From assembly GCF_001194135.2 (NCBI RefSeq), contig NC_068983.1:146146902-146210901 (forward strand): 64,000 nucleotides of DNA, given 5' to 3'. Shown piece by piece: positions 1 to 64,000 of this stretch (its first letter is position 1; each line of letters opens with the position of its first letter). Both the position numbers and the translations under genes were made by a program. Source of the DNA: Octopus bimaculoides. Taxonomy: Eukaryota. The notes below the pieces were generated by a model that worked only from the letters and a program-made list of their open reading frames with translations, made no database searches and was not told where the DNA came from.

Positions 1-200
1 GTTTTCGTGCGGGTGACACGTAAAAGCACCCACTACACTCTCTGAGTGGTTGGCGTTAGGAAGGGCATCCAGCTGTAGAAACTCTGCCAAATCAGACTGG
101 AGCCTGGTGTTGCCATCCGGTTTCACCAGTCCTCAGTCAAATCGTCCAACCCATGCTAGCATGGAAAGCGGACGTTAAACGATGATGATGATGATGATGA
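1..200 (+). mobile_element. Abundant interspersed repeat ending in (GAT)n, probably an RTE-LINE 3' end or its derived SINE tail
   Basis: Motif AAAAGCACCCACTACAC...GGAAGGGCATCCAGCTGTAGAAAC...CCATGCTAGCATGGAAAGCGGACGTTAAAC(GAT)n. More than 12 further copies occur in the window (e.g. about 5990, 11840, 21420, 25340, 27240, 33350, 34380, 39320, 40620, 46100, 53660). The decayed RTE fragment at 45.5-46.1 kb ends in a similar CATGCAAGCATG terminus. Confidence 0.8.
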
Positions 201-405
201 TTTATGTATGTATATTCTTTTGATCCTCAATCATGCATGCATGTAAGTGTATATATATTTGTATCTTGTTTGCCTAAACATTTGCATACTTAGTGAATAC
301 ATATCTAGCTATTGAGATGACCATTGTTTGAAGGACTAGAGAAAATATTAGGGTAAGTGACACGAAAAACATTTGGCCATAGAAAACCTGCCTTAACAAG
401 TTTCA

Positions 406-1634
406 TTTTGGGTGCTTTTAGCAAAGTGCAATTTGTTGCAAACCTAGTCTCCAATCAGAGGATGGTGTCTTCTTCCATTCCTACAAGCAATCACAGAGAC
501 CCTAACTAAGATAGAGAAAAGAAGTATCACCTATATGAAATTATATTTACAATAAAATATACAAAATACTTTGAGTTAAAAAAAAAATCTCACTAATGCC
601 TGTCACATGAAAAAAAAAACCTACCCAGTACAGACTATAAAGTGGTTGGCATTAGGAAGGGCATCCAGCTGTAGAAATCATGCATGGAAAAGTGAACATT
701 AAAACAATTATGATGATGATGATGGTAATGGCTAGAAAATCATATAGGTCTGTTCAATAAAGGTTGTCTTGGGGCTAAACAAAAACAACAACTCAATACA
801 AAATTATAACTGTGATAATAAACAATATTCTTTACCTTTACAATCTCCAGACAATACTCTCCATCGTAGCGCCGTTCCAGTCCACTACACCTAAAACAAT
901 AAGATATACATATGCACTAATAAAACGTAACAAAAAATACTGTAAATACCTGTCCATTCATTTTACGTTTTCTTATGTTGGCAAAGGTTGGACAATGAAA
1001 GACAAATTCAATTGCTAGCATGATCTGATCTCAAGATGTAAAGAAAGACAGTTTAATATTGCAAGATATTTCTGACCCTCAATCCCACAAAGTAAATAAG
1101 GAAATGGCTCAGAGATACCAGTGTGGTTACAGTATTTACTTTTCAAGTACATAGTTATGGTTTGATCCTACCACACAGTACTCAGGGTAAGTATCTTCAA
1201 CTATAGACCCAAATTAATCATAGCTTCAAATTGACCAAAACCTCATGAGTGAAATTTAGTAAACGGAAACTTTGTGGAAACCCAGTGGAAAGACAGTTCT
1301 CATTCTAGGGTGGGAGACTCTATCTGTTACCATTTTAACCCCCACCAGATGGCTTTTGGGTGCTTTTAGCAAAGTGCAATTTGTTGCAAACCTAGTCTCC
1401 AATCAGAGGATGGTGTCTTCTTCCATTCCTACAAGCAATCACAGAGACCCTAACTAAGATAGAGAAAAGAAGTATCACCTATATGAGATTATATTTACAA
1501 TAAAATATACAAAATACTTTGAGTTAAAAAAAAAATTCTCACTAATGCCTGTCACATGAAAAAAAAAAACCTACCCAGTACAGACTATAAAGTGGTTGGC
1601 ATTAGGAAGGGCAACCAGCTGTAGAAATCATGCA
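406..1634 (+). repeat. Near-identical direct duplication of about 280 bp (406-684 and 1354-1634)
   Basis: TTTTGGGTGCTTTTAGCAAAGTGC...GTAGAAATCATGCA occurs twice, about 950 bp apart, with only a few substitutions and homopolymer length differences. Confidence 0.95.
836..890 (-). CDS. CIROP: Coding exon 3 of leishmanolysin-like peptidase (CIROP/LMLN2-like)
   Basis: Acceptor ttattgttttag|G and donor AAG|gtaaag. The 55-nt exon enters in phase 2 and exits in phase 0, translating (K)CSGLERRYDGEYCLEIVK. This resembles the human CIROP segment RCSLLNPGYKGESCLGAK as I recall it. Phase matches the preceding exon. Confidence 0.88.
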
Positions 1635-1714
1635 AAAGATGACATTGGAGCTTGATGTGGCCATTCAACCCATGCCAGTACAGAAGGCAGACATTAACTG
1701 GCAACGGTATATAT

Positions 1715-2015
1715 GAAGGCGCATGGCTTAGTGGTTAGGGTGTTGCACTCACGATTGCAAGATCATGGGTTCAATTCCCAGACCAGGCATTGCATTGTGT
1801 TCTTGAGTAAAACACTTCATTTCACATTGCTCTGCAATCATTTCATCATCTAACATGTGGCACATGGTGCACCTGTACAGGTAATGTCAATTTGATGGAA
1901 GGAGTGAGGTTATGTGTATACAAACATTTGATCACTATAAAACAAATCATCTGTGTGATTGTTCGGCAAGAAATTGCTGAACCCTCATACATCGTTTAAT
2001 GATGGGAGAATCCAT
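1715..2015 (+). mobile_element. tRNA-derived SINE
   Basis: Head with A-box (TGGCTTAGTGG) and B-box (GGTTCAATTCCC), followed by a non-tRNA body and (TA)n. Related heads at about 34005 and 37115. Confidence 0.8.
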
Positions 2016-2016
2016 G

Positions 2017-2049
<33 letters not shown>

Positions 2050-3080
2050 NNNNNNNNNNNNNNNNNNNNNNNNNNNNNNNNNNNNNNNNNNNNNNNNNNN
2101 NNNNNNNNNNNNNNNNNNNNNNNNNNNNNNNNNNNNNNNNNNNNNNNNNNNNNNNNNNNNNNNNNNNNNNNNNNNNNNNNNNNNNNNNNNNNNNNNNNNN
2201 NNNNNNNNNNNNNNNNNNNNNNNNNNNNNNNNNNNNNNNNNNNNNNNNNNNNNNNNNNNNNNNNNNNNNNNNNNNNNNNNNNNNNNNNNNNNNNNNNNNN
2301 NNNNNNNNNNNNNNNNNNNNNNNNNNNNNNNNNNNNNNNNNNNNNNNNNNNNNNNNNNNNNNNNNNNNNNNNNNNNNNNNNNNNNNNNNNNNNNNNNNNN
2401 ATATATATATATATATATAGGTTCAAAAAAGGAAAACGACAAAAAAACAACAACGTGAGGACGTGATACAGATTGTGTTACTGGATGCTCGGGAAAGGAA
2501 CAAAAGATGGAAACATTGGAGATAAACTAGTGCTTTCAACCAAAAATACCCAGCAGGCACATGCACACCCTCATCATCCTCACTACTATAACTACAGTGA
2601 ACCAGTGATTAGTTCACAGGAAAACCATAACCAACATTGCTATTGTTCACAAAATGCAATATAAAATAAATATGAAAAATTCTCATACACAGTAAGGGAT
2701 TAAATATATAGTGAACTGCATTGACACACCATAAGATTAACTACATAATAAACTATACTAATATAGTATGAATTAACTAAATAGTAAAATAAAATGGATC
2801 TGAGTTGGAAATTCTGGCTATGAATCTTCAGTTGCTGAATCAATTGCTCAATCTGTTCACTGTAGAATGAGGCAATTACATGTGGCTGTTAGAACATTGG
2901 TAATTTGACACAGCTGCCTAATTAAACACTGAACCTGTTTTGGCAACAGTGCATTTTGGCACTAGAGGCTAACACATACACACACTGATGCATACATGCA
3001 CGCACGCACAGAAAGTGAGTTATTAATTGAACACGACTGACATAAACATTTTCCCTCTCCCCATACACATATACAGTGAC

Positions 3081-3112
<32 letters not shown>

Positions 3113-3559
3113 GGAGGCAAAGAGAGAGACAAGGGGAGGGAGAGAAAGAGAGAACAAGAGAAATAATAAAACATCTCATGTCAAATAGGTCAGTGTTGAG
3201 ATGTACAATTAATTTGATAAGCTTTCACTTAGTTGCCATATATTCATTTGCATTCACAAAACTTGGATCAACCTGCCAAACACAGAACTTCATGATTGCG
3301 AAGCAAATTTCTAAACCATTTGGCCATGTGACATCTACTATACTATATTTATATAACAAGAGATTAATACATCATGAGATAAACTATATATAGTAAACTT
3401 CATTAACAGAACAAGAATTAACAATATAGTAAATAATGCTAGCGAGTGCCAATGACTATACAGTAAACTGTACAAATAGACCAGGTCACTAGCTATATAG
3501 TGAACTATACAAATAAAGCATGCTATTAACTATAAAGTAAGCTGTACAAAATAACTTAC

Positions 3560-3638
3560 TTGTGTTTGTTTGGTCCATCACTCCACTTAGTGTGGCAGGC
3601 AGAACGAGCCAGGAGCAGAGAATTCAAAGCACGAACAA
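3560..3638 (-). CDS. CIROP: Coding exon 2 of leishmanolysin-like peptidase (CIROP/LMLN2-like)
   Basis: Acceptor tttttctcattacag| and donor AA|gtaagt. The 79-nt exon is phase 1 in and phase 2 out, translating (V)VRALNSLLLARSACHTKWSDGPNKH(K). This resembles CIROP V..GPLLLSR...YCHAVW....PNYHR. Confidence 0.9.
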
Positions 3639-4225
3639 CTGTAATGAGAAAAACCAGAGTTAGACAAATTTACAAAGGTTTCCATAACTGGATATAGACT
3701 GTGTCTTTTAATGAATTAAAGATATGAGTTTGCTACATATACTTCTGGAAATAATCTCATCATATTAAACATTGCACTAGGTGTCTAGTGTCTTAGGAAA
3801 TCTGAAGAATATTTAGTCATCCATCATAGAACAGAATGAGGGAAGGAATTATTTCCCTTCCTTAATTCTAACCATACCTGTTCTATGCTTCTGCTGTTGT
3901 TTCCCAAAAATCGGGCCATGGCAAAATGCTGTGGGACCAGAGAGAAATTTTGAAAGTTAGGAAGAAATAGAGTGAAAATTACCTCAATTTCTTCCTAAAC
4001 TTTTCTATTACTGTCTGTAACTCTTTAAAATTTACACACCCTGCATTTTACATATCTTAATTTGCCATAACAATCATTTGATTGCTGAATAATAATTTAT
4101 TAATGATTAATAAAGTATTGAGTTGGCAGTGGTAAGTCTGGTATGACTGTCTTATTGCTCTTAGATACATTATTTTGTTACTTAAAGCAAACATTAAAAA
4201 AAAGCACATAGGTTACATATGTTAC

Positions 4226-4440
4226 AAGGCAGCAAGCTGACCGAATTGTGAGCCCACCAAACAAAATGCTTGGATGGCATTTTGACCGTTTTCATGTTCT
4301 GAGTTTAAATTCTGCCAAGGTCAAATTTGCCTTTCATCTTTTCAGGGTCAATAAAATAAGAACCAGCTCAGCACTGGGGTTGATGAAATTAACTTACCAC
4401 TTCCCCTGAAATTTCTGGCCTTGTGCCAAATTTGAAACAA
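4226..4440 (+). mobile_element. SINE with conserved GCCTTTCATCCTTTCGGGGTCGATAAAATAAGTACCAG-type core (Meta-core-like)
   Basis: Head AAGGCAGCAAGCTG...TTCTGAGTTTAAATTCTGCC, the core motif, and tail GCCTTGTGCCAAATTTGAAAC. Many copies elsewhere (about 6770, 7685, 17620, 20240, 20570, 22320, 22980-23990, 25010, 26690, 27040, 27540, 31600, 42070, 55460). The superfamily assignment is from memory. Confidence 0.75.
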
Positions 4441-4587
4441 ACACGTTATATATGTTTCATTTGTAACAATGCAAGTTGATGGTTAAAATATTATAGTCGT
4501 GTTAGCAACAAAAAAAAAATTCCAAGAAATACTAAAATGAACAAATGATATGCAAGAACTAAAAGACAACAGCAGAATAGCACAAAC

Positions 4588-4873
4588 CTGATAGAAGCTG
4601 GCTGATTTTAGAAATTGCTCTGTTAACAACTTTTTTCAAAAGTGATGATATTACAACATCATTGAAGTCCAAAAAGAAAGGTGATATGCGGATTGGCATA
4701 AATTTTGAAGCAGATCTCCGCAGTCTAGTTTCTGATGGGCTTTGCTCATACTGTAAATATTGTTGTACCAAATTTGTTGTCTGCACTTTATCATGCAAGC
4801 ATTCTGCTTTCAATCTTGCAACTGCTAACAGGAGGACAACCAATACAACCAAAAGCAAATATAGTCTGTACAT
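4588..4873 (-). CDS. CIROP: First coding exon of leishmanolysin-like M8 metallopeptidase (CIROP/LMLN2-like); the exon with its 5'UTR spans 4588-4992
   Basis: ATG at 4873 with A at -3. Signal-peptide-like MYRLYLLLVVLVVLLLAVARLKAE, then CLHD (CIROP RCLHD), a furin-type RLRR, and MPIRI (CIROP QPLRI). Donor TCAG|gtttgt at 4587 is phase 1. An upstream acceptor tttttttatag| at 4993 implies a non-coding exon further upstream. The catalytic HExxH exons should lie left of the window. Confidence 0.88.
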
Positions 4874-5263
4874 TGTGATGGAGGCTGTGTTGTGTGACCA
4901 GCAGCTGGGAAGAGCTGGTATCACACACTGCTTTTATCAGAATCAATCAGGCAGCAAGTTCCACAAGACGGAATGTAATATCTACAGGTAACCTATAAAA
5001 AAATTTAAAATATTAAAAGAAAATTAAAAATTAAATACATAATTACATGCAGTGTTATTTGCTCATTATATTTTATTTTATTCTCTGTTGAAATAGTTCT
5101 GCTAAACTGAAACTTTAAAGTCATTATCCACTTTTTCCTTGCAAAATAAAATACATGTGATACTATGTTTAAAAGTATTGAGTGATCTTTCAATTAATGT
5201 TTTTATTTATAACCATAGTTAAAAAACAAACATTAGTGTGTGTGTGTTTGTGTGTATGCATGC

Positions 5264-5295
<32 letters not shown>

Positions 5296-6984
5296 AAGAG
5301 AGAGAATGTTCGTTTTTATGTTGTTATAATAAAAGCAATTTCACATTAATCTGAAGTATTACTGTATACTTTTGTAGAATACAAATTTATTATTATTAAA
5401 CAAGAATATCAACAACAACAAAAAATGCAAAGTGCTCAATGCACACCTACATTAGAAATGTGTAAAATGTACTGTAATTGTGTTGGTATACTGGATTGTT
5501 TCATTGTATCTAAAGGTTCCATGTAGTTGACATTAACCACTCATACTCGTTGATTTCTATCTCACCACCGATTCATACCAGCTACTGAAACCCTCAGGTA
5601 CAAGGAAATAATTCAGTTGACCAACTCATAAATGTAACTGACCAAACATGTTACAACTATAACAGACCAGACCAAATAACATGCTACAATTGTAGCTGAC
5701 CAAAAGTTATAAAACTATAACTGACTAAACAACTTGGACAAGTGATATAGAGCAAACAAATGTACAACTACAATTGAGCAAATAGATGTTACATTTATAA
5801 TTAATTGGACACATGTTGATTTACCAAACAATATATGTTACATTTAAAACTGAGCAAATAACAAGTATTACAACTACAGTAGATCACATAACTATGTAAC
5901 CACAGTGCTCAAAAAACATTGAGGAAACTGTGTTGAACAAAATGCAGGAGAGAAGCTTACAGAAATTAAACATTATGTGCCATTGCCACTGTAGAAGCAC
6001 CCAGCACACACTATAAAGTGATTGGTATTAGGAAGGGCATCCAGCTGTAGAAACTAAGCCAAATAAGACTGGAACCTGGTGCAACTCTCTGGCTTGCCAG
6101 CTCTGGTCAAACCATCCAGCCTATGCCAGCATGGAAAACGACCGTTAAAGGATGGTGGTGATGACAATGTAGTTAGTGAAAGCTGTAGGACTGGTGAAAT
6201 TGATAGAGCATCAGTTACAATCTTTTATATTCCGAGTTCAAACCCAACAGAGGTCAACTTTGCTTTCATCTTTCTGAAGTCAGTAAAATATAGTATGAGA
6301 GAAGTAATGGTGCTGATGTAATCCACAATACATTCCACATAAATAGGAATTATTAAAGCCGATGTTAGAAATTAATACTATGTAGTCAATACAAATAATA
6401 TTAATATAGTGGGATCTTAAAAGACTGAGAAGAAACAAAGTCTTATGGTGTAAATATGTGTCCCATTTGTACATGTTTGTTTTTGTTGTTTTATTTCTTC
6501 TTTAAACCCGATGTAGAAACCCCAACCATTTTTGTGCTTTGTAATATATCCCATATGTAGAGCATATTACAAAAGAATACCCTCCATTGAATGTGGCAAT
6601 TTAGGTTTTAGTTTTAATTCATCAACTAGTTTGACACCACTGATGGCCCTTGAGTGTGTTCAGAAGAGTTCAGACCACACTGGAGAAAATATCTTGGGTG
6701 CTGTCTTTCCTTAGTTATTAACAAAACAAATAAATAAAAAGGGACTATTATTGTTATTATTAATGCATCAAGCAGGCGGAATCATTAAGAGCAATGGAAA
6801 CAAAAAAAGGCCCCGAGTATTTGTTCTGGCTTTTAACATTCTGGTTTCAAATCCTGCCAAGACTAACTTTGTTTTACATCTCTTCAGCATTGATAGAATA
6901 AAATACCAATCAAGAACTGAGATCAACAGTATCAATTAACCCTTCCTCTCAAAATTGCTGGCCTTGCACCTAAACTAGAAATCC

Positions 6985-7195
6985 TTACTCTTTTACTCTT
7001 TTACTTGTTTCAGTCATTTGACTGTGGCCATGCTGGAGCATCGCCTTTCGTCGAGCAAATCGACCCCAGGACTTATTCTTTGTAAGCCTAGTACTTATTT
7101 TATCGGTCTCTTTTGCCGAACCGCTAAGTGATGGGGACATAAACACACCAGTATCGGTTGTCAAGCAATGCTACGGAGACAAACACAGACACACA

Positions 7196-7227
<32 letters not shown>

Positions 7228-7390
7228 CGACGAGCTTCTTTCAGTTTCCGTCTACCAAATCCACTCACAAGGCTTTGGTCAGCCCGAGGCTATAGTAGAA
7301 GACACTTGCCCAAGATGCCATGCAGTGGGACTGAACCCGGAACCATGTGGTTGGTAAGCAAGCTACTTACCACACAGCCACTCCTACACC
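6985..7390 (-). mobile_element. Composite tRNA-derived SINE with internal (TA)n/(TG)n microsatellite
   Basis: On the minus strand: head GGTGTAGGAGTGGCTGTGTGGTAAGTAGC...GGTTCAGTCCC, then GAAAGAAGCTCGTCG, a microsatellite, and tail ...CCAGCATGGCCACAGTCAAATGACTGAAACAAGTAAAAGAG. Same layout as the copies at 19065, 22496 and 40410. Confidence 0.88.
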
Positions 7391-7603
7391 TATTTATTAT
7401 TTATTTATTGTAAGGTATCAGTCAAGTACTGGGGGTCAATGTAATCGATTGTCCCCTTCCCCTAAGTTTCAAGCCTTGTGCCTATAGTAGAAAAGATTAT
7501 TATTATTATTGCCTTTGCACGGCTTCTAATGCTGCAGATGTATTACAGTGTCAGCTGTTCACTACCAGTGAACTAAGGCAACACCTCTTATTTTTCAAGC
7601 ACC

Positions 7604-7673
<70 letters not shown>

Positions 7674-7899
7674 TTTATTTATTAAAGTGGTGAGCTGGCA
7701 GAAGCATTAGCATGCTGTGCAAAATGCTTAGCGACCTTTTGTCTGTTTTCATGTTCTGAGTTCAGATTCTGCCAAAGTTGACTTTGCTGTTCATCCTTTA
7801 TGGGCCAAGAAAAATAAGTACCAGTTAAGCACTGGGGTCAAAGTAATTGACTAAGCCCCCTCGGCTACAGCCAACGTTGAGATGGGGAGAAAAAAATAG

Positions 7900-10152
7900 G
7901 AATCAACTAGTACTTGATATATACTATATTTATTGATCCTAAAAACAATCAAAGTGTGATTCGAATTAAGGAAAGCTGAGGAGAATCCTGCAAAGTATTT
8001 TAATCCAACGTTCAAAAGACTGCTTATTGGTCGCCTAAAAATAAATCAATAATCGATTTTATTCTGCTTGAAACGATGTGTGCGAGTGTTAGCGATTAAC
8101 AAAACTATGAAGTTGAATCGAGCACGGTCGAAATATTTAACATAACGAAATAAGTTTGAGTGTCACACTTTCAACTTTATCTTGTGACAAAGATATGATC
8201 TAAATATTAGAAAAAGAAAAAAAAAACAATATTATGAAAGTCCATAAATTTGTACATCAAAAGAGAAATAACATTCATAAAACGGATCTATTGATACTTA
8301 ACCGACCATCCTTTATGCTCTTCTTTAACCAATTTAAGCTTCTACGTAAACAAAAACAAAATATTGTTCGCAGAGTTCAAATCCCGATCGTCCCTCAAAT
8401 TTATAGCCGTTTCAACCATCAAACTGTGGTTAAGTGTAAAGAGTTCTTTCTGTTCCTTAAAGCAAAACTTTTACCACTTTATAAACTGTTTGCATCCACT
8501 ATTTGCCGACGCACAACACGCCTACTTTCTTTGATTTCTACTTTCCCAGTTAAACAAGAAGATAGTTGCACAATTTTCAAAATAAACGTTTAATGATCCC
8601 CAAAATGTGATCAAAAGTTGTGTGTCGAGCAATTTTAGATACTTCGATTTCTGAATTTCCATTATTACTTCCTCCATCCTGATGGAGATAATCGTAAGGC
8701 TAAATAAAATAACTTATTCCTTTCACAACTACTAACATTTCTATCGTACCAGAAAGTAAACAGGTTTCTTAAAATAAAAAAACCTAACAAGAATTTGAAA
8801 CTCCTACAACGTTCAGATTGGCAACCAAGCTTCCGATCATTATTGATTTGTGGTTGATTTTCTTTTAGATGTTAACTTTGCAAAGTTGACTTGCAGGAAT
8901 GGAATTTTCTAAAGCTCCTATTTTTGTTATATTTTTACTATCAAACTTTAACAAAAAATAATAAATTATCTGATGGCATTTATACACAAATAAATATTTA
9001 GATAGTTAGGATGTTTTGAGGAAGATGACAAACTATTATGAAGTTTAAATATATTTCCTGCAACCAAATTTATATCTATAAATATTGTCAGATTTGTAAA
9101 TAGATGCAGTGATATCGCGATGTAAACAAAGTGAAAATCGATAAATACCAATGAATAAATTAAGCAAAGTATCCCTTTGATTTAGCGCTTAATACTTCTC
9201 TTTAGTATTTTTTATAAATAGGATGGAATTGTTTTAAGCATTAACTAAATATATCGAAGAAAAGTTTAATAAAAGGGAGAAAAAGTGCCAGCTGCCATTT
9301 TGGAAAGGAAAAAAAGAAGAAGAAACGAAAAGATAAGAAAGCAAGATCCTATCTGTCTAAAAAAATATATTTGAAATAAACTACCTTTTCATATGTTAAA
9401 TAATTGAATAAACTAACTCTAAATGCGAAAATATATCGTGTCTTAAAAGAATTAGCTAAATTATTGATGTCTTTAAAGCACCACATGACTAAAAGATTCT
9501 CCAGATTCAGAAGGAAGAAAATATTGGCGATAAAGCATAAGGTTGATCATTCACTAAGAAAATTAGTGACGTTAATGAAGTTAAACGAAAGGATTTTTAT
9601 ATTAATTATTGATAAATAAAGATATGTTAGTTTATACTGCAAAGAACACGCAGCGATTTCAACTATAATTCCATCACATTACATCGACACCGGGAAGCAG
9701 TCAACAACGTAAAAACTTTTCAGAGCGCGTGAGAAAGATGTGAGGATGAAAAGTTTTCTGTTCTTTACTACCGATCGACAACACAAGAATTATATGATGA
9801 CAGAACTCGGAACGTTAGGGAAGAACAGCAACAATAAGAAATATATTTTAAATAATACAAAGCAATTCTTCAGGGGGGAAAAAAAAGTAAACATCGTAAT
9901 GATGATAGCTTTGAAAGCAGGCTTACTGAGTACTCACATCATAAAATGGGACAGGAGTGCTGTCTCCAACATAACAGAACTGATGCTGAAAGAGAAATTA
10001 CAGCGAATCTTTCTCTCTCCCTCCCTCTCTCAAACTCTTTCGCATATACACTATTTTTTGCATACTTCTAGTAAACATGTGTGTGTGTGTATACTATTGT
10101 GTTTGGGGAGAGTCATTTTCTTTTTGTGCCTTATAATTTAACACACTCACCG
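7900..10152. promoter_or_regulatory. Repeat-poor, CpG-retaining block; candidate promoter or first-exon region
   Basis: CpG is visibly more frequent than in either flank, SINEs are absent, and the block lies upstream of the CIROP-like gene. Donor-like sites occur on both strands at 10150-10153. Not quantified. Confidence 0.35.
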
Positions 10153-10230
10153 GTAAAATTTCCACTTATTTCTTATTTTTATTTTCCTAACATTTTCGTT
10201 GCATTTTGCAACTTTTTCAATAGTCTTGAC

Positions 10231-10261
<31 letters not shown>

Positions 10262-10280
10262 ATGTATGTATGTATGTATT

Positions 10281-10315
<35 letters not shown>

Positions 10316-10346
10316 TAGGTTGAAAAGGAACACACGAGTTGATATG

Positions 10347-10758
10347 TATAAAGAAAAAAGTCAAGGTAGAAAATGCTAAAATAATTTTATCATAAAAAGC
10401 ATTTTAGTACTGGTTTCAGTCATTGAGACTTTATCAACTCTAAGAATGGAAAACAATTAAATTTTGAAAAAATTAAATGAAAAGTTTTTTTTTAAATATT
10501 GCATAGTATTCAAATACAAGGGGCATTTCTCTCAAACCCACAGGAGTAAACAAGAGAGACAGAGACAGGCAGAAACAACAAAAATGCCCCTTGTATTTGA
10601 ATACTATGCAATTATTTTTTTTTTAAACTTTTCATTTTATTTTTCCAAAATTTAATTGTTTTCCATTCTTAGAGTTGAAACAGTCTCAATGACTGAAACC
10701 AGTACTGAAATGTTTTTTATGATAAAATTATTTTAGCAGTTTCTACCTTGACTTTTTT

Positions 10759-10765
<7 letters not shown>
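10347..10765. mobile_element. Foldback element: inverted arms of about 183 bp (10347-10528 and 10582-10765), each with a decayed hammerhead; Penelope-like end
   Basis: The arms are near-perfect reverse complements around a 53-bp spacer, with TA-rich sequence at both ends. Each arm has TTGA(T/A)A(A/C)-AGTC-TCAAT-GACT-GAAA-CCAG-TA-CT. Confidence 0.85.
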
Positions 10766-10817
<52 letters not shown>

Positions 10818-11289
10818 TATTTGCAATCAAAACAGTTTGCCCAAGAAAGTTGAACATTGAAGAACTCGAAGAGATTTATAGTGATTTGTGTTGGAGGAGG
10901 CAGGGTCAACAAGGAGTCTTGCTGTCTGTAAACAGCAATGACCAAGAAATTTCTTTCTGTTTTCCAAGGTACACTAGCATTTTCCATTGATAATCTACTT
11001 CACTTGTAGAAAGTTTAGTCTTTCTATCAACCGTAACACTAAGATGAATGTTAGATCAATTGACAAATTAATTTAAGATTTGATATATTAAGCTCAACTC
11101 TACAAACTAAATTGATAATACAAACTAAATTGATGATTCAAAAAAAATTGATGATTTTAATTTGTGAATGAAGAAAGTGGTATTACCACAAGTTATGGTT
11201 ATCTTACTTCCCTTAAAATCATCAACAATTTAGGAGCATCAAAACGTGCATCGATATATGTTCAAGAGGTTCAATTTGTCATCATGTAG

Positions 11290-11650
11290 TTTCTGTATCA
11301 ATCACACTGCACAGCACCTTCTGCACATATTTCCTAACATAGCTTTATATCCCAAATCTTGCAAGTGAAGGCATGTAGAATCTGGTCCTAATTGCCAATC
11401 CAGTTTAATACCACTACTTGACACTTAGATGCATTTAACACAGTCCACTTTGTTGAAAGAATTTGGACAAAGTCAGTGGTCTGAAGATAATTTGATGTCT
11501 GAATACCCACTCCTTTGCTATCACTATAACCTACCAGAAGAATTATATTTTTGCTCTTCGCTCATGAGAAATCTAGCTGAGGTTCCCTTCCACCTTACTC
11601 TTTACATACAGCATACATCTACATTGATCTGTTCTAGCATTTGAATAATC
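11290..11650 (-). mobile_element. Decayed RTE-clade LINE fragment, APE endonuclease N-terminus
   Basis: The minus strand reads MLEQINVDVCCM*RVRWKGTSARFLM, matching the RTE endonuclease pattern ..VDVCCIQEVRWRG.SAR, with stops and frameshifts. Confidence 0.7.
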
Positions 11651-11839
11651 TCGGACCTACCTTTCATTGTACCGACGTTGATTTTGTGTGAGTTGTGTGT
11701 GTGTGTGTGTATAAATTGCGTATACTGCCAATGTATACCAATAGTATCTCACAGCCAGATGCCCTTACCATCACCAACTCTTTTATCACACAAAAACTGG
11801 GATACAAAGCAAATACAAAAGTACAACCCTGCTTGGATC

Positions 11840-12165
11840 ATCATCATCGTCGTTTAACGTCCGCTTTCCATGCTAGCATGGGTTGGACGATTTGACTGAG
11901 GACTGGTGAAACCGGATGGCAACACCATCCTCTAATCTGATTTGGCAGAGTTTCTACAGCTGGTTGCCCTTCCTAACGCCAACCACTCAGAGAGTGTAGT
12001 GGGTGCTTTTACGTGTCACCCGCACGAAGGCCAGTCAGATGGTACTGGCAACGGCCACGCTCAAAATGGTGTCTTTTATGTGCCACCCGCACAAGAGCCA
12101 GTCCAGGGGCACTGGCAACGATCTCGCTCGAAAATCCTACGAAGGCCAGTCAGGCGGTACTGTCA
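11840..12165 (-). mobile_element. (GAT)n-tailed repeat with internal tandem units of about 65 bp
   Basis: Reverse complement of the 1-200 element, extended 5' by tandem GGTGCTTTTACGTG...GGCAACG units. Confidence 0.85.
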
Positions 12166-13276
12166 GCACATGTATACACACTAACAATGTAGAAATTGTA
12201 CATAGCAACAGAGTATATACCACGCATATAAACAATGGAAGGATGCATGCTCTGTGTACTACTATCATGAACAATTGATAAATTGACAGCAAAATTTACG
12301 CTTGAAAATATCAAAATAGGTAATCCAGTCTATGCCAGCATGGAAAATGGATGATGGTGATGATGATGATGTTAGGATGATTTGGGTATTTAAAGAAAAG
12401 GAGTTTAAAAAGAAGCTTCATGAGTTTGATTTAAAAAAGCAATTATCAGAAAACTGATTAATTAAGAAATTAATAAAAGAGAGAATAAAGGAAAGAATTT
12501 TAACAAGGTGATTAAACAGGGTGTTTAACTAAAAAGTCCTAGGAATGGAAGATAATTATCAATGGAAAGGAAAAGGAAAATATCATTAATATTCTAAATG
12601 GATAAACCAGGTTACCTTGTGCCCAGTAGGTGGTGTCAGGATTGAAACAGAATAGCATAGACAAATACTCACGTCCTGTATGTGTGAATGTATGAATATG
12701 TGTGTATAAATATGTATATGTATGTGCTTGTGAGTATAGAAGTGTGTGTGTGTGTGTATGTATGCATACGTTACAGAGTGTAGTAGTGTGTGCACGTGTG
12801 TATATATATATGTGTGTGTGTGTGTGAATGCCTGAGATGTGTATGTGTTGTATCATATATCTCACTACATAATTAAAAGAATTTAGTTTCTGTTCAGATA
12901 TCCAACATTTCAACTCATGTACACAAGAGAACTGTCACCTTTTCCCTCCAAAATCTACCACATATGTTCATGTACATACATAGTACATATATACATCAAA
13001 TTGGATGTTTTACATTAACCTTTTGATGCTGGCAGAAACTGGAAAGTTTTTCTGAAACAGTATTTTATGACCAGATGCCCTTCCTAACATCAAACCATTT
13101 AGGTATGTGTTACGACATGCAAGGATGCAGTATACCTATTCTAAAACTGAGCTACACAATAAACATGTACATACATTTCTACATAAATGATATATATATA
13201 TATATCCTTTATATCCTTACATTATATCATAAATTCCTATAAAAATTCTTACAAAGATTTTAACCATACATTATAT

Positions 13277-13327
<51 letters not shown>

Positions 13328-13330
<3 letters not shown>

Positions 13331-13523
13331 ATTTAAAAGCAGCAGAAATATAACAAAAGACTGTTACTCTGAGTTTCACGTTCCCGTTCATCGGACAGTT
13401 TTGGAACTCAGAGTAACAGTCTTTTGTTATATTTCTGCTGCTTTTAAATAAAGCATATCACTCTACCTCTGGTATTTGAGTACTCTTTTTTCCACCTTGT
13501 TGCACATTTCATGTGCTTACTCC

Positions 13524-13560
<37 letters not shown>
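13328..13560. mobile_element. Penelope-like terminal fragment pair in divergent inverted orientation, inserted in (TA)n
   Basis: Perfect inverted arms of about 48 bp (13328-13375 and 13405-13452) enclose a hammerhead core. The right copy continues past AATAAA to (TA)n at about 13525. Confidence 0.8.
13360..13399 (-). ncRNA. Minimal type I hammerhead ribozyme motif (Penelope-like-element type)
   Basis: 5'-ACUGU CCGAUGA ACG-GGAA-CGU GAAA CUC-A-GAG UA^ACAGU-3'. Stem I 5 bp, stem II 3 bp with a GGAA loop, stem III palindromic with a 1-nt loop, cleavage triplet GUA. The core differs from canonical only by U4C. Confidence 0.85.
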
Positions 13561-13561
<1 letters not shown>

Positions 13562-13757
13562 CAGACAACATACACAAGGCACAGATATGGCTGTGTAGTT
13601 AAGAATTTCACTTCCCAACCACACATATTTGGTGTTCAGTCCCACTGTGCAGCACATTGAACAAGTGTCTTCTACTATAGCCCTAACCCAACCAAGCCTT
13701 ATGACCCGAGTTGATCTGATAAACAGAAACAGAAAAAGAAGTCTGTACAATATATAT

Positions 13758-13800
<43 letters not shown>

Positions 13801-13820
13801 TATGTATATATATATATGTG

Positions 13821-13876
<56 letters not shown>

Positions 13877-14001
13877 ATGATGTAAATAAACAAATAAAAC
13901 TGCCTGGGTTTGATACACAAAATATATATATACATGTATACATGTAAATAGAGAGAAAGCAAGGACTGAAAATTTTCAGAGAATGAATATTCAATAGGGC
14001 A

Positions 14002-14432
14002 CCACATTTAGTTGGCAAATACAGTTTACGATTCTGTACTGTTACTGTTTATATCTCACTCGGAGATTTAATATAACATATCCCCCACTTTTATGAGATC
14101 AGTAGCAGTGTGTTGCTAGAAAAAGTATATAGTATTTGCAAGTGGAATTAGTTCTTCATCACTAGCCAGTGATTTACACACACTGAGGACAGGTAACCAC
14201 CCAGACGCTCAAGTCCATGTGTAAGGCTACAGATGGGAGTGATGACCTCCCTCACAAATACTAATCGGACGCAGATTCTGTGTCATTAGCCAGCTGGAGG
14301 AGATGTTTTCCTGGGGCTAAAAACAACAGTAGCACTGTCCTGTATAGGATGCCACATTTAGTTGGCAAATATATTTTACGATTCTGTACTGTTACTGTTT
14401 ATATCTCACTCAGAGATTTAATATAACATATC
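14002..14432 (+). repeat. 81-bp direct repeats (14002-14082 and 14352-14432) with 350-bp period
   Basis: CCACATTTAGTTGGCAAAT...GATTTAATATAACATATC occurs twice with 3 mismatches. Confidence 0.92.
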
Positions 14433-14648
14433 TCTCTCTTTTATACATATATAGATATTTATATATTAACAGAGCCAACTTACACAGAGTACAAAGACAC
14501 AGAAAAATAAGAGATTTCTCTTATAGCCATTCCTTACTCCGCAAACTTGGTCATTGGTAAAGGTTTTGGAGTGTAAGTTGAAATCATTTGAGCACTAATA
14601 AGTGTTTCCTGTATTGAGAATCTCTGGATTTCATTTGTTGACTCTCTC

Positions 14649-14960
14649 TCTATATTACTAAAAGTGAAATTTTATCTGTCCATCTGGGACTCCTGTATCT
14701 CAATCTACATTTGCTCTACATAGACATATTATACCTTTTTGGAATCAGGACGATCCCAGGATTGAAAATCTGCTCTTCATTTGATTCTTGAACATCTAGC
14801 AGTGGGATCTGATTTAGAAGCATTTGGGTTGCTATTTCTAGCAGGTAACACTTGGCTGATTCATGTCATCTTAGTTGGCGTTTGTTAGATGACGTCAGAG
14901 ATGAAGAGGGAGACATTCGTTTCATTAATTTTACGTTGAGATTTGAATTTTGGGACAAAT
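14649..14960 (+). mobile_element. Probable non-autonomous Helitron/Helentron-like (DINE-1/Lep1-type) fragment
   Basis: Starts TCTATATTACTAAAAGTGAAATTTTATCTGTCCATCTG, which resembles the reverse-complement end of the 56.1-56.5 kb units (CAGAC-rich ... CCATTATAGTAAGAT). Confidence 0.35.
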
Positions 14961-15179
14961 TGGCCAACAGTTGAAATTCAATTTGGGACTGGAACAATAG
15001 AATGATTGCATTACAGAATTAATTCTCATCCATCCTTAACCTCTGATTAAACACCACCAGGACATATAGTCATTATAGACACATTATAGTCATACTATTA
15101 AGCATCCTTTAGTTTTAGGCCCAATTAGCCTTCCGTAGGAGCTAGCTTAAAAGTCTGCACAGAGTACAGCTTCTAACCT

Positions 15180-15235
<56 letters not shown>

Positions 15236-15260
15236 AAATAATAAGGTAGCTAGATACAAA

Positions 15261-15637
15261 ATAAAACAAAAATGGAAAAATTCAATTGTCACTAATAGAG
15301 ACTGAGAGTGCATGGTAGCACCTATATTGCTAGAGATAAGAGTCAAAGACCCTTATAGCCACAAACATAGCACAAGTCTATGTAATGACAGGAGAGTAAC
15401 TGCACCACAGTGAGTGAGGGTACTATATTGGCAAGCTAATTTTGCTTGAAATTAAAGCTCATCAGTAGTACTACTCTATTGCAGACAGTTAAGTCAAATC
15501 CAACATCTCAATATAGAGATTTTACCAAAAAAAATCAATGGCTGATTGAGCAAAATGGTAATGTAAAAATTATAAAATAATAAAAGCGGTCAGACACACT
15601 ATAAAACCAAAAAGGAAAAATTCAATTGTCACTAATA
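15261..15637 (-). mobile_element. 340-bp hammerhead-containing monomer with 37-bp terminal redundancy (retrozyme or Penelope pLTR-like), between (TA)n tracts
   Basis: 15261-15297 and 15601-15637 match at 35 of 37 positions with an exact 340-bp offset. An internal hammerhead lies at 15420-15471, and (TA)n flanks both sides. Confidence 0.8.
15420..15471 (-). ncRNA. Type I hammerhead ribozyme motif with a G12A core substitution (probably inactive copy)
   Basis: 5'-GUACUA CUGAUGA GCUU-UAAUUUC-AAGC AAAA UUAGC-UU-GCCAA UA^UAGUAC-3'. Stem I is 6 bp perfect, stem II 4 bp perfect, and stem III has one A-C mismatch. GAAA reads AAAA, consistent with CpG decay of AAGCGAAA. Confidence 0.82.
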
Positions 15638-15639
15638 TA

Positions 15640-15670
<31 letters not shown>

Positions 15671-17219
15671 AAACGTACAGGAAGAAGGATTTGAAATCTT
15701 GACAGGTACCTTATGAGTACTCTGAAATAATCCAGATCTGGATATACTTTAAGAACACATATCTAATGCTTGAATCTTCAGTTCACTTCACCCAACTGTA
15801 TGGGTAACACCTTGAATAAAGCTGCATAGGAATGTCAACCTTTGCATGAATATGAATTGCAATTGATTTAATATAAATCAACTAAATGCACATATCTGCT
15901 ACATCAAAGGACTCTAGGACACTTATCCAGCAGAAACATGTGATGGATTAAAATTTGTTGAAGATAGTACTTCAATAAATAAATTTTGAATATGTATAGT
16001 TCTCTATTCTTTTTTATGGTCGCCACATAAAAAGCACCCAGCACACAGTTTTGCATCAGCAACTCACCAATCTCTGTTCATAGTGATATAAAGTGTGTGT
16101 GTGTGTACACACATGCACACACGTATAAATACATGAATACATGCATACATGTTTGTATCTATCATACATGCTTCTCTGTGTGTGTGCTTGTATACACCCT
16201 GATGCATGAACATGCAAGCACACATACACACACATACACACATATACACACATACATACATACATAAACACACATACATACAAATGTATATGCATCACAG
16301 AGCAACACAAATACACACACACACACACACACAACAGAAAGCTTTTTTACATAATTTCCATGCCATACATGACTAAACCCCATTTATGAGATCCAACATT
16401 GCTGCAGGCGATTGCTATCTGTAAAAGGAGTCTAACTAAACATAAAGCAAGATGTTTCTGGAAATATATATTTAACTAGATATTTGAGATCCCGTTTCAG
16501 AACGATTTTACATAAACAAATAAGTAAATGGATGAGTAACTATGTAGTTGATCAACTTACTGGAAATAGTAGTGAAAACTCTCTCAAATTACATCTTGCC
16601 ATCTCGAAAAAGAAAGGACAGCTTGAATAATGTAGTCCTAGATGCACAATGTTTGTTTGAAAGGAGAACAAAATGGTCAAAGTTGGAAAGCCTTTGACCA
16701 TTCATATCTGATGTTAAACAACAAAAACAACAAATTCTGACTCATCCAAAATGTTTTCTGCTGGTGAGTAACTATTTCAGAGTTGTAATCAAATCTAAGG
16801 CAAAGCCATTACGTATTTATTCCTTTTTATGTCTATTCTTCCATGCTGGCATAGATCGGAAGGGTCATCGGGCCTTAACTCAGTTCTTATTCAGAGTTAC
16901 TGCTCTCCTGGTGTGTATTGTGTGTGTGTGCGTGTGTGTGTGTGTGTTTGTGAGTGTGTTCGTGCATGTGCGCAAAGATAGAGAATAAAATTTTATCTGA
17001 TAATTGCTATGATAATTTTTGTCAAATGTGTCTATAAAAGGGGTTCTCAAGCATTAAAAAAAAACACGATGATTTTTTTATATTTGATTCAAATGTTTTA
17101 ATGTTTTTAACCCTTTTGTTATCATTTTTCTGTGGAAATATGATGCCTTTGTTTCAATAAATTTTCAAAATAACGAAAAATTTAGTAAAATAATTTTGTC
17201 ATTATTAAATTATATCATG

Positions 17220-17550
17220 AACCATGTGCTCATTTCCTTCTTCAGCAAATGCTTCCACTTCCCAGCTCAAAAAACTTCCATTTGTAGTAAGCATTTGCCA
17301 AGGCATCAGGGAACAAGTCTGGCATACATAAAGCTTTTAGAGCAAACCATCAAAACCAGGTGATTTGCTCTTCACATGGTCACTTATTGCCAACCAAATC
17401 TTAGCTGCTTTTAATCAGCCTTGTACAGCATTCCTGTTCTCCACTGAGAATTGTGGCAGGCTGCCAAAGTAAGCGCTGAAGACCACTACTGTCTCCAGCC
17501 CACAACTCATCAGCACAAACAGTTAAGCAAAGTGCCACTTCAGAGCCACA
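17220..17550 (-). mobile_element. Decayed LINE reverse-transcriptase fragment (L1/Tx1-like)
   Basis: The minus strand contains KSPGFDGL (RT N-terminal K.PG.DG motif), followed by PDLF..ALANAY-like residues across frameshifts. Confidence 0.5.
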
Positions 17551-19064
17551 TAATAACAACAACAACAACAACAACAACAATAATAATAATAATAATGATG
17601 ATGATGATAATAATAGTCCTTTCTACTAAAGGCAAAAGGCCTGAAATTTGTGAGTAGAAGATTAGTTGATTACATTGACCCCAGTGTTTCACTGGTACTT
17701 AATTTATCAACCCTGAAAAGACGAAAGGCAAAGCCGACCATGGCAGAATTCGAAATCAGAATGGAGAGGCAGATAAAATACCGCTAAGTATTTCGTCTGG
17801 CATGCTAACGATTCTGCCAGCTCACCACCTTAATAATAATAATTTACATTTGTTTATAAGTGAGTGGAAGGACTAAAACGAAATCAAATACTGCCTACAT
17901 ATCTTTTCTGTTGATTTTTTTTTTCTATTTTCTTTATATATATATTTACTTACAAGTAAACCAATTTACACCTGACATAATTGTTATTTTAGAAACAAGA
18001 TAATACCCTGTCCATAAGTATATTAAACACCAATTTCTTTTCTTTCAAGAATGCTACACACGAGTCAAGTCGATTCTCTTTTTTTTTAATTTTACATAGT
18101 TTGGTTATTTCTTCTCCAGGCACTTATGCTTAATTGAGAAAGGTGTGATGGGGAGGGGAAAGAAAACAACAATAATAAAAAAAAATGCAAACATAATATC
18201 CTCCAATCCCCCAATTCTCCACAAAATTGCTTTTGGTAGCCTGAAATGTGTTCTACAGACTTCAGTCAGATTACATAGTAAAAGAGACTTCAATGATGAA
18301 GGGAATCCAGGGTTCTTTCAGTTGCAGTACTTGACAAAACAAGATAAAAGCAACATATAATATAAGACTCCACACATAGGTCTCACTCTCACTCTCTCTC
18401 TCTCTCTTGCTCACTCTCTATCTATCTATCTATCTATCTCTATGGTTGTGAAATAAATACACTTCTCCACAGAGACTAATCCAAATACTTTGTTGGTGTC
18501 ATCTTTCTTAGATGTGTTAAGACAACATATCAATGAGTATGAATGTGTGTGTGTGTGTGCTTGTGTGCGTAAAATTATAGATAGATTTATATGTATGTAT
18601 GCATGTATGTATGCATGCATGTATGTATGTATGCATCTATGTATGCATGTATGTATGTATGTATGTATGTATGAACATATATATATGTATGTATGCATGT
18701 ATGTATGTGCATATATGCATTTATGTATGCATGCTTTCACAGAAATATAAGATTTCTATTTGTGTGTAACACATCTCTTCCAAAAACAAAGTTATAAATT
18801 TCCTAACAGTGTCACAATGAAGCACCCTTAAGTATGACAAGGCCATTTTACACAAATAAATACATACATTCAGGAGCATACATAACTACACACAGATATC
18901 ATCATCATCATCCATAACCATTCTTGTTTGAACTTCTGCTTTTTTTCATGTCAGCATGGGTTTGATGAGACTTAGTGAGATAGCATCCCACAGTTGGATG
19001 CTCTTCCTGTTGCCAGCCTTTACTTCTTTATCAAGTTAGATATTTTTTATCCTACTAATCTTCA

Positions 19065-19479
19065 GACGCAGGAGTGGCTGTGTGGTAAGTAGCTTGCTTA
19101 CCAACCACATGGTTCCGGGTTCATTCCCACTGCGTGCCACCTTGGGCAAGTGTCTTCTACTATTATAGCCTCGAGCCGACCAAAGCCTTGTGAGTGGATT
19201 TGGTAGACGGAAACTGAAAGAAGCCCGTCGTATATATGTATAAATATATCATCATCATCATCATCATCATCATCGTTTAACGTCTGCCTTCCATGCTAGC
19301 ATGGGTTGGATAATTTGACTGAGGACTGGTGANNNNNNNNNNNNNNNNNNNNNNNNNNNNNNNNNNNNNNNNNNNNNNNNNNNNNNNNNNNNNNNNNNNN
19401 NNNNNNNNNNNNNNNNNNNNNNNNNNNNNNNNNNNNNNNNNNNNNNNNNNNNNNNNNNNNNNNNNNNNNNNNNNNNNNN

Positions 19480-19531
<52 letters not shown>

Positions 19532-19765
19532 CACATATGTATGTGTGTGTATATGTTTGTGTGTTTGTGTTTGTCTTCCCAACATCACTTGACAACCGAT
19601 GCTGGTGTGTTTACATCCCTGTAACTTAGTGGTTCGGCAAAAGAGACCGATAGAATAAGTACTGGGCTTACAAAGAATAAGTCCTGAGGTCGATTTGCTC
19701 GACTAAAGGCGGTGCTCCAGCATGGCCACAGTCAAATGACTGAAACAAGTAAAAGAGTAAAGAGT
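19065..19765 (+). mobile_element. Composite tRNA SINE with an antiparallel (GAT)n-tailed element nested in its microsatellite (spans N gap 19333-19479)
   Basis: Head 19065-19230, (ATC)n-led insert from about 19248, SINE tail 19540-19765. Confidence 0.85.
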
Positions 19766-21799
19766 AATGTTGAAACTAGCAAACTATGGGACATATTGTC
19801 TATGGTAGATACAAATTTATGCCCATTATTAATCAACTGGAGCCAACATGAAGACAACAGATACATGTAAACACACAGGCATGCATGTACACACACACAC
19901 AAAATGAGTAATGAAGGAGTTTCTTTGAAGTTGTTTGGTATTCTAGAAACAGCAGCTAAATCTCCCTAAAATACCAACATACCATCTTAAAGGAACAAAT
20001 GAACACATGAGATAACATTCTAAAGTACCTCTTAGGCACCTTAGGATGGCTATGAACGGAATGCCTTTGATTATAGAATTCTTCAATTAGGGTTGATCTG
20101 GGATTGAGCAACAACAAAAATAACAGCAGGCACACTTTTTGAGATTAGTGTAAGCAATAGCATTGCCACACGCTTAGTGGCAGCAGCAGTAAAAACTATG
20201 CTCTATCTTGTCAAGAAGGCTCTTCAATGATGTGAAACCAAGGCCTGAAATTTAGGGGTGGGAACTAGTCAATTACATCGACGCCAGTGCTTGACTGGTA
20301 CTTATTTAACCGATCTCAAAAGGATGAAAGGCAAAGTCAGCCTCAGTGGAATTTGAATTAATAATAATTATAGTAAAAATGGTTTGTAAATTAGGTGCAA
20401 GGCCAACAATTTTGGTAGTTCATTTCATGAGCCCCAAATGGCAAAGTTGACAGCAATAAGATTTGAACTGAGAATGTAAGAGCTGGAACAAATACTGCAA
20501 AGCATTTTTTTTTTCTGATACTCTAATGATTATAGAAGTTCATTGTTCTAACATAATGGTTTCTGATTTAGGCAAAAGGCCAACAATTTTGAGGGGAGGG
20601 GTTAATCGATACCATCAACCCTAATACTTGACTATTACTTTATTTTATCAACTCTGATAGGATGAAGGGCAAAGCTGACTTTGACAGGATTTGAACACAG
20701 AAAATAAAGAGACAAGAAATACTGCAAAGCATTTTTCTAGCACTCTAATGATGCTACTAACATAGCAGATGACATTTACCCAAGGTGCCATACAGTGGGA
20801 CTGAACCCAAGACTACACGGTTGAGAGGCAAGCTTCTTAACCATACACAAACAAACACACATACATAGAGGCTAGTCCATTGCAGGGTTACCCATTTATA
20901 CCTGAGTGGATAGGAGCAATGTGAAGTGAAGTGTTTTGCTTAAGAACACAACACACCACTCAGTCTGGGAATCAATCTTGTAATCATGAGTGCAATACCC
21001 TAACCACCAGGCCATGTGCCTTCACACATACACACACATACACACATACACACACACACACACATGCACACGCACACACACACAAACTCAAATACATAGA
21101 ATTTTGGAGAATTAAAGGAGGAGGTTTCCTTTCTATCTATTTACTTTTTCTCATTAAATTAGCATTATTTGTATAATCAATATATTGTATTTTCCCTTCT
21201 AACAGTTTTTATAATTATTTTCTAACAAGAATGATCTGAAAGATAACAAGCACTAAAACCACAACCTTTTTTTAATTATCTAATTTAAACATTTCAGTAC
21301 ACCTGACTCCTTTTTTGTATGTGATATGTTTGTCTTGTTTCTTTCTCATTCAATTGTTTACAATACTAAAATTGAGACGCTTTTATCATGAAGTGATCAT
21401 CATCATAATCATCATCATTTAGCATCCATCTTCCATGCTGGCATAAGCTGGAGAGGTTGACAGGAGCTAGCAAGCCTAGAGGACTGTACCAAGCTCCACT
21501 GTCTATTTTGGCATGGTTTTTATGGCCTTTCTAATACCAACCTCTTTACAGAATGGACTGGGTGCTTTTTACATGGCAAATATAATTTACAATAACTTTA
21601 ACAATCAAATGAAGGAAAAATAACTGTCTAGAAATGCATCTATTCAATACACATGTGGTTGGAACAAAATGATTGAGTGACTATAAATAAAACCAATGTC
21701 TAATTCAAATCCACTACATAAATTTTGCTGCATGTCCAACCCATACCAGCATGGAAAACGAAAGTTAAATGATGATGAAATGATGATGACACCTATGTC

Positions 21800-22300
21800 C
21801 ACTTCACTATTAAGAATGAGTAATAGATAATCTAGGCTTGTAACCTGAGATATTCTCTTAAACCAGAGCAGTTGATTCTCGTGTGCATATTCAACTGATA
21901 CTTCCTTAATCCCTAGCTATTCTCTCAATTTGTTTATGTCATGTGTTTCATGTAAGTTAACATTACACATCAAACAGATCATACTCGACTCATTTCTATC
22001 AAGCCTCCACGAGTTTGCTGCAATTAATGCGTATCTCTGACTAACATGCAACATTAGAATTCTTACTCATACTTCATACAGTCTGCCTTGTGCATGCAGA
22101 CAGGAACCATTTTTGTGTTAACGGAGATAACAATTCTCTAAACCTCTTTCTTCCATTACTAAAAACTAGCCTTTCACCACATTCCCCTCCAGCAGTGATT
22201 GTATCACCAAGGTAACATTAACTATCTACCACCTTGAACAAGTCATTCGAGCATTTAATGGACTTCTTTTCATAAGGGTTCCTACTGTTAACTACTCCTG
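21800..22300 (-). mobile_element. Decayed RTE LINE fragment, region C-terminal to RT
   Basis: The minus strand reads KVVDS*CYLGDTITAGGEC...KRFRELL, matching the RTE pattern EVVD.FCYLGD.I..GGGC...WKKFRELL. Confidence 0.7.
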
Positions 22301-22495
22301 TGCAACAAACTAATGAGGGTGCTTATTTTATCAACCCTGAAAGGATGAAAAGCAAAGTTGATCTCAATGGAATTTGAACTCAGAGCATAATGACAGATGA
22401 AATGTTGCTAAGTATTCTGCTCAGCATACTAACGATTCTGCCAGCCCACCACCTTTATATTGTTATTAGTATTAATTAAATAAAAATATAGGTGT

Positions 22496-22968
22496 AGGCG
22501 TAGGAGTGGCTGTGTGGTAAGTAGCTTGCTTACCAACCACATGGTTCCGGGTTCAATCCCACTGTGTGGCACCTTGGGCAAGTGTCTTCTACTATAGCCT
22601 CAGGCCGACNNNNNNNNNNGGCACCTTGGGCAAGTGTCTTCTACTATAGCCTCAGGCCGACCAAAGCCTTGTGAGTAGATTTGGTAGACGGAAACTGAAA
22701 GAAGCCCATCGTATATATATGTATATATGTATATATGTATATGTATGTGTGAGTGTGTATATGTTTGTGTGTCTGTGTTTGTCCCCCCCAACATCGCTTG
22801 ACAACCGATGCTGGTGTATTTACGTCCCCGTAACTTAACGGTTCGGCAAAAGTGACCGATAGAATAAGTACTAGGCTTACAAAGAATAAGTCCTGGGGTC
22901 GATTAGCTCGACTAAAAGGCAGTGCTCCAGCATGATCACAGTCAAATGACTGAAACAAGTAAAAGAGT
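22496..22968 (+). mobile_element. Full-length composite tRNA SINE
   Basis: Head, microsatellite and tail as at 6985-7390. A 42-bp duplication across the 10-N gap at 22610-22619 is an assembly artefact. Confidence 0.9.
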
Positions 22969-23440
22969 ATATAAAGGTAGCAAGCTGGCAGAATTGTTGA
23001 TACACAGGGTAAAGATGCTTAAGCAGCATTTCATCCATCTTTATATTCTGAGTTCAATTGCTGCCGAGGTTGAATTTGCCTTTCATCCTTTCGGGGTCGA
23101 TAAAATGAGTACCAGTTGAGCACCAAGGTTGATGTAATCAATTTTCCCCCTCCCCCGGAACTTGCAGGCCTTGTGCCAATATTAAATAAATAGAAAAAAA
23201 GCAGCAAGTGGCAGAATTGTTAGCACACTAGGTACGATGCTTAGCGGCATTTCATGTTTCAGTTCTGAATTCAAATTCCACTGGGGTCAACTTTGCCTTT
23301 CACCCTTTCAGGGTTGATAAAATAAGTATCAGTAGTTGAGCACATGGGTTGATGTAATCGACTTAGCTCCTCCCCCAAAATTACTAGCCTTGTGCCAAAA
23401 TTTGAAACTAATATTAAATAAATTAAATGTGGTGAGTTGA

Positions 23441-23541
23441 CAGAATCAGTAGAATATCAGAATCAGTAGAATATCAGAATCAGTAGAATATCAGAATCAG
23501 TAGAATATCAGAATCAGTAGAATATCAGAATCAGTAGAATA
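23441..23541 (+). repeat. 17-bp minisatellite (CAGAATCAGTAGAATAT) x about 5.9
   Basis: Perfect tandem units inside the head of an old SINE, immediately 5' of a younger SINE insertion. Confidence 0.97.
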
Positions 23542-23779
23542 AGGCGGCGAGCTGGCAGAAACGTTAGCACGCCAGGCGAAATGCTTAGCGGTATTTCGTC
23601 TGCTGTTACATTCTGAGTTCAAATTCCGCCGAGGTCGACTTTGCCTTTCATCCTATCAGGGTCGATAAATTAAGTACCAGTTACGCACTAGGGTCGATGT
23701 AATTGACTTAATACCTTTGTCTGTCCTTGTTTGTCCCCTTTATTTTTGGCCCCTTGTGGACAATAAAGAAATAAGAATA
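23542..23779 (+). mobile_element. Young Meta-core-like SINE nested in an older copy, with 9-bp TSD AGTAGAATA
   Basis: CpG-rich intact head AGGCGGCGAGCTGGCAGAAACG. AGTAGAATA is at 23533-23541 and 23780-23788. The host SINE resumes with TCAGACAAAATGCTTAGC. Confidence 0.85.
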
Positions 23780-24345
23780 AGTAGAATATCAGACAAAATG
23801 CTTAGCAGTATTTCTTCTGGCTTTTTTACATTCTGAGCCAAAATCCCACCAAGGTTTACTGCCTCTCATCCTTTTGGAGTCAACAGAACAAAGTACTAAG
23901 CAAGTACTGGGGTTGATGTAATTGTTTCCCCCTCCCTTCCCTTGAAACTACATGATTTTGTGCCAAAATAAGAAGGAAACATTAAATAAATAAATAAAAT
24001 AAAGATTATTATTTATGAAAATTCAGTCTGGCTTAATCAGTAACAAGGTCACTCACAAGTAGTGGAGATGTTACTTGAGTTCCATCAATAGATTTGCTAT
24101 TTTAGGACAGTCATTGACAGAATCAATAAGACATTGGACAAAATGCCTTGCAGTCTATAGTTGTTTCTTTCTGTTATGAGTTCAAATTACAAAGGAGCTG
24201 ACTTTACCGTCAACCCCTCTGAAATTAATAACATAAGCATTATTCAACTACAGGAGCCCGCCCATTAAATCAACTACCCACTCCTTCCAAATTTATAATC
24301 TTGCAACAAATATAGAAATTATTATTACTATCATTATTATTATTA

Positions 24346-24386
<41 letters not shown>

Positions 24387-26878
24387 GTAATGTTATTTTT
24401 TATTGTGTTCTTTTAATGCACAGCTGAGCAAACAACTACACACAGCTGCACGTGTTGGTTATATGCAGCGTTTTGTTTTATTTTTGCAATTTACTCTTCT
24501 GTTGAGAATATTTCACTTAATATTATCAGAGCAGTTCCTAGTAGGGCTAATTTATTCATGTTATGTATAAGCCAGTCCTGAAGTTTTGGTCATATATTTA
24601 TTTGTGTTTTTTAATTAGCCCCAAAGTATCTATTTGTTTCTGTTCTTTTTTTTTTTTTTTATCTCCACATTCTTTATTTTTATCCACTTCATTTTCCCTT
24701 ATCATCAACATCATTCAACACCAGGCTTCAATACTGGCATGGGTTGGATGGTTTGAAGGATCTGATGATTCAAAGGACTGCATCATTTAGAAAATACATC
24801 AAGAGTGTTGTTCCTTCAAATAAGAATTCAGTACAACTTGAAAGAACATGGATAAAATTATTCAAGTTTAACAATGTTCATGATTATTGAAAGTATTCAA
24901 GGTTCACAGGAAAAATGACATTCAATGGCAAAGTATGCATAAAAGTGTTTAGATTTCACAAGGTTGTTCAAAGTAATAAGTTACTAACATTGGTGAATGG
25001 GCAGAAACATTAGATCAACAAACAAAATGCCATGTGGTATTTATTCTGAGTTTGAATCCCTCTGAAGTCAACTTTGACTTTTCTCCTTCTGAGGGCCATA
25101 AAATAAAGCACCAGTCAAGTATTGAAGTCATTATAAGCAACTCTACCCATCATCTAAATCAGAAATATATCGGCCAATGCTAGAAACAATTACTATAATT
25201 ATTATTCATGTTGTTTATTGTGTATGGTCACACTTCATAGATTTTAATTTACTCAAGGTTACTTCACTCCTAAAGTTACCACCATTTCTCCTATTCTCCC
25301 TCTCTTTGACATAGGAGCTCTATAGTCGTCATTCTTACAAGACCTCACCACTTCATGCTTTGAAAGAAAAGCACCCAATACACTCTGTAGAATGGTTGGT
25401 ATTTAGGAAGGGTATCAGTAGTAGAAACCATGCCAAAACTGCAACACTGAAGGGCAATGGATATCTTTGAGCCATCAACCAATGCCAGCATGAAAAACAG
25501 AAGGTGGAGGAAGAAGAGGATGATGACAATGAATACTCTCCTGAGGTATTATCCTTCAGTATTATACTATAAATAATAAATTATTGCACTAAATGCCAAA
25601 TAGTATTTGGTATTTAATAGTTCAAATCCTATCTTTTATGTAAAGATAAAAGAAGTTCCATTGGGGTTAATTAAATCAATGGTGCTGTCATATCCATAAT
25701 AATTGGAAAATATAGTATTATTAGTAGCAAAGATGTTAGAAAGAGGTGAGCACTGGTCCAAATGATTTTTTAGTGTTTTGTCTTGTCCAAATCCATCCTG
25801 CATTCAGCTCATACCAGCTTTTACTTTCCCTTTCAGCACTCAACTAAAAGATGAACAAAACAATGTAAGTAAAATGGAGAGAGAAGCATTAATTCAATAA
25901 AATCTCTCAAAAATTACCCTCATTAAAAAAGAATTTATTTTCACCCTTTAAAAAAAGTATCTATTATAATGTTACAATCATTTTGTATTTTAGTGACCTT
26001 TGTTTTCACCATCACACCAACTGATTCCTTCAATTTTAAAGCCAGATATAAATAGAATATATATAATATATATGATAAACAAAAAAAAAAAAAAAAAAAA
26101 AAAAAAGAATAAAAAAAGATATTCTTGTCTTTCATTTCAGCCAGAAATTTCTCCCCCTCCCCCGAACAGAACTAATGAAAACACCATAGTATCAGTATTT
26201 CACAAGCAAGGGACTCCTTAAAAAAAAAAAAAAGTATCCTTTGATTTCTGATAATACAAAGAACATAGGTCTTGGTTATCTTAACAGCTTTATTCAGCCC
26301 TTGAAAAACCATTATTTTTAGTAAGCTATTTGGTGAATGTGACTCATTATGGAAATAATAAGGTTCTTCAAAGTCAGGAAGATATAAGAGGCATAGAATG
26401 AGATTTCTACTGAATCTAAAACTGGTGCTGCACTGAGTTATCATGTCTTCTGATAGGGCTATACTACATACAAAATGAAATTACACTTAGAGGTGGCACA
26501 CACAATAAAACATGTCAGCATCAGTAATCAGTTCTTTTATTCATATCAAAGCTTCCTCAGTAACATTAATGGTTCTAGAACAAAACAATTTCGTTTAGTG
26601 AAGATAACAATACCATTTCACTTATCTATGAACAAAACTGGTGAAATTATTATCTTTATTATGATTAGTATCATCAGGGCAAAATCAGTAGAATCCAGAA
26701 CAAAATGCTTTCTAGAACTAAATTACATTCTATGTTTAAATTCGCAGAGATTAATTTTACCTTTCATCCTCCTGGGGTCAATAAAATAAGAACCACTCAA
26801 GTTCTAGGGCCAATTGAATACATGAAACCCCTTTCACAACAATGTAAAGCATTGAACTTAAGCTAAAAATCATCATCA

Positions 26879-26916
<38 letters not shown>

Positions 26917-27751
26917 TTTTAGGCGCAGGAGTGGCTGTGTGGTAAGTAGCTTGCTTACCAACCACATGGTTCCGAGTTCAGTCCCACTGCGTGACACCTT
27001 GGGCAGATGTCTTCTACTATAGCCTCGGGCCGACCAAAGCAGAATTGTTAGCATGCTGGACAAAATGCTTCATGGCATTTCTTCTGGCTTTACATTCTGA
27101 GTTCAAATTCAACCAAGGTCAACTTTGCCTTTAATCCTTTCAGAGTCAATAAAATAAGTACTAATTGAGCACTGGGGTCAATGTAATCAACTAGCCACCA
27201 CCCCCAAAATTTCAGGCCTCATGCCTAGTACTGCCTAACTGGCTCCCATACCGGTGGCATGTAAAAAGCACCATTCAAGCATGGTCAATGCCAGTGCCAC
27301 CTGACTGGCCCCCGTGCAGGTGGCACGTAAAAAAGCACCCACTACACTCTCGGAATGGTTGGTGTTAGGAAGGGCATCCAGGTGTAGAAACCTTGCCAGA
27401 TCAGATTGGGGCCTGGTGCAGCCTCCTGGCTTGCCAGTCCTCAGTCAAACTGTCCAATCCATGCCAGCATGGAAAGCAGATGTTAAATAATGATGATGAT
27501 GTGCCTATAGTAGAAAGGATTATTATTATGATGAGTATTAGGTGGTGAGCTGGCAGATTTGATAGCACATCAGACAAAATTCTTAGCAGTATTTTGTCCA
27601 TCTTTGCATTGTGAGTTCAAATGCCACCAGGGTCAGTTTACTTTGCATCCTTTTGAGGTCAATGAAATTAATACCAGTTAAGTATTGCGGTCGATGTAAT
27701 CAACTTGCTCCCTCACCCAAAATTTCAGGCCTTGTGCTTTTAGTAGAAAGA

Positions 27752-27802
<51 letters not shown>

Positions 27803-28589
27803 AAATCAATAAAAGCAGAGTACCTTTTTTAATGACTTAGTCAAAAGAAGAAAAGCAGCACCTTCACCCTTTTCAGGATTTCTAAAACTTGGTGGGAGGG
27901 AAGCAATTATGCTAAAACTAGAGACCTCACCTAAATGCTTGCAATGAAATTAGCTCTACTAAAGGCACTCATCAGCTAGATGATAGTGCTAAACAAGATA
28001 CTGAGGTTATGATAGAAAACACTCGTCCAAATTGCTATACAGAGGAAATGAACCCAAAATACATTCAGTATCAAAGTAAACTTACCTACATAACCACGTC
28101 TGTACCCCACTCCTTCCCCATATACAGTACCAATTAGTTCTGACATCATTTAGTTTCATTTCTCTAGATTCTGATTTCAAATTTCTCCAGGAATAAAAAA
28201 AAAGCAAGTACCAGGTATGTATTAGGGTTGAAGCAATCAACTACAGCTTCTATTTATGCGGGATTGTATCAAAATGAGAAATAATCATTATACAAACCAA
28301 CATGGGAGCATCTACACTTTTACTTAGCCTGCTAAAAATAGAAGCCAAATCTCCATAAAATCACACAGCCACCTACTATCTTAGAAAAGGACATTGATTC
28401 ATTTTGTTTAAGGTACACTGCACTGTTCTGAAAAAACACAGGCAGGATGGTCACTGCTGGAATGTCTTTGATTATAGAACTACTGTATTAGGATTGTCCT
28501 GGGACTAACCAACAAGAACAATTATCATTATATAATTTGATTTTTAAGGAATACGTACAGAACATCAGTTTATATAAAGAAGCTGGAAT

Positions 28590-28968
28590 GTTGTTGGCAC
28601 TCCATCGCTTACGACGTCGAGGGTTCCAGTCGATCTGATCAACAGAACAGCCTGCTCGTGAAATTAACATGCAAGTGGCTGAGCACTCCACAGACACGTG
28701 TACCCTTAACGTAGTTCTCGGGGATATTCAGCGTGACACAGCGTGACAAGGCTGACCCTTTGAATTACAGGTACAACAGAAACAGGAAGTAAGAGTGAGA
28801 GAAAGTTGTGGTGAAAGAGTACAGCAGGGTTCGCCACCATCCCCTGCCGGAGCCTCGTGGAGCTTTAGGTGTTACTCAATAAACACTCACAACGCCCGGT
28901 CTGTGAATCGAAACCGCGATCCTATGACCGCGAGTCTGCTGCCCTAACCACTGGGCCATTGCGCCTCC
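28590..28968 (-). mobile_element. Full-length tRNA-derived SINE (second family)
   Basis: Minus-strand head GGAGGCGCAATGGCCCAGTGGTTAGGGCAGCAGACTCGCGG...GGTTTCGATTC and tail ...GATGGAGTGCCAACAAC. A plus-strand sister copy lies at 39500-39835. Confidence 0.88.
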
Positions 28969-29482
28969 ACAAAGAAGCTGGAATAAAAAGAGAACAAGAC
29001 AAATAAGTTAGCACCCTTATCTAACAAATGTGAGGGAGATATTTATCCTACATCTGCTTCACATTGCATAAATTACAGTTAGCACTAATCTCTATAGAAG
29101 AAACCCTTGGGCTATATGAAAAGATTGATATAAACTTATTAATTCCATTCTTGGCTATACAACAGCCAATCCAAATAAATGCACTGAAGGTAACAAAGAA
29201 GAAGAAAAAAAACAAACAAAAATATACACAAATAACAACAACAACAAATAGATAAATAAAACTAGCCATGGGAAACAAAGCAAATGTTCTGTCAAAGTCT
29301 GGAAACAAACAACCAAATATTGAACAAGATGATTTATTATTCTAAGCTTAGCTTATTCAACCTCTTCCCTCAAAATACCCAGATGAACTCTGTGTACTTT
29401 TGATCTCCCATGTAGAAAGACATTTTTGCAGTTATAATCTGGTTCTTTTTTTTTGTTTTTTCAATAATTTCCATTATTATTA

Positions 29483-29494
29483 TTGGTGTTGTTG

Positions 29495-29531
<37 letters not shown>

Positions 29532-29538
29532 TACTACA

Positions 29539-29584
<46 letters not shown>

Positions 29585-29687
29585 TCATTATCATTATTAT
29601 TATTATTATTACTACTACTATTATTATTACTACTACTACTATTATTATCATTATTATTATTACTACTACTACTACTACTACTACTAC

Positions 29688-29717
<30 letters not shown>
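29483..29717. repeat. Compound (ATT)n/(ACT)n/(ATC)n trinucleotide microsatellite
   Basis: Directly visible. It produces the poly-Y, poly-L and poly-N pseudo-ORFs. Confidence 0.98.
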
Positions 29718-29718
<1 letters not shown>

Positions 29719-29899
29719 TCTTCTTAGTGTAAATATTATTTTTAATCTATAGCTTTGATTATTATTATTTACTAATTTCATTTCATTTTCTTTTATTGTT
29801 TTCTTTGAGAAAGATGCACTTATTATATTGCTTTATTACAAGTTTTTATTATTATTATTATTTTATTATTTCCATTGCACTCTCCTACCCTTCCTCGTC

Positions 29900-30052
29900 A
29901 CTCTCTCTCTCTCTCTCTCCCTCTCTCTCTCTCTCTCCCTCTCTCTCTCTATCTCTCTCTCTCTCTCTNNNNNNNNNNCTCTCCCTCTCTCTCTCTCTCT
30001 CCCTCTCTCTCTCTATCTCTCTCTCTCTCTCTCCCTCTCTCTCTCTCTCTCC
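29900..30052. repeat. (CT)n microsatellite with a 10-N gap
   Basis: Directly visible. Confidence 0.98.
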
Positions 30053-30692
30053 TTGGTTCTTTTTGATGAAATATCAGCAGTAAAAACGTCCCCAAGTAAT
30101 GTTGGAAGGGTAAAAAGAAAGAAAAAGTTGAAAGGAAAATAATGTGAATGGAGAACTAATGAAGCACAAAGTAAGGTGCATTATATGTGGGAAGGTAAGA
30201 GTGTGCATATGTGTGTGTGTGTGTGTGAAAGGGTGTTCCCTGTACTGGGTTGGCACAGTATTTAGAAGATGATGGGTAGGTTGTTAGGCAACTATGAATC
30301 CTCCCATTAAATATATTGGCGGTGGTGGTGGTGGTGGTGGTGATAGTGGCAGTGGTGAATGATAGAGGAATGGGGGAGAATGGAGAGAGAAAGAGAGAGA
30401 TACAGCTCTCTGTGTAAAAAGCACTCATTCACTTTGGTGACAAAACAGATAAATGAACGCAATGGAATGGATAAGTGAACAAAAAAAAAAAGAAATGAAA
30501 TGTAAGCAGGCTACGGTGGTCTGTCTCCTATGCAGCAGAACTGTCTTAACATTACCATCATCACCATTATAATCATCACTATCATTATTACAATCAGCAT
30601 GATGACTGATAATCAAAACAATCATCAGTGTCCTTGAATGCTGTCTTTGTTGTTGTCAGCATAATTATAAAAGTGATTGCTATCATCTAAAC

Positions 30693-30954
30693 TAGCTGTC
30701 CCCAATCTTTTTTGTACTAGAGACCAGTTTCACACAAGACAATTTTTCCAGACCAAAGGATCATATACATAACAAAAGACAATAATTCAATTATTGCATA
30801 TATAATATATATAAAATGCAAAAAAAAAACCCTGTAGACTGTGGCAGTCAATAAAACAGAAATAAAATATTTAAGTATATTCATTCTTTGCAGACTGATA
30901 CCAAATAATCCAAGGCATGGTACTGGTTCAAGACCCAGGGATTGGTGACCCCTG
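30693..30954. mobile_element. hAT (Charlie-like) MITE
   Basis: Degenerate TIRs TAGCTGTCCCCAATC and GATTGGTGACCCCTG. The 8-bp flanks ATCTAAAC and ATCTGAGC fit an NTCTAGAN-type TSD. Confidence 0.65.
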
Positions 30955-31602
30955 ATCTGAGCTACCATTGTCACTATTATCATTAGAAATAGGGCGTCTA
31001 CACAAGCATTTGACCTGTTAGATATAGCAGCTAAATTACATCATACTGACTTAACTAAAGAAAGGTATATTGGATATGGTATACAAACAAGCAGAATGAC
31101 CATGGCTGGAACCTTCGAATATAGAGCCCACTCAATCAAAGCTGACCGGGGTTTAACCCTTTTGTTACCATATTTCTATTTGTTTCAACTAATTTTTAAA
31201 ATGAAGAATTTACAAAAATAACTTTGTCATTATTAAAGCTGTTTGAAACATAAATTAATCTAAAATTTTCAGATCACTTTAAAACAGGAAGGTTGTATCT
31301 TAGAACGGCAGGGTTTGGCAGATTTGTATCAAAAGTGTCAAACAACAACATTGAATCCAAAGGAATCAGCCATTCTTTCTTCACCTCACAATTACTAAAG
31401 TTATAAAGAATATATTTTAGTGGATATAAAACACACATTTATTCATAATCATGCTGTGTGGGTACATTTGTTATTAAATCCAGGTTTTTAGCAGTTTAAC
31501 ATTTTGTAAATTATACAAGAAATTGTTAGTGGTCTCAGTAAAGATATGTTTTCTACCACATTGGTAGTTGAGAGGTGAGGTAAATAATCCTGATAAAACT
31601 GA

Positions 31603-31835
31603 TTTCTTATTTCTTTATTGCCCACAAGGGGCTAAACATAGAGGGGACAAACAAGGACAAAGGGATTAAGTCGATTACATCGACCCCAGTGCATAACTGG
31701 TACTTAATTTATCAACCCTGAAAGGATGAAAGGCAAAGTCGACCTCGGCAGAATTTGAACTCAAAACATAACGACAGACGAAATACCGTTAAGCATTTCG
31801 CCTGGTGTGCTAACGATTCTGCCAGCTCGCTGCCT
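31603..31835 (-). mobile_element. Young Meta-core-like SINE
   Basis: Near-consensus, CpG-retaining reverse complement of the 23542-23779 copy. Confidence 0.88.
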
Positions 31836-32559
31836 GATTTCTCACTCTCAGACAATTGCTCGTGATTTCCACATACTAAATTCAAAACAAGCAGTGTTGG
31901 TGTTATATGTGCATGTTTATATAGATGTGTGTGGGTGTATGTATATATATATATGTGTGTGTGTATTTTACTTGTTGGGCCAGTGGGAAGGAGTGGTGCC
32001 CATGACATTTACATGTCATCTGAGACAGGGGAGACCAATGCCATTAATTTTCTTTTTGAACCATTGCAAGATAACAGCAGGAAAGGCATTCCAGGGGATC
32101 ACATTCAGGGAAGGAAAAACTGGGCATAGTAATTAGTGTGAAACCTGCAGTATTGAATACAAGGATGATGGGAGGAGAAGTGACAAATGGATTGCAAATG
32201 TCTGAGTAAAGTAGGTATGAGACCAACCAGCTCCAAAGAGTAGAAGCTATTACAAAAAAAGACCCACCCCCTTCAGTCATGAATGACCATGGGATTGCAC
32301 CTAGAAAGTTCCCCTGTGAGGCAAATGTCAAGGCAAGTTTGTTTATGGAAGACCAGCAGTCACCCATGCATACCAGTCTCCCCTCTCCACCCCACCAATG
32401 TTATCCGAGGGAAAGGCAAAGGCCAATACAGCTTGGAACCAGTGATGTTGTAACTCATTTCTACAGCTGAGTGAACTGGAGCAATGTATCTTGCTCAAGA
32501 ACACAACACAAAGCCCGGTCTGGGAATCGAACTCACTACCTCATGATTGTGAGCCTGAC

Positions 32560-32930
32560 ACCTTAACTACTGAACCATGGATAGTGCTTGTGAAAAAGGC
32601 AGAGAGAGGAGACGGCACACTTGTGAGCCAGAGACTAGAGTATGTCTGTGAATAACTTTATGCCAATCATTTAGCTGAGTAACTCTTTTCTGAATGCAGC
32701 CTGGGACATCTATGTGTGCAGCAGCACTGTCCCAGATGTGAGAGCAATATTCCATTATGAGCCTCACAAAGGTAGGGAGCTGAAGAATTCTCCGACCAAA
32801 AAGAGAAGGGGCCAGTCATCAGAATATGATCCCAGCTATACAAAGGATGTACTTTCATCAGGAGAGATTCTCAGTGATAATGTGACCCAAAATTATGGTG
32901 CTTATGTGTTTGTGTGTGTAGAGCAAGATC
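32560..32930 (-). mobile_element. Decayed L2/CR1-type LINE ORF2 C-terminal fragment
   Basis: The minus strand reads RLIMEYCSHIW...IQKR, the (L/M)EYC..(I/V)W motif typical of CR1/L2 post-RT regions. Confidence 0.7.
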
Positions 32931-33648
32931 CCAGCGAGAGGTAAGATCCCAGCAATTTAAACTAAAATGTTTTAATCCCTGAGAAAGGCATGAACAAAAC
33001 ATCCCATTCTTCATCTCTTAACCACATAAGGCTTATTTCCAGACCAAATAGAATCAACATCACATGCACTGGTACCATCTTAATCTTTTTTTCTGTCAGA
33101 AGAGTCCATCAAAAAGAAATTGGTCTTAATGCTTTTAATGTTGTTGTTGCTGGATGCCACCGGTCAACCTTGATCAAAGATATTCCACATTTGACTTATC
33201 TTGTCATTTTGGTAAAGTGTGAAGAACCACATTAACAAATGTGTTCTGTATTTATGACAATTGAATGTGATCTGCTGGAGAATTAATTGTTGTTTCTAGG
33301 AAGTAGAGCAACGATGTAGAGGCTCTCCCATTAGCTCATCATCATCATCATCATCATTTAACACCTGTTTTCAACAATGGCATGAGTTGGATGGTTTGAC
33401 AGTCCAGGCTCTATGTCTGTTTAGGCATGGTTTCTACAACTGGATGCCCTTCTTAACACCAATCACTTTACAGAGTATACTGGGTGCTTTTTACATGGCA
33501 CCAGCACAATGTTTATAAAATAGTTAAGAATTCTTTTTTTGTATGCTGATAAGCAATGGATGGGAGAATAAGTAGAGAAGCATTAGAAAAAGTGCTTTGC
33601 TTACTTAATTATAACCATTTACCTTTTGAGTTCAAATTATACAAGGGT

Positions 33649-33695
<47 letters not shown>

Positions 33696-34377
33696 TATAT
33701 GTGTGTGTGTGTTTATGTGTGGATATGTATATAAGCAGAAAAAACTGATAAACAAAAGTAGGCATAAAGAGTGTATTTACATTAAAACTTGTGTAGACAA
33801 ATAAATGAATGATCACAATTCATTTTTTTTTGTTTTGTTTTGTTTTTGTTTTTTAGTTACATGGACAAATGGTTTCTGAACAGACTTTTTGTTGAAACTA
33901 CTTATCATCAACTTATTATCCAACTTGTACCGAACATAAAAACTTGCTTCATTGACATTCCAATTCTATATCATTAAAATAATTCAAATATCATTTATAT
34001 GAAGGCACATGGTTGAGTGGTTAGGCTGTTGCACTCACAATTGCTAGATCATGGGCTCAATTCCCAGACCAGGTAATGCAAAGTGTTCTTGAGCAAAACA
34101 CTTCATTTCAAGTTGCTCCAGTTCCCCTTTCAATCAGTGGGGAATGTTAGCCTGCTCACCTAGCCAACAGGCAGCATCATTAAGAGGCTAAAATGATGCA
34201 AAGTGCACTGTGACTAGTGATGTGTAATAACATCAGATAGTCTGACCAGTTGTGTGATCATGTAAAATATCATTTAACATTTTCATGTTTTGTTTATACA
34301 ATAATCATTAATAGATTTTGTAGCAGAACTTTGTATTTTATTATAATAAATTAAATATATATCGTGCATGTCTGTGT

Positions 34378-34915
34378 CATCATCATCATCATCATCATTT
34401 AACGTTCGTTGTCCAAGCTGGCATGGGTTGGACGGTTTGACCAGGGCTGGCAAGCAGAGAGGCTGCACCAGACTCCAGTCTGATTTGGCATGGTTTCTAT
34501 GACTGGATGCCCTTCCTAACGTCAACTGCTCCAAGAGTGTAATGGGTGCTTTTACATGCCACCAGCATAAGTGCCAGTTACATGACACCAGTAGTCACCA
34601 CAATTGTGATATCACTTGGCTTGATGAGTCCTCTTCTTAAACATGACAACATATTGCCAAAGGTCTCAGTCATATACCATTGCCTCCGTGAGGCCCAATG
34701 CTCAAAAGATGCTTTTCATATCCCACTGGCACAGGTGCCAGTTATGACACTGGCATCGGACACACTGCCTCTGTGAGGTTCAACGCTCAACAGGTGCTTT
34801 TTATGTGCTGCCAGCATGGGTGCCAGATGCCTCCATGAGGCCCAACATGGTGCTTTTTATGTTCCACTGGCACAGGTGCCAGGTACGCAACACCAGCATC
34901 AGCCACATTGCCTCC
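34378..34915 (-). mobile_element. (GAT)n-tailed repeat with about 5 diverged internal tandem units
   Basis: Recurring GGTGCTTTT(T)A.G...CCA.TGGCACAGGTGCCAG units 5' of the conserved tail. Confidence 0.8.
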
Positions 34916-37050
34916 AATAATAAAAAAGTATCATAACTGAAATAACACACTTGAGCAGGAGTATGGTGCATCAAAAGTGTGTGGAATCTAGAATTGCATC
35001 AGTCATCCAAAAATTGACCAATATGAAATTTCCCAATGGAAGTATTCACAAAACATACACCATAAGTAAAACATCCACCATTTTTCCACTTTGTGCATGA
35101 ATACTGATAGCTTGCAACAGAAAGAGTATTCAGCCATTAAATCATGCCTCACAATTAATTCTTCAAGCCATGCTAGCATGGAAAAACAGATGTTAACCCT
35201 TTGAAAATGAAACATGGATATATCCATTCAAAATTTTATAGCTGTTAACTGTGGAAAGTGATTTTACCCTACAGGTTTGAAAAATCTCTACTTATGCTGC
35301 AAGAAGCAGAGACACATCCAGTGACATTTTTTACCAAAGACAATTTTTCAGATTTTTTTAGCATTGCCACATATTTCTTTACAGAGTAAGATCAAATACT
35401 TTTGTGGTGGATATGAAAACTACACCAACAGAAGATACTGAAAAAATATTACAGAAGCAGAAAAAATCAATTCTATTTTTTAGTGAATAATTAACATCAT
35501 TATAGTTAAAGGCTAAAATGAATGAACGGAGAAACAAACAGTATATAATGCATACAACCCTCTCAAAATCTCAATACAATTACAAGATCATCCTAAAATA
35601 ACACATGAAGAAAAAATACCTGGATTCAAAATCTCACTAGAATGAAACAAGGAAAGTTTAAGAAAAGAGATATTGAAAGTTGTGACAGAGTAATAAACTC
35701 TCCCTTTCTCTGTCACAAACACACACACACACACAAATACATACAGTCATTTTTTCACTAATCAATCTTAGCTAACACTGTATAGATTTATTGGAACACG
35801 GCTATCTTTTACTTGTTTAAGTTATTTGTCTGCAGCTATGCTGGGACACTGCCTTGAAGAATTTCAGTTGAACAAAATCAACTCAAGAACTTATTTTTTT
35901 TTAAAGCCTGATATTTATTCTATAGGTCTCTTTTACCAAACTGCTAAGTTACAGGGATGTAAACACATCAACACCAGTTGTCAAGTGGCGGTGAGGAACA
36001 AATGGAAAGACACACACACATATATACGATGAACTTCTTTCAGTTACCATGTACTGAATTCACTCATAAGGTTTTGGTTAGCCTGAGACTATAGTAGAAG
36101 ACACTTGCCCCAGGTGCCATGCAGTGGGGCTGAACCCAGAACTATGTGGTTGGGAAACAAGTTTCTTACCACACTGTCATGCATGAAAATTTTACAGTTT
36201 CAACAGCAGAACACTCCTTTCAGCAGTTGTTGACTGGAGATCATGATTTCAGCACATTTAACTATATTACTTCCTCCAGCTGTGCCAAGCAGTATTGATG
36301 TTATCAGAGAATACCCCCAAAGGATTTTCACCCCCAACAATAACCACCTGTTATTCATACTGTAACCACAACAAACTGGGTGCAGCTATAACCACTCCAG
36401 CCATACAACAACCATTTTCTTTTATCACCAACTGTGGATATATTCTTTACTCTCAGCATTGGTCTTTTCCTCACATGTATCTGTTATGTCAATTTTCTGC
36501 TAGCCTTTTCCAGTTCATGAGTCACTACTCTGATGTCCTTCCTGAGATCAATACCAGCTGGAGAAATGTAGCTGGTATTGTCTAGCTACAAATCCATAAA
36601 CAATTCACAAAGTCCTTCGTATTTCAGAGTCTTCCTTTAGTTTCCATACTCCATGTTTTACCAAATCACCATCAACCCAATAATCAAAACATTTTTGTCA
36701 AGTCAGGCTGTAATTTAAGTCTGGGTGTTGCATCATTATCATATAGCGTTTCCAGAATACAAGTGCATCCCTGAAATCTATGTGCACCTCTCAATCATTA
36801 ACACTATGTAGAAGTCTGGGTGTTAGTTTTCCTTTGTTTATGCTCCTTGTGGAAAAGAGCAGGCAGCAGCTGTGTTGATTCTAAGTACATTCACCCTCTT
36901 TTATTGTTGTTTTAGCACATCAGAGAGAATACGCAAGACTTGATGATGCCATTAGGAACAATTACATACACACACACGTGTATATGTATGTGTGTGCGCG
37001 TATGTGTTATGTATGTATGTATGTATGCATGCATGTATGTGCATAAACAT

Positions 37051-37093
<43 letters not shown>

Positions 37094-37291
37094 ACATATA
37101 TGCATATACGTGAAGGTATGTGGCCTAGTGGTGAGGGCGTTGTACTTGCACACAATCACTAGGTTGTGGGTTCAATTTCCATCATTCAGAAGCCAAAAAC
37201 AATGCAAAAGCAGTGATCAGTAGTATCTAACAACATTTGATAGTCTGGTCAATATATGCATCACACATATACATGTGCACATGTATATATA

Positions 37292-37526
37292 CAGAGTGGC
37301 CCAAAAGTAGGTTTACAGGTATCACGTAGGCACTTTAAATTTCTTTTAAAACATTTTATTACATTTAAATTTCTATCTTACAAACTAAAAAGGGAGCTTG
37401 ACAAAATTAACTAAATTAGCATAGAATAATGATTTCATATTTTTTAATAATTAAGATATAAACTGTTAATATATGAATACAAAAGATATAGTTGAATAAC
37501 TGTAAACCTACTTTTGGGCCACTCTG
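37292..37526. mobile_element. Tc1/mariner-type MITE (235 bp)
   Basis: Perfect 27-bp TIRs CAGAGTGGCCCAAAAGTAGGTTTACAG (37292-37318 and 37500-37526), preceded by TA. No ORF. Confidence 0.88.
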
Positions 37527-37575
37527 TGTACATATATGTATATATATATACATATACATAGAAGAGTTAAGGAAT

Positions 37576-37693
37576 AGAGTAGATAATATCTGGGCTGCAT
37601 AATAATACACAAGCGAGGTGTATCTTGGATATTTACCACTTCTGAGGATCCGCTTCACTATGAAATATATGTAACCCGGATATTATCTACTCT
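37576..37693. mobile_element. Small inverted-repeat element (118 bp)
   Basis: 25-bp arms AGAGTAGATAATATCTGGGCTGCAT and its reverse complement at 37669-37693, 22 of 25 matches. Confidence 0.65.
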
Positions 37694-37911
37694 TGTATTT
37701 TATTCACATACCCGGCAACCCTGGCTGCCTACCATGAAATATAAAATAATGTTTTTCGATTTATCATACTTCGATATGAAAAAATACACAACATTCCACC
37801 TCAATAAACCACTATTGTTCCTGAAAGTTATTTTTTACATTTTCTACAGCCTGCTTGAAGTTCACCTTCTTCTTACACCTCAATACTTAGATTTTACATT
37901 TATATGTGTGT

Positions 37912-38200
37912 ATAGATATATAATTGTTAAAGAGGATAAAAAACATTAAAGCAAGACAAACATCTCAAGTTATATACATTATTATTATTGGAAAAAAATT
38001 CAAAAACCCCTTCTCAATTCATTAATCTATACTCTTCTCATTTTTTCTATTTGTCTCCGATGACAGAATAGCCCATATTCTGGGATATCCCAGAAACAGC
38101 TGTAAGACTTTCAATTTTTTCCAATAATAATAATGTTATGAATTGAAATGTTTGCTTTGCTTTAACGTTTGTTGTCCTCTTTAACAATTATATATCCACT
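37912..38200. mobile_element. Penelope-like end: inverted arms of about 90 bp around a hammerhead-like motif
   Basis: 37912-38003 is a diverged reverse complement of about 38110-38200. Between them is GUCU CCGAUGA [stem II region] GAAA CAG-CUG UA^AGAC (38053-38108, plus strand). Confidence 0.7.
38053..38108 (+). ncRNA. Degenerate type I hammerhead motif
   Basis: Stem I GUCU/AGAC, core CCGAUGA and GAAA, palindromic stem III CAGCUG, GUA triplet. The stem II closing pair is broken (C...A). Confidence 0.6.
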
Positions 38201-38345
38201 ATATCGGAAATCTACAATGGCTACATAACTACCATCTCGGCTATAACCTTGGAGCCCTAGAAATCCATTACAGCACTTACCTTGCGTACCTAGTCATTTA
38301 GATCACCTGTGAACTAAACCCCCATATTTTGTATGTATGTATGTA

Positions 38346-38405
<60 letters not shown>

Positions 38406-38409
38406 TATT

Positions 38410-38945
38410 ATAGTTGGGTAGGCCAGTTTATGGGGTTACCCTGGGTTTCTCACACATAAGGAGTTAGCCTTACGGCATATCTTCAGACCCCAAACACTGC
38501 TGGCCTGAGACCTCTTTAAAACATGGAGCTTACGGGGTTACTACATAAATACAAATATATGAACATATGCATTTTATGTGCATGCGTACACATATATGTA
38601 CACACACATACATACATACATACATAGCCCTGTGTTGAGAGGAATTCTTTGGGGTTTGGATAATTCACCCCTGGAAACATGGGTGTTTCGTTGAACATCT
38701 TTAAACAACCCTTATTCAGGGACTTTTTGAGTGGGATGAGCTACTCAACCTGACGAAAATTCCAACTGGGCCTCACCTGCAAGGTCATGCACTGTTCATC
38801 TTCATATGAGATCACCATGTCACGCACATATGGCTGTGATGCACGTGCCTGGTCTACCTTTATCAGACGGGTAGTCATGATGGGTATACTGGGCTTTGTA
38901 TATTTTACCCCAGTGTCACTTCGATGGCATGCACTGGTCTCTCAT
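38410..38945 (+). repeat. Unclassified GC-richer interspersed repeat interrupted by a microsatellite
   Basis: A composition shift between microsatellite tracts with no credible ORF. Family not assigned. Confidence 0.45.
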
Positions 38946-39438
38946 AAATATGTACATACATACATGACGATCACTTCAAGTCATCTCAATCAATCTACAT
39001 CACCCAGATAATCTGCATTACATATGTGTGTTCTGAGATGATTCTCAAGACTAGCAGTTCACCTGCAAGACTTCAAACAATTTCATTTTTTTAAATAATT
39101 TCAGTCAATGGATTGTGATGATGCTGGACGACCACTGTAAAAGGTTTTAGTTGAACAAATCAACTCCTTTACTTACTTATAAGTTCTATTGGCCACTTTT
39201 ACTGAACTCCTAAGTTATGGGAACATAAACTGACAGTGATTGTGTGACTATCAAGCAAACACAAAGACACACACACACACACACATTTCCCTCCCTCTCT
39301 TTCTCTCCATATATATATCAGCTGTAGAAACTCTGCCAGATCAGATTGGAGCCTGGTGCAGCCTTCTGGCTTGCCAGTCCTCAGTCAAATCGTCCAACCC
39401 ATACTAGCGTGGAAAGCGGACGTTAAACGATAATGATG

Positions 39439-39496
<58 letters not shown>

Positions 39497-39499
39497 TAT

Positions 39500-39835
39500 G
39501 GAGGTGCAATGGCCCAGTATTTAGGGCACCGGACTCGCGGTCGTAGGATCATGGTTTCGATTCCCAGACGGGGCATTGTGAGTGTCTATTGAACGAAAAC
39601 ACCTAAAGCTCCACCAGGCTCCGGCAGGGGGGGATGGGGGTTGCGAACCCTGCTGTACTCTTCCACCACGACTTTCTCTCACTCTTTCTTCCTGTTTCTG
39701 TTGTACTTGTATTTCAAAGGGCCAGCTTTGTCACACGCCGTGTCATGCTAAATCTCCCTGAAAACTACATTAAGAGTACACGTGTCTGTGGTGGGCTCAG
39801 CCACTTGCACGTTAATTTCACGAGCATGCTGTGCA
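39500..39835 (+). mobile_element. tRNA-derived SINE, 3'-truncated (same family as 28590-28968)
   Basis: Aligns by eye to the reverse complement of 28650-28968. Confidence 0.88.
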
Positions 39836-40311
39836 TGTTTCTTTGTCAAAAAAAAAAAGACCAGCCTGAAATATATGTTTCAACACACAGTTTCACACCA
39901 GGAATGTAACAACACAAATATATATAAACTTCTGCAGAGTTTATATAGCTTATTTGCAGTATGGTAATTTTATGCACTTTTATGTATCTTTCCAAACTGA
40001 GATTACTCTGACAAATTTTTCTACATGCAACATGAGTATCGTTGCCATATATATGAGGAAAATTATTATTAAATGCATCTCTATTTCACAAATTATGGCA
40101 TTATTTCATGTGGTTTTAGCAATAATCTATTTTCAGTTTCACTAAATTGCCATGAATACAGTTCCGAAAGAGTAATAAAAATCAAGTGAAATACAATCAC
40201 TCTACGTGTTTCAGTTGGCACTACAAGCCTCCGAAAGTATGTGTGTGCGTATGTATGAAACACACACACACTATATATGTGTGCACACGTGTGTCTGCGT
40301 GTATTATAAAG

Positions 40312-40346
<35 letters not shown>

Positions 40347-40407
40347 GATACAGATGGATGTATGCATGTGTATGCATAAAATATATGGTGACAAAAATAT
40401 GTATACA

Positions 40408-41070
40408 TACTCTTTTACTCTTTTCAGTCATTTGACTGCGGCCATGCTGGAGCACTGCCTTTATAGTCAAGCAAATCGCCCCCAGAGCTTATTCTTTGTA
40501 AGCCTAGTACTTATTCTATCGGTCTCTTTTGTCGAACCGCTAAGTTACGGGGGCACAACCACACCAGCATCGGTTGTCAAGCAATGCTGGGGGACAGACA
40601 CACAAACATATATATATTGCCAGTACTGCCGGACTAGCCCTAGTGCCGGTGGCACGTAAAAAACACCCACTACACTCTCAGAGTGGTTGGCGTTAGGAAG
40701 TGCATCCAGCTGTAGAAACTCTGCCAGATCAGATTGGAGTCTGATGTNNNNNNNNNNCAGCTGTAGAAACTCTGCCAGATCAGATTGGAGTCTGATGTAG
40801 CCATCTGGTTCGCCAGTCCCCAGTCAAATCGTCCAACCCATGCTACCATGGAAAGCAGACGTTAAATGATGATGATGATACATACATACACACACACACA
40901 CATATACGACGGGCTTCTTCCAGTTTCCGTCTACCAAATCCACTCACAAGGCTTTGGTGTGCCCAAGGCTATAGTAGAAGACACTTGCCCAAGGTGCCTC
41001 GCAATGGGACTGAACCCGGGGCCATGTGGTTGGTAAGCAAGCTACTTACCACACAGAACACTCCTGCGCC
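40408..41070 (-). mobile_element. Composite tRNA SINE with nested antiparallel (GAT)n-tailed element (about 40618-40879)
   Basis: SINE tail 40408-40610, plus-strand insert, SINE head 40905-41070. A 41-bp duplication spans the 10-N gap at 40748-40757. Confidence 0.85.
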
Positions 41071-42775
41071 TATATATACATATTTTTATCACCATATATT
41101 TTATGCATACACATGCATACATCCATCCCGCTAAATTTTCTTTGAGAACAATTCGGTCTTAGTAGACGCATTACATGTGATCTTCTTCTAGCACATTAGC
41201 CGTCCGCCTAGTGGTCTCCTTTATATATACACACATATATATATATCCACACACAGAATGAAATTGGTTTTATTTCTCTGTATTGTAGGGCAAACATCAT
41301 ACGCGTATGTATATATTTCCCTGTCCATCTCACTCTTCATATATATACATGTGTGTGTGTGTGTTTTGTGTGTGTGTCTCTCTCTCTCTTTCTCTGTGTG
41401 TGTGTGTACCTTAGGATGTTCAAATTTACACAGAATGAGAAATATAAAAAAAAATAATTTAGCAGCATAAACAATCAAATCAGAGAAAGTGATTTTAGTT
41501 TCTGATTTAGAAAACAGAGGAAAATAAATAAATAAATAAATCCTTATCAATATTGTAAAGCTACTTGTTTGGGATTTCTTTTTAATAGAAAATTAATGAC
41601 CGCAACCCCCAGGTTTTTTTTTTTTTTTTTTGACGCGACTACTTTAAACTGAGTCAACAGAAAACACTCACTAATCGTGTTTAACAAAACGAAAGGCATG
41701 AACTGCAGTGAATGGATGGATAGAAGCGAAAATACACACTAAAAGTCCTGGACCAGAGCAGTTCGATAGTTAAAAAGTAAAGGAAACTATTCCAATGAAA
41801 CTATGGTTTTACTATGTGCGATGTGGATATTTTTATTTCTTCCGGTTCTTTTATTCTACTCTTACTGCTTCTTCATATTTGTGTGGGTTTTTTTTAATTA
41901 AAATTCAGATTATAAGCCATTTCCTTTCACTCATCTTCACTTAACATCGCCAGGAACCACTTTGGGGGGAAATCATGCATTTTTTCAATGTTTCGTTAAA
42001 TCTTAAACCTAATGTTTTCCATTACGAGAAATTTATTAACTGTCATAGTTATTACAATATTTTTATTACTAATGTTTCGAATCTTACTCAAGGCGAACTT
42101 TGTTATCCCTCCAACAACGATAAAATGAAGTACCAGTCAAGTACCGGGTCGATGTAATCGCCTGTCCCCTCCCTTGCAAATTTCTTGTCTTGTGTGAGTA
42201 CATCAGAAATTTATTATCAAAACGGTAGTATAATATAAGCCTGACGGTGATAGCAATGGTAGTGGGGAGGGACAGTAATATCAACGATAAACCCTATAGA
42301 AAGGCACGAATGCTACAATCAACTCATTTCGCTCCATGTGTGGGTGTTGAGTGAAACCTGTGTATAAAATATATAGAATAATTTATCTTATTTACCTGTA
42401 ATATAAAATAAGCCTGACATGAGTTTCTGATTCTTCAAATGTGGTGGATAGATGATGGGCTAGCTGTCAGTCGGACGGCAAGGATGCTGCAAGCTACACG
42501 AAGAGAGAGTAACGTTGTTCTGGGGAACAGGTCAAGAGAGAATCTCTTTCTTTCCCCTCTTCCTATCCATCCCTACTCCTTCATTCCCTTGCTTTACTCT
42601 TATACAGCTAGCTTATTTACTCGTCCACTCGCTCCTTTTCTCTGTCTCTCCCATCCTTCTTTTTTTCTTCTTTTCCTCATTGAATTTTATATTCCCTATC
42701 ATTTCACTCTTACTAATTTATTCTTTTTCTCACCACATGTCTCAGCCTTACTTAACATTTCCTTCTTTATATATT

Positions 42776-42832
<57 letters not shown>

Positions 42833-45479
42833 NNNNNNNNNNNNNNNNNNNNNNNNNNNNNNNNNNNNNNNNNNNNNNNNNNNNNNNNNNNNNNNNNNNN
42901 NNNNNNNNNNNNNNNNNNNNNNNNNNNNNNNNNNNNNNNNNNNNNNNNNNNNNNNNNNNNNNNNNNNNNNNNNNNNNNNNNNNNNNNNNNNNNNNNNNNN
43001 NNNNNNNNNNNNNNNNNNNNNNNNNNNNNNNNNNNNNNNNNNNTATATATATATATATATATATCACCTTTTCTTATTTATCTCTCGTGGACTCACTACT
43101 TTATCTCCTATCTTTTCTCCTCCTCTGGTTCTGATAATCTCAGCTCTTAACTCCGAACTACCGAAATAGGCATGTTAAGTTGAACTAAGACTTGAAACTA
43201 AGGAAGCAACTTCGTAATGGGTCGAATATCGTATACAGATACAGCTTGAATGTAGCTGGGTATTTTCTATGGTGTATGGTGCGCTTTCATATATATGTGT
43301 GATTTCTCTATTGTATAAATGTACTGTCTGCGCGCCTTTAAGTGTATGTGCGGTGTCTCCGTTGTGTGTGTTCTATATGCAGTGTGCCTCACCTTCAAGC
43401 ATATATGTAGTTTCTCTGTGTTGTATGTATGCCTTCATACGCACGCTTGGTTGATGTTCTTCTGTTCTGTAATGTGCACTATATGCTCGACTTCGTATAT
43501 GTGTGGTTTCTCTTGCACAGTGTGTGCTTTGTGAGAAGAGCGCATTTCAGTAATGTTTGCTAGTGCGCTTCTTCAAGTGAGTGCGTGAAGATTGCAATGT
43601 TGCGTGTATTCGTGTTCCTGCATCTGTTTATGTCCGAACTCGTTTCAGTGTGTATGTGTGTGCGTCTGTGTGTGTGTGTGTGTACGTGCGTGTGCGTGTG
43701 CGTGTGTGTGCCTGTGTGTNNNNNNNNNNNNNNNNNNNNNNNNNNNNNNNNNNNNNNNNNNNNNNNNNNNNNNNNNNNNNNNNNNNNNNNNNNNNNNNNT
43801 CTGATTGTAAATTGCATATTGCAGAATTTTATTTTTGAAAAGTGATTCATCACTTTTTTTTTCCTATGCATCATTTTCATTTTAGTATTAAAATAAGGAC
43901 GAAAAACAATTCAAAACAATCCAAAAGAGATTTTGTAATGTCCAGGTTCAAACAAAAACTATATTTTCTTTTTTTTTTTTTAATGAAAAACATCTTATAT
44001 GATTGCTTTTTACTCGCTGTTTCGTTTTGATACAATCGTAAGAAGGTGTGTGTGTGTGTGTGTACGTGCGTGTGCGTGTGCGTGTGTGTGCCTGTGTGTT
44101 CCTTGATCCATGCCAACTATCCATGTTGGTGCAGCGCTGTTTCCAGAATCAGATGGGATGGTACCAGAAAAGATCATGTTTGTACGGGAATCTAGTAATC
44201 AATCTCGGAAATTTATTGGATATTTTAGATTTACGTTTATATTTTATTAAACGCTTGGTGCTTTCCGGAACTTATGTCACAATGGAAAGACAATTGGAAT
44301 ATAGATGCAAATACTTCTATATAGATGTGTGCGTGCGTGTGTGTGTGTGTGGTGTCAGGGTGTACGCGGAAATTATTAGTGATGCATCATTCGTTATCGA
44401 CTGATGTATTACTAACTACACACACACACACATATATATATTTCACATACATACATACATACACATATACATACATACATGCCTGTATTCACATACCAAA
44501 TGATGCATTACTAACAAATATATTCTTCAGATACTTTGATGCATATTGTGTATATACATATATGTATGGACGAACATATGTATCTATGTATAGCTAAAGA
44601 TTCGCACAATTATCTAGGAAATGGGCAAACCTGTTTTAATTTCAGTAAACTATAAAAAAGGGGAAATGAAATAACGTAAAAAGGGGTAGGTAACAATAGC
44701 GACAACAATAACACAAAAAGACAATCTTTTCCTCTTCCCCGTCTCCAGAACCATCTGCAAAAAAAACATCGACACAATGTTTAACAATGTTAAAAGTACA
44801 ATTAAATATAATTGTTAAAATAATTAACCTGATGGAGATGATGAATAAGGAGGGGTTGCTACTCTTTCTACTCCTCTTTTAGTTCTTGCTACTCTTTCCT
44901 TCCGAATTACAGATTCCTTTCTCTAGCAACGCGATGAGACGAAGTGACACCCTGTTAGGGTAGAGTCGTTGGCGTCGATTATTACACACATAAATACACG
45001 CGCGCGCACACATATACACATGTTTCACAAACAGGCACTCAACTTAAGTGGGAGCTGTTCGACATAAATGAGTCACAAAGCAAACTGGTAATTGATGTAC
45101 CGCTGTGGACTGGCTGCGGACGATATATAGGGACGAAGCCAACAAGACAAGTTGGAGGGGAGTGGTGCCGGCATCGAACTAGGATGCCTGATCTTGTATG
45201 TATGTGTGTGTGCGTATGTGTGTATATGTATATACTGTAGTAGTATTTAGGAGATAAACGGGAAGTTACCAGTTTCCTGTATCCCTTGTAAATGAATGGC
45301 AGCTAACACAAGTATAGAACTATCATATACACTCAGTGTGCATATGTATGAAGTGAATATGTGCGTTAGTATGTATGCACTGGAAAGAGATGCTCAGTTT
45401 GAATTTAACTGATGACTAAAATAAAATAAAAAACATGCATGTATGTGTATGTGTGTATGATTCATCACCTTTACATGCT

Positions 45480-46070
45480 TGCATGTATTAGACAAGTCTT
45501 CTCAAGCCCAGTGTTTTGCCACTTGTCGTGCTTGTCATTTTCATCCTCCTTAGATCAGACTTCTACAGTTCTTTCCATATCTTCCATAGGTTCCTTCTAT
45601 TTCAACCATTTAAGGCTTCTTCTGCCATTTGTACCACATATCCTTACCAGGACAATCACCTCTGTTGCAGACTACATCTGATTCATTTCTTACTTAGTCT
45701 CTCTGTCAGCCCATTTGTGTTTTAGTGTTCATGCATGCTAACATTACACATCAGGATTCAAAAACCCATGTTTCATTATCATACATTTCCTTATCATACA
45801 TCACACTACTTGCCCTTCAGTTGGAAAGAGAATCCTTTTACCAACAAAGGCAATAGTTCCCAAAACTTTTCCCACCCTTTTCTTATTCTCACTACTATAC
45901 TTCCAAAGCACCACCTCCACTGGTATCAAGATCACCTTGGTAACAAGGCTATCAAAAACCAGCTACTTGATAAAAAAATTACTTCAATAATATTCTTGCT
46001 GCTCGCAACTTTGGTGCATCTGTTACATATGGAAATCTTTTTCAATCAATCAGCTTGCCTATGACCCCTC
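45480..46070 (-). mobile_element. Decayed RTE LINE 3' portion
   Basis: The minus strand reads GWEKFWELLPLLVKGFSFQLKGK, matching the RTE pattern GWKKFRELLPLL..KG.SL..KG. Confidence 0.7.
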
Positions 46071-46364
46071 TTGTGCACCTGTGGTTTACAATGGGTGCAT
46101 CATCATCAACATCATCGTTTTGATGTCCATATTTCCTTACTTGTGTAGGTCAGATGGAATTTGTTGAGGTTAATTTTCTATAGTAGGATGCCCTTCCTGT
46201 CACCAATCCTTATCTGTTTCCAAATAAGGTAATATTTCCTCATGACCAGACATGTTTTCATGGACAATTGGAAACAAAGTGCTTGCATGATGGTGAAACT
46301 TGTATACAACCATCATGTAAAATCAAGGCAAGGAAACCGTAACACACATGCACACACACATCCA

Positions 46365-46397
<33 letters not shown>

Positions 46398-46894
46398 GTG
46401 TGTGTGTGTGAGTGTGTGTGTGTACGGCAAGCTTTTTGCAGTTTCCATCTGCTAAATCCACTCTCAAGGCTTTGGCTCTCTTGGGGGTCCACGGTATTAT
46501 GCAGTGGGACAGAACCCAAAACCATGTAGTTGGAAACCAAACTTCTTACCATGCAGCACAATTCCTACATACTCCTTTTTCTGCATATTGTGAGTAGGAT
46601 GTCAGTAGGATCCTGTTCTCACACCACTAAACTATTTTTTTTTTTTTTATGAAGATACTCAAAAGATGAAATTGAGGGTATAAAACCAGAACAATCAATG
46701 AATTGAGGGTAGCTGTTGAATGAGATTACACAAATACTACATGAAATATTTCCTGATACTTGTGATTCCACTGTTTCACATTATCAGCAGTGCCTGGACC
46801 AGAACAATCATCAGTTTGAAAACAGGCATTCATAAAATAATTACATTCTTTCTGTTGACTCTATTACATTTTGAAAATGAAATGTATTTTAACA

Positions 46895-46930
46895 AACACT
46901 GGTGTACACATTTTTGGTGGGAACACCCTG
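46895..46930. mobile_element. Isolated mariner-type terminal inverted repeat
   Basis: The reverse complement CAGGGTGTTCCCACCAAAAATGTGTACAC resembles CAGGGTG-type mariner termini. I found no partner TIR. Confidence 0.4.
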
Positions 46931-47018
46931 TGTGTATATACATGTGTGTGTGTGTGTGTCTAAACAGAGAGGGACAGACAGGCAGGCAGGCAGGTAGAGA
47001 CACGGATATACATACAAA

Positions 47019-47362
47019 TGTAGGATTCAAGGACGTCTGCAAGAGATATATGAAGTCAATAGATCTGGATGTCCTGAGATGGGAGGAGGTTGCAAATGAT
47101 TGTCCACACTGGAAACAAGTAGCACACAAGGGGATGGGGTAAGGGGAAGAAAACCTGGAATTTGCCACCAAAGAAAAGCATGGCAGAAGAAAGTGAAAGT
47201 CAGTAGTGCCAGTGGAGAGCCTCTTCAAATGCAGTCGCTGCATGCAAGACTTCCACTCCCATGTGGGCCTGTACAGCCACAGCAGACACTGCACAACCCT
47301 CAGCAGCTAACACAAAATTCTCCAGGCACAGATCTATGGTCTTTCAAGACTCATAGATGCCT
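47019..47362 (+). mobile_element. RTE (BovB-like) LINE 3' end with C-terminal zinc-finger remnant
   Basis: FKDVCKRYMKSID...W...A.D...W and [23 protein letters not shown], followed by a short 3'UTR ending GATGCC. Confidence 0.8.
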
Positions 47363-47482
47363 ATCTGATCTGATATATGTATATACATTTATGTGTATGT
47401 ATATACACACATACACACACACACACATATATATATATGTATATACTCTTATATGTCTATGTATATACACATACACATATAT

Positions 47483-47552
<70 letters not shown>

Positions 47553-47634
47553 GTGTGTTTGTGTGAGTATATATAATATATGTATCATATATATATATAC
47601 ACATATATATATATACACATATATATACATATAT

Positions 47635-47687
<53 letters not shown>

Positions 47688-48039
47688 ATTTGTATAAATA
47701 CATACAAACGCAATTACAGATGCACAATTGATATAACAGGGCATCTATTTTGCTGGCCTAATGGGAAAAAAGTTCCGTGTGATTATCCCCTTACATACAA
47801 TATTTTAAATTAATGGGTTATTCCCCTCCTGCCTAAAAAAAATAGCATAAAATTAATAATAATAAACATTGGAATATCCAATAAATATAAAAATGTTTTG
47901 TAGCCCCTGAAATGCAGTTATTATATGTTTATTACTTGCAAATAACTTCCAAATTAATGATAGGGTTGAATATTTTGACCAGAAGGGGAAAACAAAATGT
48001 CCTGGAAACGATGGGTTAATTCATTTCGTTCTACTGCTG

Positions 48040-48522
48040 CTGCTTTTGCACCTGATGATGATGGTGGTGGCAGCGGTGGCGGTGGTGGTGGCAGCGGTGG
48101 TGGTGGTGGTGCACCAGTGGTAAAGGGACAATGACTGGAAGAAGCATAGTGGGGGGGTAGTGGGAATAATGATGGTAGCAATTGTAGTGATGATGATATT
48201 GGTAGTGGTGATGGTTGTTGTAGTGGTGGAGATGGTGATGATGCTGATGATCTAGAAACTGATGATGATGATCCTCAAGCTGCTGCTGATGATGATGATT
48301 CATGGTGATGGAAGAGAAGATGGTGGGAGTGGTGGTTGTGATGAAGATGATGGTGTTGGTGGTAGTGGTGGCAGCAGCGGCGGTGTTAGTGTAGCGATGG
48401 TGATACTTGGGGTATATGATAATGGTCTTGAAGATGATGCTGGTGTTGGTGGTGGAGGTGACGACGGTGGTGATAATGATGGGGATGATGGTGATGTTCT
48501 TAGTTAATGATGATGATGATGA
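48040..48522. repeat. Low-complexity (GGT/GAT/GCA)n trinucleotide tract
   Basis: Directly visible. It is the source of the His/Thr-rich and Gly/Asp-rich pseudo-ORFs. Confidence 0.9.
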
Positions 48523-48882
48523 CAATGTTTTTCTCATTATTTCTAGTTGCTGTGGAACCCCATTCATTCTGCCGCCAGGACCTAAATTGTGCGTCAAAGA
48601 GCTTGGCAATTTCCCTTTTTATTAATTATCTGCCACACAGTTCTAAAGCTTCCTTTCAAAGTCCCATTATGCTACACTATAAAAGGATTCTCGGAAGAAT
48701 AATCCCTAATAATATTGAAATAATAATACTTTCCAATTCTTCTTGTTTTTTTATTAATTTATTACATATCTTATCTTTATGTTAAAATAAGTGTGTGTGT
48801 GTATTATTACATATATTTTTTATATTTTTCATATATAACTATATATATTTATATGAGATATATATATATATGAAATATATAC

Positions 48883-48919
<37 letters not shown>

Positions 48920-48929
48920 NNNNNNNNNN

Positions 48930-48974
<45 letters not shown>

Positions 48975-49203
48975 ATATAGATATATTTTTTCATATATAT
49001 CTATGTTTGTACATGTACACACACACACATGCACAAATACACACATATTCCATTATATATCTGCTTTGTATATGTATTTCATTAATTATATATATTGTTT
49101 ATTTATATCAACATATATTTATTTATTAAAAATATATTTTATTACTGTTATTTTATTCATTTTAAATTTTATTTTATTACATATATATATATATGTATAT
49201 GTA

Positions 49204-49294
<91 letters not shown>

Positions 49295-50246
49295 CAATTA
49301 GAAAATGGAGGATAATATGCTGAACCCAACTACTTGCAGACGGTGTATCCCGTTGAATTCATTAATTTAATTCATAGCAAAAGTGACAAAAAAAAGGAAG
49401 AAAAGAAAAAGAAAGAAAGAACCAAAGCACAGGTGTCTATGGCAGACTATGTTATTTTGCCAACATGGTTTACATATAGAAGTACAAAGTACATAAGGAA
49501 TTAGAGGATGAAAACCCCCAACCCCTAACTCTCTCACGTTATATATATATATATATATATATATATGCATATACATATATGCGTATGTACATACATTATA
49601 TATGTGTGTATATATACCATATATGTGTGTGTGTGTTTCATAATGCACATGTATCATATATGTGTGCTGTGTTTAATGTATTTATTTTATTGTACAAAAT
49701 ATATTCTGTTGTAACTGTTAGGCATCATTTATTGGCTTATTAAATTAAGTTCCACTGGAAGCGTTTTAATTCTGTATATTTATTCACTTACAAGTGAATT
49801 TTATTTGATCATATTTTGATTTCATTCCTTATTGCTCTTTTTGAAATATGAAAAATACAAATAAAAAACAGAAAAGACTTTCTCCAATATATCTTGTTCA
49901 TTGAAAAAGTAAACTGTATGTTTGTGTAAGAAAAGCTAAAAATGTATGCATGCATATATGTGTGAATCTGTTCCTTTATGGTATCACATTCACCTAGCTG
50001 TTTATATTCATTTTTAGTATGTATATATATATATATTATTTTATTATTTTGTTCATTTACTTGTTTCAGTTATCTGACTGCGGCCATGCTGGAGCACCAG
50101 AACAAATTGACCCCAGGACTTATTCTTTTGTAAGCCTAGTACTTATTCTATCAGTCTCTTTTGCCGAACTGCTAACTTAAACGTAAACACACCAACATCT
50201 GTTGTCAAGCGATGATGGAGGGACAAACACAGACACACAAACATAT

Positions 50247-50285
<39 letters not shown>

Positions 50286-50287
50286 AT

Positions 50288-51313
50288 TAGGGGTTGGATA
50301 AAATAATGGAAACATCTAGCATCATAATTTTGAAATATCTATATAACCGTCAAAAGCTTGTTTATTTTCAATTTTTTATTTATTTATTATTAGTCTTGCT
50401 TAATACATTTTGCTAAAATTGCTGTTTCTTTTCAGATTTCATCACAAAAAGGTAATTCAAATTCATTAAAATGACAGATCTATCAGACTTTCAAAGACGT
50501 CAAATTGTTGATGCTCGTATGGCAGGCATTAGCGTAACGTAAACAGCCAAAATGTTTAATATATCAAGAAGTACTGTCTTGAAAGTAATGACAGCTTTGA
50601 GAAAGAGGGGAAAACCTCCTCATTGAAACAAAACTCCGGAAGAAAACCAAAACTTTCAGACAGGGACCGTCGGACTCTTACGCGAATTGTTAGAAAAGAT
50701 CATAAAAGGACAGCTCCCAAAAATTACTGCAGAGCTTAATGACCACCTCAAGAACCCAGTTTCTACAAAAACTGTTCACCAGGAGCTGCACAAAGCCAGA
50801 TTTCATGGGAGGGCTGCAATCAGAAAACCACTACTTTCAAAAACATAAGTTGCAAAGCATTTAGAATGGAGTAAAAACCTACAGAATTAGTCTCCAGAGC
50901 AGTGGAGGAAGGTTATTTTCTTGGACGAGTCATCCTTTACCTTATTTCCGACCATTGGCCGAGTATGCATGCGGAGACTGCCAAAAGAAGCATTTGACCC
51001 AGACTGCCTTCTTCCAACTGTCAAACATGGAGGAGGATCTGTGATAATCTGGGGGGCTATATCTTAGAAATCCACCAGCCCAATGGTTTCCCTTCATGGC
51101 AGAATTAATAGTCAAGTCTATTTAAGCATTTTATCAGATCAAATTTATCCTTTGGTTGCAGAACTGTTTCTGGAGGGAAATGCAATCTTTCAGGATGATA
51201 ATGCATCAATTCACACAGCTAAAGTTGTTACTGAATGGCACGAGGAACATTCTAGTGGAGTTGAACATCTTATCTGGCCACCACAGTACCCAGATCTGAA
51301 TATTATTGAACCT
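50288..51313 (+). mobile_element. Decayed, 3'-truncated Tc1/mariner transposon with DD36E transposase
   Basis: Left TIR-like AGGGGTTGGATAAAATAATGGAAAC. ATG at 50471 (MTDLSDFQR..IV.AR.AG), then GRKPKLS, FLDES, VKHGGGSV.IWG, FQDDNA and WPPQYPDLNIIE. 36 residues lie between D2 and E. Several stops and frameshifts. Confidence 0.92.
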
Positions 51314-52467
51314 GCATCGTGAGGACCAAAGACTTGAGGTATTTTGTGTTGCAAGACAGTGTGTGAGAGGGAATCACGATGTTGTAGGAGAGAAATGTGT
51401 CCGCATGGATGATGGTTCACTTGCACTAAACGAAGCTGCAAAGAGAGGTTTGGAGACGCCACTATGAAAGGTTGCTCAATAAAGAGAATGAAAGGGAGAA
51501 AGAGAGTCTGCCGAATGTTGACCCAACAGAGGAACCAGCTATCCGAATTTGACAGTACCTTGGTAGATAAAGTAATTAAGAGTATGAAGACAGGGAAAGC
51601 CCCCGGCCCATCAGGAATCACTGCAGAGATGCTCAAAATATCTGGCAGTGTTGGCTATAGCCTAGTCACCCGTATAGTTAACCAGGTGGTACACGAAGGA
51701 GTCATACCCAATGACTAGTGTAGCAGCACCATAGTCAACTGCTACAAAGGTACAGGTGACGCTTTAGATACAAATAATTACAGAGGTATCAAGTTGTTGG
51801 ATCAGGTAATGAAGGTTATGGAGAGGGTCATAGCCCAACTAATTAGGGAGAGAGTCAGTTTGGGTTCATGCCAGGGAAAAGCACCACTGATGCTATATTT
51901 CTGGTAAGACAGCTGCAGGAGAAATACCTAGCCAAAGATAGCCTAGCTTTCATTGACATGGAGAAAGCTTTGACAGGATCCCCATTCCCTTATCTCGTGG
52001 TCAATGAGGAAACTAAGGATAGATGAATGGTTAGTGAGAGCTGTGTGAGCCATGTACAGGGACACTCTCAGTAAGGTGAGGGTTGGCAACGAGTGCAGTG
52101 AAGAATTTCAGGTAGAGGTAGGGTCCACCAAGGTTCAGTCCTCAGCCCCCTCCTATTTATCATGGTCCTCCAGGCAATAACAGAGGAATTCAAGACAGGA
52201 GGCCCCTGGGAACTCCTCTATGCTGACGACCTTGCTCTGATTGCTGAGTCACTGTCAGAACTAGAGGAGAAGCTTCAGGCATGGAAGCAAGGATTAGAAT
52301 CGAAGGGCCTTAGAGCCAACCTAGCTAAAACCAAAGTCCTAATAAGCAGGAAGGTAGACAAACCACAAGTCCCTTCAGGTAGATGACCCTGCTCGATCTG
52401 TAGAAAAGGCGAAGGTAGAAACTCTATAAGATGTACTCAGTGTAAGCTATGGACACATGCCTGCATC
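51311..52467 (+). mobile_element. Internal RTE LINE fragment covering the RT domain, pseudogenised
   Basis: MKTGKAPGPSG, YRGIKLL, GVHQGS.LSPLLF-like, ELLYADDL, GL..NL.KTKV. Frameshifted and flanked by the 8-bp direct repeat CCTGCATC. Confidence 0.92.
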
Positions 52468-53659
52468 TATGTTGACTGAGATATTTTAGAGTCCTTAATA
52501 AAAAAAATGATTAAAATCAAAGCACTTGTATTTTCAACAATCTATGTTCAAAAGAAAAACCAATTCTCACATACACACAATGTATATTCATTCCCATAGC
52601 TTTTGTTCAGGGTTAAATGTTTTGCAAGTTGCTGCTTAGAATTATGTGTTTCTGATTTCCAAATAACTGGTTGTATGTAAGATGGTTGAAGCTATTTACA
52701 TACAGCAGCTAAAATTACTTGATTCTTGGTGAAAATATATTAACAGTAAAATACAGGTTTCGCAAATGAATATATAAACATATAAACCCAAGTTTTTATT
52801 ATAATTATCACTATTCGGTCATATCCACACACACACACACAGAGGTTTATTCATCTTCACTTCCTAATAACTTCCTCTAGTTTTATGTTTTAAACTTATT
52901 TTTTCATCTCTATATTAATATATTCCCCCCATACAATAACATTTCTCTCTCTCTCTTCCTCACTTTCTGCATATATCATATTATATATCTATAATATATA
53001 TATATCATCATCACTCACATTCTTTATCCACTTCCATTGTCAGTCTCAAGCTACCCACCATAACTACTGCTAACTGTTAACTGCTACAGCTCATATTAAT
53101 TCTCCATGACAAACAGTCGAATCTAAAAGGTCAATTTCTTTATGCTGATAACCTACACATATTTTACCAGGAGCCTGTTTAAAAGTAATCTCTCCTCCCA
53201 AAACTTGAAATAATGACCCCCTTAATCTTGAAACTGTTGTTTACCAGCACTCTAGACTGTAACAAGGCATATAGCATTTTAAATAATAACATACAAATCA
53301 TTATGCTTGTCAGAAAAACCTTACTCATCAACAAAAACTCTAGTTGTCTTTTGTTTAATTAAAACAAAAAATTGACTACACCATTTTTTTTTTCCTAATA
53401 TCAATATGGGATTAATAGTGCAAAGGTGATTGATTTTGGTGTCCTTTACAAGTGGATACACTTCAAATTATATGCACAGCTATATACAACTGGCAGGTTA
53501 GCTCCATCGCAGCATACCTTTGGCAACACAATACATACATTTACCTTTTTTGGCTCAAAGGATCTGTTGTTCTTTTTAACCCAATATTTACATGCTGTTA
53601 TTTATAGCTTCATCTGCTTCAAGATTCACTATTTCCAAAAAGAATTATTTAATGTTCTT

Positions 53660-54355
53660 CATCATCATCATCATTGTCGTTTAACGTTTGCTTTCCATGC
53701 TAGCATGGGTTTGACGGTTTGACTGAGGGCTGGCAAACCAGAAGGCTGCACCAGGCTCCAATCTGATCTGGCAACGTTTCTACAGCTGGATGCCCTTCCT
53801 AATGCCAACTACTCTGAGAGTGCAGTGGGCGTTTTTACATGCCACCTGCACGAGGGCCAGTCAGGTGGTACTGGCATCGGCCAGGCTCAAATGATGCTTT
53901 TTACGTGCAGCCTGCACAGGAGCCGGTCCAGTGGCACTGGCAACGATCACGCTCAAATGGTGCTTTTTACATGCCATCAGCACAGGAGCCAGTCAGCAGC
54001 CCTGGCAACGATCACGCTTGAATGGTGCTTTTGACATTCCACCGACACGAGTGCCAATAAGACGGTATTGTCATCAGCCATGACAACGATTTCACTTGCC
54101 TCAACAGGTCTTTGCAAGTGTAGTTTATTGTCCAATGATTGAAAGGTACTCTTAAATAGGCTGGTTATACAGCACTGGCATAGGCCACGGTTCTGGTCTC
54201 ACCTGGCTTGCTAGGTCTTCTCAAGTACAGCATATCTCCAAAGAACTGTCACTTGTCATTGCCTTGGTGAGGCCCAATGTTCAAAGGTCATGCTTCACCA
54301 CCTCATCCCAGATCTTCCTGAGTCTACTTCTTCCACAGGTTCCCTCAGCTGCTAG
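53660..54355 (-). mobile_element. Long (GAT)n-tailed repeat with about 3.5 tandem 65-66-bp units
   Basis: GCTCAAATG(A/G)TGCTTTT-type motif recurs at 53885, 53951 and 54016. Confidence 0.85.
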
Positions 54356-56104
54356 GGTGTGACACTTTTTGATGCTTTTAAACTCTTATTACATTAACAA
54401 TACACATTTAGGATAGGCTCAATGAGCAACTTTAACAATTTCAACCTAAAAATAATAATAACCACAAGCATAAATACATTTGTCTTTTTAGACATTTAAT
54501 TTAAATATAAGCATTGAAAATAAAGGCAATTAAACAAAAAGCTCATGTGTGTCAAAAAAATTCTAGTAATCTATGCATAGCTTTCAACAACCTAGTCAAA
54601 ATATTGATAGAAGTATCTCTAACTTATTGTCAAATGCAAACATTTTTAAGTAGCAGCCCCTACTTAAAGCAGACAAATAGATAAGATCCATTATGTCCCT
54701 AATAGTCTGCTACCCACGAACAGGAAAAATATGTCAGAAAACCCTCTGGTTGAATTAATCATTCTCATTAAACTTTAAATCTAGCATATGTAATTCTTTT
54801 CGGGGGTTTAATCAATAAACATTTCCCAATAAACCTCTGTTACAGGAAATTATTGCATAGAAACAAGTAGAAACTAATGAGACTAAACTGTAATCAAACA
54901 ACAAACGTAAAAATGAAAATCAAAAGAAACCAAAACTATAGAGGTGAATTCACTGTGAAAATACAAGATGCATGTCCTATCAATCAGTCATGCAATGCTG
55001 AGGTAATTATTTCTGAAGTCAAGGTCTTTGGAATGGCAGAAGGTAAATTCAAATACCATTGTTATTACCACACTTTTTTTTTTCTGAAACATAAAGAAAG
55101 GGAATGTCACTAATAAGGAAAAAGAGTATCACACACACATACTGAAAGTCTGTGTACAGATGCTGTCATCATTTGGATCAACAAAATTGAATGAATGGCT
55201 GACAACTCCAGGAATATAGAAGTTGCCAAGGCCCACATAGGAAGCCCATCCATTGAATAACATGTCACTTTTGTCACTTCCGGTTTTTATTGCAATTTGC
55301 TTTCATAATTCTCAGACAATTTACATTCATTTTTTACTACGGTAAACTATGTTAACCAAAATAAATATCAATTGAACATTGGAGGCAATGTAATTAATTA
55401 GCACCCTCCCACCAAATTTCATATATTGTGTCTATAGTAGAAAGAATCATTGCTATTTTCAAGGCAGCCAATAAAATGCTTAGCGGCATTTCTTCTGGGG
55501 TTTTATGTACTGAATTCAAATTCTGCCAGGGTCGACTTTGCCTTTCAAGTTTTCAGGGTTGATAAAATAAGTACTAGTCGAGCACTGTGATTAATATGCT
55601 CGAATTACCCCACCCCTCAAAATCTTATAATAATTCTGCTTGTTCCTCCATTACTTAGCCCGTCGATGTGTTTACGTCCTCGTAATTTAGCGGTTCAGCA
55701 AAAAGACCGATAGAATAAGTACCAGGCCTAAAAAAAAAGTACTGGTGTCAAGTCATTCAACTGAAGGTAGTGCCCCAGCATAGCAGCAGTCTAATGGCTG
55801 AAACAAGTAAAAGATAAACATACACTAACGGCTATTTTACTTTCAAAACGGTTAAAATCGAGTCTACCTTAAAATGTTCAACATGTCATGTTTCATTCAG
55901 TAGTCATTCACAATACACTGAGGTTAATCTTGTGAGAGAGAGAGAGAGAGAGAAATTAGCAAATAAAATCAGAGCGATGAAATAAAATAAGACTTCTGAC
56001 CGTAACCATCTGGCTAGCAAGGGATATTCTTTCTGGGGTTTCGAAATAATGAACTGAGGTTTTCATTTACTCTTACTAGCAATTTTTGGTAAATTGATAT
56101 TCGC

Positions 56105-56525
56105 GAAATAATCATACTTTTGATTTTTTAGTGCTAAAAACCTTCCTGACGACCATCTTTGTAATCCCCCAAAAATATCGTAACCATTTATCCAGCCGTC
56201 TGGCCGTGAAGAAGGAACAGACAAAGAGATGGACAGACGAACATTACGCCCATTATAGTAAGATAGCAAATCTGCCCATCTACGATGAGAAATAAAGGGA
56301 TAGTATCGCAAATCTAAGCTCTTTAAATTCACGAATTATACAGCGTGGGGGGGGGGTGATTTATTAATACAAAACTCAATATCCACTAAATAATCATACT
56401 TTTTTGCATTTTTTCGCTCAAAAACCTTCCTGATTACTTCCTGCATAATCCCGAAAAACATCGTGACCATTGGTCCAGCCATTTGACTGTGAAGAGGAAA
56501 CAGACAGACGGCCATTATAGTAAGA
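56105..56525 (+). mobile_element. Two diverged tandem copies of a DINE-1/Lep1-like non-autonomous element end
   Basis: ATAATCATACTTTT...AAAAACCTTCCTGA...CCAGCC...GTGAAGA..AACAGAC...CCATTATAGTAAGAT at about 56105-56265 and 56390-56525. The CAGAC microsatellite core is typical of Helentron-associated elements. Confidence 0.5.
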
Positions 56526-56959
56526 TTTACGGTATCCGGTTTAGAATTTTTTCAACCACACACACAGTCACGGAAGTCTCTAACGAGCTTGAAAACTAGG
56601 TAAAATATTCTCGATGTAACTGAAGTGAAATTATCAATGATAAATTACTGGCATTGTTATGAGTGTCTGTACCAGCTAGAGCTGAAATAGGTAATGAAAG
56701 ACTTTGTTAGGATTTGATGGAGACCAAGATGAAATGATGACCGCCATGAAGATACAAACAGCATCTGTCAGGTCGTAACTTGTGTGAAATAACGTCAGAT
56801 AAAATAAATGACACAAGGATACATTACAATAAAGACGAATCTTTCCAACAAAATAATTTAATTCGTTTAAATTTAATACTGCTCAATTATAATAAATACC
56901 GCACGTATTTGCTAAATTAAACAGTTCATATTTGCTGTGCCATTAAGAATGCAACATCT

Positions 56960-58208
56960 TCTCAAGTTTCAGCTCCAGCTTTCTGGGTACATTTTTTTAC
57001 TAATTCATAGAGAAAACTCTTCAGTAGAAGGCTTTTCATAAAATCTGATGAAAATTTCCTGGATTTTTCCTTTGGTGATGAATGTGAGGTATGTTGCGAC
57101 GAGCTCGACCTTGCTAAGTCTAAAACTTCATCAACCAAGATAGACTACTATCCTGATTGTTTCTTCGCATCATTTCTGTGATGACTATAGTCATGATATT
57201 AAGAATTTTGGAAAATAGATGAGATCCACTGCATACAGGCGTCTGACTTTATAGGATTTCTCCAACCAAAGATGTATAAGTTCCAAAAATGAATACGGTT
57301 AACATTGGAAACTTCACCTAAATTCCTTTGGTCCTCTGCCTGACCCATTATGTTTTGCTAGATAATAAAGTTTTGAAGTTCTTTCAACTCCACGCTCCTA
57401 ACAAATTTTTTTGCGTTTTCTTGAACAGTTATTCATTTCATCATGGCCTGCTGATGACAAGTACCTCTTAATTGCCTTGGGAGTTGATTTGTCTAATAAT
57501 TTTCAATAATAAAAGTCTTACTGCGCATGAACCCAAGAATTGTCCTGGGTATGACTTCAAACTGCACCCAGTAGTGGAGCTCTGGTTCGAGAGCTTTGAG
57601 GCTTGTGGAACCACCTTTTAGCCACTATTGTTCACAGGTTTACTCTGACCCAGAGGAATTACACCTGTCAGGGACCCAGCTACGGCTTAATTAGTGTGTA
57701 AATAGAAGTCAACTGTGAACACGGGAATAAACAACCCCGGACCAAACCATGGGTGGCCCCTTGACAACACCTAGCATCTGTAGGTAATTTCGCCACCGAA
57801 AATTTCAGCTATTGAAAGAACAATACTGGTTCAGACAAGTCGTTCAACCGGCTGATGATGCTTGCACATTACACATAACATCAAACATAATATTTGTCAA
57901 TGATATCAGTAAAAGAACCAGAAAATTTAAACCAATTAGAATGAAATCTCTTAAACTAGACTCCTTGCTAGATTTCTTTCGTTTATTATATTATGTCAGA
58001 ATTGGCTGATGCGGTCTCATTTCAGTAACATTGTCCTGAGGTGGCACTGGAACCAGTGTAGATTCTTGGAGCACATGAACTTCATTATTTTTGTCACTTG
58101 AAATATTTTCAGATGCGGAAGTGCCAGATTCTGTAGAGAGTCTCGGATTCTTTACAGTATCTTTATTAATCATTGTGAACCATGTTCTGTCCAGTTTCTG
58201 GGATCTGG
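56960..58208 (-). pseudogene. Possible decayed coding region with type II membrane topology, split by a repeat insertion at about 57540-57690
   Basis: One frame runs about 118 codons with a single TAA (57991-57993) and includes KRKK followed by FILIGLNFLVLLLISLTNIMF. A second stretch (about 57430-56960) has few stops. Family not identified. Confidence 0.3.
57011..57088 (+). CDS. Candidate orphan 78-nt exon (RKLFSRRLFIKSDENFLDFSFGDECE)
   Basis: Branch-like TACTAAT, acceptor tcatag| and donor GAG|gtatgt. The length is divisible by 3 and only phase 0 is open. No homology recognised and no partner exon found. Confidence 0.3.
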
Positions 58209-58579
58209 ACAAAAGCCCCACGGTTATATTTTTCGGATATTTTTTTTTCTTTTTACTTGTTGCAGTCATTAGACCGTGGCCATGCTGGAGCACCACCTTG
58301 ATGTATTTTTAGTCGAATATATCGACCCCAGAATCACTTTTAGGTGATTTTCAACCAGCACATGAAGTTAAGCCTAGAAGGTCTCTCTACATGCTAGAAA
58401 TAACCAAATCTTTAAAAAAAAAATTTATAATTTCACGTAAACAAAAACGGAAATCGCGGTTGTAAAAATAGAAACATTTATTTACCAAAATTCTAATTTT
58501 TAAGTAAACAAAATATAATCAGTCGAAAATAAGTAAGTAGAATAGAATAAATTTTTAAATACTGATTTTTCTGCGACAA

Positions 58580-58830
58580 AAAATTCTTCAAGGCGGTGTC
58601 CCAGCATGGCTGCAGTCTAATAACTGTAACAAGTAAAAAAAATTTTTAACTTCTGGCGTCGATACATCTGATAAAAATTCTTCAAGGTGGTGCCCCAACA
58701 TGGCTGCAGTCAAATAACTGCAACAAGTAAGAATAAAAAAAATTCTAGCGGCGATACGTTCGACTAAAATTTCTTCAAGGCAGTGCCCCAGCATGGCCAC
58801 AATGTAATGACTGAAACAAGTAAAAGGTGA
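58580..58830 (+). repeat. Three tandem diverged copies (about 90-bp period) of the composite-SINE 3' tail
   Basis: AAATT(C/T)CTTCAAGG.(G/A)GTG.CCCA.CATGGC..CA...AACAAGTAA occurs three times. An inverted copy lies at about 58235-58330. Confidence 0.85.
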
Positions 58831-59187
58831 AAAAAACAAACCGAAAAATGTAACCATGGGTCTTTTATCCACTTTCACACTTTTACTATGGCGCTTTTGT
58901 CCGAAGGACTTTTGTCCTAAACATCCAGTTTCCACCTCCACTAGTACGTACAAACACCTATACATGTAATTGTTAGATTTCATCAAAGTATGAGTGTATT
59001 AGTTTTTGTCGATATATGTGTATGTTTTTGTCGATATATGTGTATGTTTTCATCGAAGTGTGTATGTGCATGTTTGCATACATATAATTTTTAAATCAGC
59101 AGAAACATTACCAAAGTAACTCAAGGGCAGAAAGTTCGTTTGAGAGCGCACACACTCATACGTACATACACATATACACATACATGC

Positions 59188-59241
<54 letters not shown>

Positions 59242-61119
59242 GGGGTAAATAAGAATTGCAGTTATTGCTTTTTATAAGAAACTGAAAAGGATTTTTAACG
59301 GCTCAGAAATAAATTCTAATTCAATTTATGTTGTAATGGACAGGTGATACTACAACTTTTCCTGGTCCTACTCTGCATAAAGAGCATGCACGTGCCAGCA
59401 GCGCACTGTCTTTAAGATAGCGGGTTAGCCCTAGTGTATGCATGTGTGTATACATGTGTATGATCATATGGGTATGTGTGTGTGAGAGATCAAATATATA
59501 CACACACGAAAGCCCTCAATAATCACACATGCATAGCCACATAAATACTCAGACACACACGAGCATATATGCCTTTTCGCTTGTTCGTAGTCGTGCGTGT
59601 ATGTAGGTCTTCATAGATGTTTCCGAATTCGTTTGTTTCTAAGTGCATAAATGTATTTTGTGTGTGTGTGCATGCGTGCGTGTGTTTATTAAGGGTTTTA
59701 GTTTATAAATAGGATTCCTGCCTGTCGGTGGTAACTTTTCCCTCTGCTGGAGAAAATTAGGGACATAAAGATTACAGAGTACAAACATTAATGCTTTCTC
59801 ACCTACTGGGAGTGTTTTCTCTATAATGAACACCTCAGTGCGCTAACCTTAAAAAGTATGTGTATAATGTGTACACTGATGTATGTATGTATGTATGCAT
59901 GTTTGTGTGTATGCATAGATGTGTGTTTTGTTTGATTTTAGGTTTATGAGTATCTATTTACTTGGGTATTATGTAGGTACGTCTTCTGCGAAGCTAGCTA
60001 GGAAAAATACCTAGGGACATACTCTGCATGAAAACCAAATGTCAATTCTAGCATACTTAATGCACAGATCCATAAACAGATTATTAGTCCTTGTGGAGCT
60101 TAGAGGGGCTCATATTTTTATAATCGTATACATATTTACTGAAATAGGAAAAAGTGCTACACACATTTTAATATAGCTAAGCTAAATTAGCCCCAGTCTC
60201 TTTTTGTTTTGTGTTACTGTTATGTGCCAATTAATCAAACTAAATGATAGATAAAATATGGACAACGGAGAATTCTAACAACCTCAGACAAATTTCTCAA
60301 AATCATTTTACAGAGGTTTTGAGCATTACACTACTATTCTACATTAAGCGTAATTATTTAGTTACACTTTTCAAATTTCTCTTCAGTACAGCCAAACTCC
60401 AATCCAAAAAATAAGGTTCTTCCATTGGATCTGGGTAGTTAGATACGTATTTTCACGCGTATGTACGAGAGGGCATATACATTTGCAAACTTGCAAGCAT
60501 GCATGTCATTGCTCGCGAATCTGCATACTTCAACTCATATGAGTACACATTACGCGTGTGTATGTGTAGTGTTCTGTTTTACAAAGTTTTACAATACCAT
60601 CAATGGATTGTAATTGTAGTCATCAAATTAGTCGTGTCATATTAGATTTTGTGAAGTCCGATTTTTCAAGATTAGTACAGTGGAGTTGGTCACACCACCA
60701 ATGCCCTGATAATCGCAGTGTAAATTTACTATAATCACAAGTATAAGTTTAAGAATCCAGTGGGGAAAAAAGTCACAAGACAAAGTAAGGACGGGGAAAA
60801 AAAAAAGAAGAGTTCATCAATGCAATGTGCAGCTGTAATAACTTTATAATTTGTGTTTTACTCGACGGGAAAACTACGAGACTGGTAGCGTTTCTTGGTG
60901 TGGTGTGGTGTTGGTTGGGATTTTCGTCTTAGTCGTCATGTAAGATGTGTTCAACCGATACGTCATGTATTGTCAATAAATAACTTTCGTTCATTGTCTT
61001 ACTTTGTTTAAGAAATCTAATAAAAAGTTGTTTTTAGTCCCCCATGTGTAGTATCATTATAGATAAATTGTATACAAATCATGTACTGTCAGTTAATAAC
61101 TGATTTTAATTGTTTATAG

Positions 61120-61366
61120 CCGCGGTTCTCAACCATTTTTTTTTGCATATGGATCCCCATTGATTCCTATTTTGCTTGGTTGGATATTCATTATTTAAAA
61201 AGTCCTATTATATTTTTATAATTAGATGTTATTAGGAATTGTATAAAGAAATTAAAATAATTTTTGTGTGTATTATAGAAATATAACCTGTTTATGGCAC
61301 AAATTTTAGCAACAAAATTTTGTGTGGACCTTTGAGAATTACAAGGACCTCAGTTGAGAATCATTG
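61120..61366. mobile_element. hAT (Charlie-like) MITE
   Basis: TIRs CCGCGGTTCTCAAC and GTTGAGAATCATTG, with 8-bp TSD GTTTATAG/GTTTATAT. Confidence 0.8.
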
Positions 61367-63369
61367 GTTTATATTAATAGTATTTAAATAAAATATAACT
61401 CTTATTATCTATTTAAAATTGTGACTTTTTTCTTTGACATTCCCCCCCCCCCAGATACTTAAGTTTAAAGGCTCGTGGATAGAATATAAGATTTCATATT
61501 AATTAACCATGTTTTCTTTTTATCGTTGACATTATGGGAACGTATAACTGAATTCTACCACAGTGCAGAATCTTTTCTTTATCGCAATGGTTTGTTTTGC
61601 TTATATTTTACAGAGATTTTGAGCATTGCACCACTCTTCTTTCATATTAAAGGTGAGTAGGTAATATATATATATATATCACTATCTGCAAGCAAAGTTG
61701 TGTAAAATGTAAAATATATGTAGAGGTATGCGAGTGGTCGAAAAGTGTCAAATCCCGAGCTGATCTTGTCGTACAGGTTTGACTGCCTCAGCAAGCCGTT
61801 GGCATTTTCATTTGGACTCCACCACACTGACTTGCACTTTGATAGATGGTGTAAGGAGAAAACTTTTGTATGGTGATATCTCAAATGAGAAAGAGAATCG
61901 CCGTCAGGGTACCAAATTAACAACTAAGACTGACACTTGACACTCGTCACTTTAGTTAATCTTATATGTTTAGCCCTGAGTCGACTCTGACCAAGCAAGT
62001 ATATGATCGAAAGCATACCAGCTATGACCATCCTGTCATTTTTTCACGGATTGTGTATCTAGGACTACACCACATTATGTATTGTGTTCCTTTTTCTTTT
62101 TTTAATGATATGATTTAAGTTGAGGATTTAGCTGCTATTCCTAGCAAGTTGAGTGACCACATAGAGACTCCTCCTTCCTAGTAGGTTGTAGCTGTTTAAC
62201 CTCAGGTTAGCCCACATCAAGCAGACTTAGGATAGAAGGGCTTTTAACCGCGACCATTCCCCCTCTTTTCAGCAATAATATTCCCAGCTACATTATTCAG
62301 TTTGTCTTTCAAGACGGTAGGGTAGTAGTGTCAAACGAACTGCCCGTGGAAATCTTTAGTCCCACTCAGTTTTATAAAAATAAGTTATTAGTATTATTTT
62401 ATTTCAAAATATTCTGTAAACTATATCGTCAACATGCGTTCAGAGTCGGAGCCCGATTGTAGTCCAGCTTATTAATACTAGTCCTGATTAATAAAATTAG
62501 TGCAATATTTTAACACTAAGGACTCATAATAGGTATCACAATAGGACTCTACATTATCTCTATCCGGCTCACGAGAATTAATTTATGCTTCAGTTTAGCT
62601 CACAAAAGTTAAACAAGTTTGATACCTCTGCAGTAAAGTGTGGTTTGAGAAAGATTTGTTAGGTCAAACGGCCATGTATAAGCTCTGTCAATGCGTCTTT
62701 TGTTCACACTCAAGTCAGCTCTACTTCCATTTGCTTTAATCACCACGATCAAACCGTGCTGGAGTACCGCCTGTGGTTAAAGGTATTCAACCATAACCAT
62801 CCTGACTTTTTTATGTCTCAAACTACATTGTTTATCTTTTTTTTTAAAACAATTAATAGGGTGTAGCTTGAAGGCGATATGGCCATATTTCTAACAGGTC
62901 AGCGATCATATATTGGCACCCTCATCACGCCTGTCTGAAGTCTCTGGTGGTAACCATGATGTAGGAGAGCGAGAACTTTATTCGAAAGTGACAGTTGTTG
63001 CTCCTTTATAATTGTAGCATGTCTGTATAAGCATAGCTTAAAACACATTTTTAATCTCAGGTAGGCTCAAACGACACTAAAAGTTTATAGCTCAATTCAG
63101 CCTGTGATTGACTGAATAAACTAGCTCCCTCTGACAGGCGCTCTCTGCTACGTCAGATTGCCACCATGTTTAATTGAGTTCCTTGAACTCATTGTCTCAC
63201 TACTCTAAAGGACTCTCGGCATGCAGTTTTGCTTTATCGCGTTAACTCTGGCTTCTCTCACACAAGAACATCCTTCTTCCACGTGCACCGGCAGTATAGA
63301 CCAAACTCAATGCCGTTATCTTATGCTAACTAGAAATACTTCTATCAAGTCTCTTATATACACAAAGTA

Positions 63370-63417
63370 GGTACTACTAAAGCAGCGCGAACCCGAACGC
63401 GCTGCTTTAGTAGTACC
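63370..63417. other. Perfect 20-bp hairpin with an 8-nt loop
   Basis: GGTACTACTAAAGCAGCGCG-AACCCGAA-CGCGCTGCTTTAGTAGTACC. Confidence 0.95.
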
Positions 63418-63499
63418 CACAAAGTATAACTAATGCTTTCACGCATTCAATCATTCACCGTTACCAAGCTACAGACATCTCTATAAAACATTAACATTG

Positions 63500-63830
63500 A
63501 ACGTAACCCACACTGCTGTGAATAAACTTTACTACCAATCATCGTCAAGTTTGTCCATCTATTTCTGCATACCAACCAATGTTGAAGTCCGTCTGTCTTT
63601 GTATACCACCAAATACCTATCGAACAGAGTTGGCGACCTGTGTCTGTCACACACACACTGCTATCAACAACTACCGTCGCCGGCATCGTCATCTTCAACC
63701 AACAACTGTGGAGTCAACATAACCAACGGACAACGTTAAGGTGGTGGTATCAACAGACCACCACACTGATGACATCTTACGTTGAATTAGCGGGAAAGCG
63801 AACTACTAAAATGGTGGCCTCAGAACCTTA
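63500..63830 (+). mobile_element. Possible LTR 3' end plus primer-binding site (Gypsy-like)
   Basis: AATAAA at about 63511 and ...GAACA followed after 4 nt by TGGCGACC. No second LTR or gag/pol is seen. Confidence 0.2.
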
Positions 63831-64000
63831 TATTCATAGAGCAATCTTCATTGCTAAATAATTGTAAGTGTTGTGCATCCCAGAAAGAATATTTTGAGGC
63901 CAATAATACTATGAGAGAGAGAGTGTATGTATTTATATATGTACTGTATTGTTGGTTTTTGTCTTGAATGCCTATCTTTCTAGTGTATTGTAATGTCCTA

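What the first reader, a model, noticed from the sequence alone, without database searches (positions are those of the whole stretch)
15261..15637. A 340-nt hammerhead monomer with terminal redundancy: candidate cephalopod retrozyme from a circular RNA
Seen: an ORF-less unit with an exact 340-bp period, a 37-bp redundancy (35 of 37 identical), a central type I hammerhead on the minus strand (15471-15420, stems I and II perfect), and (TA)n on both sides. Established: metazoan retrozymes are non-coding units of a few hundred nt with type I hammerheads. They produce circular RNAs and are thought to be mobilised by Penelope-like RTs. Inference: slightly more than one turn of sequence is what reverse transcription around a 340-nt circle would leave. 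This copy carries G12A and is likely dead, but active siblings and an abundant 340-nt circRNA are predicted. I am not aware of a description of this family.
Basis: partly seen in the sequence, partly recalled or inferred. Interest (0 to 1): 0.82.

Follow-up and report, generated by a model that had tools for sequence, protein, structure and literature searches.

The report
Dead hammerhead retroelement copy in octopus DNA
This is one decayed, non-coding, roughly 340-bp mobile-element copy in an octopus-type genome that carries the relic of a self-cleaving hammerhead ribozyme; it belongs to a kind already known from other animals, and nothing here shows a living family or a circular RNA.

Summary
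Two terminal repeat copies lie exactly 340 bp apart: 15261-15297 vs 15601-15637 are 35/37 identical, and the match extends to 41/46. (TA)n tracts flank both ends. There is no ORF or protein domain within 3 kb.

A type I hammerhead-like motif lies on the minus strand at 15471-15420. Helix I is 6 bp and helix II is 4 bp. The 5' core CUGAUGA is intact and the 3' core reads AAAA (G12A). The motif is not chance: a generic hammerhead model scores it 23.4 bits against 13.2 for the next site, and only 4 of 539 scrambled-core decoys hit the window. G12A is a CpG-to-TpG decay.

The window is octopus or a close relative. Best reading: one dead copy of a Penelope-dependent, hammerhead-bearing non-autonomous element (the animal "non-LTR retrozyme" kind).

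The "one unit plus 37-46 bp" form is the partial-tandem or "tail" signature of Penelope-type insertions. It does not by itself show a circular template.

No sibling copy, tandem array or RNA evidence could be obtained. Rfam reports no hammerhead here, and a competing hairpin is far more stable than the hammerhead fold. If real, this is a new member of a known kind, of modest interest.

The parts
15182..15235 (.). Left flanking (TA)27 microsatellite; presumed half of the (TA)n target
   Evidence: TRF period 2, 27 copies, 96 % matches; it reaches to within 1-17 bp of the element's left end.
15252..15297 (.). Left copy of the terminal direct repeat. On the hammerhead (minus) strand this is the 3'-terminal redundancy, the 'tail'-like extension.
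   Evidence: 41/46 identical to 15592-15637 at offset exactly 340; 35/37 over 15261-15297; last 24 nt exact. Similarity drops to 36 % immediately inside.
15298..15591 (-). Unique body of the 340-bp unit. Non-coding, 34 % GC over the whole unit, with a single CpG.
   Evidence: No ORF over 57 aa; no significant Pfam domain in six frames; no other copy in the window or in O. vulgaris locus L003; fold z-scores -1.35 and -1.43.
15420..15471 (-). Type I hammerhead ribozyme relic. Helix I: 15471-15466 with 15425-15420. CUGAUGA: 15465-15459. Helix II: 15458-15455 with 15447-15444. Loop 2: 15454-15448. AAAA instead of GAAA: 15443-15440. Helix III and loop: 15439-15428. U16.1: 15427. A17: 15426. Predicted cleavage site between 15426 and 15425.
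   Evidence: Descriptor scan; generic type I covariance model 23.4 bits, E 3.8e-5, next site 13.2 bits; 4/539 decoy cores hit the window; part coordinates.
15443..15443 (-). Inactivating G12-to-A substitution. The plus strand reads TTTTGCTT where an intact core would read TTTCGCTT, so this is a CpG-to-TpG transition.
   Evidence: Window CpG observed/expected is 0.42, so CpG decay is pervasive.
15592..15637 (.). Right copy of the terminal direct repeat (the 5' end of the unit on the hammerhead strand)
   Evidence: it abuts the right (TA)n tract directly.
15635..15670 (.). Right flanking (TA)~18 microsatellite; presumed other half of the target
   Evidence: TRF period 2, 18.5 copies.

Best explanation
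This is a single, old, inactivated insertion of a short non-coding retroelement that carries a canonical-type type I hammerhead ribozyme. It belongs to the class called animal "non-LTR retrozymes", non-autonomous elements thought to depend on Penelope-like elements (PLEs). The host is an octopus-type genome.

Proposed mechanism:
- Inferred: an RNA with a 340-nt period was used as template by a PLE reverse transcriptase/GIY-YIG endonuclease. The RNA was either a multimeric transcript of a tandem array or a religated circle.
- Inferred from literature: the enzyme nicked AT-rich (TA)n DNA.
- Shown: the cDNA covered one full unit plus 37-46 nt, leaving the "one unit plus a bit" terminal redundancy.
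- Literature analogy: that redundancy is the partial-tandem / 30-40-bp "tail" hallmark of PLE-type insertions.
- Shown: the ribozyme's cleavage site (15426|15425) lies intact in the middle of the copy, 164-211 nt from its ends. The template was therefore not a linear self-cleaved monomer.
- Shown plus inferred: after insertion the copy decayed. A CpG-to-TpG transition turned G12 of the catalytic core into A, which should abolish cleavage, and helix III has an AxC mismatch that may be a second decay change.

The copy now does nothing.
For: - Repeat geometry and sharp edges.
- The hammerhead relic is significant by three independent nulls: a Markov simulation at 1/400, a covariance model at 23.4 bits vs 13.2 for the next site, and scrambled-core decoys on the real sequence at 4/539.
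- The architecture (helix I 6 bp, helix II 4 bp, closed helix III) matches the published "canonical metazoan type I" definition. It does not match the PLE min-HHR, which has helix I 4-5 bp, helix II 7-8 bp and no helix III.
- Unit size (340 bp) and GC (34 %) fit the published retrozyme frame of about 300 bp and under 45 % GC.
- No ORF or domain within 3 kb.
- G12A sits at a CpG in a CpG-depleted genome.
- 2/37 to 5/46 differences between the two ends predict about 1-3 changes in a 52-nt motif. Two are seen (inference).
- PLE tail of 30-40 bp, AT-rich/(TA)n targets and short TSDs are documented.
- The host is octopus-like, and O. vulgaris has 31 young PLE families.
- A second one-defect hammerhead relic turned up in only 20 kb of O. 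vulgaris DNA, which suggests hammerhead-bearing elements are common in octopus genomes.
Against: - No second copy of the unit was found anywhere: window, 20 kb of O. vulgaris, protein-indexed assemblies, or metagenome/genome/viral DNA scans. Family status is therefore unproven.
- Rfam reports no hammerhead family, even at E<=10 on 86 nt.
- Only one ribozyme and 1.13 units are present, whereas retrozymes are defined as tandem repeats.
- The hammerhead fold is weak (-1.4 kcal/mol) against a competing hairpin (-9.7).
- The unit is not more structured than its shuffles.
- (TA)n tracts are so frequent here (24 in 64 kb; 8 of 23 gaps are <=450 bp) that the flanks alone prove little.
- No empty site is available to fix the true ends or rule out a TSD.
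Confidence: 0.6

Rival explanations
1. The copy was reverse-transcribed around a 340-nt circular RNA, and it belongs to a still-active cephalopod retrozyme family that produces abundant circRNA. This reading is a stronger subset of the best explanation, not an exclusive alternative, so its 0.2 is part of the best explanation's 0.6 rather than additional to it.
For: The intact cleavage site in the middle of a more-than-unit-length copy fits a religated circle. Rolling reverse transcription of circRNA is the mechanism proposed for metazoan retrozymes. PLEs are currently active in O. vulgaris.
Against: The same geometry arises from a linear multimeric transcript plus the two RT start sites of PLEs. 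There is no tandem array, no sibling and no RNA data. This copy is dead. The unit shows no compact fold. The hammerhead fold is thermodynamically poor.
Confidence: 0.2
2. It is a solo or rearranged pseudo-LTR fragment of an autonomous Penelope-like element, not a separate short-period non-autonomous family. The terminal repeat would be the pLTR tail or an internal pLTR repeat.
For: pLTRs carry hammerheads, are 180-220 bp or more, have an optional ~31-bp tail, occur as solo copies, and can mobilise unrelated inserts. A 2026 preprint finds retrozyme families nested next to pLTRs.
Against: No RT or GIY-YIG remnant lies within 3 kb on either strand. The redundancy has a 340-bp period, so the template repeated every 340 nt rather than every 3-4 kb. 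The hammerhead has the canonical rather than the PLE-minimal architecture.
Confidence: 0.15
3. The hammerhead relic is real, but the 37-46-bp repeat is not part of the element. It would be an unusually long target-site duplication of the sequence between two (TA)n tracts, or a later local duplication. The element would then be about 294 bp.
For: Both repeat copies abut a (TA)n tract on their outer side only. PLE endonuclease prefers (TA)n/AT-rich DNA, so staggered nicks in the two tracts are conceivable.
Against: Documented PLE TSDs are short, 8-10 bp. No TA tract is duplicated at the inner junctions.
Confidence: 0.1
4. There is no ribozyme history. A chance hammerhead-like string lies inside a hairpin-prone stretch of a local partial duplication in microsatellite-rich DNA.
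For: Rfam reports no hammerhead. G12 is missing. A 19-bp imperfect hairpin over the same 52 nt is far more stable than the hammerhead fold. Across a multi-gigabase genome, roughly 100 or more such one-defect motifs are expected by chance, extrapolating.
Against: The empirical chance is about 0.007 per window with real-sequence decoys. The motif sits centrally in an independently defined repeat unit of retrozyme size. The one core defect is exactly a CpG decay.
Confidence: 0.07

Closest known systems
Metazoan non-LTR retrozymes (Cervera & de la Pena 2020, PMC7229834), e.g. Mytilus, Acropora and axolotl repeats; historically newt satellite 2 (~330 bp). Schistosoma Sm-alpha is added from my own knowledge.
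   Same: A non-coding unit of a few hundred bp (340), low GC (34 %), and a canonical-type type I hammerhead with helix I 6 bp and helix II 4 bp. The host genome also carries PLEs. The copy spans the ribozyme cleavage site, as expected for a circle- or multimer-derived cDNA.
   Different: Only 1.13 units and one ribozyme here, not a tandem array. The ribozyme core is mutated (G12A). No family, expression or circRNA is shown. No cephalopod example was found in the searchable literature.
Penelope-like element pseudo-LTRs with minimal hammerheads (Cervera & de la Pena 2014, PMC4209133; Arkhipova et al. 2013, PMC3846280; Frangieh et al. 2024, PMC11167929)
   Same: Partial-tandem "one unit plus x" architecture. 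A terminal extension in the 30-40-bp "tail" size range. An AT-rich/(TA)n insertion site. A hammerhead on the element.
   Different: No RT/GIY-YIG ORF is nearby. The period is 340 bp rather than 3-4 kb. The hammerhead has helix I 6 bp, helix II 4 bp and a closed helix III, whereas the min-HHR has helix I 4-5 bp, helix II 7-8 bp and no helix III.
Plant LTR retrozymes (Cervera et al. 2016, PMC4918200)
   Same: Non-autonomous, non-coding, hammerhead-bearing elements with direct terminal repeats and a circRNA intermediate.
   Different: Plant elements use type III hammerheads, one in each of two ~350-bp LTRs. They have PBS/PPT and a 4-bp TSD, GC above 55 %, and are mobilised by Gypsy. None of these features is present here.

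Membership tests
Hammerhead ribozyme, type I (canonical metazoan architecture) | 5' core CUGANGA directly 3' of helix I | tested here: met
   CUGAUGA at 15465-15459 (-).
Hammerhead ribozyme, type I (canonical metazoan architecture) | 3' core GAAA (G12 A13 A14 A15.1) after helix II | tested here: not met
   Reads AAAA. G12 is A (15443). The plus strand reads TTTTGCTT against the expected TTTCGCTT.
Hammerhead ribozyme, type I (canonical metazoan architecture) | Open helix I (~6 bp), closed helix II (~4 bp), closed helix III with an A15.1-U16.1 pair and a non-G at position 17 | tested here: met
   Helix I is 6 bp and helix II is 4 bp, both perfect. Helix III is A-U, U-A, U-A, AxC, G-C with a CUUG loop. 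Position 17 is A. This matches the definition in PMC4209133.
Hammerhead ribozyme, type I (canonical metazoan architecture) | Detected by the curated Rfam hammerhead models | tested here: not met
   No hammerhead family was reported at gathering score on the window, nor at E<=10 on 701 nt or 86 nt.
Hammerhead ribozyme, type I (canonical metazoan architecture) | The hammerhead conformation is energetically accessible | tested here: inconclusive
   Hammerhead fold -1.4 kcal/mol against a competing hairpin at -9.7, or -13.2 with G12 restored. Natural dimer-dependent hammerheads behave similarly.
Hammerhead ribozyme, type I (canonical metazoan architecture) | Self-cleavage | not testable with these tools
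   Needs an in vitro transcription assay. G12A is expected to abolish activity (established knowledge).
Metazoan non-LTR retrozyme | Non-coding unit of ~150-450 bp with GC below 45 % | tested here: met
   340-bp period, 34 % GC, no ORF or domain. Criteria.
Metazoan non-LTR retrozyme | Head-to-tail tandem arrangement (dimers to multimers), one hammerhead per unit | tested here: not met
   Only 1.13-1.19 units and one hammerhead. TRF and repeat search find no further unit. A 2026 preprint does report monomer derivatives of retrozyme families.
Metazoan non-LTR retrozyme | A multi-copy family in the genome | tested here: inconclusive
   No sibling in the 64-kb window or in 20 kb of O. vulgaris. 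No octopus genome is searchable by DNA with these tools. Indirect routes all came back empty.
Metazoan non-LTR retrozyme | Expressed as linear and circular monomeric RNA | not testable with these tools
   No transcriptome access.
Metazoan non-LTR retrozyme | Co-occurrence with autonomous PLEs in the host | tested here: met
   The window is octopus-like. O. vulgaris has 31 recently active PLE families with 336 insertions (PMC13282606).
Penelope-like element (autonomous copy or its pLTR) | Adjacent ORF with RT and GIY-YIG endonuclease | tested here: not met
   Six-frame Pfam of 12300-18600 shows no RVT or GIY-YIG. The only RT in the window is a LINE-type remnant at 51413-52383.
Penelope-like element (autonomous copy or its pLTR) | Partial-tandem terminal redundancy / 30-40-bp tail | tested here: met
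   A 37-46-bp redundancy at the two ends. The size matches the tail described. Homology to a real PLE tail could not be tested.
Penelope-like element (autonomous copy or its pLTR) | Minimal hammerhead (helix I 4-5 bp, helix II 7-8 bp, no helix III) | tested here: not met
   Helix I is 6 bp, helix II is 4 bp and helix III is present.
Penelope-like element (autonomous copy or its pLTR) | Insertion into AT-rich/(TA)n DNA with a short TSD | tested here: inconclusive
   (TA)n lies on both sides. However, TA tracts are dense in this window, and a TSD cannot be read inside a microsatellite.

The most novel reading that the evidence does not exclude
Octopus genomes harbour an undescribed, still-active family of ~340-nt hammerhead retrozymes. 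The family would be mobilised by the currently active octopus Penelope elements and expressed as abundant small circular RNAs. This copy and the second relic in O. vulgaris would be fossils of it.
Probability: 0.15. Interest if true: 0.55.

Novelty: new member of a known kind. Interest (0 to 1): 0.3.

Why it matters
If siblings exist, this would extend hammerhead retrozymes to cephalopods. Repeats make up about two thirds of the O. vulgaris genome and Penelope elements are still active there. It would also provide a clean natural example of a monomeric "one unit plus tail" insertion. Such an example bears on an open question: are retrozymes copied from circles, or from multimeric transcripts by the PLE two-start-site mechanism? 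As it stands, this is one dead copy. Its practical value is as a seed sequence for a genome-wide and transcriptome-wide search.

Tried and rejected
Searches that led nowhere:
- Rfam, three times: whole window at gathering score, then 701 nt and 86 nt at E<=10. No hammerhead reported.
- Sibling search inside the window with blastn, word size 7. Nothing beyond the terminal repeat.
- Exact look-up of the unit's 44-aa ORF in the assembly index. Absent.
- Homology search with a concatenated six-frame pseudo-protein of the unit. 1653 word candidates, none at E<=1.
- DNA pattern scans. The 24-nt terminal repeat in metagenomes gave 0 hits. Core plus helix II in prokaryotic genomes gave 0. A degenerate core pattern in metagenomes gave one chance hit, in an unrelated 56 % GC contig. 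The same pattern in viral contigs gave 0.
- Sampling the host genome through the window's LINE RT. Relatives are only 45-60 % identical, and the contigs fetched share nothing with the window.
- Ten window ORFs are not in the protein collection, so no orthologous or empty-site locus could be fetched.
- The SINE-like repeat handle gave one 20-kb O. vulgaris locus. That was enough to place the organism but not to find a sibling.

Alternatives considered and rejected:
- DNA transposon or MITE with TIRs: the termini match at only 10/40 positions.
- Helitron: no CTRR end by inspection.
- Linear self-cleaved monomer as template: the cleavage site is internal and intact.
- Compact viroid-like fold: z about -1.4 on both strands.

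Correction during the work: I first took the covariance-model E-value at face value. A 22.3-bit near-miss in O. vulgaris made me replace it with a real-sequence decoy null.

Full report
**What is in the sequence.**
- A direct repeat occurs at a start-to-start spacing of exactly 340 bp. 15252-15297 vs 15592-15637 is 41/46 identical. The 37-nt core 15261-15297 is 35/37, and the last 24 nt are exact. Identity falls to background immediately outside. A gapped alignment can stretch the similarity to about 66 nt through A-rich sequence.
- The locus therefore holds 1.13-1.19 copies of a 340-bp unit.
- It is bracketed by (TA)27 (15182-15235) and (TA)~18 (15635-15670).
- The unit is 34 % GC and has one CpG. 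It has no ORF above 57 aa.
- Six-frame Pfam scans of 12300-18600 find no significant domain match on either strand; the only hit listed is a sub-threshold Orf78 match (E = 0.018, 15.8 bits against a cut-off of 29.4). The unit is not attached to a Penelope ORF.
- The only coding remnants in the window are a Tc1-like transposase and a LINE-type RT, about 35 kb away.

**The hammerhead.** On the minus strand, 15471-15420 reads GUACUA-CUGAUGA-GCUU-UAAUUUC-AAGC-AAAA-UUAGCUUGCCAA-U-A-UAGUAC.
- Helix I is 6 bp and helix II is 4 bp, both perfect.
- Helix III is A-U, U-A, U-A, an AxC mismatch, then G-C closed by CUUG.
- The cleavage dinucleotide is U-A.
- The only core defect is A in place of G12.
- The published definition of canonical metazoan type I hammerheads is helix I 6 bp and helix II 4 bp. 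PLE-borne minimal hammerheads have helix I 4-5 bp, helix II 7-8 bp and no helix III. This motif is of the canonical, retrozyme-associated type.

**Is the motif more than chance?** Rfam reports no hammerhead family at gathering score, nor at E<=10 on 701 or 86 nt, so I tested it three other ways.
1. A descriptor scan of 400 composition-matched simulated windows gave one motif of this quality.
2. A generic type I covariance model, built from 60 synthetic sequences with a fixed core and sequence-free covarying helices, scored the site at 23.4 bits (E about 4e-5). The next-best site in the window scored 13.2 bits.
3. The same model then found a 22.3-bit near-miss (A9-to-U) in only 20 kb of Octopus vulgaris DNA. 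I therefore stopped trusting the E-value and built a harder null. I kept the real sequences and permuted the core letters. Of 539 decoy cores, 4 hit the window, 1 hit the O. vulgaris locus and none hit both. The true core hits each once.

The relic is real with high probability, and octopus DNA appears enriched in decayed hammerheads.

**The G12A defect.** On the plus strand it is TTTCGCTT changed to TTTTGCTT, a CpG-to-TpG transition, in a window whose CpG observed/expected ratio is 0.42. The two ends of the element differ at 2/37 to 5/46 positions. That predicts roughly one to three substitutions in a 52-nt motif. Two departures from an ideal hammerhead are seen: G12A and the helix III mismatch.

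**Caveats on function.**
- The nearest-neighbour energy of the hammerhead fold is only -1.4 kcal/mol. A competing hairpin that buries the core reaches -9.7, or -13.2 with G12 restored.
- Neither strand of the unit folds better than its shuffles (z = -1.35 and -1.43).
- Dimer-dependent animal hammerheads are also unstable as monomers. These points weaken the case but do not refute it.

**Host.** A repeat-derived reading frame from the window matches predicted proteins of Octopus bimaculoides (69 %) and O. vulgaris (75 %). A 20-kb stretch of O. vulgaris chromosome OX597840.1 shares dozens of interspersed repeats with the window at 75-93 % identity. The window is therefore from an octopus or a close relative. 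A 2026 repeat annotation of O. vulgaris lists 31 recently active PLE families with 336 insertions, and dates a PLE expansion at about 56 My. It does not mention hammerheads or retrozymes.

**Mechanism.**
- The cleavage site (15426|15425) lies uninterrupted 164-211 nt from the element's ends. The template was therefore not a linear self-cleaved monomer. It was either an uncleaved multimeric transcript or a religated circle.
The literature offers an equally good and better-documented source. PLE insertions are typically partial tandems. They carry an optional 30-40-bp "tail" that extends one end into the start of the next unit. The tail has been traced to two adjacent internal RT initiation sites.
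- PLE endonucleases prefer AT-rich and (TA)n targets and make short TSDs of 8-10 bp.
- The geometry here is one 340-bp unit, a 37-46-bp extension and (TA)n on both sides. That is what a PLE enzyme copying a 340-nt-period RNA would leave. Because the period is 340 bp and not 3-4 kb, the template was a short-period element of the retrozyme kind rather than an autonomous PLE.
- Whether the template was circular cannot be decided from one copy.
- The (TA)n flanks are weaker evidence than they look. The window has 24 pure (TA)>=9 tracts, and 8 of 23 successive gaps are <=450 bp, several of them across assembly gaps. This is the only such interval with terminal redundancy.

**What could not be shown.** No sibling copy was found.
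- None in the window or in the O. vulgaris sample.
- None by exact ORF look-up or by a six-frame pseudo-protein homology search.
- None by DNA pattern scans of metagenome, prokaryote and viral collections.
- The host genome could not be sampled further.

Family size, consensus, tandem arrays, permuted ends, relation to pLTRs and any RNA are all untested. No cephalopod retrozyme was found in the searchable literature. However, animal retrozymes are described as widespread across phyla, including molluscs, and a 2026 preprint derives them from pLTRs and reports monomeric derivatives.

**Verdict.** The most likely reading (about 0.6) is a dead monomeric copy of a PLE-dependent, hammerhead-bearing non-autonomous element. 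If real, that is a new member of a known kind. Rivals:
- a solo pLTR fragment (about 0.15);
- a real relic whose flanking repeat is a long TSD or a local duplication (about 0.1);
- a chance motif (about 0.07).

The claim of a living family with an abundant 340-nt circRNA is a stronger subset of the best reading rather than a competing alternative, so its probability (about 0.15-0.2) is part of the 0.6 and not additional to it. It stays a prediction. Interest is modest.

Noticed in passing
L003:10622-10668 (+), i.e. Octopus vulgaris OX597840.1, reversed range 21090315-21110728: A second hammerhead-like relic: CCACUA-CUGAAGU-GAUC-CAAGAA-GAUC-GAAA-...-UC-UGGUGG. It has an intact GAAA, helix I 6 bp and helix II 4 bp, but A9 is U. 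It scores 22.3 bits with my generic model. It is unrelated in sequence to the window's unit and lies next to TA/TG microsatellite. Two relics in 84 kb, against about 0.01 expected from decoys, suggests octopus DNA is rich in decayed hammerheads.
   Followed up: partly
window 50560-51320 (+) and 51413-52383 (+): Degenerate Tc1-like transposase (DDE_3, HTH_Tnp_Tc3_2), immediately followed by a frameshifted LINE-type reverse transcriptase (RVT_1, E = 3e-21; FGFMPGKST...YADD). The closest RT relatives in the protein collection are only 45-60 % identical.
   Followed up: partly
window 12002-12135, 53723-54043 (also around 1-190, 11840-12112, 27239-27500, 34385-34576, 39319-39462): Copies of an abundant octopus interspersed repeat with an internal 66-67-bp tandem. 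Its reading frame (FHASMG...RAGKPEGCTRLQS...ALPNAN) is annotated as 'protein' in O. bimaculoides (A0A0L8GDB2, as C2H2-type domain-containing) and O. vulgaris (hypothetical protein). These are probably repeat-derived gene-model artefacts.
   Followed up: partly
window 2050-2400, 19333-19479, 42833-43043, 43720-43799, plus four 10-N runs (22610, 29969, 40748, 48920): Assembly gaps. Several sit directly inside or beside (TA)n, (CT)n or (GT)n microsatellites, so tract lengths there are unknown and some 'close TA pairs' are artefacts of gaps.
   Followed up: no
window 23441-23541: A perfect 17-bp tandem repeat (CAGAATCAGTAGAATAT x 5.9, 100 % identity), unusually clean for this otherwise decayed region. 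It abuts a repeat shared with O. vulgaris (23542-23773, 88 %).
   Followed up: no
window 14287-14322 vs L003:10736-10771: A 36-nt match (92 %) between sequence about 0.9 kb upstream of the unit and sequence about 70 nt downstream of the O. vulgaris hammerhead relic. There is no hammerhead-like site next to the window copy. It is probably a fragment of a shared repeat.
   Followed up: partly
window 48031-48609: A long open frame on both strands through trinucleotide-type low complexity (His/Gln/Thr-rich on the minus strand, Pro/Ser/Gly-rich on the plus strand). It could be a low-complexity exon or just microsatellite-derived sequence.
   Followed up: no
window 29473-29716 and 29901-30051; 47427-47683; 48831-49256: Very long microsatellites: (ATT)81, (CT)75, (AT)127 and (AT)~216. 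Overall the window is 35 % GC with CpG observed/expected of 0.42.
   Followed up: no
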